A stretch of DNA of 64,000 bases from Bacillota bacterium (GTDB lineage: Bacteria > Bacillota > DTU025), in NCBI GenBank assembly GCA_050951805.1, contig JBMNJT010000004.1:64001-128000 (forward strand), in the 5' to 3' direction. The notes beneath the pieces are model-generated. The model ran no database searches. It had not been told where the DNA came from and saw only the letters and a list, made by a program, of their open reading frames with translations. A program made the translations under genes and the position numbers. How positions within the stretch are numbered: position 1 is the stretch's first letter; the number at the start of each line of letters is the position of its first letter. This document shows, in pieces, positions 1 to 64,000 of this stretch.

Positions 1-487
1 AGGACTCTAAAGATTCAATCATTATAGGGAAACCGGAGCCCACTCCCTTTATCAACTTCCTGTCGTCGGCCGTTGCTGAGGTAAAACCGGGCATCATAGC
101 CTGGCTCTTAGCGGGTATGCCAGGTCCATGATCTGATATGCGCACAACATTGCCATCGGGCATGATCGTAATTACTGCATCTTTGAATCCGGCGTGTATC
201 AGGTTTTCGATGGCTTCCCTCAGAACAACAAAGGGCATGGATCCCCCTTTTTCTTTGCAGAAGGCGTATACCCTGGATGATGCTTCATCCACAAAGGACG
301 CAAAGCTATCGGATGAGAGATCAATTGTGCGAGGGAGAATCGACATTGAATCATAAGTTGCTATGCGCAATGTGTACGCCGGAGCGGACTCAGGCGCTAT
401 TGCCGATACTTCGGCGACCGAGTCCTCTGTCTGGCTTTTCTCTCCATTCATCCTGCCAAATAGGAACTTGAACAAAGCCACTTGCAT
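1..487 (-). CDS. GHKL/HATPase_c-type ATP-binding protein (partial, runs off the window start)
   Basis: Not in the ORF track; hand translation from ATG487 (or GTG481, better spaced from AGGAGG) is open to the window edge and contains LREAIENLIHA (N box), VRISDHGPGIP (G1), GFTSA (F) and KGVGSGFP (G2). Confidence 0.8.
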   Translation of the reverse strand, partial: MQVALFKFLFGRMNGEKSQTEDSVAEVSAIAPESAPAYTLRIATYDSMSILPRTIDLSSDSFASFVDEASSRVYAFCKEKGGSMPFVVLREAIENLIHAGFKDAVITIMPDGNVVRISDHGPGIPAKSQAMMPGFTSATADDRKLIKGVGSGFPIMIESLES

Positions 488-522
488 AGCCTCCTGGCTT
501 CAACACTCTCCGCTCCACTATT

Positions 523-1320
523 TCATCCACAGGTTATCCACACGAAAATGTGGATAACTTTAGCGCCAGCTAAAATGGTCCGGAATTGATCGACAATTAT
601 TGACTATTGCTCGAATGCTGCTAGTCGGGTTTACAAGATTCTCGAAATATCACGTTTTCACCATGAAGTTATCCACAACGTTTTCCACAGCTGTTGAAAA
701 GTCGTCGGAAAGCGGAGTCCGCATATTGTTTATAACATATCATCCACAAGTATTCCACAGAGACCTGTGGATATCCTACCGCCAGCAGATTCGGGGCGAA
801 CATATGTTTTAGCTGGCTTTTCGCCAGTCAAAGGCGGCTTTCACAATTATCCACAGATGGTTTTGGGAAAGTTTTTGCCCGAATATCGGCGGTTGTGGGA
901 AATCCACGAACTTCACACAGGTTATCCACAGGGATATCCACAGACTGTGCATAAAAGGGCGCATAACTGGCGATAATCATTGGTGTATGAATTCGCGAGC
1001 GAAAAGTCGGTATGTTTGTACACACTATCATAACAGAGCGAGAAGAGATCAAATCGAGCAACACAGCTTTTCACTACTACAACGCCTCAATGCCCGGCAA
1101 TATATGGCGTGAGACAGCGGACCCTTTGGCGCGGGTTTGCAGCGATAATGGGATGAAACTGATCATCGCGGGTGATCCACAAAGAGTTACCGGCGATCGA
1201 GGCTTGATAAGTCGGGATGCATTCTTGCAAGATCCACGAGCATCTATTGCTAAGAGTGAGCGCTTTGGTTGCCAATTGAGCCGAAATGCTTCTTGCGAGT
1301 TGTCCACAGCATGTGAATTG
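523..1320. promoter_or_regulatory. DnaA-box cluster, part of oriC
   Basis: Perfect TTATCCACA at 534-542, 669-677, 847-855, 922-930 and TGTGGATAA at 549-557; near-matches such as TTTTCCACA 681, ATATCCACA 934 and TGTGCATAA 946, with weaker ones to about 1320; adjacent to rpmH. Confidence 0.9.
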
Positions 1321-1566
1321 TCAGTTTTTGGAATGGACAGAAGCAGATGCGACTTATCAGAATGTGACAAACTGGAGAACTCAAAGAGTGAGGCTGCAAT
1401 AAATAGGTAGGATCGTGGCTAGTGGCCGACTTTGTCTCCGAGATTGAGAGAAGATACAATGAGCTGCGTGATGGAAGGTGCGCAGCACTAAGATGGGCTG
1501 AGTGTTGAAAAGCGCAGATGAGCAGAGATCACGGGGAAAGGGATATGAGGCAAGACAGGCTTTGGG

Positions 1567-1971
1567 GTAATCGTCAAACAGTGCCCGCCTGGGTTGATGC
1601 CCTGGAGTGTGCAATAATCCTCCTCGAGGAGACAAGCTTGGGGAGGTTTATCTATGTCAAAGAGTAAAGGTGAATAGATGTGGAAGGCAAGGATTGCCGA
1701 ATTCAAGGCTAGATGGATGAGCGGCAGGAATCGGTGCGGGTGTGCATAAGAACTGCAAAAGGATCTTCATGGTTCTGAAAGTGTTTGAGGGACTCCTGTG
1801 AGCAGCGCTCAAAAGGCACTTGGGGGTTTGGGGCGGCTGAGGCCCGAAGAAAAGCAAATGCAGATACGGAGATGGCACAACAACTGAAAATGGATCACAT
1901 TGAAAGGAATGCGAAACTCGCAAAGATCTGTTTCGGTTGGCGAGCCATCTTGGATTTGAGGGACGGCTGAC
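1567..1971 (+). mobile_element. Possible IS66-family remnant (TnpA fragment)
   Basis: Begins GTAATCGTC (IS66-like end); a broken frame reads MSKSKGE*MWKARIAEFKA, like the IS66 TnpA N-terminus; GACGGCTGAC near 1962-1971 resembles the opposite end. Confidence 0.4.
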
Positions 1972-2282
1972 AATCCGTTTCCCCCATGGGAAAAGCCCGT
2001 TTTGCAGCACGAAAAACAGGGCAACCGGCCCAAAGTGTAAAATGTTGCAAATAGTCCAAACAACGTGGATAGAACCACAAAAGCAGTTGTTTCGCTGGAA
2101 TGAAGCTGTTGAGAAATTGGGCGATTTGGGACAATTGAAGCTTGTTATAGACTACCTGCCTGACGAAGAGTTGATGCAAGCGTTAGAAAAAGTACGGGGC
2201 AATGGAAGGCATCATCTTTTAATATAAGACTACCGAGGGCCTTTGTCGGGGCTAATTATAGGTAAAAAACCTCAAAGTGCAA

Positions 2283-2870
2283 TCATGATGCCTTGAAGTA
2301 CGACCTGGCGTCCACGCGCCTTCTCACTTTGCTTGGTGTGTTGTAGGCGTATTCGAAAAACTTGCGTATCCTCTGTGGCAGCTCCTTGTCAACTGCATAC
2401 GCACTCTCTCGGGCGCAGTAGTCCCAGGGCCAAGCCCACATGTTCTCCTCTGGGTTCAGCTCTGGAGAATACGGGGGCAAGAAAATGAAATGGAGCCTAC
2501 CCTGGTATTTGCGCTCATACTCGGACGCTATGGACCTGTGGGGCGGGTAGTTGTCCATTATCATCCATACCTCTTTATCGGGGTTCCTGCGCATCAGCTT
2601 ATCGATAAACCGGCCTACATGCGGCGCCTTTATGCCTTCCCGGGATGAGTATATGGAGTAGTAGGGCTTGAAGGTCTTGAGTATCTCCGTAGCGCCTATG
2701 ACGTTGACTCCCTTGTGGTCCCCATTTGCCTCTGCATAGAGGGGAAGGCCTTTGGGAGCCCATCCGTAGAAATTGCTGGACTCCAGTCTGATTCCGGTCT
2801 CATCCAGGGCGAACAGGCAAACGTCATCTCTTTGGGAAAGCTCATCCACTAGTGCAGCAGCCCCTTTTCG
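2283..2870 (-). CDS. IS630 transposase OrfB (DDE domain), probably joined to OrfA by -1 frameshift
   Basis: FALDETGI, IMDNYPPH and FLPPYSPELNPEE motifs; overlaps OrfA at AAAAGGGG. Confidence 0.85.
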   Translation of the reverse strand, partial: RKGAAALVDELSQRDDVCLFALDETGIRLESSNFYGWAPKGLPLYAEANGDHKGVNVIGATEILKTFKPYYSIYSSREGIKAPHVGRFIDKLMRRNPDKEVWMIMDNYPPHRSIASEYERKYQGRLHFIFLPPYSPELNPEENMWAWPWDYCARESAYAVDKELPQRIRKFFEYAYNTPSKVRRRVDARSYFKAS

Positions 2871-3364
2871 AAGGATTCCTGGGCCTCCTTGTTCGCCCTC
2901 GAGGGGCGCTTGGTGCTTCTCTTGTGGGAATAGCCAAGCTTGTGCAGTATCTGCCGAATCCACTCATAGGAGTACTTCTTTCCGTAAGTATCAAAGATGT
3001 ACCTTTGAAGCACCCGGGTATCCCACCGGTTCTTGCTGTATCCATGATCCCTTGGGCTACGGTTCCTAACCGCATCGTCTACATCCTGAAGCATCTCCTC
3101 GGTGAATGAACTCTGGCTGCCGCCTCTGTGATCTATCGTGGCCTCCATGCCTTGCTTGTTCCACCGATTCACGTATCTCCAGACGGAGACACGCGAACAT
3201 CCAAGCGTCTGGGCTATGGTTTCCGCAGGGATGCCCTGAAGCGTCATGACCACTGCAGTCAGCGTTTGACGCGTATATGGTTTCTCGGCATGCGCCGCAA
3301 GCTTCGCAATCTCGTCGATTCCGAGTCCGTGCGTATTCGTAACTTTCATCCTTGGCATTGGCAT
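2849..3364 (-). CDS. IS630 transposase OrfA (HTH/winged-helix part)
   Basis: IAQTLGCSRVSVWRYVNRW helix-turn-helix and LHKLGYSHKR; ends just after the slippery run AAAAGGGG. Confidence 0.85.
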   Translation of the reverse strand: MPMPRMKVTNTHGLGIDEIAKLAAHAEKPYTRQTLTAVVMTLQGIPAETIAQTLGCSRVSVWRYVNRWNKQGMEATIDHRGGSQSSFTEEMLQDVDDAVRNRSPRDHGYSKNRWDTRVLQRYIFDTYGKKYSYEWIRQILHKLGYSHKRSTKRPSRANKEAQESFEKGLLH

Positions 3365-3850
3365 GTGCAGTCTCTCCCTTCAGCTGTTAGCCATTATACC
3401 AGCTAACGTGGCCTATGGGAGCTGGAAACTGTTCACTGCCGGGTTGCTTAGCTATAGAAAAGGAGCTATGCCAGGTTTGCGGCCTCGACATTACGCTGGG
3501 CGTGGAGGAAGCCCCCGCGTCGTCGGCATACACGAGATTCTTGTGCAACCCGATGAAGCATCAAGAAGGTTGATAGATTTGGGCAGGACAAAAACCAAAC
3601 AGGGGGATAGATTGCGTAGCCCTGTACAGGCTGTATAAAAGCAGCCTTTGACAAATTGAACAATGAGATGGGAGTGCGGTTACGTGAAGGTGCCCCTCTT
3701 CCCCCAGGGGGAGCCAAAAACCGCCTTCTGACACCTATCTCGGCAAATGATGCTCCTTCATTGCCAGGGAGGAAGCTGCTCTTGCTAAACTGTCTAACTC
3801 GCCTGCGCGGGAAATCCGCTACAACCCAAATCACGCGTCCTTGCGATTCC

Positions 3851-3879
3851 TTGACACCAATATGGGCCTAGCATATAAT
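3851..3879 (+). promoter_or_regulatory. sigma-A promoter of the rpmH operon
   Basis: TTGACA(3851-3856)-17 bp-TATAAT(3874-3879), perfect consensus. Confidence 0.9.
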
Positions 3880-3924
3880 TTACGCGGTATGCTGCCGGTG
3901 AGCTTGCAGGGAGGATAAGTTGAG

Positions 3925-4059
3925 ATGAAAAGGACATATCAGCCTAAAGTTAGGCGTCGAAACCGAGTCCATGGATATAGGAAGCGCATGAGCACGCCAG
4001 CGGGCCGCAACGTGATTAGGCGCCGCAGGGCGAAGGGGCGCAAGCGACTTACGGTGTAG
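3925..4059 (+). CDS. rpmH: 50S ribosomal protein L34
   Basis: Hand translation [44 protein letters not shown], 44 aa; GGAGG RBS. Confidence 0.98.
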
Positions 4060-4170
4060 GCGCAGGGCGTCGCTGGTTTCTGGCCGTCGTCGGACGGCTT
4101 TTCCTTTAGTGGACACTCCCTATTAAATGCAGGGTGTTCTGTCTTCATTGGGCTGTTAGGAGGCCCGCCA

Positions 4171-4548
4171 ATGCCAACAGTGAGTTTGCGTCGAACTTCA
4201 GATTTTCAAAGAGCTTTCCGCGAAGGCAAGAGCGCCGCAGGACAGTATGTAGTGGTGTACGCTGTGCCTAATGGCTTGCCTGAAGTTCGCCTGGGGTACC
4301 CTGTGGGAAAGAAACTGGGCGGCGCTGTCAAGCGTAATCGTATAAAGAGGCTGTTGAGGGAAGCTGCGCGCCTCGCGCCCAACATGCCTGTCAGGGGATA
4401 TGACATGGTCTTCGTGCCGAGGCGAAAGATTGCAGATCCGAAAGTGCGCTGCCATGATGTTATTGGTGATTTGGAGAAGGTTCTTGACAGACTATTGCTC
4501 GAAACTGAGTTGGGAGAGCCGAGAAGCTGTGGCGGATCGGATGTATGA
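4171..4548 (+). CDS. rnpA: Ribonuclease P protein component
   Basis: KKLGGAVKRNRIKRLLRE RNR motif; synteny. Confidence 0.97.
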   Translation: MPTVSLRRTSDFQRAFREGKSAAGQYVVVYAVPNGLPEVRLGYPVGKKLGGAVKRNRIKRLLREAARLAPNMPVRGYDMVFVPRRKIADPKVRCHDVIGDLEKVLDRLLLETELGEPRSCGGSDV

Positions 4549-4551
4549 GGG

Positions 4552-4785
4552 TTGGAGGGGCAGCAAATGTGGGCAGTCCGGATCGAGCTAGGGTTGATTC
4601 GTTTTTACAGGACATGCATATCTCCGCTTAAAAAGTATCCGTGTTGTCGCTATGTTCCAACATGTTCGCAGTATGCTGAAGAAGCGGTCAAGAAGTACGG
4701 TGTTATTCGAGGCACATGGCTGGCTATGAAGAGACTGGCAAGGTGCCACCCGTTCAGCGCTGGGGGATACGATCCTGTCAAGTAG
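4552..4785 (+). CDS. yidD: Membrane protein insertion efficiency factor
   Basis: [14 protein letters not shown]...[13 protein letters not shown]. Confidence 0.96.
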
Positions 4786-4831
4786 GCGTGATGAACAAAT
4801 GGCGATAGCTAGGGCAGAAAGCCAAGCCTAA

Positions 4832-5485
4832 GTGCGAAAGGGGGATCCGCCAGTGGGCATCACTGGAGTGATGCAGAGCATTCTGCGATTCTTCGCAGAA
4901 GGAACAGGCAACCTTGCATGGGCAATCATCATAGTAACGACTTTAATAAGAGCTGCGCTCCATCCTCTGCAGGTTAAGCAGGTCAGGCTAATGGAGCAGA
5001 TGAAAGAGATTACGCCGAAAGTGCAAGAGCTCGAGAAGAAGTACAAGGGGCAGCCTGAGGAATACCAGCGTCGGGTGGCGGAATTGTACCGTGACAATAA
5101 TGTAAACCCGGCGGTGGGATGTCTCAGCATGCTTATTCCGCTCCCGTTTTTTGTAATATTCTACCGCGTTTTGCAAGACACCGCGTTCATTGGCGGAATG
5201 CCGGAGGCTGCGAAGGGATTTTTATGGATAAAAGATTTCGCCCTCCCGGACGCATGGGCCCTTCCTATTTTATCAGCTGCAACAACATGGCTTTCGAGCA
5301 GGCAAACGGCTACGGATCCGTCACAGAAGTCCATGGCGATAATCATGCCCATATTTATGGGCTGGATTGCTATGAGAATGCCGGCCGGCGCGGCGCTGTA
5401 TTGGGTCACGAACAATCTGATCAGTGTGGTCCAGCAGTGGTTGATCCAGCGTCAACTGGCGGCGGCCAAGAAGGGAGTCAGCTAG
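4832..5485 (+). CDS. yidC: YidC/Oxa1/SpoIIIJ membrane insertase
   Basis: AIIIVTTLIR, NPAVGCL, LYWVTNNLISVVQQ. Confidence 0.95.
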   Translation: MRKGDPPVGITGVMQSILRFFAEGTGNLAWAIIIVTTLIRAALHPLQVKQVRLMEQMKEITPKVQELEKKYKGQPEEYQRRVAELYRDNNVNPAVGCLSMLIPLPFFVIFYRVLQDTAFIGGMPEAAKGFLWIKDFALPDAWALPILSAATTWLSSRQTATDPSQKSMAIIMPIFMGWIAMRMPAGAALYWVTNNLISVVQQWLIQRQLAAAKKGVS

Positions 5486-6256
5486 ATGGAGCCTGTCGAA
5501 GCAGTAGGCAAGACTGTCGAAGAGGCAGTTGAGTCGGGTTTGTCCACTCTGGGTTTGGCAAGAAGTCAGGTTGAAATAGAAGTCATAGATGAAGGATCTA
5601 AGGGATTGTTTGGGCTTGTCGGAAGGAGACACGCAAGGGTCGTTGTGCGCCCACTTGCCAACATAGAGAGCAAGGGAGAGGCTTATGAAGGCGCCATGGG
5701 CGCAGTCGAGTCTCCCGTGAGGGCTGAAGAGGATTTGGGCGGCATCGACGAAGATGACGATGAATGGAGAGGCGGGTCCAGTTTCGACGAGGACGATGCT
5801 AAAAGCAGTGGATATGTGTTCTTGGAGGAGCTGATCTCCCTGATGGGCGTAGATGTTGACATCACGGAGACCCGGTCTGAAGATATTACCCTGCTGGAAG
5901 TGGAGGGCAGATCTCTTGGCATGCTCATTGGCAGGCGAGGAGAGACGCTCGATGCAATACAATATCTGGTAAATTTGGCAGCCAACAGGGAGGCTCGGGC
6001 GTCCGGAAGCTCGGAGAGGGAGAGATACGTAGTCGATATCGGCAGGTATCGCAAGAGGCGAGAAGAGGTTCTCGAGAACAAGGCTTTGGAGCTTGCAGAA
6101 AGGGTAGTGCAGGAGCAAAGGGACGAAGTCATGGAGCCGATGTCTGCCCTTGAGCGACGTGTAGTCCACATGGCCCTCAGAGACTACGATGGCGTCGTTA
6201 CGCACTCGGAAGGCCGGGAGCCATATAGGCGAATAGTAATATCCCCCAAAGAGTGA
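5486..6256 (+). CDS. jag: Jag/EloR/KhpB RNA-binding protein
   Basis: GKTVEEAV Jag_N, LIGRRGETLDAIQYL KH domain, ERRVVH R3H motif. Confidence 0.96.
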   Translation: MEPVEAVGKTVEEAVESGLSTLGLARSQVEIEVIDEGSKGLFGLVGRRHARVVVRPLANIESKGEAYEGAMGAVESPVRAEEDLGGIDEDDDEWRGGSSFDEDDAKSSGYVFLEELISLMGVDVDITETRSEDITLLEVEGRSLGMLIGRRGETLDAIQYLVNLAANREARASGSSERERYVVDIGRYRKRREEVLENKALELAERVVQEQRDEVMEPMSALERRVVHMALRDYDGVVTHSEGREPYRRIVISPKE

Positions 6257-6290
6257 AAAGGATCGAGCGTATAAAGGGTGACGATGAATA

Positions 6291-6325
6291 GGAGTGCGTG
6301 TTTTAATGACGCGCACTTTCTTTTA
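6291..6325 (+). terminator. Intrinsic terminator after jag
   Basis: AGTGCG...CGCACT stem followed by TTCTTTT. Confidence 0.6.
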
Positions 6326-6434
6326 TGCTCTAGATGAGGAAGCCCGCTGCGGGATTTGGGGATGCCGATCGACTTGGTTGACACTCACGGAGATTGTGCG
6401 TGTGGTTAAAGTCTGAAGGAAGGGGGAAGCTCAG

Positions 6435-7910
6435 ATGTTCAGAGAGGATACGATAGCGGCTATTGCCACACCTCCCGGAATTGGGGGGATAGCCGTAATC
6501 AGGATATCTGGTCCCGAAGCGAAAGATGTGGCCCAGCGTGTTTTTGTGCCTGCTCGGCCAGGTGCGGCGTCAGACGGCGCGGCTGGGCTGTATCCTATCC
6601 GAGGGTGGTTATGCAAGTACGGACACGTGCATGATGCCTCAGGGGAGCTAATAGACGAAGCGATAATGACCTGGATGCCCGGGCCCACATCTTATACTCG
6701 CGAAGATGTGGCTGAGATAAGTTGCCACGGAGGAACTGCTGTGGCGCGCGCGGTCCTCGAAGCTACTCTGAAGGCAGGTGCGCGCATTGCTCAACCAGGC
6801 GAGTTCACGCGGCGGGCGTTTCTGAACGGGCGGATCAGCCTTGAGCAGGCTGAAGCGGTGCTTTCCATGGTAAATGCCCGAACAGAGAGGGCTAGGAAAG
6901 CGGCCTCCTCATTTCTCGCCGGATCCCTTGGCGTGAAAGTGCGTGAAGCCGAAGAGAGCATCATTTCCCTGATGACGGTGATTGAGGCATCGCTCGATTT
7001 TCCGGAGGAGGATATACCCGACGTTGCGATGCAGGAGATTGCGGATGAATCGTCGCGGATCGCTGCCATGCTGGAGGAGGCGTGCCAGGAAGCATCTATG
7101 GGACGTCTGCTTTGGGAAGGGGCCTCTGTGGCCATAGTTGGAAGGCCTAATGTCGGGAAATCCAGGCTTCTTAACGCCTTGCTCAAGGAGGAGCGGGCTA
7201 TTGTGTCGGAATTGCCGGGGACAACGAGGGATGTGGTGTCTGAAGTTGCCAATATCCGCGGGATCCCTATAAGGTTGATAGACACAGCCGGAATGCGCGA
7301 TTCGGTCGATCCGGTGGAGCGAATCGGTGTTGAAAGGGCTAAGATAGCTCTGGCAGATGCCGACGTGGCACTTGCTGTTGTGGACGGGTCTGAGCCGCTC
7401 AACATGGCCGACGCGGAGATCGTGTCGCAGACACCGGAATCGCATACCATCGTCGTCGTAAATAAGTGTGACCTGGCTAACGTCATGGGCGATGAGGATG
7501 CGCGCCGAATCGCTGCCGGACGTCCTGTCCTCAGGGTTTCCGCGCTTACTGGCGAAGGGCTTGACAACTTGGAGGAGGCCATCGAGGCATTGGTGCTTGG
7601 GGATCGGGGTGCGGGTATAGCTGAGATTGGCGCGTTGGCCGGACAAGGGCTGCATGGCGGTCAAGCCGCAGATCAACGTGATGGGCTCGAAACAGAATCG
7701 GAAATGCTCGGCATGAGACGCGAAGATTGCTTGAGGCGCGCGGCACAATCCCTCAGAGATGTTGCCTGCGGCGTGGAGGAGAACATGCCGCCCGACATGC
7801 TGTCGATTGATTTGAGGTCGGCCCTGGATGCGCTGGGGGAGCTTACTGGCGAAACAACGAGAGAGGATATCGTGGATAGGATATTTGCCCAGTTTTGCGT
7901 CGGCAAGTAG
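6435..7910 (+). CDS. mnmE: tRNA modification GTPase MnmE
   Basis: DTIAAIATPPG, GRPNVGKS, DTAG, NKCD and C-terminal FCVGK. Confidence 0.98.
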   Translation: MFREDTIAAIATPPGIGGIAVIRISGPEAKDVAQRVFVPARPGAASDGAAGLYPIRGWLCKYGHVHDASGELIDEAIMTWMPGPTSYTREDVAEISCHGGTAVARAVLEATLKAGARIAQPGEFTRRAFLNGRISLEQAEAVLSMVNARTERARKAASSFLAGSLGVKVREAEESIISLMTVIEASLDFPEEDIPDVAMQEIADESSRIAAMLEEACQEASMGRLLWEGASVAIVGRPNVGKSRLLNALLKEERAIVSELPGTTRDVVSEVANIRGIPIRLIDTAGMRDSVDPVERIGVERAKIALADADVALAVVDGSEPLNMADAEIVSQTPESHTIVVVNKCDLANVMGDEDARRIAAGRPVLRVSALTGEGLDNLEEAIEALVLGDRGAGIAEIGALAGQGLHGGQAADQRDGLETESEMLGMRREDCLRRAAQSLRDVACGVEENMPPDMLSIDLRSALDALGELTGETTREDIVDRIFAQFCVGK

Positions 7911-7981
7911 GAGTCGAATACGGTTGTGCCTGACCGCATGGGCGATAGGCGGCATGTGAGAGACGGGGGGGTGAATCGGAA

Positions 7982-9742
7982 ATGGATTACGATGTCATAG
8001 TGATTGGGCTGGGGCATGCAGGTTGTGAAGCGGCTCTGGCATGCGCTCGGTTAGGATGTAGCACGCTTGGATTGACGGTGAGCATGGAGAACATAGCGCA
8101 GATGTCGTGCAATCCCTCACTAGGCGGACCCGCAAAAGCCCATCTCATTCGGGAGATAGACGCGTTGGGGGGAGAAATGGGCCTTGCTGCAGATGAGACC
8201 TTTATCCAGCTGCGGATGTTGAATACTTCAAAAGGCCCCGCTGTTCGTGGGTTGAGAGCGCAAATAGACAAGGCCGAGTATCAGGCGAGGATGAGGCGAA
8301 CGCTTCAGCGCCAGCCCGGACTGGTGCTCACACAAGCGACAGTGTATGACATCATCGTGCGCAATGGAAGAGTAGTCGGAGTGAGCACCGAGATAGGGGA
8401 GATTTCGTCCCGGGCAGTGATCCTTGCTACAGGAACACACCTGGGGGGCAGGGTCCACATGGGGGAGATGAACTACGAGTCAGGCCCCGACAGACAGCCG
8501 GCCGCCGTTGAGCTGGGAGAAAACCTGAGGCGGCGAGGATTCGCCATGTACCGCTTCAAGACAGGAACCCCAGCCAGAATAGATGGGAGGACCGTGGATT
8601 ACGATGCGACTCAGATCCAGTTGGGTGAGGAACTCCCATACGGCTTTTCGTATCTGCGACGGCCCTATCCGAGAGAGCAGATCCCATGCTGGCAAACGTG
8701 GACAAACGAAAGAACCCACGAAGTGATCAGGGAGAATCTTGATCGTGCGCCCATGTATACCGGCGCGATTACGGGGACAGGGCCGCGATATTGCCCTGCG
8801 ATTGAGACAAAGATTGTGAGGTTCCCTGACCGCCCTCGTCATCAGGTTTATGTGGAACCCCAGGGGCGCGGAAACGAGGAGATGTATCTGTCCGGTGTGT
8901 CGACAAGCCTTCCTGTCGATGTTCAGGAGAAGATGATCAGGACAATACGTGGGCTCGAGAATGTGCACATCATGAAGTACGGTTACGCCATAGAGTACGA
9001 CTGCATAGACCCGACTCAGCTGGCGCCTACGCTCGAGTCCCTGAAGATAGCGGGATTGTATTTCGCAGGGCAGATAAATGGGACCTCCGGTTACGAGGAG
9101 GCGGCCGCGCAGGGACTTGTGGCGGGAATCAATGCGGCGTTGAGTGTCCTTCGCCCTGATGAGCGGCTCTTGCTCGATAGATCAGAGGCCTATATTGGCG
9201 TACTCATTGACGATCTGGTCTCGAGGGGAACTGATGAACCATATCGGCTGATGACTGCACGGGCCGAGTACAGGCTTCTTCTGAGGCAGGACAATGCAGA
9301 TCTTCGGCTTACTCCCCGCGGAAGGGAGATTGGGCTAGTCGATGAGGACCGGTGGGAAAGGTTCGCTGCAAGGCGTAACGCCATTGAGCTGATTCGCAGT
9401 GGCGAAGAGCTTCCTGAGGCTCTCAGGGATTATGCTGAAGAGGCGACCGAACAGGTGGAGATAGAAAGCAAGTTTTCAGGTTATATTGCCAAACAGCGCC
9501 GTCAGGTGGAAGAGTTCAAAAAGCTTGAGAAATGGAAGATCCCTGAGGACATCGATTACACCAAACTGACGAGGCTATCGCGGGAAGCCCGTGAGCGCCT
9601 TGGGGTTGTTCGACCGTTTTCGGTTGGACAGGCATCGCGCGTGCCCGGCATTTCCCCCGCGGATCTGTTGGCTCTCACCGTTCACCTCAGAGAGATGACT
9701 TTGCAGGGACGAAAAGAGGAGGCAGCGAGGGACAATGGATGA
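7982..9742 (+). CDS. mnmG: tRNA uridine-34 modification enzyme MnmG (GidA)
   Basis: GLGHAGCEAA, SCNPSLGG, GPRYCP, AGQINGTSGYEEAAAQG. Confidence 0.98.
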   Translation: MDYDVIVIGLGHAGCEAALACARLGCSTLGLTVSMENIAQMSCNPSLGGPAKAHLIREIDALGGEMGLAADETFIQLRMLNTSKGPAVRGLRAQIDKAEYQARMRRTLQRQPGLVLTQATVYDIIVRNGRVVGVSTEIGEISSRAVILATGTHLGGRVHMGEMNYESGPDRQPAAVELGENLRRRGFAMYRFKTGTPARIDGRTVDYDATQIQLGEELPYGFSYLRRPYPREQIPCWQTWTNERTHEVIRENLDRAPMYTGAITGTGPRYCPAIETKIVRFPDRPRHQVYVEPQGRGNEEMYLSGVSTSLPVDVQEKMIRTIRGLENVHIMKYGYAIEYDCIDPTQLAPTLESLKIAGLYFAGQINGTSGYEEAAAQGLVAGINAALSVLRPDERLLLDRSEAYIGVLIDDLVSRGTDEPYRLMTARAEYRLLLRQDNADLRLTPRGREIGLVDEDRWERFAARRNAIELIRSGEELPEALRDYAEEATEQVEIESKFSGYIAKQRRQVEEFKKLEKWKIPEDIDYTKLTRLSREARERLGVVRPFSVGQASRVPGISPADLLALTVHLREMTLQGRKEEAARDNG

Positions 9743-10463
9743 ATTTGTTTATTACCTGAAACAGGGGGCTTGCGAGCTCGGCGTGGCTCTCTCAGAGGCT
9801 CAGATCGAGATGTTTTGTGCTTACAAAACAATGCTTGTCCACGCCAATCGCTTTGTCAACCTCACATCTATCACGGATGACCAGGGGATTGCCGTCAAGC
9901 ACTTCGTTGATTCGCTCAGTTGCCTGCTCGTGGCGGGCACAGAGAATTTCAATAGCTTCGTCGATATTGGCACTGGCGCGGGATTTCCTGGGCTGGTGCT
10001 CAAGATCATGAATCCCGGAGCCCGTGCGCTCCTTGTGGACAGTGTAAGAAAGAAAGTGGATTTCGTGCGTGAGGTAGCAGATTCTTTGGGCCTCGATGGG
10101 GTGGAAGCTCTGCATGGCCGCGCGGAGGACTTCGGTCAGGCTGGAGAATACCGTGAGCAATTCGACCTTGCTGTGGCGCGGGGAGTGGCCAACATGGGTG
10201 TTTTGGCGGAATACTGCCTCCCTTTCGTCAGGCCGGGGGGCCTTTTTGTTGCGATGAAGGGTCCGCGGGTAGTCGATGAAATGGATGCCGGGGGCAAGGC
10301 CATCGAAATACTAGGGGGCAGCCAGGCAATCCTCCGTCACCTTGCGCTTCCTTACGACGCTGGAGAAAGGGTGTTAGTCGCGGTGAGAAAAGAGCGCAAT
10401 ACGCCTGCGAAGTATCCGCGAAAGGCGGGAGCGCCGGCCAGAAAACCTCTGGGTGATGTATAA
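9735..10463 (+). CDS. rsmG: 16S rRNA m7G527 methyltransferase
   Basis: NLTSI, KHFVDSL, DIGTGAGFPG, KYPRKAG. Confidence 0.97.
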   Translation: MDEFVYYLKQGACELGVALSEAQIEMFCAYKTMLVHANRFVNLTSITDDQGIAVKHFVDSLSCLLVAGTENFNSFVDIGTGAGFPGLVLKIMNPGARALLVDSVRKKVDFVREVADSLGLDGVEALHGRAEDFGQAGEYREQFDLAVARGVANMGVLAEYCLPFVRPGGLFVAMKGPRVVDEMDAGGKAIEILGGSQAILRHLALPYDAGERVLVAVRKERNTPAKYPRKAGAPARKPLGDV

Positions 10464-10559
10464 TCACACTTTTGGGCGATGCTGAATCGCCCACTATAGT
10501 GAAGGACATTCTTGCGGCGTGGCGAAGTCATGAACAGCATTCTAAGGAGGCGTAACGCA

Positions 10560-11327
10560 TTGGGCAGGGTCATTGCAGTAGCCAACCAGAAAGGCGGCAC
10601 GGCGAAGACTACGACCGCAGTCAACCTCGGTGCCTATCTTGCGATGGCAGGCAGAAGAATTCTTTTGGTGGACATGGATCCACAGGGAAACGCCAGTTCC
10701 GGGCTGGGTGTTGACAAGCGGGCCGTGGAGTCATGCATTTACAATGTTCTGATCAACGATATTGAGATTGAAAAAGCGATTCTCAACACGGGAGTCCAGG
10801 GGCTTGACATCGTTCCCGCTACGCTCAATTTGGCGGGGGCGGAGGTGGAGATGGTCAGTCTCATGTCGCGTGAGCACAGGCTCAGAAAGGCACTCGAGCC
10901 GGTGAGGGTCATATACGACTACTGTTTAGTGGACTGTCCTCCGTCGTTGGGCCTCCTAACAGTAAATGCGTTAACTGCTTCGGATTCCGTCCTGGTGCCC
11001 ATACAATGTGAGTATTACGCCCTTGAAGGCTTGGGTCAGCTAATGCGGACTATCGAATTGGTGAAACGTCACCTCAACCCGGAGCTAGAGATAGAGGGTA
11101 TTGTAATGACCATGTACGATGCCCGGACGAATCTCTCGCAACAGGTTGTTGAGGATGTGAAGAATAATTCCGGACAGCACGTTTTTGAGGCCGTGATACC
11201 GAGAAATGTGCGCCTGAGCGAAGCTCCGAGCTATGGAGTTCCGATATCTATGTATGATGACAGATCGAAGGGTGCCGAGGCGTATAGAAGTCTGGCCAAC
11301 GAGATTATGCAAAGGGAGGGGGCTTAG
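10560..11327 (+). CDS. parA: Chromosome partitioning ATPase Soj/ParA
   Basis: NQKGGTAKTTT, DMDPQGNA, PRNVRLSEAPS; TTG start after AAGGAGG. Confidence 0.97.
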   Translation: MGRVIAVANQKGGTAKTTTAVNLGAYLAMAGRRILLVDMDPQGNASSGLGVDKRAVESCIYNVLINDIEIEKAILNTGVQGLDIVPATLNLAGAEVEMVSLMSREHRLRKALEPVRVIYDYCLVDCPPSLGLLTVNALTASDSVLVPIQCEYYALEGLGQLMRTIELVKRHLNPELEIEGIVMTMYDARTNLSQQVVEDVKNNSGQHVFEAVIPRNVRLSEAPSYGVPISMYDDRSKGAEAYRSLANEIMQREGA

Positions 11328-11329
11328 CC

Positions 11330-12196
11330 ATGGCGACTAAGCGGGGATTGGGCAAGGGCCTCAATGCAATCATAGGAGAGGCCATGCTCAATGAGGAGTC
11401 GCACGAATTACGGGGTATAGAGATACCGCTGGATCAGTTGACCGCGAACCCCTTCCAACCAAGAGCCGAGTTTGATCCGGACAAGTTGGAGGAACTGGCT
11501 GAATCCATCAGGGCACATGGAGTTCTACAGCCTATAGTGGTAAGGCGGGCTGGCGAGAACTATCAGATCATCGCCGGAGAGAGGCGTTGGCGGGCCGCAC
11601 AGATGGCTGGGTTGCAAACTATCCCTGCGGTCGTCAAGGAACTTGACGATCCTGGAATGATACAGGTGGCGCTCATTGAGAACCTGCAAAGGGAAGACTT
11701 AAACCCGATAGAGGAGGCTTCAGCCTATCGGAAGCTGATGGACGAATTCAGTATGACACAGGAACAGCTATCCGGCACTTTGGGCAAGAGCCGATCGACA
11801 ATAGCTAACGCTGTGAGATTGCTTAATCTCCCCGACGAAATACAGGAGCATGTCTCACGTGGGCGCCTGACAGGAGGGCATGCCCGATGCCTCTTAGCCC
11901 TTGATGACGCCAAGGTGCAGCTGGAGGTAGCAAAGGAAGTCATCGATAAGGGGCTGACGGTTCGTCAAACAGAGGAACTAGTGAGAAGGCTAGTGAAAAA
12001 TGTTTCACGTGAAACAATTGAACAGGCTCCACAGGTGCCCGACCCGGATGTGGTAGCTATCATAAGGCACCTGAGCGAAAGGCTCGGGACGAAGGTGAAA
12101 ATAACCGGGTCCTCGGGCAAGGGCAAGGTAGAGATAGAGTATTATTCAGAAGACGATCTAGGAAGGATTCTCGATATCATTCTTGGCATTGCTTGA
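11330..12196 (+). CDS. parB: ParB/Spo0J partitioning protein
   Basis: GLGKGL, NPFQPR, AGERRWRA, ENLQREDL. Confidence 0.97.
   Translation: MATKRGLGKGLNAIIGEAMLNEESHELRGIEIPLDQLTANPFQPRAEFDPDKLEELAESIRAHGVLQPIVVRRAGENYQIIAGERRWRAAQMAGLQTIPAVVKELDDPGMIQVALIENLQREDLNPIEEASAYRKLMDEFSMTQEQLSGTLGKSRSTIANAVRLLNLPDEIQEHVSRGRLTGGHARCLLALDDAKVQLEVAKEVIDKGLTVRQTEELVRRLVKNVSRETIEQAPQVPDPDVVAIIRHLSERLGTKVKITGSSGKGKVEIEYYSEDDLGRILDIILGIA
12001..12016. promoter_or_regulatory. parS site inside parB
   Basis: Perfect palindrome TGTTTCACGTGAAACA. Confidence 0.95.
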
Positions 12197-12789
12197 CTGC
12201 AACGCCGGTGGAAGGAAAGTTGATGGACTGGAGGAGGGACCGGGGCCTCGTGGGGCCTGGGCTTGATATGGAACAAAGTGCAGTAATTGGCCTCATCTGT
12301 GCACAACAGCAGCTCGTGCCAATGATTCTATCAATTATTCTATTGATAAGCGTGGTTGTTTTTATCAATGCAACGAACAGGATCAGACGTCTGGAGAAGG
12401 CATACCGCTCTTTGCTCGGGACGGAGAGCGAAGAGAAGGATATAGAACAGATAATCATGGAATACATTCGCAAGACGGACATGCTTCAGGACCAACTTGA
12501 TGAGACTCGAAAGGAATTGGAGCGCGCACAAGATGCGGCTCTAGCTTACATACAGAAGGTCGGCATTGTTCGATATGATGCTTTTGACGATACAGGCGGA
12601 GAGCAAAGTTTTTCCATGGCATTGCTGGACGCCAATGCTAACGGCGTCGTTGTGAGTGGGCTGTCGGGGCGTGAGGAGACTCGTGTCTATGCCAAACCCG
12701 TTAAGGGCGGGCGTTCCCCTCATACGTTATCTGATGAGGAAATACAGGCTATTGCTAGAGCCATTGAATCATCCAAAGAGAAACTATAG
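12193..12789 (+). CDS. DUF4446 family protein (true start probably ATG 12268)
   Basis: TM helix plus QKVGIVRYDAF..GGEQSFSMALLD..YAKPV; usual parB neighbour in clostridia. Confidence 0.85.
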   Translation: MTATPVEGKLMDWRRDRGLVGPGLDMEQSAVIGLICAQQQLVPMILSIILLISVVVFINATNRIRRLEKAYRSLLGTESEEKDIEQIIMEYIRKTDMLQDQLDETRKELERAQDAALAYIQKVGIVRYDAFDDTGGEQSFSMALLDANANGVVVSGLSGREETRVYAKPVKGGRSPHTLSDEEIQAIARAIESSKEKL

Positions 12790-12955
12790 TGCCCATGAAG
12801 GCGAACTGAACGAAAGTCGGGAAATCGGGAATCATTAATGGAAGATGTTGCAGGAAATCGGATTCATATGGCGAATATGTCCGTGATGTTGGTGTCTGCC
12901 AGGGGGCAGACTTCTTCTTGAGTCATCTTGAACGGGTTCGAAAGGGGGGCGACCG

Positions 12956-14020
12956 GTGCAGCAAAGGTTCGTTCGGCGAGTTCCTGCCCGGAAGCGCCAA
13001 GGGTCCCTTACAGTCATCGCCATTCCATCCTCGGGAGAACCTCCAAGGTCGGTTGGCATTCCGACGCAGATGCTCGCGATCTGCGCTGCAGCACTAATAG
13101 GGGTAATTGGCATATTCGTGATCTCGTATTTGAACATGAGCCGAGGGATTGCGACGCTCAATGAGGCAAAGATGGACAGCGACAATGCCATTGAGCAATT
13201 GCTTTCAGAGAATCAGACGCTCAAGCTTGAGAAGCAAGAGCGACTTGCCAAAATGCAGGAACTTGCGAGCAAGACACAGATGTTGGAAGCGACAGTGAGC
13301 CGGATTGCTGACGAGAAGGCGGAGATATGGGCGATAGTGAAAGGTTCGGATGCGGCCCAAAAGAACGCTTCATCAAGCAATGCGGTTTCATCTAGGGGTG
13401 GAGCTTCGAGAGGTGGCGCTCCCGGGGCAGAAAGGGAATCCCCTGAGGCGGTGCTCGATGCCGTGGCAAATGCCCCGGCCGTAGATGTCGGCGCCGACGC
13501 TTTCGATGGAGAGCAGTATCTTGTGGAGACGATGGCAGAAGAACTTGAAATGTTGTTGGTTGCAACGTCGGCGATGCAAAAAGATCTGTCGGACTTGCGC
13601 GTCTCCGCTGAGACCTATCGCTCCAAGTTGGACCACACGCCGTCTGGATGGCCTGTCAACGGGCGAATCACATCAGCGTACGGCAACAGGCGGCATCCGA
13701 TACTGCGGATTACTCGCTTTCATGAGGGCGTTGACATTGCGGCGACGCATGGCACGCCAATAGTGGCTGCCGCCGATGGAGTAGTAGTCTTGTCTGGCTG
13801 GTCCGGCGGGTATGGCAATGCTGTAGAGATTTCACATGGCTTCAATTGCAGCACCTTTTATGCCCACAACTCGCGGAATGTGGTGAAGGTAGGGCAGAAG
13901 GTGAAGAAAGGGCAGATAATTGCCTATGTGGGCAGCACTGGCTTGAGCACTGGGCCGCACTGTCATTATGAGGTGCGAATAGGAGGGCGTCACGTGGATC
14001 CCGCGCCATACATGAAATAG
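12956..14020 (+). CDS. M23 family peptidoglycan endopeptidase with coiled coil
   Basis: HEGVD, YAHN, STGPHCHYEV. Confidence 0.93.
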   Translation: MQQRFVRRVPARKRQGSLTVIAIPSSGEPPRSVGIPTQMLAICAAALIGVIGIFVISYLNMSRGIATLNEAKMDSDNAIEQLLSENQTLKLEKQERLAKMQELASKTQMLEATVSRIADEKAEIWAIVKGSDAAQKNASSSNAVSSRGGASRGGAPGAERESPEAVLDAVANAPAVDVGADAFDGEQYLVETMAEELEMLLVATSAMQKDLSDLRVSAETYRSKLDHTPSGWPVNGRITSAYGNRRHPILRITRFHEGVDIAATHGTPIVAAADGVVVLSGWSGGYGNAVEISHGFNCSTFYAHNSRNVVKVGQKVKKGQIIAYVGSTGLSTGPHCHYEVRIGGRHVDPAPYMK

Positions 14021-14055
14021 AGCGCTTTAGCACAGACTTAGCAGGAGGGGATCGC

Positions 14056-14475
14056 ATGTTTCGTAGAAGGCCGGAGAAGGCGCCTGGCGCGGCAAGGATC
14101 GATACTTACATAGGCAAGGGTACCACGGTCGAGGGCTCCATCGAGGCGAGCGGGTCGGTGCGGATAGATGGCTTTGTAAAGGGCACACTGCGCGTGGATG
14201 GCGACCTCATAATTGGGGCCGACGGCGTAGTGGTGGCGTCTGTAACCGCGGCCAATGTTACCGTAGCCGGTGAACTCAGGGGTGAAGTGGATAGTCCCGG
14301 AAGATTGGACATAGCACCCACTGGCCAGATGTTGGGTGATGTCATCGTCGGATCCTTGAATGTGGATGATGGCGCTTTGTTTCTTGGGCAGTGCAACATG
14401 AAGGACGAGGTTCGGTCCCAACCGAAGGTCCTGGCAGCTCCAGATGACAGCGGAAACTCCGATTCTCAGCAGTAG
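14056..14475 (+). CDS. Bactofilin (polymer-forming cytoskeletal protein)
   Basis: TYIGKGTTVEG..RIDG..G beta-helix repeats; adjacent to M23 peptidase. Confidence 0.92.
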   Translation: MFRRRPEKAPGAARIDTYIGKGTTVEGSIEASGSVRIDGFVKGTLRVDGDLIIGADGVVVASVTAANVTVAGELRGEVDSPGRLDIAPTGQMLGDVIVGSLNVDDGALFLGQCNMKDEVRSQPKVLAAPDDSGNSDSQQ

Positions 14476-14580
14476 CCGGCTTGAGGAAATAATGTGGGAT
14501 CGTTGGGGGTAAGCAATCCTTTGGAAGGTGCTTGCCCTCTTTTGATATGCAGCAAATTGAATCGAATGGGAGGGTTGTCA

Positions 14581-15228
14581 GTGCAGTTTCGTGACAGAGC
14601 CGAAGCTGGGGCTCTTTTGGGGAGACGGTTGCAGCAAGAAACATGGAATGACCCAATTGTCCTGGCCTTGCCGCGCGGAGGCGTTCCCGTTGCAGAGTGT
14701 GTAGCTGATGCCATCGGTGGAGAGTTGGGAGTAGTTGTAACGAGAAAGATCGGTGCACCACATAACCGTGAGTTGGCCATAGGCGCTGTAGATCCTGACG
14801 GGAGGACGATTATAGATTCACGCATTGTGCAGGCACTGGCTGTAGATGACTCCTACATCCGCGCCGAAACATCACGGCAATTGCAGGAGATTGAGCGGAG
14901 GATGGCAGAATACTGCGAGAATGGAGACGTGCCAAATCGGAAGGCCCGCGATGTGGTGCTTGTTGATGACGGCATTGCCACGGGATACACGATTCTGGCT
15001 GCCGCAAGGTACGTGCGGCGCCACGGTCCAGCGCGTACAGTGATTGCCACGCCAGTCTGCCCGCCCGATGTTTTTAGCAAGCTCCAGGAAGAGGCGGACA
15101 TGGTAGTGAGCTTGCTGCTCCCGGCGCATTTCATAGCCGTGGGGCAATTCTATGAAGATTTCTCGCAGGTATCGGATGCAGATGTGCGCAACATCTTGAC
15201 TCGCGTTCACACAAAAGGTAGTTGCTGA
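14581..15228 (+). CDS. Phosphoribosyltransferase family protein
   Basis: FRDRAEAG, LALPRGGVPVA, LVDDGIATG. Confidence 0.9.
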   Translation: MQFRDRAEAGALLGRRLQQETWNDPIVLALPRGGVPVAECVADAIGGELGVVVTRKIGAPHNRELAIGAVDPDGRTIIDSRIVQALAVDDSYIRAETSRQLQEIERRMAEYCENGDVPNRKARDVVLVDDGIATGYTILAAARYVRRHGPARTVIATPVCPPDVFSKLQEEADMVVSLLLPAHFIAVGQFYEDFSQVSDADVRNILTRVHTKGSC

Positions 15229-15852
15229 TCATGTTTTCTGGTCCTCGCTGGTTAAGTAGTTCACGATCCCACCTGCTATTGCCTGAGCCATCCGTATTAC
15301 CAGGGACAGACGGGTGTTCTGAAGCACCAGATACTCCATGAACCCACCAACGTTGACTATTCCTGTAATGTGCGCATCGCCTATTGGGGGAAGGTCCTTG
15401 TTTACCCCGGTTCCAGGCTTGAGTGGTCCTTCGGCAACGGTGATGTAGCCGACACTTCCAAGCTTGCCGAGGCAAGCATCGACTGCAAGAAGTCTGCATC
15501 TGCCCGGCTGTGCGGGACTGATTTGGACAATGATGTCGGAGAGGTTGCCTGCATGGACAGGGTTCTCCAAGGTGCCTATTACTTTGACGGATTCGTGGAT
15601 TATCTGACGCTCAGCAAGATTGGAACCGACTAAGGGTCCTAGCGCGTCCCCTGTTGATCTGTCAGTACCGACGCATACGATGATAAGGCTGGGTGCGTTC
15701 GGACCTGGAGGAGCCCCCAAATTTGCCAGAAGAGCCTGCGCAAGGGAACTGCTCACATCAGGCGTGTCGACGTGGGCTCTGAAGGGTGTCTTCTCTCGGT
15801 GCGCCAGTGCAGGTTGACAGGTTTCGGCCATGGCGTCAAAGCTGCTATCCAT
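15229..15852 (-). CDS. yyaC: Spore protease YyaC
   Basis: CVGTDRSTGDALGPLVG, PVHAGN, LQNTRL. Confidence 0.93.
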   Translation of the reverse strand: MDSSFDAMAETCQPALAHREKTPFRAHVDTPDVSSSLAQALLANLGAPPGPNAPSLIIVCVGTDRSTGDALGPLVGSNLAERQIIHESVKVIGTLENPVHAGNLSDIIVQISPAQPGRCRLLAVDACLGKLGSVGYITVAEGPLKPGTGVNKDLPPIGDAHITGIVNVGGFMEYLVLQNTRLSLVIRMAQAIAGGIVNYLTSEDQKT

Positions 15853-16370
15853 TTTGCGACCCCACACCTCCCTTGTCTGAGCGCCGTTTCGCAGCAATGG
15901 ACGGGAATGATTCTCTAGGTTGCGGCATTTGAAGTATATGAGTGTGCTGCCCCTTATATGTGGTCTGCGGGGTACGCTTGTCCACGATGCAATCGCCTAC
16001 AGGATGGTACGCAGAAGTTGGAGCGAAAAAGCGTCTGGCAACAGAAGGAGAATCATTCGCGCAAGGGGAAATTGGCACCTTGAGGCTTTTCCCGGACTGC
16101 ATCTATCTATAGCGCGGAACGGCTGTACACGGCCGGCCAATAGCGGGAAACTAGTAAAGAGCCGGTGCTACTGTCAGGCGTGAGCTGAGGGGCACGCATT
16201 GTTCTTGCGGCTAGGGTTTGAATCTTAGACCAAGTCAGGCTGCCAAAAAGCAATCACCGCGGCGATAAGCGCATTCATCAAGCCATAGCGCCTGTTGACT
16301 CTAACTGCAGCTCTCGAAAGCCGCCTTATCTTCTCTTTGGGGTTAGAAGCTATGAAATGCGGCTTTACCT

Positions 16371-16399
16371 TTGTGGATGCTGTAGTTGACCAGTATAAT
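16371..16399 (+). promoter_or_regulatory. Putative sigma-A promoter
   Basis: TTGTGG-17 bp-TATAAT(16394-16399), about 490 bp upstream of the next CDS. Confidence 0.5.
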
Positions 16400-16887
16400 G
16401 TGAATCCGCCTGTCGGGTAGTAGGAAACGACGTATTCAAGGAACTCAAGCTAACCCACTCTATCGGATTGATGGTGGACGTAGCCGCCTTTGCGGATATT
16501 GAGACCGTAGGAATCCGGGTTTGATTACTGCATAGCCCTCATAGCCGCCAGAAGACCAAGGTCGTATCTTATCCCGGACGAGAACGAGGTTTCCAGACAC
16601 TATGGAACTCGGGGGCCCCTTTTGTGGCGTAAATCGTGGCCAAACGACGTCGATGCCGTCTTTTGATATGACATGAGGTGGATGTGTGCTGCATGGCCTT
16701 AACTGTTGAAATCTCGTAATCATTTTGGCCTCAAAAGCGCCACCTGGCCGGAGGCGGGCCTCCTTTCAGGGCAGGCCTGGCGCGATGGTTTGTGCCCGGG
16801 TTCGCATGGCGTGCAAGGGTGTTCACTTTTGTGGTAATATTGGTCACAACCTTACCCTATTCATATTGCGGAGGCAAGAGATTTCTT

Positions 16888-18318
16888 ATGCGTATTGATA
16901 CTAGTGGGAAGCGGAAGACAATACTCCTGGCGCTCATCTTTGTCGCGGCTGTGGCTGCAGGCATGTGCCTGGGTGCGAGGGGCGCCGTAGTGGCAGCGCT
17001 CTTCGACAATGAGCGCATATGCCGGGGGGTGTCGATTGACGGCGTCAGTGTCGGAGATCTTACTGTCTCCGAGGCTCGTTCGCGCCTGGAAGAACTCGTT
17101 CGGGAGTATGAGGAGTCTCCGATCTCAATGAGGTGCCAAGACGCTATCTGGCGTGTTAACCCTGGCGATCTTGGGGTTAGGATCGAGTTCGAAGCCGCCC
17201 TGAGGGCTGCTCATAGCTTGGGGCGGTCTGGTCACTTCTGCGAAAGGATCGCTGAGAGAGCGTCAATATCTCGGTCGGGTTACGACATTAGCTGGACTGT
17301 GACAGTCGATGAGCAGCTGCTCCGAGACTTTGTTTTTGCCATGGCGCAGCAGGTTGAGACTGCTCCCGTAGATGCAAGGCTCGTCATACATGACGATGAC
17401 CGTGTTTCCATCGAGCCGGATTCAGATGGCTGGCTGTTGGACACGGTCGAGTTCATCAATGCGCTAAGGAAGGCCACTACGTCTCGGTCGCCACGGGAGT
17501 TGGAGATTCCTGTGAGGCGCATGCCTGCAAAATGTAGCACAGCATCCATCGAAGCCAAGGGCATTCGCCGCCTGATATCTGCATATACAACTAAGTTCGA
17601 CGCGAGAAAAACCAATCGGGTGAATAACATCAGGCTTGGGGCACAAAAACTGAACAATAGGATGCTTGCTCCCGGCGAGGTGATGTCCTTCAACGACGTG
17701 GTTGGTCCGAGGATCCCCGAGAGAGGGTTCATGGAAGCGGACATAATCTTCGATTCCCAGCTTGTTCCCGGGGTTGGCGGCGGCATATGTCAGGTTTCAA
17801 CTACGCTATACAACGCTGCATTGCTCGGGCTGATGGAGCCCGTGTCCCGCACAAACCATTCATTGCCGATAAGCTATGTGTCTATGGGAAGAGATGCTGC
17901 CGTTTCGTACGGATCCATCGATCTCAAGATTAAGAACACGACCGCCCACTATGTCTTGATACGATCGTATGTCGGGAGTGACACTGTTTCGTTCAAGATT
18001 TACGGGGATATGCCCGACAACATGGATGTAAGCATATACACGGAGGTTGTAGAGAGGCTCGAACCCAGCACAATAGAACGAGTTGATTATCTGGCGCCCC
18101 CGGGATCTGCGAGGGTGGAAAGTGATGGAAAGCCTGGCTACGTCGTGTCAGTATGGCGCATTATCAAGGTCGACGGTGTCGAGGCTAGGAGAGAGCTGAT
18201 ATCTCGGGATCGCTACAAGCCTCAACCTAAGGTAGTAGTGCTTGGTCCGACTGCCGCGCCAACAGCGACCGAACCGGAACCGAGTCTGCCTTCGATAGTG
18301 GATCCACCACAGGGATAG
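16888..18318 (+). CDS. VanW family protein with PG-binding and G5 domains
   Basis: RVNNIRL, SFNDVVGPR, GGGICQVSTTLYNA, GRDAAV. Confidence 0.92.
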   Translation: MRIDTSGKRKTILLALIFVAAVAAGMCLGARGAVVAALFDNERICRGVSIDGVSVGDLTVSEARSRLEELVREYEESPISMRCQDAIWRVNPGDLGVRIEFEAALRAAHSLGRSGHFCERIAERASISRSGYDISWTVTVDEQLLRDFVFAMAQQVETAPVDARLVIHDDDRVSIEPDSDGWLLDTVEFINALRKATTSRSPRELEIPVRRMPAKCSTASIEAKGIRRLISAYTTKFDARKTNRVNNIRLGAQKLNNRMLAPGEVMSFNDVVGPRIPERGFMEADIIFDSQLVPGVGGGICQVSTTLYNAALLGLMEPVSRTNHSLPISYVSMGRDAAVSYGSIDLKIKNTTAHYVLIRSYVGSDTVSFKIYGDMPDNMDVSIYTEVVERLEPSTIERVDYLAPPGSARVESDGKPGYVVSVWRIIKVDGVEARRELISRDRYKPQPKVVVLGPTAAPTATEPEPSLPSIVDPPQG

Positions 18319-18348
18319 AAGAATGGCTGTGCATGGAGCTGAAATGTT

Positions 18349-18846
18349 ATGACACGTGTGCTTCTTGCCGTAGAAATAGCGAGTTTCATCCTTATGGGCT
18401 TCGTAATAGGCAGCTATGTCGATTCAAAGCAAGGGACTAGGCCATGGGGAACGATAATCGGCTTTCTTGTGGGTCTGTTTTTGGGCGTGATGAGCGTGCG
18501 CCGAGCAATCGATGAGATCTCGTCTCGGGCTGTTGCGGGGGAGGGCCCGAAAGTCGTAAAGGTTGTTCGCCGCCCCATTAGTGTCCGGGCAGATGAAGCA
18601 AGCGGGGATCCCAAAGCCTTTTATTACCGGGGGACGGAGCACAAAGTGGAGGCGGTCATGAGCAAATGGAGGGATTTCACTTCTTCCGATAAAGCTATGT
18701 TGGGCGGAAAGCGGAAGGAGAGGGACTGGTGGTTGAACGGATGCGGAAAGGTGAACTACAGGATAAGAACTGAGGATGGAAGAGTCTTTGATCTACAATA
18801 TGACGAGAGGAAATCAGAATGGATTCTCGACAAGTTTCTGGAATGA
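18349..18846 (+). CDS. AtpZ/AtpI-like membrane hairpin fused to a DUF6504-like domain
   Basis: N-term GFVIGSYVDSKQGTRPWGTIIGFLVG; C-term PKAFYYRG..V..V...W...WW..NYRIRTEDGRVFDLQYD...W.L. Confidence 0.65.
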   Translation: MTRVLLAVEIASFILMGFVIGSYVDSKQGTRPWGTIIGFLVGLFLGVMSVRRAIDEISSRAVAGEGPKVVKVVRRPISVRADEASGDPKAFYYRGTEHKVEAVMSKWRDFTSSDKAMLGGKRKERDWWLNGCGKVNYRIRTEDGRVFDLQYDERKSEWILDKFLE

Positions 18847-19430
18847 CATGCTGTGAAAAAGAGACGGATAATGGCGATGGCGGGTCTAAATCGGCGTCAT
18901 TATGGGACATGTTCTGGACATTCTTCAGAATAGGTGCGTTTACCATAGGCGGGGGATATGTGATGGTTCCCTTAATTCAGAAGGACGTGGTTGACAGGAA
19001 GGGTTGGGTCACCAAGGATGAATTCATCGATGCGCTAGCAATTGCGCAGACGGCACCCGGCCCGATAGCCGTCAATACGTCCGTATATGTAGGCTATGCG
19101 CTAAGGGGTTTTGCGGGTGCCGCAGCATCTGTAGCAGGCTGCATCATTCCATCTATAATAATAATCTTGATGATAGCATCGGTCTTCGATCGAATCTCCT
19201 CGCTAGATGTGGTCCAGGCGATTTTCTCTGGCATACGCCCAGCTGTTGCAGTCCTTATCGCATCCGCTGCCATAAAACTAGGAAAACCGGTGATCCGCTC
19301 CGCCGGAGAATTGGCGATAGCCGCGGCTGCGGCGATAATGGTTTCTTTGCTTCATATCAGCCCTGCGCTGGTGGTTGTCATTGCTGCATTGGCAGGTCTT
19401 CTGACCGGGATTGGAGGAGATTCAAGATGA
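18843..19430 (+). CDS. Chromate transporter, short chain subunit 1
   Basis: FFRIGAFTIGGGY, AQTAPGPIAVN. Confidence 0.92.
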   Translation: MTCCEKETDNGDGGSKSASLWDMFWTFFRIGAFTIGGGYVMVPLIQKDVVDRKGWVTKDEFIDALAIAQTAPGPIAVNTSVYVGYALRGFAGAAASVAGCIIPSIIIILMIASVFDRISSLDVVQAIFSGIRPAVAVLIASAAIKLGKPVIRSAGELAIAAAAAIMVSLLHISPALVVVIAALAGLLTGIGGDSR

Positions 19431-19948
19431 ACCTCCTCCACATATACCTCAGTTTTGCCAAGGTTGGGCTTTTCACGTTCGGCGGCGGGTATGCTATGCT
19501 GCCGCTGATTGAATCTGACATTATTCAAAAGCGCGGCTGGTTGACTATGGCGGAATTCACGGACATGGTCGCAATTGCCGAGGTTACACCCGGGCCCATA
19601 GCCGTGAATAGCGCCACGTTTGTAGGGTACAAGCTTGCCGGGATAATAGGTGGAATCGTAGCTACACTAGGCGTCATAACCCCATCAATAGTCATTGTCT
19701 TGGCTCTTGCTGCTCTTGTTAGAAAATATGAGCGCACCGCCACGCTTAGTAGGATCAAGGTCGGCATGCGACCGGCTGTTGCGGGCCTGATAGCTGCCGC
19801 AGCAATATCCGTAGCAAAGGTGTCGATGGCTGAACCTCGTTCATATGCAGTAGCCGCTGCAGCAGCGGTCATGGTTTTTGTAGGCAAGATTGACCCCATC
19901 CTGGTCCTTGCTGTATGCGGGATTCTGGGAGCGCTCATCTTTTTCTGA
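19427..19948 (+). CDS. Chromate transporter, short chain subunit 2
   Basis: KVGLFTFGGGY, VTPGPIAVNSATFVG. Confidence 0.92.
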   Translation: MNLLHIYLSFAKVGLFTFGGGYAMLPLIESDIIQKRGWLTMAEFTDMVAIAEVTPGPIAVNSATFVGYKLAGIIGGIVATLGVITPSIVIVLALAALVRKYERTATLSRIKVGMRPAVAGLIAAAAISVAKVSMAEPRSYAVAAAAAVMVFVGKIDPILVLAVCGILGALIFF

Positions 19949-20313
19949 GTCTGACTATAACGATGCAGGTGCGCCCTTGCCAACGGAAAAATGGGCTCAT
20001 CACGGTCTCAAGGAGTCTCCACATATCGCATCCCTCCCGATGATTCCAGGGCCGCGCGACGGCTGCATTTCATTATATTTTTCGTGCAGCCGAAAGTGAT
20101 GGCATGGGGCATATTAAAGCAAGTCAGCAGTTTGTTGATTGCCCAGGATGATTCGCCGCTTTACACGGCCTGGCAGAGAGCGAGCGTCTGGAAGCGGCTT
20201 GAAGGGGCGGCTAGGTTATGGCCGCGAGGATCGCAAAAGCGTGCCAAACTCATATGAGAGGAGGGAAGGGTGGCACATTTCCGGAAATCCCGGAAATGCA
20301 CCGCCAGATATCC

Positions 20314-21756
20314 ATGATTGTTAGCCTTGCTACCTTCGAACACCTGCCCAAACGTGTTGGGGGTCTTGCAGAAGCTGCCACGTCTATAGGGGAGTCTCTA
20401 GCCAGGGAGAACGAGGTAATGGTCTTCATGCCGTCACACGGCATACATAAGACCGAGAAGACGCTGAAAATCAGAAAGTACGGGAAGTTTGCTCTGGACG
20501 CAGGTTCAGCTTCAACGCAGATTACCATGTATGAAATGGAACGAAATGGAGTACGCGTTTTCTTGTTGAGTGATGAGGTTATGGACCACCCAGATGTATA
20601 CATGCCAAGGGAGATGCTGACGGCCAAGATACTCCGATTCGCTTATGCCTTTCCTGCCGCAATCAACTTGATCATGGGGAAGGAAGGGAAGAAACCGGAT
20701 GTGGCCCACATCAATGATTGGCATTGCGTATTGGGAGGAGCTGCAGCCAAAAAATACCTCGAGATACCCATGGCCTACACCATACACCGCATCTGCCGCG
20801 AAAAAATCGCCGTGAAGGATATGGAGGATGCGGGCCTATCGGAATTCATCGACCCTGAATCAATCGAAATCTCGGGAAAGCGGGAAATGTTCAATCTCGA
20901 AACGTATGGCTGTAGGGTCTGTGACCATCTAAATACCGTCAGCTACTCATACCTTTGTGAGGAATGGGATGAGTTTTTCGGGAAGTATGCCGGAAAGGCG
21001 ACCTACGTTTGGAATGGGATGGATCATTCCTTTTGGGATCCGGCCAAACTCGAACGGGCCGGCATGCCAAGGAGGGAACGCCGCGCTGCGTTGCTCAAAG
21101 AAAATGGAATGGAAGACGGAACGCTCTACTTTTATGTTGGCCGGTTCGATATGGAGCAAAAAGGCGTAGACCACATGTTTGAGGCAATCCGCATGATCTT
21201 CGATGGAGAGGTTGCCGGGGCAGATAGGCTAATTCCGAACTTGAGGGTTGTGGTCTTAGGCTCGGGAGATCCAGTACTCGAAGCCATGGCCCGGGACATG
21301 GAGAAGAAGTATCCGAAAAACGTAAGAGCGATCATAGGATACTTAGGAAGGGAAACTACTAGGGAATACTATGGAGCATCAGACTTTTGTCTGATTCCGT
21401 CCAATTTCGAGCCCTTTGGCCTTGTTCAGCTCGAGGCGATGTGCATGGGGTCGATTCCCATAGGCACAAGAGTAGGGGGCATAAACGATACAGTCCTTGA
21501 CATCGACAAAGCCAAGGAAAACGCCACCGGCAAGCTGGTTTCCCCACGTAAACCCAAGGAACTAGCTGCTGCCATGGTCAAAATGGGCATTCTCGACATG
21601 GATGACCCTTCTAAGATCGAGAAGATCAGGGCCAATGGCAGGCCCCATGTCATGACCAATTTCACATGGGATCGGGCGGCCCAAAGATACTTGGCAATGT
21701 ACCAGGGAAAGGCATCGATCATGTTGCCATTTGCGGATTACGGAGGTCCGTTTTAA
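20314..21756 (+). CDS. glgA: Glycogen synthase (GT5), archaeal-like; start uncertain
   Basis: FEHLPKRVGGLAEA, FMPSHG, HINDWH, NTVSYSY, PSNFEPFGLVQLEAM. Confidence 0.85.
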   Translation: MIVSLATFEHLPKRVGGLAEAATSIGESLARENEVMVFMPSHGIHKTEKTLKIRKYGKFALDAGSASTQITMYEMERNGVRVFLLSDEVMDHPDVYMPREMLTAKILRFAYAFPAAINLIMGKEGKKPDVAHINDWHCVLGGAAAKKYLEIPMAYTIHRICREKIAVKDMEDAGLSEFIDPESIEISGKREMFNLETYGCRVCDHLNTVSYSYLCEEWDEFFGKYAGKATYVWNGMDHSFWDPAKLERAGMPRRERRAALLKENGMEDGTLYFYVGRFDMEQKGVDHMFEAIRMIFDGEVAGADRLIPNLRVVVLGSGDPVLEAMARDMEKKYPKNVRAIIGYLGRETTREYYGASDFCLIPSNFEPFGLVQLEAMCMGSIPIGTRVGGINDTVLDIDKAKENATGKLVSPRKPKELAAAMVKMGILDMDDPSKIEKIRANGRPHVMTNFTWDRAAQRYLAMYQGKASIMLPFADYGGPF

Positions 21757-21774
21757 TCAAGGAGGCCAGGCACC

Positions 21775-22782
21775 ATGCCAGAATTCAGGCAAGACATCAT
21801 CACAGGAAACTGGGTTATCGTTGCGAAGGAAAGGGCTAAAAGGCCGGAAGACTTTTCCGAGCCGGAGAAACCCCGTAAGGAACGTTTTCGCGAAAACTGT
21901 CCATTCTGCGTAGGAAACGAGAAGCAAACGCCACCTGAGGTCTATGCCATCAGGGAAGAAGGCGCAGAACCCGACACCCCTGGCTGGAAAGTGAGGGCCG
22001 TCCCCAACAAGTTTCCCGCGCTTACATCAAATGGCCAGGTTAACACGGGCGATGTTGGCATTTATCGCACGATGTCAGGCATAGGGGCCCATGAGGTAAT
22101 TTTGGAGACGCCTGATCATGACAGAAGTCCTGCCTATCTGACTGAGGAAGAGATCGCAGATGTAATAGCAACCTATCGCCATCGCCACCGTGTGCTCTTG
22201 GAGGATGAGAGGATCCAATATGTGTCTATTTTCCGCAACCATGGCAGAATTGCAGGAGCTTCTCTGGAGCATCCGCATTCGCAGATAATAGCTACGCCAA
22301 TAGTTCCGCCTCTTGTCCAGCATTCTATCTCCTCGGCCAAGGATTACCACGATCGAACGGGCAGATGTGCCTACTGCCATGTCCTTGAGGAGGAGCGGAA
22401 GGCGGGCGTGCGAGTGGTATACAGCAACCCTGGGTTCATCGTGTTTGAGCCATTTGCGTCGAGGACGCCATTTGAGACATGGATAATGCCGCTGCGCCAT
22501 TCCCCATCCTTCGGCGACATCTCAGACCAGGAGATTGAGCAGCTTGCAGATGCTCTCGGATTGACCCTGCGTAAGATCGCCCAAGGACTGAACGATCCGG
22601 CATACAATTACATGATACGCACTGCTCCGACCGTTAGCGAATACGATGGCGCGGAGTACTTGCATTGGCATATCAGCATATTGCCTAAGCTGGCCATAGC
22701 GGCCGGATTCGAAATGGGGACAGGCATATACATCAATACTGCGACACCTGAGGACACAGCTAAATTCCTGAGGAGTATATGA
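21775..22782 (+). CDS. galT: Galactose-1-phosphate uridylyltransferase (GalT family)
   Basis: ERAKRP, CPFC, NKFPAL, GASLEHPHSQ. Confidence 0.9.
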   Translation: MPEFRQDIITGNWVIVAKERAKRPEDFSEPEKPRKERFRENCPFCVGNEKQTPPEVYAIREEGAEPDTPGWKVRAVPNKFPALTSNGQVNTGDVGIYRTMSGIGAHEVILETPDHDRSPAYLTEEEIADVIATYRHRHRVLLEDERIQYVSIFRNHGRIAGASLEHPHSQIIATPIVPPLVQHSISSAKDYHDRTGRCAYCHVLEEERKAGVRVVYSNPGFIVFEPFASRTPFETWIMPLRHSPSFGDISDQEIEQLADALGLTLRKIAQGLNDPAYNYMIRTAPTVSEYDGAEYLHWHISILPKLAIAAGFEMGTGIYINTATPEDTAKFLRSI

Positions 22783-22925
22783 CGGGAGATCTGTTTTTTC
22801 GGCCCAAGTGCGGGCGCTTTCGCGCTCGCGGAGCAAGATCGAGCATAGTCCCCCCAATGCTGGTTATCCTATAACCACGATTGGCGAATCAAACCAGCAC
22901 ATGTACTGGGGGGGCAGAAGAGTCG

Positions 22926-23261
22926 ATGAGTCAGTGGTTAGGACATATTGTGAGACTTGTTGTGTCGGCGATCGTGTTGATGCTAATCTCATCTCTCATA
23001 CCAGGTTTTGCAAGTTTAACGTTTGGGACGGCATTAGTTGCAGCGGTGGTCATAACTGTGCTTGGATGGCTGGTCGAAGCCATCCTCGGGCATGGGGTAT
23101 CCCCGTATGCAAGGGGTATTGTGGGCTTTCTCGTGTCAGCAGTGGTGATATATGCTACGTCGTTCATAGTGCCGGGCATGACCATAACCGTTGCAGGCGC
23201 CTTGCTAGCGGCATTTGTGATTGGGCTTGTTGACATGTTTGTCCCGACCACCTTGCGCTAG
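22926..23261 (+). CDS. Phage holin family (4 TMS) membrane protein
   Basis: Four hydrophobic segments; SPYARGIVGF, DMFVPT. Confidence 0.75.
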   Translation: MSQWLGHIVRLVVSAIVLMLISSLIPGFASLTFGTALVAAVVITVLGWLVEAILGHGVSPYARGIVGFLVSAVVIYATSFIVPGMTITVAGALLAAFVIGLVDMFVPTTLR

Positions 23262-23262
23262 T

Positions 23263-23278
23263 AGTTTCACGTGAAACA
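23263..23278. promoter_or_regulatory. parS site
   Basis: AGTTTCACGTGAAACA, one mismatch from consensus. Confidence 0.9.
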
Positions 23279-23294
23279 ATTGATGCCTGCGCCC

Positions 23295-23332
23295 ACCCCT
23301 TTCGGCAGTTGGCCGGGAGGGGTTTCACTTTA
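23295..23332 (+). terminator. Intrinsic terminator
   Basis: ACCCCTTTCGGC/GCCGGGAGGGGT stem followed by TTCACTTT. Confidence 0.6.
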
Positions 23333-23396
23333 TCAGGCAGGACAAGTTGAGGTGATGTCTAACATAAGCTATGTGTGAAGATAGGGGTGGTCGCTT

Positions 23397-24332
23397 ATGG
23401 AGACAGAAGCGCTGTCATCCTCCGCAGTGGACGACATTGTGGCCGGAGGATTCTCCAAACAGGCTCTTACGGATAAAACGGTGGTTATCCTATCGTCCTT
23501 GATCAAGATAGGGACGATAGTCTTGATCTCTGCCCTGATTCTTCGCATTTCCTTTCGCGTGATCGATCGCCTTTTCAGGAGTCGCGAAGATGAACATATC
23601 GCCTTGTTCAAGGACACGCGCCGTCTTGTTACTCTTAGAACGGTGAGCAAGAGCATTGTCAGGTATGTTGTATATTTCATCGGAGGAATCATGATCCTTT
23701 CTGAGCTAGGAGTCGATACTGCCAGCCTGATTGCAGGAGCAGGAATTGTGGGATTGGCTGTGGGAATTGGCGCTCAGAACCTTGTCAAGGATGTAATAAC
23801 GGGATTTTTCGTTCTATTTGAGGACCAATATGCCGTCGGAGATTACATTGCGGTTGCCGGGGTCTCAGGCGTGGTGGAGTCGATTGGAATACGGGTGACG
23901 CGCATTCGCGACTTTGCCGGGCAGCTCTACATTATCCCCAATGGTTCTATAGGCATGGTAACAAATTATCGTGGGCATAACATGCGGGTCTTGTTTGATG
24001 TGATAGTCCCGTATTCTACCGACATAGAACATGCACTGCGCGTGCTTCAGAAGGCCTTCGACGAACAGAAGGCGAGCATTCCGGGGATTGCGGATGGTCC
24101 CCGCGTATTGGGAGTCCAAGAGATGAATGAAACGGGGGTTTTCCTCCGAGTGTGGGCAACTGCGAAGCCCATGGAGCAGTGGTCTGTAGAGAGGCAGCTG
24201 AAGATGATAGCGAGAAAGGCTCTTGATGATGCCGGAGTAGATCCCCCAGTGACGCACCAACGCATAATCATTGATAGATTTTCGGATCCAGTAGGCTCAC
24301 AGGCTGAGGAAGGCGGGGAATGCGAAGCATGA
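23397..24332 (+). CDS. mscS: Small-conductance mechanosensitive channel
   Basis: AGAGIVGLAVGIGAQNLVKD, VGDYI, IPNGSI. Confidence 0.9.
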   Translation: METEALSSSAVDDIVAGGFSKQALTDKTVVILSSLIKIGTIVLISALILRISFRVIDRLFRSREDEHIALFKDTRRLVTLRTVSKSIVRYVVYFIGGIMILSELGVDTASLIAGAGIVGLAVGIGAQNLVKDVITGFFVLFEDQYAVGDYIAVAGVSGVVESIGIRVTRIRDFAGQLYIIPNGSIGMVTNYRGHNMRVLFDVIVPYSTDIEHALRVLQKAFDEQKASIPGIADGPRVLGVQEMNETGVFLRVWATAKPMEQWSVERQLKMIARKALDDAGVDPPVTHQRIIIDRFSDPVGSQAEEGGECEA

Positions 24333-24556
24333 GCTATCGGCTGGGCGATATAGTGAGAATGAAGAAACCTCATCCCTGCGGCAGCTCAACGTGGGAGATT
24401 CTCAGGGTTGGCGCGGACTTCCGCATCAAGTGCACGGGTTGTGGCCGCGTGGTTATGCTTACGAGAGCTCAGTTTATGAAGGATGTGCGGGGGATAGCTG
24501 ATTCTGGCGCGGGAGGCGATGTCCATGCTGAATCTGGGAATCGTGGGCCTGCCTAA
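24329..24556 (+). CDS. DUF951 (YyzM-like) protein
   Basis: GDIVRMKKPHPCGS..W..RVGADFRIKC..CG. Confidence 0.92.
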   Translation: MSYRLGDIVRMKKPHPCGSSTWEILRVGADFRIKCTGCGRVVMLTRAQFMKDVRGIADSGAGGDVHAESGNRGPA

Positions 24557-25760
24557 TGTAGGCAAGTCCACTCTGTTTAACGCGTTAACCCGCGGGCGAG
24601 CCCAGGTAGCTAACTACCCGTTCACTACTGTCGATCCCAACATGGGAATGGTACAGGTCCCTGACAATCGGCTTGATGCCGTTGCGGCCGTTGCGGGGGC
24701 GCAGAAAGTGACTCCTGCCGCGATCCGATTTGTGGACATAGCCGGGCTGGTTCGCGGGGCAAGTAGAGGCGAAGGCCTCGGAAACAAGTTTCTGTCCCAT
24801 ATCAGGGAAGTAGATGCTGTAGTGCACGTGGTGAGATGCTTCTTTGATACCGATGTAGCGCACGTCTACAATCGCCCGGATCCTGTGAGGGATGTCGAGA
24901 TAATAGAGACAGAGCTCATACTGGCAGACCTGGAAAGCGTGGACAAGCGCATCGCCAAGACCGAACCGCTTTTGAAAACAGGGGATAAGCGGTGCCAATT
25001 TGAGATGGAGGTTCTGACCAGTCTCAAGAAGCATCTCGAATCTGGATTGCCGGCACGCCAGGCGCAACTAGACGCCGAGGAACGCGAGGTCGTGGACGAA
25101 CTCTTCTTGCTTACTATGAAGCCTGTGATATTAGTGGCGAATTTAGCGGAGGAATGTGCGGAGCAGCTGGGAAAGCTTTTGCCGATGAATTCGATCTCAG
25201 GCTCGGATGCCAGTCGAGTTGTTCCCAATGATGTGGCAAGTCTCCATGCTCTCGAAGATGGGGACGGCGGCGCAAAGGGGACTGGAGAGGGCTCGAACTC
25301 AGGGATTATCGTGGAGATCGAGTCCATTCTTGATGCGTTGAGTTCGGTTGCCCACGGGGCGCCAGTTATCCCGGTATGTGCGGAGCTAGAAAGGCAGCTC
25401 TCTGAGCTACCTCCGGATGATGCCAGCGATTATCTGGCATCCCTAGGGTTAGCCCATTCCGCGCTGGACAGTCTGATTGCCACTGGGTACAGCATACTTG
25501 ACCTTATCACCTTCTTTACGATTAAGGGTCCTGAAACTCGGGCATGGACTGTCGCTCGGGGTACAGTGGCGCCAAAAGCTGCGGGAAAGATACATTCAGA
25601 CATGGAGCGCGGGTTCATAAAAGCGGAAGTGATACAATGGGATGAGCTTGTTGGAGAAGGATCTTTTGTTGCAGCTCGAGAGCATGGCAAGGTAAGAGTA
25701 GAGGGGAAAGACTATGTAATGCAGGATGGAGACGTAGTGCTTTTTCGTTTCAATGTATAA
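24519..25760 (+). CDS. ychF: Ribosome-binding ATPase YchF
   Basis: GIVGLPNVGKSTLFN, ANYPFTT, DIAGLV, GEGLGNKFL, TGS domain ending FRFNV. Confidence 0.97.
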   Translation: MSMLNLGIVGLPNVGKSTLFNALTRGRAQVANYPFTTVDPNMGMVQVPDNRLDAVAAVAGAQKVTPAAIRFVDIAGLVRGASRGEGLGNKFLSHIREVDAVVHVVRCFFDTDVAHVYNRPDPVRDVEIIETELILADLESVDKRIAKTEPLLKTGDKRCQFEMEVLTSLKKHLESGLPARQAQLDAEEREVVDELFLLTMKPVILVANLAEECAEQLGKLLPMNSISGSDASRVVPNDVASLHALEDGDGGAKGTGEGSNSGIIVEIESILDALSSVAHGAPVIPVCAELERQLSELPPDDASDYLASLGLAHSALDSLIATGYSILDLITFFTIKGPETRAWTVARGTVAPKAAGKIHSDMERGFIKAEVIQWDELVGEGSFVAAREHGKVRVEGKDYVMQDGDVVLFRFNV

Positions 25761-25805
25761 TCAGGGTGAGCCCGGATACTTGGGATTTTTCACCCGCATA
25801 GTGGG

Positions 25806-25834
25806 TTGCGCCTGTCTGATGTGGATGTTATAAT
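25806..25834 (+). promoter_or_regulatory. sigma-A promoter of the rpsF operon
   Basis: TTGCGC-17 bp-TATAAT with extended TG. Confidence 0.7.
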
Positions 25835-25840
25835 TCATGT

Positions 25841-25890
25841 CGCAATCCCTGCCCTGCGTGGAACGTAGGGCCGATAGTCCGAGGGGAGGT
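25841..25890 (+). promoter_or_regulatory. S6:S18 ribosomal protein leader RNA
   Basis: CCC motif, GCCCTGCGT/ACGTAGGGC hairpin, and pairing to the GGGGAGG RBS directly upstream of rpsF, as in the known S6:S18 leader. Confidence 0.65.
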
Positions 25891-26185
25891 GAAGTCAGTG
25901 CGCGCCTACGAGAGCATGTTTGTTATTGCTCCTACAGTGCCCGAGGAAGAGATCGATGCCTTCATAGACAGGTTCGTCCAACTAATCGTGAACAATGGAG
26001 GCGAAGTGACTGAGATCGACAAAATGGGCAGGCGCCGGCTGGCGTACGAAATAGAGGATTTCACGGAGGGTTACTACGTGGTGCTCTATTTCAATGCTCA
26101 GCCTGATGCTGTAGCGGAGCTTGAGCGGGTGTACAAGATCACAGACAACGTGATACGCTCTATGGTCGTCCGAAAGGACAGCTAA
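25889..26185 (+). CDS. rpsF: 30S ribosomal protein S6
   Basis: RAYESMFVI, GRRRLAYEI, EGYY. Confidence 0.97.
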   Translation: MKSVRAYESMFVIAPTVPEEEIDAFIDRFVQLIVNNGGEVTEIDKMGRRRLAYEIEDFTEGYYVVLYFNAQPDAVAELERVYKITDNVIRSMVVRKDS

Positions 26186-26227
26186 TTCCTTGCCGGGCTG
26201 CAAATATCAAGGCAGGGTGGTGTAATC

Positions 26228-26680
26228 ATGAACAGGGTCGTAATAGTGGGGCGCTTGACCCATGATCCCGAACTTCGATTCACTCAGAATGGCATAGCTG
26301 TCACTAGATTTTCTTTGGCCGTTGACAGGCCTTTTACAAACCAGCAGGGAGAACGTGAAACAGATTTCCTTGATGTGGTAGTCTGGCGCAGGCAAGCTGA
26401 GAATGTAGCGGCATACCTGAAAAAGGGCAGCCTTGCTGCCGTGGATGGCCGTGTACAGGTTCGCAGCTATGAAACGCCCGAGGGCCAGAAGAGGAAGGTA
26501 TGGGAAATAGTCGCTGATAGGGTTGAGTTTCTCGACCGAAGGGGCGATACGGGATCACAGATGTCCCAGGGTGGGTATGGCCGTACACAGCCGGAGCTGG
26601 GTGAAGATGAAGACGATGTTCCAATGCCTGAAGAGGCTGAGACATTCGGGGATCAGATGGATCCGGACATACGCTTATAG
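26228..26680 (+). CDS. ssb: Single-stranded DNA-binding protein
   Basis: [19 protein letters not shown]; between rpsF and rpsR. Confidence 0.97.
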
Positions 26681-26720
26681 CGACAGCACCACTGCCTACA
26701 TCAGTGGAGGGACAATATAG

Positions 26721-26951
26721 GTGAGACGTGAAAGAGGACGCAAGTCCAGAAGGCGAGTATGTTCCTTCTGCGTCGACAAAGTTCAGGACATAGATTACAA
26801 GGATACAGCCAGGCTTCGGAGATACCTCAACGAGCGCGGGAAGATCATTCCGCGCCGGATCTCTGGGAACTGCGCTAAGCATCAGCGCCAAGTTACGGTC
26901 GCCATAAAGCGGGCAAGGCAGATGGCGTTGCTGCCGTATACTGCAGACTAG
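26721..26951 (+). CDS. rpsR: 30S ribosomal protein S18
   Basis: [26 protein letters not shown]. Confidence 0.98.
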
Positions 26952-26986
26952 TCTGGTTTAGATGGAACCGTGGCTATAACGGATTG

Positions 26987-27027
26987 GAAAACTCTTTGGC
27001 GGCAGCAGCCCCCAAGGAGTTTTCTTG
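26987..27027 (+). terminator. Terminator-like hairpin after rpsR
   Basis: GAAAACTCTTTGG...CCAAGGAGTTTTC inverted repeat. Confidence 0.6.
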
Positions 27028-27148
27028 CACATACGCCCATGTGTCCTACATTGCATTGGAAGGTTGGGCGGAAGGATTTTTTGCCTTTGGTGTCGAGAAC
27101 GAACGAGTCCATTGACTGCATGGCACTTTAACACGGGGAGGAGTCGGA

Positions 27149-27463
27149 ATGCCATATCCGAGATACACCGATATTGCCTGTGGTGTTAAGACAATTGACT
27201 GGCTTGAGGCGGAGATACTTGGAAGCATTGCCTCGTTGTATCGTTCTCTGGCGCGCGCGGATGAAGGCCCGCGCGTGGCCGATCTGGCTAACGCCATCAT
27301 CGGTTGCTATCTGCTAGGCAAAAGGTTAGGAATAAGTTATGCTGAGCTGGAACAGCAAATCTCAGCGAACATCGATGAGAACATCGAGAAGGGGCACGAA
27401 ATCGAAAGGTGGTATGGGGACTTTAGCGCTTTGGCGAATCACAGGAAGGGGCGTTCCACTTGA
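27149..27463 (+). CDS. MazG-like family protein
   Basis: KTIDWL, YLLGKRLGI, HEIERWYGDFSAL; usual rpsR neighbour in clostridia. Confidence 0.85.
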   Translation: MPYPRYTDIACGVKTIDWLEAEILGSIASLYRSLARADEGPRVADLANAIIGCYLLGKRLGISYAELEQQISANIDENIEKGHEIERWYGDFSALANHRKGRST

Positions 27464-28416
27464 GTCAATCACGGAATCAAAACTTGCGAGCGCTTACTGA
27501 GGGGGCTCTTCTTGCCGCACTTACAGTAGTGTTGTATGTGGCTGACGTTTATACCAGAATACTCATTTACGTGGTTCCAGTGCCCATTGCGATTCTCGTA
27601 GTAAAGCATGATCTCCGCACAGGCCTCATGGCCGCAGCGGTCTCGGCTCTCGGTGTAGGGCTTATTTTGGGGCCAATAGACTCTGTGATTGTCTTTGTGC
27701 GTGTCGCAACTCTCGGTTTGACCCTCGGAGTATGCTTGGCAAAATTGCTTCCATGGCCTCGCACTATCGCCATTACCAGTGTCGCTTCGACCGTGCAGAT
27801 TGCCATCGATTTTATGTTGGCCGCGGTAGTATCCAAACTCTCTCCGACAGAGTTCCTGGGCAGCATGATGAATGAATTCGCGGCGGCTGGCGAAAGAGCT
27901 GTTGAAATCTATGAAGGTATGGGAATGGGCGAAACATCCATGATGCTCGCCAGGCAGTCCGTTGAGCTCATGACCGTCTTACTTAAGTCGTTTCTGCCTG
28001 TGATTGTGCTGTCAGCCGCAGTGTTGGGTGCGGTGATAGTGGCGGCCGTTGCTCGCTGGGTGCTTGTGCGCATGAACGAAAAAGTGGTGCCCGTCCCGCC
28101 CTTTGCCCGATGGCAGCTTGGGTGGGAGTGGATATGGGGCTTGATAGCGGGGATTCTCCTTTCGCAACTCGGGCAATGGATGGGCATTGAGCTCATATCG
28201 ACTATAGGCAAGAACGTGACTATGGGGTTCGCCTTGCTCTATACTGTACAGGGAGTCGCGATTATCTGGCACTTCTTTACGAAGCGAAATATTCCGAAAG
28301 CCCTGGCCGTTATCGTGATAATCCTTATATACCTGACTCCGCCGTTTAATCTTCTTGTCCCCATAGCCGGAGTCCTCGATACATGGCTTGATTTTAGAAA
28401 CTTGGCGGCGCAGTAG
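27460..28416 (+). CDS. YybS/DUF2232 membrane protein
   Basis: RALTEGALLAAL, multiple TM helices, C-terminal GVLDTWLDFR. Confidence 0.88.
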   Translation: MSQSRNQNLRALTEGALLAALTVVLYVADVYTRILIYVVPVPIAILVVKHDLRTGLMAAAVSALGVGLILGPIDSVIVFVRVATLGLTLGVCLAKLLPWPRTIAITSVASTVQIAIDFMLAAVVSKLSPTEFLGSMMNEFAAAGERAVEIYEGMGMGETSMMLARQSVELMTVLLKSFLPVIVLSAAVLGAVIVAAVARWVLVRMNEKVVPVPPFARWQLGWEWIWGLIAGILLSQLGQWMGIELISTIGKNVTMGFALLYTVQGVAIIWHFFTKRNIPKALAVIVIILIYLTPPFNLLVPIAGVLDTWLDFRNLAAQ

Positions 28417-28490
28417 GGCTGTGCGCCAACGTACTTTGAAAGGGGGTAGCGGGCGGGGAACGAAATAATACGCTTCGCCCGCGAAAAGTC

Positions 28491-28943
28491 GTGAAAGTAG
28501 TCCTTCTAAAAGATGTCCCAGGCTTGGGAAAGATGGACACTGCGCTAGATGTGGCTGAAGGATATGCCCGAAACTACCTGATTCCCCGGGGCCTGGCTAT
28601 TCCGGCAACCTCCAAGGAGCTTAACAGAGTAAACAAGCTTCGCGAGGCTGAAAAGCGCAAGGAGGTTCGCCTTGAGGAGAAGGCCAGAGAGGATGCGCGC
28701 AAATTGAAGGCACAGGGGGTTACTATTCGGGCTAAGGCTGGCGAGACTGGAAGACTTTACGGCTCAATTACGTCAAAAGACGTTGCTGATGCAATCCATG
28801 AGTCGTTGGGGATGGAGATTGATCGCAGAAAGATCGAGCTGGCCGACTCCATCAGGGAACTTGGCACGTTCACTGCAACTGTGAGGCTTTTTCCCGGGAT
28901 AAGCGCCGATGTTACGATCAATGTCATCGATGAAGGAAAATGA
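28491..28943 (+). CDS. rplI: 50S ribosomal protein L9
   Basis: MKVVLLKDV..LG..GYARNYLIP, GRLYGSIT. Confidence 0.98.
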   Translation: MKVVLLKDVPGLGKMDTALDVAEGYARNYLIPRGLAIPATSKELNRVNKLREAEKRKEVRLEEKAREDARKLKAQGVTIRAKAGETGRLYGSITSKDVADAIHESLGMEIDRRKIELADSIRELGTFTATVRLFPGISADVTINVIDEGK

Positions 28944-28996
28944 AGATAGTTGCCCAAGGCGTACCCTAGGGCAGAGACGAAAGGGGTTTTGCTTTC

Positions 28997-30979
28997 ATGA
29001 AGTCGCTCGTTAAGAAATTCACCAAGATCGGCAGCAGGAACCTGGCGGATAAGCTTCAGGACGACGAGCAACTTGTGCGGCAGGTGATGGCCCTTTTCGA
29101 GATCCTTTCAGATATTTATGGGCCTGACAGGCTAGTTCTGAAGGCTGGAAAGCTTGATGCGTTGAGCCTCATGCGTTCTGCGGAACTTGACGACAGGATT
29201 TTGGCTCTGGAACGAATAGTATTTGAGGATCCCACCATTGACCGCAAGCCATCGCCTGAAGAGTACGAATCGGTCTTGGCCGATATTGAGGAAGAGATAG
29301 CGGATGTGATAGCGAGGCGGCGGGTAGAGGACAAGATTGAAAAGCAAATATCCGACCGCATGCAGCAGAGGCATGAGGATTACGTAAATGAGATAAGATT
29401 GCAGATACTGAAGGAAGACGCCGGACCCGATACTGAAGATACCCTCAGGAAGTTGGCTGAACTGGAAGAGCTCGAAAAGAGGCGACTTGCCAAGTCCGCG
29501 CTGGAAATAGTGCGTCCGACTGCCATGTCGGAGATTGTGGGGCAAGATCGCGCGGTCAGAGCCCTTCTTGCCAAGGTGGCTTCGCCATTTCCGCAGCATG
29601 TAATCTTGTATGGCCCTCCAGGAGTAGGGAAGACGACCGCCGCGCGCCTCGCCCTTGAGGAGGCCAAGAAGGTTGCCCTCACGCCGTTTGGCGAGGAATC
29701 GAGGTTCGTGGAAGTGGACGGCACGACCCTCAGATGGGATCCTAGGGAGGTCACGAACCCGCTTCTCGGTTCAGTGCATGACCCGATATACCAGGGCGCA
29801 AAGCGCGACCTGGCTGAAGGGGGAGTTCCAGAGCCCAAGCTCGGTCTCGTTACGGAGGCCCACGGCGGAGTGTTGTTCATCGACGAAATTGGGGAAATGG
29901 ACCCATTGCTCTTGAACAAGTTGCTCAAGGTCATGGAGGACAAGAGGGTCAAGTTCGAGTCTTCATACTACGATCCTTCTGACCCGAATGTGCCGTCATA
30001 TATCAAAAGGCTTTTTGAAGAGGGCGCGCCGGCAGACTTCGTGCTGATCGGGGCCACAACTCGTGATCCCTCAGAGCTCAGCCCGGCTCTGCGTTCACGG
30101 ACTGCGGAGGTCTTCTTTGAGCCACTTACCCAGGTGGACATAGAGAAGATAGTGAGCAATGCCGCTGGGAAGCTAGGGGTGGAGATGGATCCTGAGGTTC
30201 CGTCTCTTGTGAGCGACTATACCATCGAGGGAAGAAAGGCCACGAGCCTTTTGGTGGACGCCTATGGCATTGCCTTGTTCAGAGAGATGGATAATAGGCA
30301 GGACGGGAAGGCGAACGAAGCTGCATCCGGGGACGGTCCTGTCAGGATAACATTGGCCGATCTTGAGGAGACGATCCGTCTCGGACGGCTTTCGCCGTAC
30401 GTCAATGTTCGCGCCTCTGATAGCGCCGAGGTGGGGAAGATCTTTGGACTCGGGGTGGCCGGATTCTTGGGCTCAGTGATAGAGTTCGAGGCCGTTGCGT
30501 TCCCGGCTCGCGAGGAGGGCAAGGGGACCATCAGATTCAACGAGACGGCAGGTAGCATGACGAAGGATTCTGTATTCAATGCAGCTTCTGTATTCAGATT
30601 TCTGACTGATAGGGACCTTGCCGATTTCGATGTCCATGTGAATGTTGTAGGCGGGGGCGATATCGATGGGCCTTCTGCCGGGACAGCGGTCCTTCTTGCA
30701 ATTCTTAGTTCTGTTTATGCATGCCCGATCAGGCAGGATGTTGCGGTTACCGGCGAGCTTTCCATTCAGGGGAAGGTACGGGCGGTGGGGGGAATCTTCG
30801 AGAAGATATACGGGGCGCGACAGGCGGGCATCAAGAAAGTGATCTTGCCGGCCGAGAATGTCAAAGATGTCCCTCCCGGCATTACCGGTATCGAGGTGGT
30901 GTCGGTTTCAGATGTCGTTGACACGTTCAAGCATGTTTTTGAGGGGGACGCAATCTTTGGCGAATTGCGTAGGGAGTGA
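28997..30979 (+). CDS. lonC: Lon-family ATP-dependent protease LonC
   Basis: GPPGVGKT, LFIDEIGE, DGPSAG catalytic motif, VGGIFEK. Confidence 0.92.
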   Translation: MKSLVKKFTKIGSRNLADKLQDDEQLVRQVMALFEILSDIYGPDRLVLKAGKLDALSLMRSAELDDRILALERIVFEDPTIDRKPSPEEYESVLADIEEEIADVIARRRVEDKIEKQISDRMQQRHEDYVNEIRLQILKEDAGPDTEDTLRKLAELEELEKRRLAKSALEIVRPTAMSEIVGQDRAVRALLAKVASPFPQHVILYGPPGVGKTTAARLALEEAKKVALTPFGEESRFVEVDGTTLRWDPREVTNPLLGSVHDPIYQGAKRDLAEGGVPEPKLGLVTEAHGGVLFIDEIGEMDPLLLNKLLKVMEDKRVKFESSYYDPSDPNVPSYIKRLFEEGAPADFVLIGATTRDPSELSPALRSRTAEVFFEPLTQVDIEKIVSNAAGKLGVEMDPEVPSLVSDYTIEGRKATSLLVDAYGIALFREMDNRQDGKANEAASGDGPVRITLADLEETIRLGRLSPYVNVRASDSAEVGKIFGLGVAGFLGSVIEFEAVAFPAREEGKGTIRFNETAGSMTKDSVFNAASVFRFLTDRDLADFDVHVNVVGGGDIDGPSAGTAVLLAILSSVYACPIRQDVAVTGELSIQGKVRAVGGIFEKIYGARQAGIKKVILPAENVKDVPPGITGIEVVSVSDVVDTFKHVFEGDAIFGELRRE

Positions 30980-30985
30980 GTTACT

Positions 30986-32344
30986 TTGGCAACTGCGGAT
31001 GTAGTGGGCGTTGATCGTGTGCCACCGCAGAGCCTCGAGGCGGAGCAATCGACATTAGGTTCAATGTTGCTCGATAAAGAGGCGATTGCTACAGCTGCCG
31101 AAATCCTTGTGGCTGAGGATTTCTACAGAGACGCGCACAGAGTGATATTCAATGCCCTTATCTCCCTGTTCAACAAGGGTGAACCGGCTGACTTAATCAC
31201 TGTTACAGAGGCGTTGCGCCAGCGCAATGCTTTGGAGAACGTGGGCGGGGCTTCGTACATCAGCACGCTTGCAAACACGGTCCCGACGGCTGCAAACTGT
31301 GAATACTATGCCAAGATCGTCAAGAATAAGTCCATTATGCGATCTCTGGTTACAGCAGGATCGCAGATAGCTGCTTTGGGCTACGACCAGACGAACGAGG
31401 TAGCGGAGTCGCTGGACAAGGCTGAGCAGCTCATATTCAGGATCTCGCAACGTGGGGAGACGGGCACGGTCTCTGACATGAAGACGGTGCTGATGAGCAC
31501 TTTTGATCGGATCGAGCGCCTTTACACCACGAAAGGGGCAATCACCGGCCTTTCCACGGGATTTGCCGAGGTGGACAATATGCTGTCGGGGCTGCAGCCG
31601 TCCGAACTGATTGTCATCGCAGCGCGACCGTCTATGGGAAAGACGGCGCTAGCGCTGAACATAGCCGAACATGTTGGGGCCAATGAAGGAAAGCCTGTCC
31701 TCATTTTCAGTCTCGAGATGTCTAGGGAGCAGCTCGCCCAGAGAATGCTCTGCTCCCAGGCGACGGTGGATGGTCAGCGACTCAGACGAGGCAATCTGTC
31801 GGAAGCGGATTGGCAACGTCTGTCGCATGCGATCGGCCGGCTCAGCGAGGCCCCTATATTCATCGATGATAGCCCGACGGTTACAGCAATGGACATACGT
31901 GCCAGGGCGAGACGGTTAAAGGCTGAGCACGGCCTGTCGTTGATCATCGTCGACTATCTACAGCTGGTTCAGGGCCACGCGCGGGCGGAGAACCGGAACC
32001 AGGAGATTGCAGAGATTACCCGATCACTGAAGACGCTCGCACGCGAGCTGGAGGTGCCAGTGGTTTCCCTCGCGCAGCTCAGCAGGGCTGTTGAAGCGAC
32101 TGCCGACAAGCGCCCGCTATTGTCACACCTCAGAGAGAGCGGTGAAATCGAGCAATCGGCAGACGTGGTTGCGTTCATCTACCGTGAAGATTACTACAAG
32201 CCCGACACGGAACGGAGGAATATCGCGGAGATAATCATCGCTAAGCAGCGCAACGGACCGACCGGTGTTGTTGAGCTGGTTTGGCAGAGGGAATACACGC
32301 GGTTTCGGAATCTGGAGAGGTTTGCCCAGGGCGAGTCGGCATAA
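30986..32344 (+). CDS. dnaB: Replicative DNA helicase
   Basis: PPQSLEAEQS, AARPSMGKT, DYLQL, RESGEIEQSAD, KQRNGP. Confidence 0.98.
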   Translation: MATADVVGVDRVPPQSLEAEQSTLGSMLLDKEAIATAAEILVAEDFYRDAHRVIFNALISLFNKGEPADLITVTEALRQRNALENVGGASYISTLANTVPTAANCEYYAKIVKNKSIMRSLVTAGSQIAALGYDQTNEVAESLDKAEQLIFRISQRGETGTVSDMKTVLMSTFDRIERLYTTKGAITGLSTGFAEVDNMLSGLQPSELIVIAARPSMGKTALALNIAEHVGANEGKPVLIFSLEMSREQLAQRMLCSQATVDGQRLRRGNLSEADWQRLSHAIGRLSEAPIFIDDSPTVTAMDIRARARRLKAEHGLSLIIVDYLQLVQGHARAENRNQEIAEITRSLKTLARELEVPVVSLAQLSRAVEATADKRPLLSHLRESGEIEQSADVVAFIYREDYYKPDTERRNIAEIIIAKQRNGPTGVVELVWQREYTRFRNLERFAQGESA

Positions 32345-32351
32345 GCCGTGG

Positions 32352-33569
32352 TCAGATATGCCGACCCGATCTGCCGATTCGGGAGGTCATGAAGTCCCGA
32401 ATCCGTCGCGTGCCCTCGAGGATTTCCCTCTCGCCTGCGGCATAGGATATCCGGATGTACTGGTCGTCCTTGGGGCCATTTGGCGAATGAAAGGCACTCA
32501 TGGACAGGACTGCTACGCCTGCGTCGTCCAGGAGGGCATCCTGGAGCTGATCTGCGTCAGCAAGACCAGCCATACGGCACGCTTCTGTGACATTGGGAAA
32601 GGCATAGAATGCCCCTAGGGGCATGTGACATCTGAAACCTGGTACACGGTTGAGCTCCGTCACGACGAGGTCCCGCCGCTTCAGGAATTTGAGGCGCATC
32701 TTCTCCACTTCATGTTGGGGCCCTGTGAGGGCCTCTATTCCGGCGTATTGGGTGAATGTGGCTGTGCAGGAGTGCGCATTGGCCATGAAGGTGTCGAACA
32801 GGGCTGCAAGCTCCGTGTTGACGACGGCGAAACCCAGACGCCAGCCGGTCATGGCATAGGCTTTTGAGAAACCATCAACGAGGATTGTCCGCTCTGCCAT
32901 GTCTGGCAGGGACGAGATGCTGACGAAGTCGCCATCGTAGACAAGTCGGGAGTATATCTCATCTGACAGGACCCACAGGTCGTGTTCGATGGCGATTTCG
33001 GCAATGCGCGCAAGATCCTCCCGTGGGAGGAGTGTGCCGGTCGGGTTGTGCGGGAAGTTCAGGATTATCATGGAAGTATTCGGGGTTACCAGGCTCGCAA
33101 GGCGATCGAGGTCCAAGCGAAAGCCCTGGTCGGTATCGATGAATGGGACTGGAATAAAGTTTGCTCCGATCATGCTTACTATTGACGGGTAGGCCGGGTA
33201 TGAGGGGACAGGTCCCAAGACGTCGGCGCCACTTTCTACGCAGGACATGATCGCGCAGAATATCGCAAGTTTGGTCCCTGCGGCCACGACTATTTGCTCG
33301 GGAGATACGGATATTCCCCGGGTTCTGGAAATATAGTCGGCGATGGCACTCTGGAAGGCCGGCACTCCGGACGGGGGCGAGTAATGTGTCCTGTTAGCAT
33401 GGATTGAAGAGCAAGCTGCCGTTTTTATGTTTTCAGGCGTGGTGAAATCGGGTTCACCTATGTGAAAACCTATTATGTCGTGACCTGAGGCAACCATTTC
33501 AGAAATCTTTTTCAGTACCGAAAAGGCGCGCTCGGGTTCGAGCCGCTGAGCCCTTTTTGCGTAGTCCAT
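32352..33569 (-). CDS. Class I/II PLP-dependent aminotransferase
   Basis: IGEPDF, PHNPTG, SDEIY, GFSKAYAMTGWRLG. Confidence 0.93.
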   Translation of the reverse strand: MDYAKRAQRLEPERAFSVLKKISEMVASGHDIIGFHIGEPDFTTPENIKTAACSSIHANRTHYSPPSGVPAFQSAIADYISRTRGISVSPEQIVVAAGTKLAIFCAIMSCVESGADVLGPVPSYPAYPSIVSMIGANFIPVPFIDTDQGFRLDLDRLASLVTPNTSMIILNFPHNPTGTLLPREDLARIAEIAIEHDLWVLSDEIYSRLVYDGDFVSISSLPDMAERTILVDGFSKAYAMTGWRLGFAVVNTELAALFDTFMANAHSCTATFTQYAGIEALTGPQHEVEKMRLKFLKRRDLVVTELNRVPGFRCHMPLGAFYAFPNVTEACRMAGLADADQLQDALLDDAGVAVLSMSAFHSPNGPKDDQYIRISYAAGEREILEGTRRIRDFMTSRIGRSGRHI

Positions 33570-33644
33570 TCATTCATCATCTCCAACTACAGAGATTGTG
33601 GCGCGAAGCGCCCTGCACACAATGTGGACTGGAGGGTTATTCGC

Positions 33645-34427
33645 ATGGAGAAGAGTATTCTGGTCACTGCTGCAGTGGCTGCGCTTTTCTCTTTACTCAG
33701 TATTCCCGGGTATGCGCAGGATCTCCCGCGAGGCATCGATATTGCCCGGGTGACTGCTGAGAGGAAACCTCATGTTCTGTTGGTCCATGGCTGGCTGGCT
33801 ACGTCCCTGGACATGAGCGTGCTCAAATACAAGCTGGAACAGGCCGGGTTTGAATGCGAAACCATCAATTTCTCGTATCTTGGGGCGGTGAGCTCCATAG
33901 CCGACTACGCCGTGGAGCTGGCGAGAAAGGTGGAAGTCGATTGTGCGGGCAAGGCTGATGTGGCAATCGTGGCTCATAGCATGGGCGGATTGGTTACCAG
34001 ATACTACTTGGATAACCTGAGGCAGACGGCCCAGGTGAGTCTGGTCATCACCATCGGAACTCCGCACCATGGGACACTGAGTGGCAAGATCGCTCCCACC
34101 GCAAGTAGATGCGCTAGGGAGATGGCTCCGGGAAGTGAGCTTTTGCGGCTCCTCAATGCTCAAGAGGGGGATTGCCCGGGTGTTGAATTCCATGCGATCT
34201 GGACTCCTACGGATGGGGTGGTTATTCCGGCGGAGAATGCTATAATGTGCGGCGCGAAGAACTATCAGGTCACGGGCTTTGGAATGGCTCATATGACGAT
34301 GCTTGCGAGCGATACGGTCTTTGAGATTGTCCATGCCATACTGCGGGGGCAGGATGTGGACGTATCCGGTCCTCAGCTGAGAGATCATACAGAGGCTGAA
34401 AAGCCTGTGGTTTTTCCATGGCAGTAG
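33645..34427 (+). CDS. Secreted lipase/esterase (alpha/beta hydrolase)
   Basis: Signal peptide, LVHGW, AHSMGG nucleophile elbow, GTPHHG. Confidence 0.88.
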   Translation: MEKSILVTAAVAALFSLLSIPGYAQDLPRGIDIARVTAERKPHVLLVHGWLATSLDMSVLKYKLEQAGFECETINFSYLGAVSSIADYAVELARKVEVDCAGKADVAIVAHSMGGLVTRYYLDNLRQTAQVSLVITIGTPHHGTLSGKIAPTASRCAREMAPGSELLRLLNAQEGDCPGVEFHAIWTPTDGVVIPAENAIMCGAKNYQVTGFGMAHMTMLASDTVFEIVHAILRGQDVDVSGPQLRDHTEAEKPVVFPWQ

Positions 34428-34481
34428 CATGAAATTGTGCCAGACCCTGTGGCGGCGTCCAGGCTATTCTCGGTGAGTGCC

Positions 34482-34511
34482 TTGAAAGATCCTCTGTGTA
34501 CGTGATATAAT
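34482..34511 (+). promoter_or_regulatory. sigma-A promoter of tRNA-Lys
   Basis: TTGAAA-18 bp-TATAAT with TGn extension. Confidence 0.65.
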
Positions 34512-34533
34512 GGCGAAGCTAAAGATGTTGAGT

Positions 34534-34609
34534 GGGCCACTAGCTCAGGCGGTAGAGCACCGGACTTTTAATCCGGGTGTCGCGGGTTCGAGTCCCGCGT
34601 GGCTCACCA
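34534..34609 (+). tRNA. tRNA-Lys (UUU)
   Basis: 76 nt; GGGCCAC/GTGGCTC acceptor stem, anticodon loop CTTTTAA, GGTTCGA T loop, encoded CCA. Confidence 0.98.
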
Positions 34610-34640
34610 TTTTTATACCCTTTTAGCTGAGAAGATGATA

Positions 34641-34676
34641 AGTGCCACTGGGTTTGGTTCCCAGTGGCACTCCGTT
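34641..34676 (+). terminator. tRNA terminator hairpin (intron target site)
   Basis: AGTGCCACTGGG-TTTGGTT-CCCAGTGGCACT perfect 12-bp stem, then CCGTT and the intron 5' end. Confidence 0.85.
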
Positions 34677-35318
34677 GTTCGCCCGGCATGGTTGTTGAGC
34701 CGATGGACTGAAAGAAGTCCTGTCACCCAACCAGCGGGAAGACAACCTCAAGGCAAGGGCGTCGCCGAAAGCGGCGGGGTCTGAAGGAAGCTTTAAGGGG
34801 GAACACGGAACGTAGCGAAAGCGAACCGAAGTTGGCCTGTCAGGTGGGTAACCTTGCGAAGTATGGGAAAGCCCGAAAGCTGGATAACCTGGGGGGTTGG
34901 GACGGACGGGTTCATGTTCAGGCAGACAAACTTAACCGGGGAAGCCCTGCATCATCCAGATAGCTGGTAAGCCCAAACAAGCGGAGACGCAAGGATGGGA
35001 ATATGTGGTGTGGGGTGGCAGATGAGTCCGTAGTAGTTATGAACCCTCAGCCCATGAAAGCTGGCAATAGACCGGAGGATAAAACTGAGGGGACAGCGGC
35101 CAGGAGTCGCTGGGCTGCATTGGCCAAAAGCCTATGCAGTTGCGAAGGGACGAAGGCAAACCAAAGCGTGCAACCTAGTTACAGGCAAGCATGGGAGAGA
35201 GATAACAGAGGCTGAAATGCCGATGGGAACGGGGGAGCCGGGGGCGACGAGTCTGCTGGTCCCTGCGCCCGCTCAGCAGAGTATCAAAGCCTGACAGGGT
35301 AGATTGCCTTTGAGCTAG
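34677..35318 (+). mobile_element. Group II intron copy 1, 5' fragment (ribozyme domains I-III, truncated at the ORF start)
   Basis: Starts GTTCGCCCGGCATGG; nearly identical to 37073-37699; no RT or domain V follows. Confidence 0.9.
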
Positions 35319-35488
35319 AGGCGCCTCGCAAGACCCTGGGAAGAGACCGAAGCCATGCAGGTGAGAAGCGAAGAAAGCGCTGTAGGATGAAGGGCCTCAT
35401 CAAATACGAGGTCGGCGTCTTGCGTTTCTTCAATGAAACGAAGCAACGAAGGTTTGCCAGTGGACACACTTGTTGAGCTGGCGATTCA

Positions 35489-35875
35489 TTACTCTAGCGA
35501 AGCTATGTGATTCTTGATAGCGATGCAGAAAGCCTTGGCGTTCTCCAACACTGAGTGGACGTCTGCATCCTCGATAGTGCGGACCGCACCGTAGTCGGCG
35601 AGATTGCGAAGATCAAAGGCCTCAAGGAAGTGCCGGTGAAGGGAGGCATCTAGGATCCCGGTCTTAACAAAGTGCTGCCCGAAAGCTGCAATTACGGCGG
35701 AGTGCTTGGAAAACGAAAGATCTCGGCTGAGCAGAAGTGCTTCTGCCGAGTAGAACATGGCATAGTATGCCCGGCCAACGGCGAATTCGGGAAACCCATG
35801 CGTGAATAGGTGCTCCGCTGCGGCAAGGCTGCGATCCGCCTTCACGAGCAGATCTGTTACATCCGGTGAGCTCAC
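35489..35875 (-). CDS. HEPN domain protein (toxin of MNT-HEPN pair)
   Basis: GRAYYAMFY, SKHSAVIAAFG, RNLADY. Confidence 0.9.
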   Translation of the reverse strand: MSSPDVTDLLVKADRSLAAAEHLFTHGFPEFAVGRAYYAMFYSAEALLLSRDLSFSKHSAVIAAFGQHFVKTGILDASLHRHFLEAFDLRNLADYGAVRTIEDADVHSVLENAKAFCIAIKNHIASLE

Positions 35876-36228
35876 AGCCTCACTCCCTCTTTGCGGACAT
35901 TGAGCAGAAAAGGCGTCTTGCCCGAACGGTACTCGTCGATTCCCATGGGGATCAAGGAGATTACCGTGTCGTATCGGAGGGACAGGTCAGCGATGGCCTC
36001 AGAATAGTGTCGTCTCTCACTAAGACCGCTACAGTCCTGAAGTAGAAGCACTAGATCGATGTCTGAACCCTGGACCGATGTGCCTTGGGCATGAGAACCG
36101 AAAAGCACAAGACCCAGGAAACGGTCGCCGTAGATCCCACGCAGCGTGGCTTCAATTTCGCGCACGATACCTTGGAGGCGAGGTGAGAGAGTGAATGACG
36201 GCCGAATAGCCTCAGTATCAGTGTTCAT
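35872..36228 (-). CDS. Minimal nucleotidyltransferase (MNT antitoxin)
   Basis: LFGSHAQG....SDIDL motif; 4-bp overlap with HEPN gene; AGGAG RBS. Confidence 0.9.
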   Translation of the reverse strand: MNTDTEAIRPSFTLSPRLQGIVREIEATLRGIYGDRFLGLVLFGSHAQGTSVQGSDIDLVLLLQDCSGLSERRHYSEAIADLSLRYDTVISLIPMGIDEYRSGKTPFLLNVRKEGVRL

Positions 36229-36812
36229 CTGGACCGCTCCTACATGTGTTGTCGGCACCATTATACCAGACTCATAGACACAAATGGTTCCACCTATCTG
36301 TCGCACCTGGGTACAGCATCGGGTCACGTCTTGTCATGTGGAGTACTGTGGGAGGTTGGAAGCTGGAGGGATTTCTGAATATGGGCCCAAATCCAATGGT
36401 TTCGTCGTATGTTCCCACTCCTGGGGCGAGCGGCGCGGCTGAGCTGGGGTTTGCTGAATTGTTCAGGATGGTCGTCCCACCGGCCCTGATAGGCTTGGCT
36501 GTCGCCCGCTGGCGGCTGCGTACCTACTATTTCACTCTGCTTGTGGGGGGCACTTTGACCTTGGGTCGGCAGGGGATGAGGGATGAATTCTGGGCGGGGG
36601 TGCAGCAGATGATACTCGTGGAGGTATTATGATTGGGGGACGATTTCGTAGATCCGTAGAGGAAATGGATATGTAATGTAGTATGTATTATATTTAAGGC
36701 AGTGGAGCCACATTTATGTCAAATGCTTACGCAATGCTGCTTTGGTTTTGCTGTTGTGTAGGCACCATATTGCTTGCAATTTGGAAGGAGTGCTGTATAC
36801 GCAAAGTCCTAC

Positions 36813-36980
36813 CGCGGACCTCAAAGGATGCCGATTTCTCCGGGAGGTTCGCGCAAGCCATCTAGCTTGGGTAACAGTGTTTGTTACTCGGACACAAGCC
36901 TAAGAGGACTAGCTTTTCAGAGAGGTTCGCGGAACCAGGCTCAAAAGCCCAGGTAAATCGGCGGATTTTTTGGATACTGT
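36813..36980 (+). promoter_or_regulatory. Type I-C-like CRISPR leader
   Basis: CGCGGACCTC(36813) and GAGGTTCGCG(36844) inverted pair plus a second GAGGTTCGCG(36922), a layout I recognise from type I-C leaders; abuts the first repeat. Confidence 0.7.
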
Positions 36981-37072
36981 GTCGCACCCCATGCGGGTGC
37001 GTGGATTGAAACCCAAACCTGTGGAATACAAGCGTGGAAGGCCCAAGTCGCACCCCATGCGGGTGCGTGGAT
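36981..37072 (+). CRISPR. Orphan type I-C CRISPR mini-array: one full repeat, one 34-bp spacer, one intron-interrupted repeat
   Basis: GTCGCACCCCATGCGGGTGCGTGGATTGAAAC (36981-37012), spacer 37013-37046, first 26 nt of the same repeat at 37047-37072; no cas genes in the window. Confidence 0.9.
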
Positions 37073-38895
37073 GTTCGCCCGGCATGTTTGTTGAGCCGAT
37101 GGACTGAAAGAAGTCCTGTCACCCAACCAGCGGGAAGACAACCTCAAGGCAAGGGCGTCGCTGAAAGCGGCGGGGTCTGAAGGAAGCTTTAAGGGGGAAC
37201 ACGGAACGTAGCGAAAGCGAACCGAAGTTGGCCTGTCAGGTGGGTAACCTTGCGAAGTATGGGAAAGCCCGAAAGCTGGATAACCTGGGGGGTTTGACGG
37301 ACGGGTTCGTGTACAGGCAGACAAACTTAACCGGGGAAGCCCTGCATCATCCAGATAGCTGGTAAGCCCAAACAAGCGGAGACGCAAGGATGGGAATATG
37401 TGGTGTGGGGTGGCAGATGAGTCCGTAGTAGTTATGAACCCTCAGCCTATGAAAGCTGGCAACAGGCCGGAGGATAAAACTGAGGGGACAGCGGGAGTCG
37501 CTGGGCTGCATAGGCCAAAAGCCTATGCAGTTGCGAAGAAACCAAAGCGTGCAACCTAGTTACAGGCAAGCATGGGAGAGAGATAACAGAGGCTGAAATG
37601 CCGATGGGAACGGGGGAGCCGGGGGCGACGAGTCTGCTGGTCCTTGTGCCCGCTCAGCAGAGTATCAAAGTTTCGCGGGGTAGATTGCCTTAGAGCTGCA
37701 TACAGGGCCGTCAGGGCCAACAACGGGGCTTCCGGGATAGACGGTGAGACCGTGGACGCCTTCGGCGAGAACCTGGAAGCCAGGCTGGCAGAGATACCGA
37801 AGCCAGACGGAAGCAAAAGGCCGCTTGGCATACCCACCGTTGGCGACAGAGTAGTGCAGCAAGCGCTGCTCAATGTGGTTCAGCCAATCTTCGACCCCGA
37901 ATTTCATCCATCGAGCTATGGGTACCGACCCGGGCGATCCTGTCATCAAGCAGTGGCAAAGGCAGAGAGGTTCATTAATCGCTACGGTCTCAAGCACGTA
38001 GTGGACATGGACTTGTCAAAATGCTTTGACCGACTCGATCATGACCTGATCATTGAGTTTGTGAACCGCAAGGTCAGCGACGGAAGCGTACTTAAGCTGA
38101 TCCGGAAGTTCCTTGAAGCAGGAGTCATGAAAGACGGGGCCTGGGAGGAAACAACCATAGGCAATCCGCAAGGCGGAGTAATATCGCCTCTTTTTGCCAA
38201 CATCTATCTTGACTACTTTGATCAAAAGATGAAGTCAAAGGACATCAGGATAGTGAGGTACGCTGACGATATACTCATCTTTGCGCGGACAAAGCGACAG
38301 GCGGAAAAGTTCTTGGAGATAGCGTGCGAGATCCTTGAGGGCGAGTTAAAGCTCGTTGTGAACAGGGATAAAACGCACATAACCAGCGTCTATAAGGGAG
38401 TGCCCTACCTTGGGTTTGTCATATACCCCAAGAAGCTGGCGAAGTTCAAGGACGCCGTCCGCAAGCTGACTCCCCGCAATCATGGGATGAGTGTTGAGCA
38501 GATGGTGAAGCGACTCAACCGATTCCTTATTGCGAACTGCAAGACGATAGTAGCCAGCCTGATGGGGTGGATAAGGCGGCGTCTGAGGATGAAGCAGATG
38601 GGGGAGTGGAAGAGCTGGAGGGGCCTGCATAAAGCACTTCGAAGGCGAGGCTACTCAGGCGAATTCCTCAAGATATCCATGAGACGATGGAGGAACTCGG
38701 CAAGTCCTCTGGTCAACATGGCGCTTCCTCAGGCTTGGTTCAGTGAGATAGGACTGATTGGCCTCACGAAGTATGAGGTCGTTTCCTATGAAGCGAAGTG
38801 ACTAAGGTTTGCCAGGAGCCGTGCACGGGGCCCGTACGCACGGTTCTGTGAGAGGGATGACGCCAGGCTGATCACCTGGCGCCACCCTACTCGAT
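37073..38895 (+). mobile_element. Group II intron copy 2 (IIC-like), both ends present
   Basis: 5' GTTCGCCCGGCATG; domain V GAGCCGTGCACGGGGCCCGTACGCACGGTTC (38816-38846); 3' end ACCCTACTCGAT. Confidence 0.93.
37644..38801 (+). pseudogene. ltrA: Intron-encoded reverse transcriptase/maturase, no endonuclease domain, degenerate
   Basis: GIDG, IPKPDGSKRPLGIP, SYGYRPGRS, PQGGVISP, YADD present; damaged N-terminus and several conserved segments missing. Confidence 0.85.
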
Positions 38896-38924
38896 TAAGT
38901 TACCTTCAGGTTAGTTATGACCTT

Positions 38925-38965
38925 GCTGCTCCTTTGGTGAAGGCGGTCCGAAAAGGAGTGGCAAA
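38925..38965. terminator. Hairpin between convergent intron and B3/B4 gene
   Basis: TTGCTGCTCCTTT...AAAGGAGTGGCAA inverted repeat. Confidence 0.45.
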
Positions 38966-39081
38966 ACTTCAGACATTTGGCTTCATCGGGGCTATGCGCT
39001 GACTCAACTTTCGTGTTCTGACAACAGAGGCCCATAGCGAGCCTGTCTTGAGAAGCGCGAGATCCACTCTGTCCTTGCGAA

Positions 39082-39822
39082 TCAGGCCTTTTCTTGTTCG
39101 GCTGAGGCCATCAAGTCGCACGAGTTACGGTCTCGATCGAGGAAATATTGGTGCGCTGCCACACCGAAGAACTCTTCGAGTCGGCCGGCGAGTTCGGCCA
39201 TAGCCCGTTCAACAGCATCACGATTGCGGTCTGTGAACCCATCTATGGGAAAGAAGATGTTCCTTGACTCCTCTGTCACTTTTCCGCGGTCGTTCTGCCG
39301 CCATATCCATCGCCTTGTCCTTATTTCCCGTCCATCGGCATACACCAACTCTCCTGCCGGGACTTCTTCGGGCTCAGCTTCCCCGAGCGGGGTGAAGAGT
39401 TCGCCTTGGCGCGAGAATCGCACCGCTAGATCGCCGGAGATGGAGTCGAGGTCGTGCGCCCCCATTGGTAACGCGAGTTCGAGCGATACGGCGTTTACAA
39501 GGTTCACAACGGAGTTTATGTCGGGAAGATCGCTCCCTTTGACTACCCGGGATGTGAGGGCCTCAACCGAGCAGGGGAACTTGTTCGGGTTATATCCCAA
39601 CGCCCGAAATGCCTCTCGGTAGGGTACGATGTCAGGATGCTCCTTCACATTTGTCCCCGCAAACTTGGCCCTAGTTCGGCGCATAGCTTTACTGAGAAGA
39701 GCACTGATTTTCTGAGCATTGTCTGATTGGAGTTGGGTATTGTCGATGCCGTGCGCCACAACAACGCCAATGCACATAGTGGGCAATACCTCGAATACTT
39801 CAGGATCGATCAGAAATCTCAT
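39082..39822 (-). CDS. B3/B4 domain protein (PheT-like tRNA-editing domain)
   Basis: PNKFPCSVEAL..R, PDINSVVNLVNAVS, RRWIWRQ. Confidence 0.9.
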   Translation of the reverse strand: MRFLIDPEVFEVLPTMCIGVVVAHGIDNTQLQSDNAQKISALLSKAMRRTRAKFAGTNVKEHPDIVPYREAFRALGYNPNKFPCSVEALTSRVVKGSDLPDINSVVNLVNAVSLELALPMGAHDLDSISGDLAVRFSRQGELFTPLGEAEPEEVPAGELVYADGREIRTRRWIWRQNDRGKVTEESRNIFFPIDGFTDRNRDAVERAMAELAGRLEEFFGVAAHQYFLDRDRNSCDLMASAEQEKA

Positions 39823-40063
39823 GTGCCGATTCCTCCTGTGTCTGCCAGATAGGCGGTCGTAAGCATTTCAGCGGCTATGCGTTGCAATTGCCCATGCGGG
39901 GCGTTCTACTTAATGATACAGCAAATACGAGTCAAACCGCCACATACGTTTGAAGGCTCCTTCGGATTGCCCAGGCCCAATGGAATCTGGGCCTTTTCTT
40001 TGCTCAGGATCGGAGGTTAGATCTATCTGCCCAGGCCGTCATCGCGCTCAATCGAGACCAATG

Positions 40064-40231
40064 TCAAGAGCCAAAGGTGCATGCGTATCCTTCCCATCTT
40101 GGGTCGTGCAGAGCTGCTGAGATGGCGTCGGCAGATGATGTTGCACGCACCAGAGGGTTCTCTATATCTCCTTCCTCAGCGCCAACAAGGACTACGGCGA
40201 ACAACTGAGTCTTCTTATCTGCCTTCGTCAT
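40064..40231 (-). CDS. Possible small hypothetical protein (55 aa)
   Basis: MTKADKKTQLFAVVLVG... preceded by a G-rich RBS; no family recognised. Confidence 0.3.
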   Translation of the reverse strand: MTKADKKTQLFAVVLVGAEEGDIENPLVRATSSADAISAALHDPRWEGYACTFGS

Positions 40232-40426
40232 GTTACTACCCCCCCCGTTCAAGTGGCATGCTCTGACATACAAACACGAAGGACGAAGGATTGCACCTTC
40301 CCGAAGAATTCGAACCGCAGCTACACTTATCAACGGCGCGAGATTAGGACGACGAACGGTCGAAAACGCAAATGCTGCAGGAGAGCCATATGATGGGATG
40401 ACTGATTTCCCATGGGAGTGATTTGT

Positions 40427-41884
40427 ATGGTGATCCATGTTGTGGCACCCGGAGAGACTCTCTGGGTGATTTCGCGCAGATATGGTGTGTCTATAGCTGC
40501 AATCGTCTCGGCAAATGCCATCGCCGATCCGAATGTACTAGTGGTGGGCGAGGCGCTTGCTATACCGCTGCCGCGCCCTGAGCCTGCGCCTCTTACGTAT
40601 GTAGTGAGGCGTGGCGATACATTGGCTGCGATTGCCGGGCTCTTCTCAACTACTGTCCAGTCCATAGCTTTGGCCAATCAAATAACGGATGTCAACCTGG
40701 TCTATGTTGGACAGGAGCTTGTGGTGCCTGGATGGACATATCAAACATACACTGTGAGGTCCGGCGACACTCTATCACGCGTGGCTGCGGCCTTTTCCAC
40801 CAGCGTTCAGTTGATTGTGGCAGTCAACCACATAGCTGACCCTAATGTCATCAATGTCGGCCAGGTTCTGATCATACCCGCCAGAGGGTTGCCTGCTCCG
40901 CCCAAGCCCCTCGTGGAGACCAACGGCTACATCTTCCTCCTTTCCGAAAGCACTTTGCGCCGCATCCTGACGCCCATCGCCCATGACCTCACGTACATTA
41001 GCGTTTTCAGCTTCTCCGTAGATGGGCGGGGTGGTCTTGATTATGCGCCCGGTAGGGCTAGGGCAGCGGTGGACGTGGCCCGTTCGATGGGCATTGTGCC
41101 CCTGATAGTCATCTCTAACTTCGACGGGACCAACTTCAACCCCGACCTTGCCAGAGACGCCATGTTGGAGCCTACAGGCGTGGCAACTATAGGGGCCATC
41201 GTGGATGTCGCTGTATCCGAAGGTTTTGGAGGCGTCAATATCGACCTTGAGAACATGTATCCTGAAGACAGGGAACTATACACAGCATTCATGGCTGCTC
41301 TCTCAGACGCTGCCCACTCCCGCAAACTCACGCTTTCCAATGCTATGGCGCCGAAATGGGCTGATTGGCCTACGCTGCCCTGGGTGGGCACATTTGACTA
41401 CGCGGCGCTGGCGCCTTCACTCGATTTCACCATGCTCATGACTTATGAGTGGGGTTGGTCGGGGGGACCCCCTATGGCCATTGCTCCTGTTAATCTGGTG
41501 CGGCGCGTGTTGGACTACGCGATTGGCAAGATCCCCGCAAACAAAATACTGATGGGGATACCTTTATACGGCTATGATTGGACGCTGCCGGCGGCCGCCG
41601 GAAGGCTGGCAGATACGGTTACGCCAGCCGAGGCCACCGCAATCGCCGCGCGCCATGGCATAAACATCAACTTCGATGACATCGGCAAGGCTCCATGGTT
41701 CCGCTACATTGATCAATCAGGCGCGGAGCATGAAGTATGGTTCGAAGACGTTCGTTCGTCTGTTGCCGCGCATTCACTTGTAGGAGAATACGGTCTGCGG
41801 GGCACAAGCTATTGGAACCTGTTGTTTGACTTTCCTCAGAACTGGTTGGCACTCGAGGACCGCTACATTGTGAGGAAGTTGTGA
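40427..41884 (+). CDS. LysM x3 + GH18 spore cortex hydrolase (YaaH/YdhD-like)
   Basis: Three YxVxxGDTL-type LysM repeats; GVNIDLE, LMTYEWGW, VWFED. Confidence 0.92.
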   Translation: MVIHVVAPGETLWVISRRYGVSIAAIVSANAIADPNVLVVGEALAIPLPRPEPAPLTYVVRRGDTLAAIAGLFSTTVQSIALANQITDVNLVYVGQELVVPGWTYQTYTVRSGDTLSRVAAAFSTSVQLIVAVNHIADPNVINVGQVLIIPARGLPAPPKPLVETNGYIFLLSESTLRRILTPIAHDLTYISVFSFSVDGRGGLDYAPGRARAAVDVARSMGIVPLIVISNFDGTNFNPDLARDAMLEPTGVATIGAIVDVAVSEGFGGVNIDLENMYPEDRELYTAFMAALSDAAHSRKLTLSNAMAPKWADWPTLPWVGTFDYAALAPSLDFTMLMTYEWGWSGGPPMAIAPVNLVRRVLDYAIGKIPANKILMGIPLYGYDWTLPAAAGRLADTVTPAEATAIAARHGININFDDIGKAPWFRYIDQSGAEHEVWFEDVRSSVAAHSLVGEYGLRGTSYWNLLFDFPQNWLALEDRYIVRKL

Positions 41885-42430
41885 GAGAGTTGTGGGCGGC
41901 CTATGCCGCCCATCGTACAGAGGAAATGTCTGATCCCGGAGCTTTGCATCACCGGTATCGCCGTAAGAGCTAGTCGACTACCAGGTCGCGGCCCGCGGCA
42001 AAGCCCATCGCGATCTCGTTGCCATCCGAGATCCCCAGTTTTCGCAGGATGTATAAGGCAACACTGCAGCTGGTTGACGAGTAACTCAAGCCGACTCATT
42101 GTCATGGGAGATGACGGACCGCTGCGCTGCTAATATCTCATCGATGGGCTTGCCGTTGATGGTTGCGAATTTCATTGTTGATTGTGTTCCGGTATTCCTC
42201 TCGGGCATCGAATGCATATATCCCTCATTGAACTAGTAGAGCCCCTTACGGGATATGTGAAGCGGAACCCCGAGCTTGACCATCTGTTCTATATAGGTGT
42301 TCTGCTGTCTTGTTACTTTAGCCCGGCCGGGCGACTCGCGGTCGTGGACAATTGGGAAATCAACAAGGAGTGGAATGCCGCGGCCTGCTGGTGTATGATG
42401 TATAAAACTTGCCAGGAGGTTCTTACGGTT

Positions 42431-44128
42431 ATGACACAAATAAACTCAGTAGCAGCCAGAGTCTTCGGAGTTGTCCTCGCTATCGTGATAATTCCGGTCA
42501 TAGCTGTATCGGGAGCTTCTACGACTTCAGAAGTCGCTCCCGGGACGTCTGCCGTGGCTCCATCCCGAGCCGAGGTGGAGGCCTTTTATTCCTATGATGC
42601 AGGCATCCCCCTTGATGTCAAAGAGATCCCGTTGGGATCTAGTCCCTGGTATCGGGAGTATGAGATCAGCTATGCTAACCTTGGAGACACCGTGTATTCC
42701 AGGTTCATGCTTCCATGGGAGGCGGGGGCGTCTTTCGAAACGATGAACCCGATGCCCTGCCTAGTCGGCCTCCATGGCATGTTCTCTGACTCAGCGTACC
42801 AGTTTTGGACCATTGCGGACTTCTGTGCCAAGCGAAAAGTTGCAGTAATGACCCCCAGCCTTCCATACCACCACAAGCGCACGAAGGGGATGCCTCTCAT
42901 ACCAGGACAGCAGCTGATCGTTGGTTCGCCTGATGCGATCAGAAACAATCTGCGTCGAGCGGTCATAGATGTCCGTCGCGCTGTAGATTGGCTTGCCACG
43001 CGTGACGATATCGACCAGGGCGCTATATCGATTGCAGGCGTCAGTCTGGGCGGAATTGTTGCCTCGTTGGCCTTCAAGGTTGAGCCAAGGTTCGCAAATG
43101 CCGTGCTGGTAGTGGCTGGCTCAGGGGTTAGAGGCATACTTGAGAACGGGGATACGAGTGTCCTCGATGTCTTCCGCGCAGCCACCTGGGCAAACATGGT
43201 AAACCCCGATGATTTCGTCGATGCGCTTCAGATCGTCGATCCCATCAATGTGCCGGATTTCCAGCCCCGCCCGGCGCTTCTAATGAACGGAATTTCCGAT
43301 GCGATCATGGTCCCCGATAACGTGACGGCGCTTCGCCGTTCCATGGCTCGAGCTGAGCAGATATGGACCACGGGCGGGCACTATTTTCCGATGTACCCAG
43401 CGGAATACTTGCTCATGGACTATTTGTCTAGGCAGTATGCGGAATCTCCGTCATTTGCTCAAGGCATTCGTGTGGATGTAGGCTCTGGATTCTGTTTCAC
43501 CGAAAGGGTGTGCGCACCGGAAGTGGGGGCCGACAACTTGTGGGTAGACATCGCAGTTGAGCTTGGCAGTCCCGAGTACGTGGCTGCTCACCGGGTTTCG
43601 GTACCGATGGTTAACAGGTCGGTTCCGGTCATAATCCTGAGCAGGGAGACTTATTTGGCTCTCGAGCCTTTCTTGATGGGACGGCATCTTCCTGCGTTCA
43701 TCTATATCATCAACGGTGATTCTCCACTCCAGCTGTGCGCCGCCGTGGCATATGTACAGGCGTTGGGGCTTGGCGCCGACCCGCAGCTCTATTACGTCTC
43801 CCCTCTGGAGGATTCAGAAAACAACCCGGGCCAGGAAGGATATGCCGTCTGTGCTGCATCTCCCATGGATGTGGGGAGGGTCCGCAATATGTTAGAGTCG
43901 ATCGCACGAGCTCCTGGTTCTAGGACCTCGGGGGGCTTTGAGAAGGCGAATGCCCGAATCCCCCTGACGCTCTTTGGCGAAGCAAAGCGTTTTCAAGGCC
44001 CGACTGCTCGTGAGGACATCGGGTTGTGGTTTGCCAAGACGCTCTCGGTGAGCAAACTCAAGGGCATCCCTTGGTTCCCGAATTATCCCCATGATGACCC
44101 ATGTTGGTCGGCGGGGCCCGACAGATGA
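42431..44128 (+). CDS. Exported alpha/beta hydrolase with unrecognised C-terminal domain
   Basis: Signal/TM segment, LHG, GVSLGG nucleophile elbow, GGH. Confidence 0.8.
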   Translation: MTQINSVAARVFGVVLAIVIIPVIAVSGASTTSEVAPGTSAVAPSRAEVEAFYSYDAGIPLDVKEIPLGSSPWYREYEISYANLGDTVYSRFMLPWEAGASFETMNPMPCLVGLHGMFSDSAYQFWTIADFCAKRKVAVMTPSLPYHHKRTKGMPLIPGQQLIVGSPDAIRNNLRRAVIDVRRAVDWLATRDDIDQGAISIAGVSLGGIVASLAFKVEPRFANAVLVVAGSGVRGILENGDTSVLDVFRAATWANMVNPDDFVDALQIVDPINVPDFQPRPALLMNGISDAIMVPDNVTALRRSMARAEQIWTTGGHYFPMYPAEYLLMDYLSRQYAESPSFAQGIRVDVGSGFCFTERVCAPEVGADNLWVDIAVELGSPEYVAAHRVSVPMVNRSVPVIILSRETYLALEPFLMGRHLPAFIYIINGDSPLQLCAAVAYVQALGLGADPQLYYVSPLEDSENNPGQEGYAVCAASPMDVGRVRNMLESIARAPGSRTSGGFEKANARIPLTLFGEAKRFQGPTAREDIGLWFAKTLSVSKLKGIPWFPNYPHDDPCWSAGPDR

Positions 44129-45746
44129 CTAAAAACCGGGCGGGAAGGCAGACAGTGTGCCAGCTCTCTCGCCACTGCAGGTCTTGCTGTGCTCATGGCC
44201 AATAGCGCGGTTGATCGCGGAGGTCTTCATTAACTGTCTGCCGCAGCTGATGAAGACCTGACTAGATACTCATGGGGCTGTCTGCGGGGAGTATGCAATT
44301 GTGCGAATCAGCGAAGCGCGGAAGAGACCGCCACTGCGCGCTTAGCCATTTCCGCATGGAACGGAACTCGTCTCTCAAGATAGTTTGCACAGCTAATGCC
44401 ACAGGCCCTGCGGGAGTCTTTGGGTTGTTCGAACGTCCGTGTTCCGATTCCCGCGGAAGATTCCCGGCAGAGGTGATTCTGGTTCGTTATAGGCGAGGGC
44501 TTTGGGTTCATGCACTAGTCGATGTGGGAAGAGCTGAAGCAGGCAATTGTATGAAGCCCTTGGAAGGACTCGTGGGTTATCGGTTATTCTCGATCCGTGG
44601 GGACTCGCATCACTCAAAGTTCTATCCTACACACATTCCACCCCAAGGTATCAGCGCGAACTTCACATACTCAGTCTCTATTACGCTGTTTTCGCCGAAT
44701 AGCGTGATGACTATCTCTAAGAATCGAAAGGAGCTAGAAACAAGAGCCCATCGCATATTCCCGCGATCTTCACACTGCAAGCCTTCTTGCAGCATTGGCC
44801 GCACTTGAATTCTACGGGCCAAGGCCATCCGCCATTGAGCCGTCAAAGTCCCGATCGAATGGCGCCGCAGCGATTCCTTGGGTGTCTTGTTTGCATGATA
44901 CTCGACTATCACCACGGTATACACTGACGGAAGGGCAGGTTACCCCGGAAGTCATGGCTGATGCGGGGCTCTTCCTGTATGGTGCAGGTTCATGTTTCGA
45001 GTGCGCCCGACCTGTCCCTTGGTTCTTCTTGTCGCTCCCTGCTGGCCATGTATCTCGTCACGTAATTTGGTTTGCATGATATGTCTGACGAAGAGAAGCC
45101 CATGCACGCCATGATTGCCTGGCAAGGGCTGGCGCTCTGCCCTCAAGGCTGTTCGATACAGCCCTGCGACTGCTGGCTACACTATTCCGGAAAACCCATA
45201 TCCTCCCTTCATGTCGAGCCCGGCGATTCTCGTGTGTTCGTTTCGATGAGAGGGCCTTCGAACCTCCTGCCTAGGCGATGCTTTTCCTTGCTGTGTGCTT
45301 CGCTCAGAGGTACTAGCTGGTTTTCCGGCCCCTATTACCCACAAGGTTGAGAGGCGAGGTGCGATTGGTACCAGTCGACACCCTCCTTCGTTTATATACA
45401 TTTTCAAGAATCATCCCGTGTGATAGATCGCTGATGTTATATAAGAGCCAAGCAAGACCGCGCATTTCCGATAGTGGGCGACCGACAAGAAACGAATGAC
45501 CTTGCATATCTCGGTACCTCGAGTGAAGATGGAGAAATATCGCGTAAAAGACAGGCTGTGCGAATCGCCAGATACAAACCATGTTTCGGAATGCACGTAT
45601 CGGAATGCCTCGTTTGCGAATCCATAGGATTCGACAAGCTGTCAATGGGATTTGCTATAGACTGCGATTGTCTCATCATGAAATGGCACAATTCAGCGTT
45701 TTCTAAAGAGAAGCTATGTTTCAGTGTAAGAAGGAGGTTAAGTATC

Positions 45747-46238
45747 TTGACTAGCAGATTAGCAGTAGGTTTGGGGATTTTTCTCACAATTATGATAGTA
45801 TCAGCGGCTGTCTGCGGCGCGGTTCCACAGTCTGTGACTCACAATATCACAATATGTGTTCCAGCCGTGGACGTTGTTCGGCTGAGTTGCCCCGGCGTTC
45901 ACGCTACTTTGCAGGCACGCAATGATAATACAGGATTTGTTCAGCATGTGCTGGAGGCGGGCGACCTCAGGTGGATAACAAACGATTCTCCAAGGGAGGT
46001 AACGGTGAATGCGCAATGCATTCCAAATGGTCTCACACTTGAGGTGCTCAAATCGCTCAGCCCTGCCAATAAGTGGCTGGAGCTTGGTGCGTCCCATGTG
46101 CTTCTGATAGATGATGCATCATGCCATCCAGGCACGAGCCTGCCCAGGGAATTCTCAATCTTCTATAGGATCCTGGCTACGTTGGAGGTCCGTCCTGATA
46201 CCTACGAGATTGTTGTCATTTATACGTTGACAGTTTAG
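45747..46238 (+). CDS. Secreted pilin-like subunit 1
   Basis: AAGGAGG-TTG start, signal peptide, SVTHNITICVP N-terminal strand, C-terminal IVVIYTLTV; paralogous to the next gene. Confidence 0.6.
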   Translation: MTSRLAVGLGIFLTIMIVSAAVCGAVPQSVTHNITICVPAVDVVRLSCPGVHATLQARNDNTGFVQHVLEAGDLRWITNDSPREVTVNAQCIPNGLTLEVLKSLSPANKWLELGASHVLLIDDASCHPGTSLPREFSIFYRILATLEVRPDTYEIVVIYTLTV

Positions 46239-46381
46239 GCACACTTGACAATCCCACGGCAACGAGGGCGTGAGCCAGCCCGGTTACATACTGGCTAGAG
46301 GCTTAGGAGATTGAAGTGAGCGGGGTGGCCAACTGCGAACTTCAAATTGAGAATAGTCAAGAATGGGAGGTCTTTTGTCAA

Positions 46382-46861
46382 ATGTCCAGACGGAAAGTAA
46401 TGTGGTCGGTCCTTCTCTTGGTGCTTCTGGGGTTCTCGGCGATTTCGTTCGCGGCGGATAGCGCCTCGCACACCGTTACGATCGTGGTTCCGGAAATCGA
46501 CAAGATCTGGGCGGACGCTGGCGGGACGCTACAGCTTGACTGGCTGCCAATTGAAGAGGTCGACGACAACATGGTTGCGTACCCCCATACGCTCCTTCAG
46601 GTTTGTCTGATGTACGTCACCAATGCCTCTAATAGGAAGATAACGGCTCAGGCAAGTATACCGTTTGCTGGCTTGAGCCTGAGCGTGAAGGGACCAGGAA
46701 TGGGTTATTGCGAGGAGCTCGGCGCTGGTTCCGTAACTGTAGTAGATTCCTGCATACCTGGGTCAGTGCAGACAGTGACGCTCACCTATGATGGCAAGGC
46801 GGACATTACTGTCCCGGCAGGCGATCACGACGTCACCGTGACCTATACAATTACTGACTAA
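46382..46861 (+). CDS. Secreted pilin-like subunit 2 (likely major)
   Basis: Signal peptide ending SFA, SASHTVTIVVP, C-terminal VTVTYTITD. Confidence 0.65.
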   Translation: MSRRKVMWSVLLLVLLGFSAISFAADSASHTVTIVVPEIDKIWADAGGTLQLDWLPIEEVDDNMVAYPHTLLQVCLMYVTNASNRKITAQASIPFAGLSLSVKGPGMGYCEELGAGSVTVVDSCIPGSVQTVTLTYDGKADITVPAGDHDVTVTYTITD

Positions 46862-46889
46862 CAGGCTAGATCACTTGGCTTTAAGATGT

Positions 46890-46929
46890 ATGGGAGAGGC
46901 TGGGGGGTTCTTCCTCGGCCTTTCCCATC
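46890..46929 (+). terminator. Intra-operon stem-loop after the pilin-like gene
   Basis: ATGGGAGAGGCTGGGG/CCTCGGCCTTTCCCAT long stem with no U tract. Confidence 0.55.
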
Positions 46930-47005
46930 GGCAGCCCTGTGCGGGTACTGGCTGAAGAGGGAGGATGTCTCTGTGCACGGTTGAAGCGAAGGGAGCGATG
47001 TTGTC

Positions 47006-47866
47006 ATGATATATCCAAATCGCAGATGTGTTGCAGGTGCCACTACTTTGGCTCTGGCTGTTCTGCTTTGTGTGATGATGCCACCTAGCGCCCATGCCTC
47101 GGTAAACGTGCTGAGTGGCCTCACTCAAATGCATGAGGTTGCTCTAGGCGGGGAGTATAGCGGGGTCATAGTACTGGAAAATCTGGGCGATGTGGTCGAG
47201 AGGGTGGAGCTTTATCAAACAGATTACCGGTTTACTGCAGAAGGCTACACATATTATGAAGAGCCTGGCACTGTTCGACGCTCCAATGCAGCTTGGATTC
47301 GCCTGGGACAGTCTGTTGTAGAGATTCCGCCCAAATGCAGAATTAGCATCCCCTACAGAATCCTGATACCCAACGACACCGGACTCGTCGGCACTTACTG
47401 GAGTATGGTGATGGCAGAGATGCTGGGCAGTGTAGACGAGGTCGACATTGACGAGCCTTACAAGAAGGACGAGAATGCGATTGTCCTAGGAGTGAAACAG
47501 AAGTTTAGATACGGCATCCAGATAGTAACCAATATCGGCGTTACGGGCAAGAAAAAAGTAGTCTTCAGCAACCCGGCACTCAGACGCATCGAATCTTCCG
47601 GCGCCCTTACATTGAGCGTAGACCTGGCCAACGCTGGCGAACGGTTGGTCAACCCGTCTGTATGGGTTGAGGTATACGACAAGACCGGAACGAAGATAGG
47701 ACGGCTTGAGGGCAAGAATGCCAAGATATACCCTGACACGTCCGTTCGGGCAACGGTCGAGCTCGGCGCGCTCGAGCCCGGAAGCTACAGGGTGATTATA
47801 GTGGCCGACAACCATGACGAGTACGTGGCGGCTGTTCGGTACAGCCTGGAGGTGCCGGTACCTTGA
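47006..47866 (+). CDS. PapD/DUF916-like two-domain chaperone-type protein
   Basis: Signal peptide; SNAAWI, YWSMVM, RYGIQI, NAGER, IYP; alternating beta-strand pattern. Confidence 0.6.
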   Translation: MIYPNRRCVAGATTLALAVLLCVMMPPSAHASVNVLSGLTQMHEVALGGEYSGVIVLENLGDVVERVELYQTDYRFTAEGYTYYEEPGTVRRSNAAWIRLGQSVVEIPPKCRISIPYRILIPNDTGLVGTYWSMVMAEMLGSVDEVDIDEPYKKDENAIVLGVKQKFRYGIQIVTNIGVTGKKKVVFSNPALRRIESSGALTLSVDLANAGERLVNPSVWVEVYDKTGTKIGRLEGKNAKIYPDTSVRATVELGALEPGSYRVIIVADNHDEYVAAVRYSLEVPVP

Positions 47867-47872
47867 CTCGGT

Positions 47873-50539
47873 GTGAGGAGAGCCAGCCTACTTCCGATGA
47901 TTGCTGTTGCACTCTCCGCCGTCTGCGCTTTTGGGGCATTCGCTGAAGAGTCGGAGCGCGTTGTCGATTCATCCTGTCAACAGATTGATTCAGGCAGATC
48001 CGGGCAGTGTTGTTACCATTGTGGTGGCGATTGAGAACCACAGTGCGGAGGCGGTAGATGTTGACCTCGGTTCGGAACTGCCTCAGTCGTGGTTTGCGTT
48101 CTTCGGAGACGAAACGGTCAGGCTGGCGCCGGGCGAAACCGAAATTCTGCCCATAGCGGCAATGATTCCCAAGAATGCGCCTGGCCGGAAGCTACGAAGT
48201 CCTCGTCCATGCGAGGTACACATGTCCGCGCATGAACGATCGTCAATCCTCAGAAATCCGGTTCACTGTGTTGGTAAACGAAGTCAGGAGTATCAGAGTT
48301 ACACTTGTCAATGCGCCGGATTACGTTGTGGACACTGCTTACACAGCATCATTTCTCCTGAGCAACCATGGCAATGTCGTGGAGGACTTGAAGCTCTCGA
48401 CCTGCGATATTCAGGGGGCGTACATCAAACTCGACCCTGCCTGGGTCAGCTTGGAGCCGGGCGGGAGCACTCCGATAGATGTGCATGTAATCTTGACTGC
48501 CGCTCCTGGAAGGGTCCTCGATCATACAGTACTTGTCAAAGCGGGAAACCGGGATTTGCTGTCGAACTGGGCGTCGGCCAGCGCTCGGGTGAAGGTGCTT
48601 CCGCAGAAGCTGAGCGATTCCGATGCCTACCACCATTTCCCCCTCAAGATCCAGCTGAGCGCAGGTGTGCTTGGGACATCTAATCGGGCGCAGCTCAAAG
48701 TGGCCGGGGCAGGCCCGCTTGCTCACGGGGGCAATGACAGACTACGCTTTGATCTATCAGATACGGGAGGGGTTGTCGAATACAGTGCTCCTGGAATGCG
48801 TCTGATATTAGGTGACGGCAGGTTCGGCCTGTCCCCGCTGACCGAATGGCAGGCCAAGGCGCGAGGCATAGGCGTGCAAATCAGTCAGGAAAGGGCGGGA
48901 CTCGAGCTCTATACTCACGATGGCGCTGGCTCTCCTAGGGTGGGGCTTAGGGCTGCCGCGACTTCTAGCAACGGGTCTTCGCTTTCCCTTCAGCTTTTGA
49001 CACAAGTAGAGCCCGCGACGAACATTCTCACAGTAAAAGGTGTGCACAGGATACCTGGCGTCGAAATCGATTGTGAGTATGGAATGCTGGCTAATGGGTC
49101 GAGTTCTGGCGCACAAGCGCTGCGTGCAAGCGGCAGGTCAAAACTTGGCCCGGTTGAGGCAGTTGTGACCGTTCAGAATGCGGATCGTGGCTACACCGCA
49201 ATAGACAATCCCGGGATTGACATGTCGTTGAAACTCAAAAGTCTCTCAAAGCTGCCCGTATCAGGCACCCTTCTGCTGCAAAAGCATGATGATGGGGAAT
49301 TGCATAGCCGCAAATTGGAAGCTAATGCCGTATGGAAGTTGGATTCGACTGAACTAGGATTGAAATACTCCGATACGGCGAAATGGGACGACGGTTCGGA
49401 TGATCTCGGCAGGTCTAGACAGGCCTCAGTCTCTCTCAACGTCTTCGATAGCAGCAATGCCTCTCTCAAGGAGGAGATTTCTGTGCAGAACTGCTCCGGC
49501 ATGTTGGGAAACCCCGGAAGTTGGACCGTGGCATATGCTCTCAAGAAGCAGTTGACTGAAAGCAGGTGGAAGTGGACCTCCTGCCTGAGTGCGAGTATGC
49601 CGTTGAGCCAAGGCGCTTCGGTACAGTGTTGGCTTGGGTGCAGACGCTTCATATCAAGTTGTGCCCGGGCTGGAGATGAGGGGCGGTTTTCGCGCAGGCA
49701 CAATGGGGCAGAGCGGCTTGACTGTGTCTGCAGGAGCGACGTACAAGCCATCTGATTGGGCGGCCCTATCGATCGATGCATCCTGCAAGATAGTGGACGG
49801 CGGGGTGCGTGACTTGGGAGTGAAGGTTGGCCAGACAGCCTTCTTCGATATTCCCCTAGCCCGCCGCTCAGACGTGGGGGAGATATCGGGAAAGGTTGTG
49901 GGCGTGGACGGTAAGGGTATGCCGGGTATCATAGTGAACGCGGGAGGGTTTTCGACCGTAACGGATTCATCCGGCACTTTCAGATTCCCTGCAGTGGTCG
50001 AAGGCGAGCAGTATGTATCGGTTAGCGTGCGTGAACTGGGCCCCGAGTATCTAGTGATGCCCTCGTCCGCCGTCAGTGTGAAGGTGGAACGGAACACCGA
50101 ATCCACAGTGCAATTGACTGTTGCCAGGTCGGGAAGGATCGAAGGTATTGTCAGATTCTCTTCTGACGAGGGAAGCCGTGCAGTGCCTGATGAAATGATA
50201 TGGCGTATTGCAGATGGTATATCGACTCAAAGTGCGCCCAAGCTGCTGTCAGGGCTGCTGGTGGAAGTATCCGGAGCTAGGCGGTACGTGGTTCCGCTTG
50301 ATTTCGAGGGCCGGTTTGCTATCGACCATCTCCCCCCAGGGGACTACAGGGTAACTATAGATCGGAGCTCTGTGCCTTCCCTTTACGAGCTGACTCCGTC
50401 AGCGATGAACATAACATTGGGCGAAGGTGAAAAGGCATCGGCTGAATTTGCTATCTACCAGGTACTTCGGGAATATGATTTCACTGAAGGTGGTGAGATT
50501 GGACACGAGCTAATAGTAGAGGGACAGCAAGAAAGGTAG
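47873..50539 (+). pseudogene. Large usher-like/outer-membrane-type protein split by three +1 frameshifts
   Basis: Signal peptide frame, then track ORFs 47901, 48175 and 49634 continue one another; Ig-like domains, amphipathic beta region and carboxypeptidase-regulatory-like C-terminal domains. Confidence 0.6.
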
Positions 50540-50878
50540 TTCAGGGAAATTGCGCGGGAGTTGAGGTGATCAGGCGACGCAGCGGTATCTGCTAATAGGG
50601 GTAAACCGCGTTCTGCATGTGGTATGTCTGCGAAGAAGGCCTTTCATCAAAATGGGACGTGCCATACCTATCCTCCATATGAGCAACGCCGACAAGGCGT
50701 TAGCCTCTCCAGATCACGGTGTTCAGCTCGAGGGCTGTACCGGGTTTTGCCTAAGAAATAGCCTTGTTCCCATGCTACACCCGGGGTATGATAAGAATTG
50801 GAATGAAATGATGTAGTTCGCTTGAATGGCTCCCTCGTTTTTGAAGAGCCGAGCTGTCTGATGAGGAGGAACACCATT

Positions 50879-52516
50879 ATGTCTGTAACAGAACTTCCGG
50901 CGTGGCGGGCTTTGGCTGAGCACCGTCTGGAGATGGAGAACATCCATATGCGCCAGCTGTTCGCATCCGACCCGGAAAGATTCGAGCGGTTTTCGATCGG
51001 GCTTGGGGATCTGCTCTTCGACTACTCCAAGAACCGCATTACAGACGAGACCATGTCTTTGCTATTCAACCTTGCCGAACAGGCCCGCCTTGCAGAGGCA
51101 ATAGAGGCGATGTTCAACGGCGAGCGGATAAACACGACAGAGAATCGCCCAGCGCTTCACGTGGCCTTGCGGAATCGATCCAATCGGCCCATCCTGGTGG
51201 ACGGCACGGACGTTATGCCTGAGGTAAATGCGGTGCTTTCTCAGATGCGCCGCTTTTCTGAGGCGGTGCGCAGCGGCGACTGGAAGGGCTACACCGGAAA
51301 GGCCATCACCGATGTTGTCAATATCGGGATTGGAGGATCAGATCTGGGTCCTCGCATGGTTGTGCACGCGCTAAAGCCCTACGGCCATGACCGCTTGCAC
51401 GTCCACTTTGTGTCGAATGTAGATCCCACGGACATTTCAGAAACCCTATCCGACCTTGCCCCAGAGACGACGCTCTTCCTCATCGCTTCGAAGACTTTCA
51501 CTACGCAAGAGACCATGATGAACGCCAATACGGCTCGAAATTGGCTTTTGCGCCATGCCGGAGAAGATGCAGCTGTAGCCAAGCACTTCGTGGCGATCTC
51601 CACCAATCGCGACGCGGTTGAAGCGTTCGGGATCGATCATCGCAACATGTTCGTCTTCTGGGATTGGGTTGGCGGCCGCTACTCGCTCTGGTCGGCCATT
51701 GGACTTTCGATAGCTCTCTATGTGGGCATGGACGATTTCGAATCTCTGCTCGCAGGCGCGCACAAAGTAGACGAGCACTTTCGCACTGCGCCCTTGGACC
51801 GGAACATCCCGGCTATAATGGGGTTGCTCGGCATATGGTACAACAACTTCTGGGGTGCCGAGACCTGCGCTGTTCTCCCTTACGATCAGTACTTGGCTTA
51901 TTTCCCCGATTACCTGCAGCAAGCGGACATGGAAAGCAACGGCAAGAGCGTGACCAGGACGGGGGGGCCGGTGGACTATCAGACTGGGCCAGTACTTTGG
52001 GGACAACCAGGAACCAACGGGCAACACGCTTTCTATCAGCTCATTCACCAGGGCACGAAGCTGGTCCCGTGCGATTTTCTGGCTGCAGCTCAGAGCCATA
52101 ATCCCATTGGCGACCATCATGAAGTGCTTGTAGCCAACTTCCTGGCGCAGACAGAGGCGCTCATGAAGGGCCGAACTTCCGACGAGACCCGGGCGGAGCT
52201 TGCGGCTCAAGGCTGCACTGGTCAAGAGCTGGAGTTGCTGACCGCTGCGAAGACCTTTGAAGGAAACAAGCCTACGAACACGTTCCTTTACAAGAAGCTT
52301 ACTCCTGAAACCCTTGGCATGTTGATCGCTCTGTACGAGCACAAGATATTCACTCAGGGCGTTATTTGGAATGTGAACAGTTATGACCAGATGGGGGTCG
52401 AGCTAGGGAAGGAACTCGCCAGCAAGATTTTGCCCGAGCTGAAGGACGTCAGGCCCGCAGTCGGTCATGACAGCAGCACTGTCGGGCTAATCAATGCGTT
52501 CAAAAGCATGAGATAG
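50879..52516 (+). CDS. pgi: Glucose-6-phosphate isomerase
   Basis: [49 protein letters not shown]. Confidence 0.97.
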
Positions 52517-52698
52517 CCGATGATGTCATCCGTTTGGCAGCCGGAGAGTTCGTAGTTCGGCGGTCAAAATGTGCATAGCTAACTATGCCTGGGGCCAGTG
52601 GTTGCTCTCCATTCTTAGCTATATATGCATGCAAGTCTGTGCGAGTTGGCGGCGAAGCATCCTTGAAAAGAAAAGCCGAGAAGAACGGAGGCGTGCCG

Positions 52699-53919
52699 GT
52701 GAAGTTCATGTCGAACATTATGGCCTTCATAAAGAGGTCGGAATCGAATGTGATAGCAATCAGGCCCAATGAGTACCTGTTTCTTTGTGATGAGAATGGA
52801 CACGATATGGCTGCTCTGATCGCGTATTCGCCTGAAATGAAGATGGACATGCTAAGCGAGTTCAAACAAGACGCAAGTGCCCAGTATGCGTCCGGTTACA
52901 GCGCAGTGACTGGAGCGATAGTCGACAAGCTTGGCGCGGTGGGACCGGTCATGATGAGCGGGGCGAGAGCCGGCGAATTGATGCAGATTGTTGCGCCCCC
53001 CGAGATTGTGAAGGCTTTGGCGGATGGATCGGTGAAGCTGATGCAGACGCCGACTGGGGCTACAAGCAGCGTGGTAGCTGAGGGATCCTCGAGAATAGTG
53101 GGCCAGGTTAGGTTAGCGCCGGCAAATGTTGCGCCAATAGTTGCTCCTGTTGTTCTCTATCAAATTCTAAATGCCATTGCAGGTGCGCATCAACTGAGCA
53201 AGATCAACGCTCGTTTAGACAGCCTTCAAAGGGCTATAGATTCCGTAATCTTCCGTCAACAGGCGAACTCATATGCCCGACTCTATGCCGCCATCGATGC
53301 GTTGCAAGAACTGGATAGAGAGTATTGCGCTATCGGAATGTTTACGGATGACATGCGCTGGAGGCTTTCTATAGCTACGAATGATATTCAGGCTGTAAAC
53401 TATGAAAGCAGCTTTATCATTGGCCGCTTTAAGCGCATGAGCGAAGATCTGATAAGATCATCCCATAAAAGGCAGGGTGCGATACAGGCGAATACAATGC
53501 TGAACGAAGAGTCGAATGTGTACATGTTGGATGCGGCCATATACGTGACTGCGGTCAAGGCGGGGCTCATGGCTGAGCAGATGTGGATAAGGCACGATCT
53601 TCAGTTTGTCCCTGAATATGTTGGGTATAGGCTTGCCGACTTGAATTGCGAGATTGAAGAGCTGAAAGAGACTGTTCCGCCAATGCGTTATATCGAGGAG
53701 CTTCAGGATCACGCGGATAGCTGTTTGCGGGAAATGCGGTCGTTACAAAGATGGACCAGCCCGCGGCTGAGTAAGGAGATACGAAGCCGCTCTGAGCAAT
53801 TTGCGTCAATGCAGGAAGATGATTCTCGGCAATATACTGCTCAATCGTTGTTCATATGGGAAGACGATAAGGGCGAAATCAAAGCCTTATCCGGAGTGGA
53901 GGCGATCGATACAAAATAG
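52699..53919 (+). CDS. Hypothetical protein (helical/coiled-coil); start uncertain
   Basis: About 400-codon ORF with GGAGG RBS; no family recognised. Confidence 0.75.
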   Translation: MKFMSNIMAFIKRSESNVIAIRPNEYLFLCDENGHDMAALIAYSPEMKMDMLSEFKQDASAQYASGYSAVTGAIVDKLGAVGPVMMSGARAGELMQIVAPPEIVKALADGSVKLMQTPTGATSSVVAEGSSRIVGQVRLAPANVAPIVAPVVLYQILNAIAGAHQLSKINARLDSLQRAIDSVIFRQQANSYARLYAAIDALQELDREYCAIGMFTDDMRWRLSIATNDIQAVNYESSFIIGRFKRMSEDLIRSSHKRQGAIQANTMLNEESNVYMLDAAIYVTAVKAGLMAEQMWIRHDLQFVPEYVGYRLADLNCEIEELKETVPPMRYIEELQDHADSCLREMRSLQRWTSPRLSKEIRSRSEQFASMQEDDSRQYTAQSLFIWEDDKGEIKALSGVEAIDTK

Positions 53920-54340
53920 ACGTTACCGCTGCCACAGCGCTTCGGTTCGGCTACAGTTCGTCTGCTTCGTCGATGTTGCATGCGATGCAAAACTCCGCAG
54001 TGTGATGAGGACCCTCTGACGGTTGGCCATTCGACGGGCACTGCAACCGGATCATAATTCTCTTTGCCGTATTGCATAGAAAGGCCATTGATATAATAGT
54101 GTGTGCCGCTTCCCAGCTGGACGCCATGGGCAGAATCGATGTGGCCAGAGCAAAAGGAATGCCAAATGGGATGGCGAGTTGGCTCCCGATCATCCTATTT
54201 CCAAAGATCGGGATGGATGTCTCTTGGTCAAGCCCTGCGTCTTTTGGAATATCGTAGTCCTCACGGAATGGCGGGCTACGCGAATCTGCCCAAAAATAGT
54301 GAACGAGTCTGATCGTATTAGGAAAGTCAATGCCACAAAA

Positions 54341-54356
54341 TGTTTCATGTGAAACA
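54341..54356. promoter_or_regulatory. parS site
   Basis: TGTTTCATGTGAAACA, one mismatch from consensus. Confidence 0.85.
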
Positions 54357-54520
54357 TTTGACTATGCATTATGCACATAGATGTCCAGAAAACTCTGCTT
54401 TTCATGGCATAAACTCGGTCTGCTCCCGTCTGGCACCTGGGCGAGTTGTTGGCCTCAGCAAGGAGCTGAGGTCCGGACGCATATGCCCTTCTAACATGAG
54501 CGTTCGGGGACGCTGCACGG

Positions 54521-55220
54521 TCAGAACGACCAGTCTTCCCTGGCGAAGCCCCAGCCTGTCTTATCCATCTCCTTGAGGAATCTCGCCAGATAATCTGAAA
54601 GAGCTCCTATCATCTTCTCGCCTTGCTCCCGCGTATCCCCGGTCGCTTTGGTCCTGGAGATCTGGGGTATCGTGGTCTTGATGCTCACTTCAGCCGGGCT
54701 GGCCGGCCACTCGCCCCGTGCTGCATCCATATCAACCAGGTCAGGCACGATCGCCAGCCCTGCAGCTGTTTTGGCTTCGCCGGCGTGCCCAAGGCCGTTC
54801 TCTAGGCCAAAGGTTCCCGGCGGACACAGGCGCGGCCCCGATATCCACCAAGCGTACGACACTGCCGCCTTGGCTGAAGGATACTCTCGGCCAAGGCGTC
54901 TCAAGGCGATGTCGATGGCAGAGTTGTTCCCGCCATGGCCGTTTATGAGGAGAAAACGATCGATGCCTTGGACGATACAGGACTCCAGTAATTCGAAGAC
55001 TACTTGGGAGAGGGTTTCAGGACGGAGACTTAAGTTAAAGGGATACGGCATCAGCGGTCCGTTCTGCTATGGCGTATGCGGCGTAGGTGTCCATGCCCAT
55101 GGGAAGATGATAGCCGTGGCTCTCGGTTGCGCCGATAACAAGAATAGCTTTGTTGAAGTGGGATGCTTCGAACCTGTGCCGGTTGAGCTTTTCCAGTCTG
55201 AATTCGTTTACCTTTGACAT
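54521..55220 (-). pseudogene. Creatininase-family amidohydrolase, frameshifted
   Basis: GATESHGYHLPMGMD in one frame, INGHGGN and HAGE in another; intervening segment appears deleted near 55050. Confidence 0.8.
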
Positions 55221-55233
55221 CTGCGCTGCCTCC

Positions 55234-56010
55234 TCAGTCAAGCCTGGCCATGACCATTAACTCTATCTCATCCATCAAAAGAGGACGACGCCCCCAATTT
55301 CCTGCAGTGCCGCCCCAGATGTGCTCCACGCTGAACCCCGTTATGTTCAGCATCAGCGTCAGCTCCATTGGGGTGAAGGCTTTCTCCCTTATCACGGAGG
55401 ATAATATGTTTTCCGGCAGTTCGTTGCGGATGTCGTCGGCTATGAACGAGCCTATGGGATGGATTTGGCACAAGGCAATGTTGTCGAATCTTCCTGCGGC
55501 TACATCATCATCGCTGTACATGCGTATAGTCCTGAGGGCGTTGAGAGCAGTAAGAAGGAAGGGGCCCTTTGGAACCAGGGCTGAAGCGATGCCCCTCAAT
55601 ATGGAGATGTCGCGGTCTGCGGCGTTTTCGCCTGAGTTGAGGAGGCCGAAAGCTCCTTCGCACAAGCATATGCATGCATCGTAAGTGCGGTCCAATTTGA
55701 GCTCGGTGGCATCTTGGCGCAGCCACTTCACATCGACTCTCGCCTGTTCTGCTCTGCGGGCAGCCTCATGAAGCATTCCTTCGGATATGTCTACGCCAGT
55801 GACCTGATATCCCCGGTTGGCAAGTTCAACGCTATGCCGTCCGACACCGCAACCTACGTCGAGCACCGATGCGCCAGGCTCAAGGGCCATTATTTCTATT
55901 ATGAAGTCAACCTCTCTGCAGGTGTTGAGGGTGAAAGGCTCGTCCATGTAATAGGGCGCATAGATGTCGAAGAAGCTTTTCCATTCACGGGTCGAATCGT
56001 GCTCAGGCAA
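55234..56010 (-). CDS. Class I SAM-dependent methyltransferase
   Basis: VLDVGCGVGRH, GVDISEGML; TTG start after GAGGAGG. Confidence 0.9.
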   Translation of the reverse strand: MPEHDSTREWKSFFDIYAPYYMDEPFTLNTCREVDFIIEIMALEPGASVLDVGCGVGRHSVELANRGYQVTGVDISEGMLHEAARRAEQARVDVKWLRQDATELKLDRTYDACICLCEGAFGLLNSGENAADRDISILRGIASALVPKGPFLLTALNALRTIRMYSDDDVAAGRFDNIALCQIHPIGSFIADDIRNELPENILSSVIREKAFTPMELTLMLNITGFSVEHIWGGTAGNWGRRPLLMDEIELMVMARLD

Positions 56011-56455
56011 AGCTATTCCTCCTCGCGTTATCTTTACCCTGTTTGTTCTGTGTGCGGAGGTCTCTTCCTGCATCGCCCTGACGATGTTGACACCGTTGTG
56101 CCAAGGGCAATCCGGGATTCCCCTGAGCTCGATGAGCAGCTAGCCGAGGCAACCGGGCGTTTTGAAAGGTGTATCGCCGTAGAGGTTTTATTAGAGTATG
56201 GAGTCAAGCTCGACAGAAAGTTGATCGGAACGAGAACCCTAGGGATAAGCGCGGCAAGGTTTGGTTTGATTGGGCCAGTGCCAGATGCGCCTGGGATGCT
56301 TCGTGGCCTCCGAGCTATGTGCCAGGCATAATCTCTCAGGCGTTTGCTGATGATCCGAAGTACTGTTGGCGCCTTCGGGCCGCTGTGCATCGACGGAGGA
56401 GGCCAGAGGCGGCAGCCGCCTCTGGCTCGGTTACGAGCATAGCATAACGAACTGC

Positions 56456-58576
56456 TCAGGCCAGCCCAAAAAGGCGACCCACTTGATAGATTATGACTGC
56501 AAGCGTCCACCCGAGCACGAGAGTATATGCCACGGCGAAAGCCGTCCATCGCCGAGAACCTGTCTCCCTGCGTATGGCCGCAATCGTGGCTGTGCACGGT
56601 ATGTATGTGAGGGCCATAACCATGAATGAATAGGCCGCGAGCGGGGTCCAGCTGGCTCTGATCGCAGCGATGAGTCCCGCTTCCCCTGTTGTGCCGTAGA
56701 GGACTCCCAGGGTGCCGACGATGAGCTCCTTGGCTATCACCCCAAAGAGCAAGGCCGCTGCTGCTTGCCATTGGCCGAAGCCTGCGGGGGCAAGAATGGG
56801 AGCTATTGCCTTTCCAATTCTCCCTATCAGCGAATCCGGGCTGCCGGGATCGACGCCTGGCGGCAGATTGGACAATGCCCATACCAGGACGACTGAGAGC
56901 AGGATGACTGTGCCTGCCTTCTCCAGGAATTCCTTTCCCCTTTCCCACGTCTGAATCAGGACCCCGGATATTCTCGGCATGCGATACGGCGGCAGTTCAA
57001 GGACGAATGTGGCCTCGTCATCCGGTTCCACAAATAGGCTCAATACCTTGGCAACGATGAAAGCTAGCACAACTCCGAGGGCGTACAAGGAGAAGACAAC
57101 CAGTCCGCGGCGGCTTTCGAAGAAAGCTGTGGCGAACAGTACGTACACAGGTAGACGCGCTGCGCAGGATATTAGAGGGTTAATCAATATGGATATAAGG
57201 CGGTCGCGCTTGCTGTCCAGGCTTCTGGTGGCCAGAATGCCCGTGACGTTGCATCCGAACCCGAGGATCATCGGGATGAAGGCTTTCCCGTGAAGCCCGA
57301 CTGACCGCATCAGCCTGTCTGATAGCACTGCAGCCCTTGCCATGTAGCCCACGTCTTCAAGAAGTGAGATCATCAAAAAAAGCATGAATATTGGCGGTGC
57401 GAACTCCAATACGGCCCCTAGTCCCCCGACTACGCCTTCTACGAGCAAGCCAATAACGATATTGGGTGTTCCCGCCGCTTCCAGAGAACCTGCAAGCCAG
57501 GTGCCGAATGTTGCAAATAAGCCGCTGAGTGCGTCTGCAATTGGCTCGCTGAGGGTAAATGTTATCTGAAACATTAGCCATACTACGACGAAGAATATGG
57601 GATATGCGAGCCACGGATGGAGCACGAACTTGTCGATACGCTGCGTAGGAGTGATCTCGGCGTCATCTGGGCGTGAGACTATGACGGACGCGGAGATGCT
57701 TGCCGCAAGTTCGTAGCGCTTTTCGGCAATCAAGTCCACAGCTTCACGGCCTGCTGCCTTCTTTACGCGCGCGCAGGCCTCCTCTGCTGCGACTTCGAGT
57801 TCGGCAATTAGCTTTCCATAGGCCGTGTTGGCCTGTTCATTCGCTGAATTCCTGATTTCCTGCAAAATGTCGGCGTCTTTTTCAAGCAGCTTTATGGCCA
57901 GCCACCGCGCAGATCGTCTACGGCAGAGATCCGGGACGCCGGCAAGTGCCTGCTCGAGCAGGGCAATTTCCTTCTCCAAAATGGGGCCGTAGTCTATCCA
58001 GTATGAAGGCGTTCCGGCATCGGCGGGTTTTTCTACATCTTCGAGGCCTTCAGCCCCGGCGACCGCATTGGCAGTCTTGAGGGCGAGATCGACTAGTTCC
58101 TCGACTCCTCTTCCATGAACGGCAGCTGTGGGCACGACCCCGACTCCGAGGTGGTTCGACAGCTCATCTATGTCTATATCGAGGCCGAGCTCTTCAGCCT
58201 CGTCTATCATGTTCAGTGCCACAATGGTGGGCACGCCCATCTCCAGCATCTGAAGGGTTAGGTAGAGGTTTCTTTCGAGATTCGTAGCGTCAACGACGTT
58301 TATTGCCACGTCTGGGTGCTCGTGCATGATGAAGTTACGGGCAATTACCTCATCCAGCGCTCGCGAGCTGAAAGCGTAAGTACCCGGCAGGTCCACGACT
58401 AATGCTGAGGTGTCGCCTCTTGTCAATGTGCCCTCTTTTCGCTCTACTGTGACTCCGGGCCAATTGCCCACGTGTTGTCTTGACCCTGTCATTGCATTGA
58501 AAAGGGCTGTCTTCCCTGAGTTGGGGTTGCCCGCAATTGCTATGACAGGCCTAGAGTGTGCACTTGAATGGTTCAT
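56456..58576 (-). CDS. feoB: Ferrous iron transporter B
   Basis: GNPNSGKT, VGNWPGVTVE, DLPGTY, GFGCN, ELPPY. Confidence 0.97.
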   Translation of the reverse strand: MNHSSAHSRPVIAIAGNPNSGKTALFNAMTGSRQHVGNWPGVTVERKEGTLTRGDTSALVVDLPGTYAFSSRALDEVIARNFIMHEHPDVAINVVDATNLERNLYLTLQMLEMGVPTIVALNMIDEAEELGLDIDIDELSNHLGVGVVPTAAVHGRGVEELVDLALKTANAVAGAEGLEDVEKPADAGTPSYWIDYGPILEKEIALLEQALAGVPDLCRRRSARWLAIKLLEKDADILQEIRNSANEQANTAYGKLIAELEVAAEEACARVKKAAGREAVDLIAEKRYELAASISASVIVSRPDDAEITPTQRIDKFVLHPWLAYPIFFVVVWLMFQITFTLSEPIADALSGLFATFGTWLAGSLEAAGTPNIVIGLLVEGVVGGLGAVLEFAPPIFMLFLMISLLEDVGYMARAAVLSDRLMRSVGLHGKAFIPMILGFGCNVTGILATRSLDSKRDRLISILINPLISCAARLPVYVLFATAFFESRRGLVVFSLYALGVVLAFIVAKVLSLFVEPDDEATFVLELPPYRMPRISGVLIQTWERGKEFLEKAGTVILLSVVLVWALSNLPPGVDPGSPDSLIGRIGKAIAPILAPAGFGQWQAAAALLFGVIAKELIVGTLGVLYGTTGEAGLIAAIRASWTPLAAYSFMVMALTYIPCTATIAAIRRETGSRRWTAFAVAYTLVLGWTLAVIIYQVGRLFGLA

Positions 58577-58636
58577 CTCATTGTGCCTCCGTAGATGATT
58601 CGTGTAAATAATGTATAAAGCCTAAAAGACGCATAA

Positions 58637-58656
58637 TAGTTACCAACGCCTAACTT
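58637..58656. promoter_or_regulatory. Putative DtxR/MntR operator upstream of feoB
   Basis: TAGTTAC-CAACGC-CTAACTT imperfect palindrome similar to 59535-59554. Confidence 0.55.
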
Positions 58657-58703
58657 TTGGTCCAAAAAGAGTGCGCCCAATGGACGCCCGTGCGAGTATT
58701 TCT

Positions 58704-59096
58704 CTATTCAGTGCAATCTGCTTTCCTGTGTTGATGGCGCCCGCTTTCCCGCAGGCATTTATCGCCTGAGGCCGCCACCTGTCCATGTCTGTGGCGTCGA
58801 CGGAACGGCCCGTGATTTTCCAGCTTGCATGCTTCCGAGCAGGGCCTGTCAGCACACGGTATGACGGATATGCCTGCCGCTTCGCCTCTTCGCAGACCGA
58901 GGCGGCAGCCGCGGGCACACACTATCAGGGGATCTCCGAAGGGCGCTGTCCCTTCTATGCAGACTTCTGTTCCAGGGGTCAAGCCCATATCCATCAACCG
59001 TCTCCTGAGTGGTCCCTCACAATCTATGCTCAGGATTGTTCCCCGATCGCCCGGATTGAGTTGGCTGAGGGATATTGCTCCGTTAGCATCGCTCAT
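58704..59096 (-). CDS. feoA: FeoA with Cys/His-rich extension
   Basis: RRRLMDMGLTPG, APFGDP, LRRGEA. Confidence 0.92.
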   Translation of the reverse strand: MSDANGAISLSQLNPGDRGTILSIDCEGPLRRRLMDMGLTPGTEVCIEGTAPFGDPLIVCARGCRLGLRRGEAAGISVIPCADRPCSEACKLENHGPFRRRHRHGQVAASGDKCLRESGRHQHRKADCTE

Positions 59097-59482
59097 TCCG
59101 CGTCTCTCCTCTCCATGAATTCAACTAGTCCGTTCATTGTGTCTTTGCTGACTACATGCTCTATCTGGCACGCATCTTCTTCTGCTATGTGTTCGGCCAC
59201 GCCTAGCACCGATACGAGAAAGGCTTTGATGGTGTGGTGGCGCCTGGACACGGCTCGAGCCTGTTCGTCCCCGGAGTCTGTGAGAAAGACTGGACCGTAC
59301 TTTTCGCGCTCAATTAGGCCGCGATCGACCAAAAGCCCCATTGCCTGATTGACGCTGGCTTTCGATACGCCGAGCTTATCAGCTATATCGGTGGTACGGG
59401 CAGCACCGCTTTCGTCCGCCACTTCCAGCACGGCTTCGAGGTAATCTTCGAGCGACGGCGATATTGGCGTTGAGTTCTTCAC
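59093..59482 (-). CDS. DtxR/MntR family metal-dependent repressor
   Basis: EDYLEA, DIADKLGVSKASV, RHH, DACQIEH. Confidence 0.93.
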   Translation of the reverse strand: MKNSTPISPSLEDYLEAVLEVADESGAARTTDIADKLGVSKASVNQAMGLLVDRGLIEREKYGPVFLTDSGDEQARAVSRRHHTIKAFLVSVLGVAEHIAEEDACQIEHVVSKDTMNGLVEFMERRDAE

Positions 59483-59534
59483 TTCTTTCTCCCACCTTCA
59501 TACTGAGGCGGCCGATCTGGATCAGCCGAAAGCT

Positions 59535-59594
59535 AAGTAAGGCATGACTAACTTGCCCTGATAAGAATCTATGCCATTTTTCAGGAGATGTCAA
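59535..59594 (-). promoter_or_regulatory. Promoter and operator of the dtxR-feoA-feoB operon
   Basis: Minus-strand TTGACA-17 bp-TAGATT followed by the palindrome AAGTAAG-GCATGA-CTAACTT (59535-59554). Confidence 0.65.
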
Positions 59595-60034
59595 GAGCTT
59601 TCTGACGCGTATTGACATGTACGTGCCGTAGCGGGAAAATAATTATGGACATATGACCAATATGCAACGATATAATCTACCCGTCTCGACTGGCCTTTAT
59701 CAACTCTATCCAGGTGCGATACGTCCTGGGACGGGAAGGCAGTTTGAAGGACTCATGTGCGTTCAGTGCAGGTTAGCCATAGTCAATTGCGTGCTCAGGG
59801 GATGGGTGTAGATGGGATGAGAGGGCACCTGGTTGTCTCTTTGCAAGTTGCAGTTGAGCCTGGGGCTTTCCTTTGTAGCCTTAAAACATCGCCTTGGGCG
59901 ACTATATCGCACGCGGGCCCTAACCCTAAGGAACGTGAATTTCAGGATCCCGCAATATTCGATTGTAAGCGGCTCAGATTGCTGTTGCGCCGATTGAAGA
60001 AAACTTGAAAGATCTCTGACTAGGAGCTGATATT

Positions 60035-60523
60035 ATGCCGAGGCCTCCAAAATGCAGAAGAGTCGAGTTCATGCCCGAAGTGACTGTCTTCAAGCCTGCT
60101 GGCGTTCGATTGGCGGAGATGGAAGAGGAGATCCTCCTCCTGGAAGAACTGGAGGCTCTGCGCCTCAAGGATGTTGAAGGGCTAGAGCAAGAGGAGTGCG
60201 CCGATAGGATGCAAGTGTCCCGGCCTACATTCCAGAGGGTGCTCTCTTCAGCCAGGGAGAAGGTGGCCCGGGCGCTGGTCGAAGGTAAGGCTATCCGGAT
60301 CGAAGGCGGAACCTACCGTCTTGCTGCGCGGAAGCTGCGGTGCGAGGATTGCAGTTATGAGTTCGAGGCACCCGTTGCCATGTATCGCCAAGGCGCCGGA
60401 GCGGCTTGCCCTAGGTGCGGTGCGCGTCATGGGCGACGTAACGACGGGGACCAGACAGCAGGCGGCATGATGCACCACGGGCGCTGTGGCAGGGGGTGGA
60501 GGAATACCGAAGGCGACGAATAG
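60035..60523 (+). CDS. DUF134 (UPF0251) HTH protein with CxxC..CxxC tail
   Basis: MPRPPKCRRV, EELEALRLKD, MQVSRPTFQR, IRIEGG. Confidence 0.93.
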   Translation: MPRPPKCRRVEFMPEVTVFKPAGVRLAEMEEEILLLEELEALRLKDVEGLEQEECADRMQVSRPTFQRVLSSAREKVARALVEGKAIRIEGGTYRLAARKLRCEDCSYEFEAPVAMYRQGAGAACPRCGARHGRRNDGDQTAGGMMHHGRCGRGWRNTEGDE

Positions 60524-60646
60524 AGGTTAAAGCTTCAAGGTGCATCCAAAGCGGCCACATGCCAGGCAACTGACCTTTACACCTTGCCAAAAACCTTTGC
60601 TTGTTTCGCCGGGGCCAAATGAGGCAACCAGAGTATACGGGGGGCG

Positions 60647-61621
60647 TTGAGTTTGAAATACATCTTTGGTCCAGTTCCCTCAAGACGGCTGTGCCGTTCG
60701 TTGGGGGTCGACTTGATTCCGTACAAGCATTGTTCCTTCGACTGCATCTATTGCCAGCTCGGCGCGACCGTCCACAAGAGGGCGGAGCGCCAGCAATTCG
60801 TCGAGACAGGCGAGGTCATCGCCGAGCTCGAGTCGGCTTTGCCCTGTGTGGAAGCCGACTACGTCACTTTGTCGGGGTCGGGCGAACCCACCCTATGCTT
60901 GGGGATAGGGGAGCTGATCGAGGGGATAAAGGAATTGACAGAGATTCCTGTGGCGGTTCTGACCAATAGCTCGCTCATGTCATGTGCTGAGGTCCGAAAA
61001 GAGCTCCTTGGCGCGGACCTTGTGATTCCTTCTGTTGATGCCGCAACGCAAGACGTTTTTGAAAGGATAAACCGCCCATGCTCCGGATTGAGAATCGAGG
61101 ACATCCTCTGCGGCTTGGAGGAGTTCTCGTATGAGTACTCGGGGAAGCTTTGGATAGAAGTGATGATGGTCAGGGACATAAACGACAGTGATGATGAAAT
61201 CGACAAGATAGCCTCTGCCCTAACACGCATAAGGTGTGAAAAGATCCAGCTCAATACGGTGGAAAGGCCTCCCGCCGAATCCTTTGCCCGCGCACTGACA
61301 CAGGGGGCGCTGGAAAAAGCGAGAAGACGGTTTGACGATCGGGCGGAGTTGATCGTGGCGTCCGGGATTTATCAGGACGCTGATGGGTCTTTTCATAGCC
61401 CAGCCGGGGCCGGGCTGGGGGCGCCCGGGATCGAAGCGGACTGTGGGCGGGTGCTTGAGCTCCTCAAGAGACGGCCGTGCACCGTCAGGGACATAGCCGA
61501 AGGGCTCGATCTCAACATCAATGAGGCCGCTAAGTTTGTGGGGATTCTCAAGGGAGAAGGACTTATCTGCGCCATCCGCCGAGAAGGACGGGCCTATTTC
61601 TTCGCCAACGATGGAAACTGA
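60647..61621 (+). CDS. Radical SAM protein
   Basis: FGPVPSRRL, CSFDCIYC, GSGEPTL. Confidence 0.92.
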   Translation: MSLKYIFGPVPSRRLCRSLGVDLIPYKHCSFDCIYCQLGATVHKRAERQQFVETGEVIAELESALPCVEADYVTLSGSGEPTLCLGIGELIEGIKELTEIPVAVLTNSSLMSCAEVRKELLGADLVIPSVDAATQDVFERINRPCSGLRIEDILCGLEEFSYEYSGKLWIEVMMVRDINDSDDEIDKIASALTRIRCEKIQLNTVERPPAESFARALTQGALEKARRRFDDRAELIVASGIYQDADGSFHSPAGAGLGAPGIEADCGRVLELLKRRPCTVRDIAEGLDLNINEAAKFVGILKGEGLICAIRREGRAYFFANDGN

Positions 61622-61650
61622 ACCATTGCGGGCACATTTCTGCGCTCAGA

Positions 61651-61705
61651 TTATTGACATATGCTCATAACCACGGGTATACTGATAATGAACATATGCC
61701 CATAA
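61651..61705 (+). promoter_or_regulatory. Promoter with two CATATG-centred palindromes
   Basis: TTGACA(61654)-18 bp-TATACT overlapped by TTATTGACATATGCTCATAA and followed by TAATGAACATATGCCCATAA. Confidence 0.7.
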
Positions 61706-61833
61706 CCCTACAACAGCAATTGATGGCGTCAAGCCAAGCACGTATTCAATCCAACCGGAGGATGGGCATATGAAAAAGCCGTGGAGGTAGTCGTTCGATC
61801 AAACCCCAAGGCTTTGGAGAGGAGGTGCTTTAC

Positions 61834-62244
61834 ATGCCGAGAGGAGATGGAAGAGGACCAACTGGTTTCGGTCCTATGACAGGCAGGGGCGCAGGCTTCT
61901 GCACCGGATATGATGTTCCTGGATATGCTAATCCCGCAATGGGCAGGGGGCCGGGATTTGGACGCGCTCCGCGCTGTTATGGGGGAGGCGGATTCGGACG
62001 AGGGTACAGAAGGATGTACTACGCGACGGGACTGCCGAGATGGATGCGTTCTGGAGCAGGGGCATGGGGTCAGGCCGCGTACGGGCCTGCTTACAGCCCT
62101 TACGCCCAAGAGGCCATGAGGCCGTCGAAAGAACAGGAGATAGGCTATCTAAAACGACAGTCAGAGTTTCTCATGGAGGAGCTCGAGGCCGTCCGGGGGC
62201 GTCTGAGCGAGCTTTCTGGTTCCCAAGAGTACGATGAAGGCTAG
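61834..62244 (+). CDS. DUF5320 family protein
   Basis: MPRGDGRGPTGFGPMTGRGAGFC, YYATGLPRW, coiled-coil end. Confidence 0.88.
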   Translation: MPRGDGRGPTGFGPMTGRGAGFCTGYDVPGYANPAMGRGPGFGRAPRCYGGGGFGRGYRRMYYATGLPRWMRSGAGAWGQAAYGPAYSPYAQEAMRPSKEQEIGYLKRQSEFLMEELEAVRGRLSELSGSQEYDEG

Positions 62245-62368
62245 TCCTTCGAGGCGAAGGGGTGAGAGAGGTCGGATTTGAGCGTCCTTCGGCTCCTTCG
62301 CCGGCCAGCAATCGACCTGTACCGAGGATAGTGGACAAAGTTGCCGGAGGTTAAGGGGAGATGGTAGT

Positions 62369-62755
62369 TTGAAGCTAGCAGTAACGGCGCAGGGAACCAG
62401 CCTCTCAGCCGGGTTGGACCCGCGTTTCGGCAGGTGCGAACATTTTGTGATCATAGACGTCGATACCGAGGAATTCGAAGCATTCTCCAACGAGAGCGTT
62501 ATGGCGTCAGGCGGAGCGGGAACTGAAAGCGCCCAGTTTCTTGCTGACAAGGGCGCAGAGGCGGTCGTTACCGGAAATGTTGGTCCCAATGCAGCGATGG
62601 CTCTGGAAGCCGCGGGCATAAAGGTCTACAGAATGTCTTCCGGGACAGTGAAGGACGCTTTGGAGGCTTTTAAGTCAGGGACGCTCGAGGCAATTTCCGG
62701 ACCTACAGTCAATTCCCATCATGGAATGGGCGGGCATGGCCGCGGGGGTCGCTAG
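62369..62755 (+). CDS. NifB/NifX family Fe-Mo cofactor-binding-like protein
   Basis: DPRFGRC, GGAG, TGNVGPNA. Confidence 0.9.
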   Translation: MKLAVTAQGTSLSAGLDPRFGRCEHFVIIDVDTEEFEAFSNESVMASGGAGTESAQFLADKGAEAVVTGNVGPNAAMALEAAGIKVYRMSSGTVKDALEAFKSGTLEAISGPTVNSHHGMGGHGRGGR

Positions 62756-62868
62756 GCTCAAGGGCTGGGCCAGCTGGCAAGTGGGGCAGACCCCGTCGGC
62801 GCAAACGGAGCTTCCCACGATAGGATCGAGCAGAATTGGTCTTTTCACATTTAAGGGGGTAACCATAG

Positions 62869-63276
62869 ATGAAGATTGCTGTGGCAACTGACGGTTCCAC
62901 CGTCTCGCCTCATTTCGGGCATTGCTCTGAATTCACCATAGTCACAGTGGAAAACGGCAAGGCCGTCGATTCGGCCATTCTTCCAAACCCCGAGCATCAA
63001 CCCGATTTTCTCCCTCAGTACCTTTCTGAACACGGAGTTTCATGCATCATCGCAGGCGGAATGGGTCCAAGGGCCCAGCAACACTTTGCTGCTAGGGGCA
63101 TTAAGACCGTGATAGGAGCGTCCGGGAGTGTGGACGATGTCGTCCACGCGTATCTTGCGGGATCTCTTGAGGTGGGCGAGAGCGCTTGCGATCACGGCCA
63201 CGGACATGAGCAGCACGGTGAATGCGGACACGGGGAAAACGGGGGAACCCATAGGCGCGGCTGCGGCCACAACTAG
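62869..63276 (+). CDS. NifB/NifX family protein with His/Cys-rich tail
   Basis: VSPHFGHC, IAGGMG, CDHGHGH. Confidence 0.9.
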   Translation: MKIAVATDGSTVSPHFGHCSEFTIVTVENGKAVDSAILPNPEHQPDFLPQYLSEHGVSCIIAGGMGPRAQQHFAARGIKTVIGASGSVDDVVHAYLAGSLEVGESACDHGHGHEQHGECGHGENGGTHRRGCGHN

Positions 63277-63373
63277 CGGGGGATTGGCGGGCAGGCCCGT
63301 TAGAGCCTGCCTGTTTTTGGAAGGACAAAATACGCGAAGTTGGGGCATGCACGATGAATGGTGGCGATGGAAT

Positions 63374-64000
63374 GTGATTGTTTCAATAGCGAGCGGCAAA
63401 GGAGGAACGGGCAAGACTACTGTCGCGGTCAACTTGGCGTTGGCCTTGGAGGGGGCTATGCCGATACGCTTTTTGGACTGCGATGTTGAGGAGCCCAATG
63501 CCCATCTTTTCCTCCATCCCGAAATCGAGCGCTCCGAAAAAGTAAGTTTGCCAGTTCCGGTTGTGGACGAGAGCAAGTGTAACGGATGCGGAAAATGCGC
63601 CCGGGTGTGCGCTTTCCATGCGATCCTTGCCTTCAGCTCCCGGACGATCGTCCTGCCCGAGCTCTGTCATGGATGCGGGGGGTGTGCGCTTCTTTGCCCG
63701 CAGGGGGCGATAACGGAGAGCCCGAAGGTGATCGGGGAAGTGGAGACGGGGCGCGCAGGAGATATCAGGTTTGCCCATGGACGGACAGGGATCGGAAGCC
63801 CTCTGGCACCGCCTGTGGTGAAAGCGGTGAGGGAGGCGTTGGACAAGGAAGGCCTAGGGGCCGGGTTGACGATCATAGACGCGCCCCCCGGGACGTCCTG
63901 TCCGGTTGTGGCTTCGATCAAGGGCAGCGATTACTGCGTGCTGGTGACGGAGCCTACGCCCTTCGGCCTCAACGATCTTGGGCTGGCCGTTGGACTGGTT
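63374..64000 (+). CDS. MinD-like P-loop ATPase with 4Fe-4S ferredoxin insert (partial)
   Basis: Hand translation SIASGKGGTGKTT, DCDVEEPN, CNGCGKCARVC, CHGCGGCALLCP, DAPPGTSCP; runs off the window end. Confidence 0.92.
   Translation, partial: MIVSIASGKGGTGKTTVAVNLALALEGAMPIRFLDCDVEEPNAHLFLHPEIERSEKVSLPVPVVDESKCNGCGKCARVCAFHAILAFSSRTIVLPELCHGCGGCALLCPQGAITESPKVIGEVETGRAGDIRFAHGRTGIGSPLAPPVVKAVREALDKEGLGAGLTIIDAPPGTSCPVVASIKGSDYCVLVTEPTPFGLNDLGLAVGLV

What the first reader, a model, noticed from the sequence alone, without database searches (positions are those of the whole stretch)
36813..37072. Orphan type I-C mini-array whose only spacer appears to be a piece of cas4 (anti-cas spacer)
Seen: leader, a full 32-bp I-C-type repeat and one 34-bp spacer, CCAAACCTGTGGAATACAAGCGTGGAAGGCCCAA, which in frame 3 reads K-P-V-E-Y-K-R-G-R-P; no cas gene lies in the 64 kb. 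Knowledge: PVEYKRG(K/R)PK is the conserved RecB-like ExK nuclease motif of type I-C Cas4, and orphan arrays with anti-cas spacers are known for E. coli type I-F. Inference: the spacer was taken from a I-C cas4. It may have forced loss of the host's own cas operon, may now turn an incoming I-C Cascade against its own genes, or may act as a regulatory crRNA. A 5'-TTC PAM would make the upstream codons NTT-CCC (hydrophobic-Pro), which fits the xPxPVEYK context of Cas4. I know of no described I-C equivalent.
Basis: partly seen in the sequence, partly recalled or inferred. Interest (0 to 1): 0.9.

Follow-up and report, generated by a model that had tools for sequence, protein, structure and literature searches.

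The report
Orphan CRISPR array aimed at cas4
A leftover one-spacer type I-C CRISPR array, in a bacterium that no longer has the matching cas genes, carries a spacer copied from the cas4 gene of that same kind of CRISPR system, much like the known "anti-cas" arrays of E. coli.

Summary
Window 36811-37072 holds a leader, an exact 32-nt type I-C repeat, one 34-nt spacer and the first 26 nt of a second repeat. The spacer matches cas4 at 33 of 34 bases, next to a 5'-TTC, in a metagenomic type I-C locus (L133) where 68 of 71 repeat copies are identical to the window's repeat. An unconstrained genome scan gave 31 of 34 with TTC as its best hit. The window's own genome (97% complete) has a type I-B system but no I-C Cas5c, Cas8c or Cas4. 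A same-genus genome keeps the same repeat with an intact I-C operon. About 20 nt of the cas2 3' end survive upstream of the leader, so the operon was deleted. RNA-library contigs from two studies cover the leader and first repeat. The target cas4 occurs in a metagenome that also holds the array. This is a type I-C counterpart of the E. coli I-F orphan anti-cas arrays. Whether it caused the cas loss, blocks re-acquisition, or is now inert is inferred, not shown.

The parts
36666..36694 (+). Promoter-like site (TGGATA-17-TATATT) in the AT-rich stretch upstream of the leader
   Evidence: 1 site found against 0.8 expected by chance, so weak on its own. In one search, RNA-library contigs from two studies begin at 36712 and 36715, with no cover at 36500-36711, although the DNA runs do cover that part.
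36787..36811 (+). Remnant of the last ~20 nt of cas2, marking the right-hand edge of the deletion that removed the cas operon
   Evidence: the alignment with the cas2 3' ends of L133, G001, L055 and L128 shows 15 of 18 bases matching L055 before the stop-codon position. Nothing upstream of about 36786 is alignable.
36811..36980 (+). Type I-C CRISPR leader of the post-cas2 kind
   Evidence: homologous to the leaders that follow cas2 in L133 (125 of 172 leader columns), G001:C131 (53 of 69) and L055.
36981..37012 (+). Full 32-nt type I-C repeat
   Evidence: Identical to 68 of 71 repeat copies in L133 and to 13 copies in same-genus G001. Both of those sit beside I-C operons.
37013..37046 (+). Single 34-nt spacer that matches the sense strand of I-C cas4 at the KPVEYKRGRPK motif
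   Evidence: 33 of 34 to L133 and L131 with a 5'-TTC, the only mismatch being position 20, a synonymous third codon base. No other copy in the own genome at 8 or fewer mismatches.
37047..37072 (+). First 26 nt of the second (terminal) repeat, with the hairpin intact
   Evidence: 100% identical to repeat 1 over 26 nt. The intron begins at the next base.
37073..38895 (+). Group II intron of the IIC kind (RT/maturase ORF 37644-38801), on the same strand as the array
   Evidence: RF02001 at 37157-37326; RF00029 at 38814-38895. (RVT_1 and GIIM domains); 12 5' junctions in the genome all follow a hairpin, and 11 of 12 flanks fold at -15 kcal/mol or lower, against 10% of 300 random 45-mers.
38896..38901 (+). 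TAAGTT, probably the degenerate 3' end of the terminal repeat (inference)
   Evidence: With the intron removed, repeat 2 ends ...GGATTAAGTT. The terminal repeat of L133 array 1 ends ...GGAGTAAATT. No other homology downstream.

Best explanation
[quoted passage not shown] The spacer was acquired at a 5'-TTC PAM from the cas4 gene of the cognate I-C system, meaning the same repeat family, either the host's own operon or a near-identical one. A type I-C Cascade loaded with this crRNA would recruit Cas3 to cas4. Type I-C self-targeting is known to be survived through large two-sided deletions around the target, and here that would remove the operon and leave the array. Without Cas5c and Cascade the transcript is inert. 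If a cognate I-C operon enters the cell, its own proteins should process this crRNA and be guided against its own cas4, so the array would act as an anti-cas guard like the E. coli I-F CRISPR4 arrays. A IIC group II intron later inserted 5 nt past the expected crRNA cleavage site, using the repeat hairpin as a stand-in for a terminator hairpin. Shown: the anatomy, the spacer's origin and PAM, the absence of I-C cas genes, the cas2 remnant, and the coexistence of the target in the habitat. Weakly indicated: transcription. Inferred: the causal link to cas loss, crRNA processing, and interference.
For: Spacer origin. Its best hit was L055 at 31 of 34, the only row with 5'-TTC, inside a cas3'-cas5-cas8c-cas7-cas4-cas1-cas2 operon. 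The next best hit was 28 of 34. The metagenome scan returned 7 loci at 33, 33, 32, 31, 31, 29 and 26 of 34. All mismatches in the six best loci are third codon positions.

Cognate system. L133 is I-C by NCBIfam: Cas5c, Cas8c/Csd1, Cas7/Csd2, Cas4 and Cas1c all score above their cut-offs. 68 of its 71 repeats are identical to the window's. The end of the L133 contig is 100% identical over 62 nt to an IS-like element of the own genome.

Orphan status. There are no Cas5c, Cas8c or I-C Cas4 hits in the own genome (completeness 97%). Same-genus G001 has the identical repeat (13 copies) and an I-C operon 82% identical to L133's.

Deletion. A cas2 3' remnant survives.

Published support. I-C self-targeting gives bi-directional deletions (passages of 10.1101/860999). 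TTC is an interference-proficient I-C PAM (passage of PMC8916207).

Expression. RNA-library contigs from two studies cover 36712/36715 to 37008/37010 and nothing upstream.

Ecology. DNA run X7 holds the leader and first repeat of the array. It also holds a contig in which the spacer sequence is flanked by cas4 sequence with TT before the C. The repeat itself is at very high depth there. The 511-nt locus is held at half or more of its sampled words in 14 runs from 9 studies, 2 of which may be the source of this assembly.

Precedent. Orphan E. coli I-F arrays with cas-matching spacers interfere with plasmids carrying I-F cas genes (passage of review PMC8616872).
Against: No test shows processing or interference. 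The host's own former cas4 sequence is unknown. The only same-genus cas4 available (G001) matches at just 28 of 34 and has TAC rather than TTC, so the source may have been a foreign operon.

By synteny with G001, the ancestral array position is on contig C2 (own C2:15339-15552, a decayed leader plus a repeat with 5 mismatches). The window's locus instead lies in a 5.4-kb segment between tRNA-Lys and window position 40060. That segment is not collinear with G001, and how the locus got there is unresolved.

The leader is only about 73-77% identical to functional leaders, which fits decay. The terminal repeat is interrupted by an intron, and splicing was not shown. The RNA evidence is contigs from RNA libraries, which the tool itself rates a weak hint. 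Contigs break at the repeat, so the spacer's presence in the other samples was not directly seen. One spacer allows no statistics on spacer content.
Confidence: 0.6

Rival explanations
1. Ordinary immunity against a foreign element. The host still had its own I-C system, whose cas4 differed at this site. It took the spacer from an incoming L133-type I-C operon carried on a plasmid or ICE. The later loss of the host's cas genes was unrelated.
For: The same-genus cas4 (G001) differs at 6 of 34 positions and has TAC instead of TTC, so such a host could carry the spacer safely. Spacers against cas genes of other elements are reported as common in archaea (passage of PMC3383453). The window's leader is equally distant from the L133 and G001 leaders (76.8% each over 69 columns).
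Against: This needs a second, independent event to remove the operon, and that event must end inside cas2 right next to this array. The array holds only this one spacer. L133 shares the exact repeat and a 100% identical IS end with the own genome, which points to a close relative rather than a distant donor.
Confidence: 0.2
2. Inert fossil. The spacer's origin is as described, but the locus no longer does anything and cannot, because the terminal repeat is broken by the intron and the leader has decayed.
For: An intron sits in repeat 2. The leader has diverged. A second I-C remnant on C2 is visibly decaying, with 5 of 32 repeat mismatches. P. aeruginosa has many cas-less arrays with no anti-cas role (passage of PMC4669384).
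Against: Repeat 1 and the first 26 nt of repeat 2 are still identical to the functional consensus. By my recollection of Cas5d processing, 21 nt plus 11 nt, the intron lies 5 nt beyond the expected cleavage point. RNA-library contigs cover the leader and repeat 1.
Confidence: 0.15
3. Counter-defence mini-array carried by a mobile element. The element brought the anti-cas4 spacer in order to make the host's own I-C system destroy itself.
For: The locus lies in a 5.4-kb variable segment next to tRNA-Lys, together with a HEPN/nucleotidyltransferase pair and a gene fragment. A viral contig carries a solitary exact copy of this repeat.
Against: The segment has no integrase, phage or transfer gene. 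The cas2 remnant shows descent from a cas locus by deletion. The repeat-spacer junction gave 0 hits in viral contigs.
Confidence: 0.04
4. Regulatory crRNA that tunes cas4 or cas operon expression.
For: crRNA-like regulators of cas genes exist in other systems (recalled, not checked here).
Against: The genome has no I-C cas genes to regulate. The match is full-length with a functional PAM, which means cleavage rather than partial-match repression.
Confidence: 0.01
5. Antiviral spacer against a phage Cas4-like nuclease, or a chance resemblance.
For: Some phages encode Cas4-like nucleases (recalled).
Against: The peptide-level pattern gave 0 hits in viral contigs. The phage collection gave only E=4 matches in an RNA polymerase gene. 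The best matches all lie in I-C operons. Chance best matches in non-cas4 loci were 17-20 of 34.
Confidence: 0.01

Closest known systems
Orphan CRISPR4 (type I-F) arrays with anti-cas spacers in E. coli (Almendros et al. 2016, Nat Microbiol 1:16081). I did not read this paper. I know it from a passage of the review PMC8616872 and from reference lists.
   Same: A small array whose cognate cas genes are gone from the genome. The spacer's best match is a cas gene of the same subtype in related strains. The array is expressed. The proposed roles are the same: it caused the cas loss and blocks re-acquisition.
   Different: The subtype is I-C, not I-F. The host is an uncultured digester/bioreactor bacterium, not E. 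coli. The target is cas4. There is a single spacer. The terminal repeat carries a group II intron. Interference was shown experimentally in E. coli and not here.
'Anti-CRISPR' spacers matching cas genes (Touchon and Rocha 2010, PMC2886076, seen only as a search listing) and cas-targeting spacers in archaea (passage of PMC3383453).
   Same: Spacers directed against CRISPR-Cas genes, read as a defence against incoming CRISPR-Cas systems.
   Different: Those spacers mostly sit in arrays of hosts with active systems. Here the array is orphan and the target belongs to its own repeat family.
Type I-C self-targeting with Cas3, which gives large bi-directional deletions (Csorgo et al. preprint 10.1101/860999, passages).
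   Same: A TTC-flanked genomic protospacer plus I-C Cascade-Cas3 selects survivors that have lost the target and its surroundings. This fits an operon deletion ending about 1.7 kb from the target, inside cas2.
   Different: That was an engineered system in Pseudomonas. There, loss of the spacer by repeat recombination was also a common escape route, and it did not happen here.
Degenerate cas-less I-F arrays of P. aeruginosa (PMC4669384, passage).
   Same: CRISPR arrays that persist without cognate cas genes.
   Different: Those 84 strains are reported to have no cas-targeting spacers. This array's only spacer targets cas4.
Group IIC introns that insert after intrinsic terminators or at integron attC sites (passage of PMC4424553; abstract of PMC1702495 in the listing).
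   Same: The RT has no En domain hit (RVT_1 and GIIM only). Insertion is a few nt after a GC-rich hairpin at all 12 5' junctions.
   Different: Here the hairpin is that of a CRISPR repeat, at two loci in the genome. Two literature searches turned up no description of CRISPR repeats as IIC targets.

Membership tests
Type I-C CRISPR array | Repeat identical or near-identical to repeats that flank an operon with the I-C signature genes Cas8c/Csd1, Cas5c and Cas7/Csd2 | tested here: met
   The window repeat equals 68 of 71 repeats in L133. The L133 operon scores above the NCBIfam cut-offs for TIGR01863, TIGR01876, TIGR02589 and TIGR03640.
Type I-C CRISPR array | A leader upstream of the first repeat, homologous to the leaders of functional arrays | tested here: met
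   about 73-77% identity to the post-cas2 leaders of L133 and G001.
Type I-C CRISPR array | At least two repeats separated by a spacer of typical length (33-37 nt) | tested here: met
   start-to-start spacing 66, spacer 34 nt. The second repeat is present for 26 nt before the intron.
Orphan anti-cas array (E. coli I-F CRISPR4 kind) | No cognate cas genes in the genome | tested here: met
   tblastn with 7 I-C proteins from L055 and 7 from L133 hit only the I-B locus. The genome is 97% complete in 8 contigs. The PF09709 search was uninformative because its control matched nothing in any genome.
Orphan anti-cas array (E. coli I-F CRISPR4 kind) | The spacer's best match is a cas gene of the cognate subtype in related strains | tested here: met
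   33 of 34 to the cas4 of L133 and L131; 31 of 34 to L055 in the unconstrained scan.
Orphan anti-cas array (E. coli I-F CRISPR4 kind) | The protospacer is flanked by an interference-proficient PAM | tested here: met
   L055 has 5'-TTC with no PAM constraint in the search. The 7 metagenome loci also have TTC, but there the search pattern forced it. TTC is active in a studied I-C system (PMC8916207 passage). The PAM of this particular system was not derived.
Orphan anti-cas array (E. coli I-F CRISPR4 kind) | The array is transcribed without its cas genes | tested here: inconclusive
   RNA-library contigs from two studies cover 36712/36715 to about 37010 and nothing upstream. Contigs cannot show strand, level or ends with confidence.
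Orphan anti-cas array (E. coli I-F CRISPR4 kind) | It interferes with DNA that carries the cognate cas genes | not testable with these tools
   Needs transformation or conjugation assays.
Group IIC intron | Group II ribozyme domains plus an RT/maturase ORF | tested here: met
   RF02001 at 50.8 bits and RF00029 at 44.2 bits, both above their gathering scores. RVT_1 and GIIM domains.
Group IIC intron | Inserts a few nt downstream of terminator-like hairpins rather than at a long homing site | tested here: met
   12 of 12 5' flanks contain a hairpin ending 0-7 nt before the intron. 11 of 12 fold at -15 kcal/mol or lower, against 10% of random 45-mers. The 3' flanks are unrelated to one another.
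Group IIC intron | Placement in the class C clade by RT or ribozyme phylogeny | not tested
   No tree was built.

The most novel reading that the evidence does not exclude
A widespread anaerobic-digester bacterium keeps a one-spacer type I-C array as a working 'vaccine' against the I-C CRISPR-Cas system that circulates in the same communities. This would make anti-cas orphan arrays a general strategy across subtypes and phyla rather than an E. coli curiosity. In addition, a IIC group II intron family treats CRISPR repeat hairpins as insertion sites. It is seen at two loci here, and a related strain has an intact copy at the second locus. That would be a third class of IIC target after terminators and attC sites.
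Probability: 0.3. Interest if true: 0.72.

Novelty: new member of a known kind. Interest (0 to 1): 0.6.

Why it matters
Anti-cas orphan arrays have so far rested mainly on one experimentally studied case, E. coli type I-F. A type I-C example in an unrelated, environmentally abundant bacterium would suggest the pattern is general: CRISPR systems are lost through self-targeting, and the leftover array then polices re-entry of the same system. This example has the exact cognate repeat, a working PAM, a deletion scar inside cas2, signs of transcription, and the target present in the same habitat. It bears on why CRISPR-Cas is so patchily distributed among close relatives. It also gives a concrete pair, this array and the L133-type operon, for testing the idea. 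The intron in the repeat hairpin adds a possible new interaction between retroelements and CRISPR arrays.

Tried and rejected
Searches that gave nothing useful:
- Spacer against the phage collection: only E=4 matches in an Achromobacter phage RNA polymerase gene, which is chance level.
- Spacer at 3 or fewer mismatches in 60 relatives: none.
- Window repeat in the genome that holds L055 (G061): none at 3 or fewer mismatches. This is a MAG, and arrays are often unassembled.
- PF09709 (Csd1) in the own genome: no hit, but the control matched nothing in any genome, so the result says nothing. I replaced it with tblastn.
- The two spacer-like stretches of the C2 remnant against all loci and the own genome: only chance matches of 10-15 nt.
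- 71 type I-B spacers of the own genome against the I-C operons: only two 16-nt chance hits.
- 97 I-C spacers from L133, G001, L128, L129 and L132 against the own genome: none.
- L133 array 1 against phages, to derive this system's PAM: only a repeat-like array in one unannotated record. The PAM therefore rests on the literature.
- Folding repeat-spacer-repeat as RNA: the two repeats pair with each other, z-score -0.97, uninformative.
- Repeat-intron junction in the 20 other genomes of the order: none. These assemblies are fragmented, so this is not evidence of absence.
- Read laying: no contig bridged repeat-spacer-repeat or the empty intron site. Parts without cover say nothing either way. 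Intron splicing could not be assessed.

Ideas considered and set aside:
- Recombination between intron copies split one ancestral locus into the C4 and C2 remnants. Against this, the C2 intron remnant is much older (84% identity, against 93-100% among the other copies). The question stays open.
- The type I-B system uses this crRNA. The repeats differ apart from the GAAAC end, and this is not testable here.

Supplementary files of papers were not opened. The supplements of PMC4669384 and 10.1101/860999 may hold more on cas-less arrays and on deletion boundaries.

Full report
THE OBSERVATION

Window 36981-37012 is an exact 32-nt repeat (GTCGCACCCC...GGATTGAAAC). The next 34 nt, 37013-37046, are unique. 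Positions 37047-37072 repeat the first 26 nt of the repeat without a mismatch.

A group II intron begins at 37073. Rfam places group II domains at 37157-37326 (RF02001, 50.8 bits) and 38814-38895 (RF00029, 44.2 bits). The ORF at 37644-38801 has reverse-transcriptase and maturase domains.

THE LEADER AND THE DELETION SCAR

The 170 nt before the first repeat align with the sequence that follows cas2 in confirmed I-C loci. The homology runs about 20 nt into the 3' end of cas2 (15 of 18 bases against L055) and then stops. So this is not a free-standing mini-array. It is the downstream end of a cas locus whose operon was deleted, with the break inside cas2.

WHERE THE SPACER CAME FROM

The own genome has no second copy of the spacer at 8 or fewer mismatches. 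None of 60 relatives has it at 3 or fewer.

A BLAST against the plasmid collection hit two Neisseria gonorrhoeae records at 28 of 32. The hit lies in a cas4-like ORF reading ...KPVEYKRGKPK....

I then scanned one genome per species for DNA encoding KPVEYKRG[K/R..]P[K/N], with no constraint on the flanks (the scan stopped at its 120-locus limit, so more exist).
- All 120 loci showed the motif in a Cas4-like frame, nearly all with the downstream ...QLCAQ... context. I did not run an HMM on each.
- The best DNA match was L055 at 31 of 34, the only row preceded by TTC. The next best was 28 of 34.
- L055 is a contig from a Bacillota MAG carrying cas3'-cas5-cas8c-cas7-cas4-cas1-cas2.
- The same pattern found nothing in 2.9 million viral contigs.

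A metagenome scan that required TTC plus the peptide returned 7 loci. The PAM is therefore forced in these 7. Two loci, L133 and L131, match at 33 of 34. The single mismatch is at spacer position 20, a synonymous third codon base outside the PAM-proximal end. The others match at 32, 31, 31, 29 and 26. For comparison, chance best matches in non-cas4 loci were 17-20 of 34.

THE COGNATE SYSTEM

L133 (12.7 kb) is laid out as array, cas3, cas5c, cas8c, cas7, cas4, cas1c, cas2, leader, array. NCBIfam scores Cas5c, Cas8c/Csd1, Cas7/Csd2, Cas4 and Cas1c above their cut-offs.

68 of its 71 repeat copies are identical to the window's repeat. Its second array is interrupted by an element whose first 62 nt are 100% identical to an IS-like element of the window's genome. 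So L133 comes from a close relative, or at least from the same gene pool.

The sister species G001 (same genus) has 13 identical repeats and an I-C operon 82% identical to L133's. Its Cas4 is 86% identical to L133's. At the protospacer, however, G001 has 28 of 34 and TAC instead of TTC.

ORPHAN STATUS

tblastn with the seven I-C proteins of L055 and of L133 found only a type I-B locus on contig C2 (cas3, cas7, cas1 and cas2 at 26-33% identity). There was nothing for Cas5c, Cas8c or I-C Cas4.

The I-B locus has its own Cas4, with a different motif, and an array of 73 repeats of a different sequence. The genome is 97% complete in 8 contigs.

GENOMIC SETTING

The window is collinear with G001 up to the terminator hairpin of tRNA-Lys (window 34676) and again from about 40060. 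The 5.4 kb in between holds:
- a truncated intron copy
- a HEPN/nucleotidyltransferase pair
- the C-terminal fragment of an LPG-synthase-like gene
- the array with its intron
- a B3_4-domain gene

No integrase or phage gene is present.

A second, older I-C remnant lies at own C2:15339-15720. It has a leader at 67-71% identity and a repeat with 5 mismatches. A decayed intron 3' end follows, directly abutting TGAAAC, the last six bases of the repeat. That site is syntenic with the array of G001 contig C184. How the window's fragment came to lie beside tRNA-Lys is unresolved.

THE INTRON

The genome has at least 12 5' junctions of this intron family. Every one follows a GC-rich hairpin by 0-7 nt. 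11 of 12 flanks fold at -15 kcal/mol or lower, against 10% of random 45-mers. The 3' flanks are unrelated to one another. This is the behaviour described for IIC introns (PMC4424553 passage).

In the array the hairpin is the repeat's own stem (GCACCC/GGGTGC), and the intron sits after ...GTGGAT. With the intron removed, the repeat would end GGATTAAGTT. That resembles the degenerate terminal repeat of L133 array 1 (GGAGTAAATT).

By my recollection of Cas5d processing (21-nt 3' handle, 11-nt 5' handle), the intron lies 5 nt beyond the cleavage site. If that is right, the single crRNA could still be matured. This is inference.

EXPRESSION AND ECOLOGY

The 511-nt locus is held at half or more of its sampled words in 14 digester or bioreactor DNA runs from 9 studies. 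Two of these runs may be the source of the assembly.

Four runs were laid.
- DNA contigs of X5 and X7 reproduce 36500-37012 with 0-1 differences and then break at the repeat.
- RNA-library contigs of X15 and X16, from different studies, begin at 36712 and 36715 and run to about 37010. They give no cover at 36500-36711. The tool rates this pattern a weak hint of a transcript start.
- A promoter-like site lies at 36666-36694.
- X7 also holds a contig in which the spacer sequence is flanked by cas4 sequence (...ATGGATT before it, ...GATGATCGCGATAAGGTGCAGCT after it). So the target gene and the orphan array occur in the same community.
- X15 shows the C2-type junction (intron end followed by TGAAAC) with an intact intron.

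MECHANISM

Shown:
- The spacer is a copy of cognate I-C cas4 next to TTC.
- The I-C cas genes are gone.
- The deletion ends inside cas2.

From the literature:
- TTC is an active I-C PAM (PMC8916207).
- I-C self-targeting is survived through large bi-directional deletions around the target (10.1101/860999).
- In E. coli I-F, orphan arrays with cas-matching spacers block plasmids that carry the cas genes (PMC8616872).

Inferred: acquisition of this spacer led to, or accompanied, the loss of the operon, and the array would now turn an incoming L133-type system against its own cas4.

The main rival is that the spacer was taken from a foreign operon while the host's own cas4, divergent like G001's, was safe from it. 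A second rival is that the locus is now inert. A regulatory role and an antiviral origin are effectively excluded.

NOVELTY

Two full-text searches for anti-cas or cas-targeting spacers (20 and 27 papers) showed E. coli I-F, archaeal and general reports. No type I-C orphan example appeared in what I read, which was passages of five papers and the listings of the rest. I file this as a new member of a known kind.

CRISPR repeats as IIC intron targets did not appear in two searches.

Noticed in passing
L168 3630-3661 (viral contig, minus strand): An AT-rich 17.9-kb viral contig carries one exact copy of the window's 32-nt I-C repeat. The same 15-nt sequence flanks it on both sides. This is a solitary repeat unit in a phage and could be an RNA anti-CRISPR decoy or the seed of a mini-array.
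   Followed up: partly
own genome C2:15339-15720 (L004 about 7340-7721): A second, decayed I-C remnant: a leader at 67-71% identity and a repeat with 5 of 32 mismatches. A decayed intron 3' end follows, directly abutting TGAAAC, the last six bases of the repeat. It is syntenic with the I-C array of same-genus G001. An RNA-run contig shows the same junction with an intact intron.
   Followed up: partly
window 34677-35460: A truncated copy of the same group II intron, with no RT ORF and no domains V/VI. It sits right after the terminator hairpin of tRNA-Lys (34534-34609). The same site in G001 has no intron.
   Followed up: partly
own genome, 12 sites (for example C7:29455/29456): The intron family has at least 12 5' junctions and many internally deleted copies (positions 1-625 joined to 1685-1823). 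One copy is inserted directly after the 3' end of another, in tandem. The same back-joint, 38892 to 37070, appears in DNA and RNA run contigs.
   Followed up: partly
window 35489-36327 (minus strand): A HEPN-domain gene and a nucleotidyltransferase gene overlap by 4 nt. This is a typical HEPN/MNT toxin-antitoxin pair, and it lies inside the variable segment.
   Followed up: no
window 36246-36632: This ORF matches only the last ~50 positions of the LPG_synthase_TM profile (250-302 of 302), so it is a 5'-truncated gene fragment just upstream of the array. A homologous stretch lies elsewhere in G001.
   Followed up: no
own genome C2:136000-152839: An apparently intact type I-B locus with a 73-repeat array (repeat GTTTATAGACTACCTATGAGGGATGGAAAC). 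None of its 71 spacers matches the I-C operons collected here.
   Followed up: partly
L133 12624-12707; own C8:194632 and C2:459144: The second array of L133 is cut inside a spacer by an IS-like element of about 1.9 kb. The element has two copies in the window's genome, and one is 100% identical over the 62 nt available.
   Followed up: partly
L133 1764-1793 and L154 16542-16571: One spacer is shared at 28 of 30 between the metagenomic L133 array and the array of same-genus G001. This suggests common array ancestry or a shared target.
   Followed up: no
L006 (NZ_CP119140.1, 2537-3186 of the locus): A 2.17-Mb Neisseria gonorrhoeae record filed as a plasmid in the plasmid collection holds unannotated cas1-like and cas4-like ORF pieces in different frames. 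They look like a decayed I-C adaptation module.
   Followed up: no

What the first reader, a model, noticed from the sequence alone, without database searches (positions are those of the whole stretch)
37047..38901. Group II intron inserted inside a CRISPR repeat, just 3' of the repeat hairpin
Seen: repeat 2 stops after 26 nt (CGCACCC-CATGC-GGGTGCG hairpin plus TGGAT) and the intron begins at 37073; after the intron end comes TAAGTT where TGAAAC is expected. Knowledge: IIC introns insert a few nt downstream of DNA stem-loops (terminators, attC). Inference: palindromic CRISPR repeats are another target class for this intron. TAAGTT is either a degenerate terminal repeat end (so the array had one spacer) or the scar of recombination or assembly collapse that removed the rest. 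The hairpin and spacer remain upstream of the intron, so the crRNA could still be processed.
Basis: partly seen in the sequence, partly recalled or inferred. Interest (0 to 1): 0.75.

Follow-up and report, generated by a model that had tools for sequence, protein, structure and literature searches.

The report
Group IIC intron splitting a CRISPR repeat
A defective copy of a hairpin-seeking mobile intron sits inside the second repeat of a leftover two-repeat CRISPR array, which suggests that CRISPR repeat hairpins can be landing sites for this class of intron.

Summary
Window 36981-37012 is a 32-nt repeat, 37013-37046 a 34-nt spacer, and 37047-37072 the first 26 nt of a second repeat. A group IIC intron (37073-38895) follows, 5 nt after the repeat's 7-bp hairpin.

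- **Repeat type:** the repeat is type I-C. A same-genus genome has the identical repeat and a homologous leader beside cas5d and csd1.
- **Orphan array:** this genome has neither cas gene, so the array is a relic.
- **Intron family:** the family has 12 5' junctions in this genome, and all lie behind hairpins.
- **This copy:** its reverse-transcriptase gene carries deletions, so it was probably moved in trans by three intact copies.
- **Assembly:** it is not a misassembly. Contigs of one public run bridge both junctions, and two other studies reach 29-30 nt across.
- **Further cases:** a decayed paralogous locus in this genome has repeat(1-26), an intron remnant, then TGAAAC. A metagenome contig shows a different IIC intron (42% identical protein) in an I-C repeat, followed by AAAC.
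- **Frequency:** the event is rare. 0 of 218 relatives' repeats are interrupted, and 0 of 400 other sampled genomes of the phylum carry the junction.

The origin of TAAGTT is unresolved. I found no published description. This is a new target type for a known mechanism.

The parts
36393..36548 (+). C-terminal fragment of an LPG_synthase_TM gene. It marks the left end of the block that is paralogous to G000:C2:15031-15552.
   Evidence: Pfam PF03706, residues 50-101 of ORF 36246-36632 match profile positions 250-302 of 302. 85% identical to C2:15031-15204. The full gene lies at C2:14257-15236.
36782..36980 (+). CRISPR leader-like region.
   Evidence: 70% identical to the leader in front of the full array at G001:C184:15785-15984. 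87% identical over 60 nt to G001:C131:5584-5643, which lies at the end of the contig carrying cas5d and csd1.
36981..37012 (+). Repeat 1: a complete 32-nt type I-C repeat with a 7-bp stem (CGCACCC/GGGTGCG) and a 5-nt loop.
   Evidence: Identical to 13 of 13 repeats of G001:C184.
37013..37046 (+). The single 34-nt spacer.
   Evidence: No protospacer found.
37047..37072 (+). Repeat 2, positions 1-26: the hairpin plus TGGAT. This is the 5' exon of the intron.
   Evidence: 100% identical to R1 positions 1-26. The junction is bridged by an X1 contig covering 36893-37117.
37073..38895 (+). Group IIC intron, 1823 nt, a deletion derivative. D1-D4 lies at 37157-37326 and D5/D6 at 38814-38895.
   Evidence: Rfam RF02001 and RF00029. 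Ends defined by 12 5' and 10 3' junctions in the genome. 97% identical to the C3 copy and 94-96% to the others.
37644..38801 (+). Damaged intron-encoded protein frame (385 aa from a TTG). It lacks the normal N-terminus and ATG, 18 aa of RT1 (YQELRSGSYEPSPVRRVE), 7 aa, and RGWINYFR of the maturase domain.
   Evidence: Comparison with the 423-aa protein of the three 2092-nt copies. It still matches RVT_1 and GIIM and TIGR04416, at 326 bits against 428 for the full protein.
38896..38901 (+). TAAGTT, the 3' flank where TGAAAC is expected. Its origin is unresolved.
   Evidence: No further repeat lies in the next 205 nt: alignment score 7 against a shuffle mean of 7.2.

Best explanation
A non-autonomous copy of a group IIC intron reverse-spliced into the second repeat of a small type I-C CRISPR array. 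It lies between repeat positions 26 and 27, in the sense orientation.

Inferred mechanism: the intron RNP read the repeat's G+C-rich stem-loop in single-stranded DNA as it reads terminator hairpins, and inserted 5 nt downstream. This copy's own reverse transcriptase/maturase is damaged, so the protein most likely came in trans from the three intact 2092-nt copies.

The array is a relic: a leader, one spacer and no I-C cas genes in the genome. The insertion therefore has no present cost to immunity.

Shown: the anatomy, the junctions, the family's hairpin rule, the I-C identity of the repeat, and the existence of other cases. Inferred: ssDNA stem-loop recognition, supply of protein in trans, and the timing.
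For: - **Intron identity:** Rfam D1-D4 and D5/D6 matches. The full-length family protein carries RT plus maturase and no endonuclease domain. Its best solved relatives are the IIC proteins GsI-IIC RT (E 8e-103) and 7uim (E 4e-87).
- **Hairpin rule:** 12 of 12 5' junctions in this genome lie 0-7 unpaired nt behind a predicted hairpin.
- **Repeat is I-C:** it is identical to the repeats of a same-genus genome, whose homologous leader lies on the contig with cas5d and csd1.
- **Orphan array:** cas5d and csd1 were not found in G000, while both were found in G001 and G035 in the same searches.
- **Damaged protein frame, shared with the C3 copy:**
- **Second locus:** C2:15523-15548 matches repeat(1-26) at 23/26. 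Intron pieces follow at 27/34, 79/94 and 15/18, then TGAAAC. It is the only one of 19 intron-end-like sites in the genome followed by TGAAAC.
- **Independent case:** metagenome contig L167 carries four I-C repeats. One is cut ...GGATTG|intron, and the intron end is followed by AAAC, a spacer and a repeat. Its protein is 42% identical to this family's.
- **Junctions in public runs:**
Against: - The 3' flank is TAAGTT, not TGAAAC (2 of 6 match). No intact split repeat is seen at this locus, and no intron-free allele was found.
- The last 3 nt before the intron (GAT) differ from the TTY seen at 9 of the 12 junctions, so exon-binding pairing looks weak here.
- The stem (7 bp) is the shortest of the 12 by my reading of the folds.
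- The block from the LPG fragment to the intron is paralogous to the C2 locus, and the paralogy ends exactly at the intron's 3' end. The junction could therefore have been inherited or moved as a block rather than made here.
- The event is rare: 0 of 218 repeats in five relatives' arrays, and 0 of 400 other genomes sampled from the phylum.
Confidence: 0.8

Rival explanations
1. One old insertion, moved as a block. The intron entered a repeat once, in the ancestral array behind the LPG synthase gene (the C2-type locus). The block of LPG 3' end, leader, R1, spacer, R2(1-26) and intron was later copied to this site. The right edge was set by the intron itself, either through recombination with another copy that sat in front of TAAGTT, or through reverse transcription of a transcript that still carried its 5' exon. 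Under this reading the window shows no independent targeting event.
For: The paralogy with C2 starts inside the LPG gene and stops exactly at the intron's 3' end; the sequences beyond are unrelated. Both loci have the same insertion point, 26|27. The repeat is 26/26 before the intron and 2/6 after it. The whole stretch 34607-40058 is non-syntenic with the sister genome.
Against: The flanks differ by 15% (LPG fragment) to 33% (leader) between C4 and C2. The window intron is 97% identical to the C3 copy and 94-96% to the other copies, whereas the C2 remnant is about 84%. The window intron therefore looks much younger than the duplication, unless gene conversion refreshed it. No reciprocal product (another hairpin, then intron, then TGAAAC) exists: 0 of 10 3' junctions.
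Confidence: 0.2
2. Assembly artefact: the assembler joined the array to the downstream gene through a collapsed multi-copy intron.
For: There are 12 or more copies at 94-97% identity in the genome. The 3' flank does not continue the repeat.
Against: X1 contigs cover 36893-37117 and 37614-39400 with 0 differences. X3 and X9 pieces from other studies reach 29-30 nt across the junctions, and in X3 the two flanks have similar depth (163 and 143). The copy has its own deletions, which distinguish it from all the others.
Confidence: 0.03
3. Not a CRISPR: the two hairpin copies are a REP-like or terminator repeat that only resembles an I-C repeat.
For: Only 1.8 repeats are present and this genome has no I-C cas genes. 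In Plesiocystis pacifica a very similar palindrome is a dispersed element with 166 copies, one of them followed by a IIC intron 5' end.
Against: The repeat is a 32/32 match to the array repeats of a same-genus genome, with 65-69 nt spacing there and a homologous leader beside cas genes. In G000 the repeat occurs only here and at the paralogous C2 locus.
Confidence: 0.03

Closest known systems
Group IIC (class C) introns that insert after intrinsic terminators, such as GsI-IIC of Geobacillus stearothermophilus and the Oceanobacillus iheyensis intron (the organism names are recalled, not from a call)
   Same: RT plus maturase protein without an endonuclease domain. The best solved relative is GsI-IIC RT. 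The 5' end GTTCGCCCGGCATG resembles the IIC type. Insertion lies a few nt behind a DNA stem-loop at 12 of 12 junctions. The 2015 review (PMC4424553, passages read) lists homing sites, terminators and attC as the three known bacterial target types.
   Different: Here the stem-loop is the palindrome of a CRISPR repeat, not a terminator, and no T-run follows it. The copy is a deletion derivative that cannot make an intact protein.
IIC-attC introns of integrons (S.ma.I2 type)
   Same: This is a precedent for a IIC lineage using a recombination-site hairpin that occurs in tandem arrays, rather than terminators (passages of PMC4424553).
   Different: attC introns are a dedicated lineage. Here a terminator-type family uses a CRISPR repeat once among 12 junctions. 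No evidence of specialisation was found.
IS elements and transposons that interrupt CRISPR arrays (general knowledge, recalled)
   Same: A mobile element interrupts an array.
   Different: A sense-oriented self-splicing intron could in principle be removed from the pre-crRNA and restore the repeat. An IS element cannot.
Reverse transcriptases associated with CRISPR-Cas (RT-Cas1, G2L1/2)
   Same: They are related to group II intron reverse transcriptases (7kft, E 8e-30).
   Different: Those are domesticated proteins without a ribozyme. This element is a complete ribozyme with D1-D6, unlinked to cas genes.

Membership tests
Group II intron, class C (IIC) | Catalytic RNA core (D1-D4 and D5/D6) | tested here: met
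   RF02001 at 50.8 bits (cut-off 32) and RF00029 at 44.2 bits (cut-off 40).
Group II intron, class C (IIC) | Intron-encoded protein with RT and maturase (X) domains but no DNA endonuclease domain | tested here: met
   The full-length family protein (423 aa) matches RVT_1, GIIM and TIGR04416 (428 bits, cut-off 300). Its top PDB matches are IIC proteins: 6ar1, 7uim, 5hhj. No tree was built.
Group II intron, class C (IIC) | Insertion a few nt downstream of a DNA stem-loop | tested here: met
   12 of 12 5' junctions, folding energy -13.8 to -27.8 kcal/mol.
Group II intron, class C (IIC) | Short EBS1/IBS1 and EBS3/IBS3 pairing, no EBS2 | not tested
   Only the exon ends were tabulated: the last 3 nt are mostly TTY, but GAT here. 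EBS1 was not located in the RNA.
Autonomous mobile intron | Intact protein reading frame in this copy | tested here: not met
   This copy has lost the ATG and N-terminus, 18 aa of RT1, 7 aa, and RGWINYFR relative to the three 2092-nt copies.
Type I-C CRISPR array | Direct repeats of about 32 nt with a palindromic core, separated by spacers of about 34 nt | tested here: met
   The array is minimal: one full repeat, one 34-nt spacer and 26 nt of a second repeat.
Type I-C CRISPR array | Repeat and leader shared with an array beside I-C signature genes (cas5d, csd1/cas8c) | tested here: met
   G001 has the identical repeat. Its leader homologue lies at the end of contig C131, which carries cas5d (189.7 bits) and csd1 (502 bits).
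Type I-C CRISPR-Cas system (functional) | I-C cas genes present in the same genome | tested here: not met
   cas5d and csd1 were not found in G000 (97% complete). The only cas1 lies at C2:142957, with an array of another repeat type about 4 kb downstream.
Type I-C CRISPR-Cas system (functional) | Transcription and processing of the crRNA | not testable with these tools
   Only contigs of one RNA run were laid, and these cannot show it.

The most novel reading that the evidence does not exclude
Palindromic type I-C CRISPR repeats are a recurrent natural landing site for group IIC introns of different lineages. Insertion is always in the sense orientation, inside the segment that encodes the crRNA 5' handle. 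The intron is therefore transcribed within the pre-crRNA and can splice out to restore the repeat, which would make it a self-splicing intron in a non-coding immune RNA. Intron copies in arrays would then also drive array breakage and carry leader and repeat pieces to new sites, as the C2/C4 paralogy that ends exactly at the intron's 3' end hints.
Probability: 0.35. Interest if true: 0.7.

Novelty: new variant of a known kind. Interest (0 to 1): 0.55.

Why it matters
Reviews list three target types for bacterial group II introns: homing sites, terminators and attC sites. A CRISPR repeat would be a fourth. It would be the first in which the host RNA is a non-coding immune transcript that needs the interrupted sequence, the crRNA handle, to work.

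This makes three questions testable. What does the IIC RNP actually read in a stem-loop? Can arrays tolerate introns through splicing? Do multi-copy introns help to break up and scatter CRISPR arrays after cas genes are lost?

The practical effect in this genome is probably nil, because the array is an orphan relic.

Tried and rejected
**Database scans**
By my own estimate that is about the number expected by chance. Of the 80 loci I could read, I saw a GTCGC...hairpin plus a IIC 5' end by eye in only 1 (L085). That hairpin proved to be a dispersed REP-like element, not a CRISPR.
- The viral contigs junction scan gave 1 hit, a chance match inside a coding region.
- The phylum sample gave a junction pattern in G000 only, of 401 genomes.
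- The metagenome scan gave 1 contig.

**Searches for related sequence**
- Protospacer for the spacer: none in viral contigs (exact match) or in phages (blastn).
- Empty site for the 3' flank: the B3_4 gene and its flank were not found in G001-G004. Only 46-47% identical orthologues turned up in two of 30 relatives, so there was no intron-free allele to compare.
- A further repeat downstream of the intron: none above shuffles.
- The window flanks have no second copy in the genome.
- G001-G004 and G035 carry only fragments of related introns at 78-91% identity. They say little about whether intact arrays resist this family.

**Read data**
- No joint 37072->38896, either spliced or intron-free, was listed in the four runs.
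- The RNA run X15 had no cover over 36404-36923.
- Contigs cannot show absence, transcription or splicing.

**Literature**
- Six full-text searches and passages of five papers gave no description of a group II intron inside a CRISPR repeat. This covers only the held library.
- PMC6082379 (the GsI-IIC paper) is not held. Supplements were not consulted.

**Not attempted**
- EBS1 was not located.
- No intron phylogeny was built.

Full report
**What is there.**
- A 32-nt repeat lies at 36981-37012. It has a 7-bp G+C-rich stem (CGCACCC/GGGTGCG), a 5-nt loop and the tail TGGATTGAAAC.
- A 34-nt spacer follows at 37013-37046.
- A perfect copy of repeat positions 1-26 lies at 37047-37072.
- GTTCGCCCGGCATG... 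follows from 37073.

Rfam finds group II intron D1-D4 at 37157-37326 and D5/D6 at 38814-38895. The same search found a second D1-D4 match at 34761-34931, behind a tRNA.

**The intron family.** The window is G000:C4:64001-128000, in a genome of 2.75 Mb in 8 contigs, 97% complete. A search of that genome with the intron gave 41 matches. I extracted 12 5' ends and 10 3' ends.
- All 5' ends begin GTTCGCCCGG and all 3' ends stop at ...CTACTCGAT, with unrelated flanks. The window intron is therefore 37073-38895, and TAAGTT is flank.
- All 12 5' flanks fold into a hairpin that ends 0-7 nt before the intron, with folding energy -13.8 to -27.8 kcal/mol.
- Three copies are 2092 nt long and encode an intact 423-aa protein.
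- That protein has RT and maturase domains and no endonuclease domain. Its best solved relatives are IIC proteins: GsI-IIC RT at E 8e-103 and 7uim at E 4e-87.
- Five copies are 865-nt forms without a reading frame.
- The window copy (1823 nt) and a copy on C3 (1850 nt) share in-frame deletions. These remove the ATG and N-terminus, 18 aa of RT1, 7 aa, and the RGWINYFR motif of the maturase.

I infer that the window copy cannot make a working protein and was moved by protein from the intact copies.

**The repeat is a type I-C CRISPR repeat, and the array is an orphan.**
- A same-genus genome (G001) has the identical 32-mer in 13 of 13 repeats of an array, preceded by a leader 70% identical to window 36782-36980.
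- Another copy of that leader lies at the end of the G001 contig that carries cas5d and csd1.
- In G000 the same two searches found nothing, although they did find the genes in G001 and G035.
- The only cas1 in G000 lies at C2:142957. An array with a different repeat starts about 4 kb downstream, at C2:147983.
- In G000 the I-C repeat occurs only here and, degenerate, at C2:15523.
- The stretch from the tRNA to about 40058 is not syntenic with G001. It also holds a HEPN/nucleotidyltransferase pair and a fragment of an LPG synthase gene.

**It is not a misassembly.**
- Contigs of public run X1 cover 36893-37117 and 37614-39400 without a difference, so both junctions are bridged.
- X1 may be the sample the genome came from.
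- In runs X3 and X9, from other studies, pieces run from the flanks 29-30 nt into the intron. X3 covers both junctions; X9 covers only the 3' junction. I would expect this of short-word contigs ending at a repeat, but it is just under the tool's 31-letter rule.
- In X3 the two flanks have similar depth (163 and 143).

**Other cases.**

The first is in the same genome. At C2, behind the full-length LPG synthase gene, lies a diverged leader (67% identical).
- Next comes GTCGCACTCCATCCAGGTGCGTGGAT, which matches repeat positions 1-26 at 23 of 26.
- Decayed pieces of the intron's reading frame follow (27/34 and 79/94), then the intron's last 18 nt (15/18).
- TGAAAC comes directly after.
- Of 19 sites in the genome that resemble the intron end, this is the only one followed by TGAAAC.
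- The same insertion point, 26|27, is thus seen with both halves of the repeat.

The second is a 2239-nt metagenome contig (L167), the only hit of a strict junction pattern in 241 million records.
- It holds four identical I-C repeats (GTCGCTCCCTGCGCGGGAGCGTGGATTGAAAC).
- One is cut after ...GGATTG by a IIC intron. The intron's end is followed by AAAC, a 34-nt spacer and the next repeat.
- The contig's two ends overlap by 60 nt, so it may hold one intron or two.
- Its RNA matches Rfam D1-D4 models. Its protein is 42% identical to this family's, so it belongs to another lineage.
- The offset differs by 2 nt and the orientation is again sense.

A third candidate, in Plesiocystis pacifica, turned out to be a dispersed REP-like palindrome with 166 copies, not a CRISPR.

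**How often it happens.** It is rare.
- One of 12 junctions in this genome is in a CRISPR repeat.
- 0 of 218 I-C repeats in five relatives' arrays are interrupted.
- 0 of 400 other genomes sampled from the phylum carry the junction pattern.
- The relatives examined lack this intron family apart from fragments. Their clean arrays therefore say little about resistance to it.

**TAAGTT.** I could not decide its origin.
- *For a degenerate terminal repeat:* the sister genome's terminal repeat also changes at its very end (...GGATTGAAGT). No further repeat follows in the window.
- *For an intron-mediated rearrangement:* identity drops from 26/26 to 2/6 exactly at the intron. The paralogy with the C2 locus also ends exactly at the intron's 3' end.
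- *Against a single old insertion carried along:* the flanks of the two loci differ by 15-33%, while the window intron is 97% identical to its nearest copy and the C2 remnant only about 84%.

I therefore favour two separate insertions at the same point, at about 60:40. No empty allele was found.

**Mechanism and consequences.**
- *Shown:* the anatomy, the hairpin rule, the class of the protein and the identity of the repeat.
- *Inferred from established IIC biology* (PMC4424553, passages read): recognition of the stem-loop in single-stranded DNA, reverse splicing a few nt downstream, and priming without an endonuclease.
- From recalled knowledge of I-C systems, Cas5d cuts at the 3' base of the stem and leaves an 11-nt handle. 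The intron therefore lies inside the handle-coding part of the next unit and spares the hairpin of the upstream crRNA.
- That matters in an array such as L167. It does not matter here, where no downstream spacer and no Cas5d exist.

**Novelty.** Six full-text searches and passages of five papers gave no report of a group II intron in a CRISPR repeat. The 2015 review names only homing sites, terminators and attC sites. The library is partial, one key paper was not held, and supplements were closed. I rate this a new variant of a known kind: a known mechanism at a new type of stem-loop, seen three times, twice in this genome.

Noticed in passing
window 34677-~35460: A second copy of the same intron, of the frameless type and truncated before D5. 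It sits 6 nt behind an 11-bp hairpin that follows a tRNA gene (34534-34606). The sister genome G001:C43 has the same tRNA and hairpin without an intron, so it is an empty site.
   Followed up: partly
window 35489-36327 (-): A HEPN domain protein and a nucleotidyltransferase with overlapping genes, which looks like a toxin-antitoxin-type pair. It lies between the two intron copies.
   Followed up: no
G000:C7:28591-31547 and G000:C4:16330-17245: Stacked introns. On C7 an 865-nt mini copy sits directly behind a full copy, 7 nt after its D6 hairpin. On C4 a mini copy sits between nt 4 and 5 of a diverged intron, so that intron's own first four bases (GTTC) serve as the exon end.
   Followed up: partly
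L085 / G409 (Plesiocystis pacifica SIR-1): A 27-nt palindrome that looks like a type I-C repeat (GTCGC...GCGTGGAT) is a dispersed element with 166 copies on both strands, many of them single. One copy is followed by a IIC intron 5' end.
   Followed up: partly
L167 (strand -), the spacer directly after intron|AAAC; window 38896-38901: The spacer that follows the intron and AAAC in the metagenome contig begins TAAGTT, the same hexamer as the window's 3' flank. This is probably coincidence, but I have no explanation.
   Followed up: no
G000:C2:1-180 and C2:147983-152839: Two arrays with other repeat types. One is cut by the contig start. The other starts about 4 kb downstream of the genome's only cas1, at C2:142957.
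   Followed up: no
window 37697->38757 in RNA run X15: An RNA-library contig joins 37697 to 38757, which corresponds to the frameless mini form of the intron. It shows that this form is present in that library, not that it is spliced.
   Followed up: no
G000:C2:15721-15750: Directly after the TGAAAC of the C2 relic comes a stretch weakly like another repeat (...CCATCGAGGAGGCGTAGATT). Its alignment score is 9, against a mean of 7.2 for shuffles of the window's own downstream flank.
   Followed up: no
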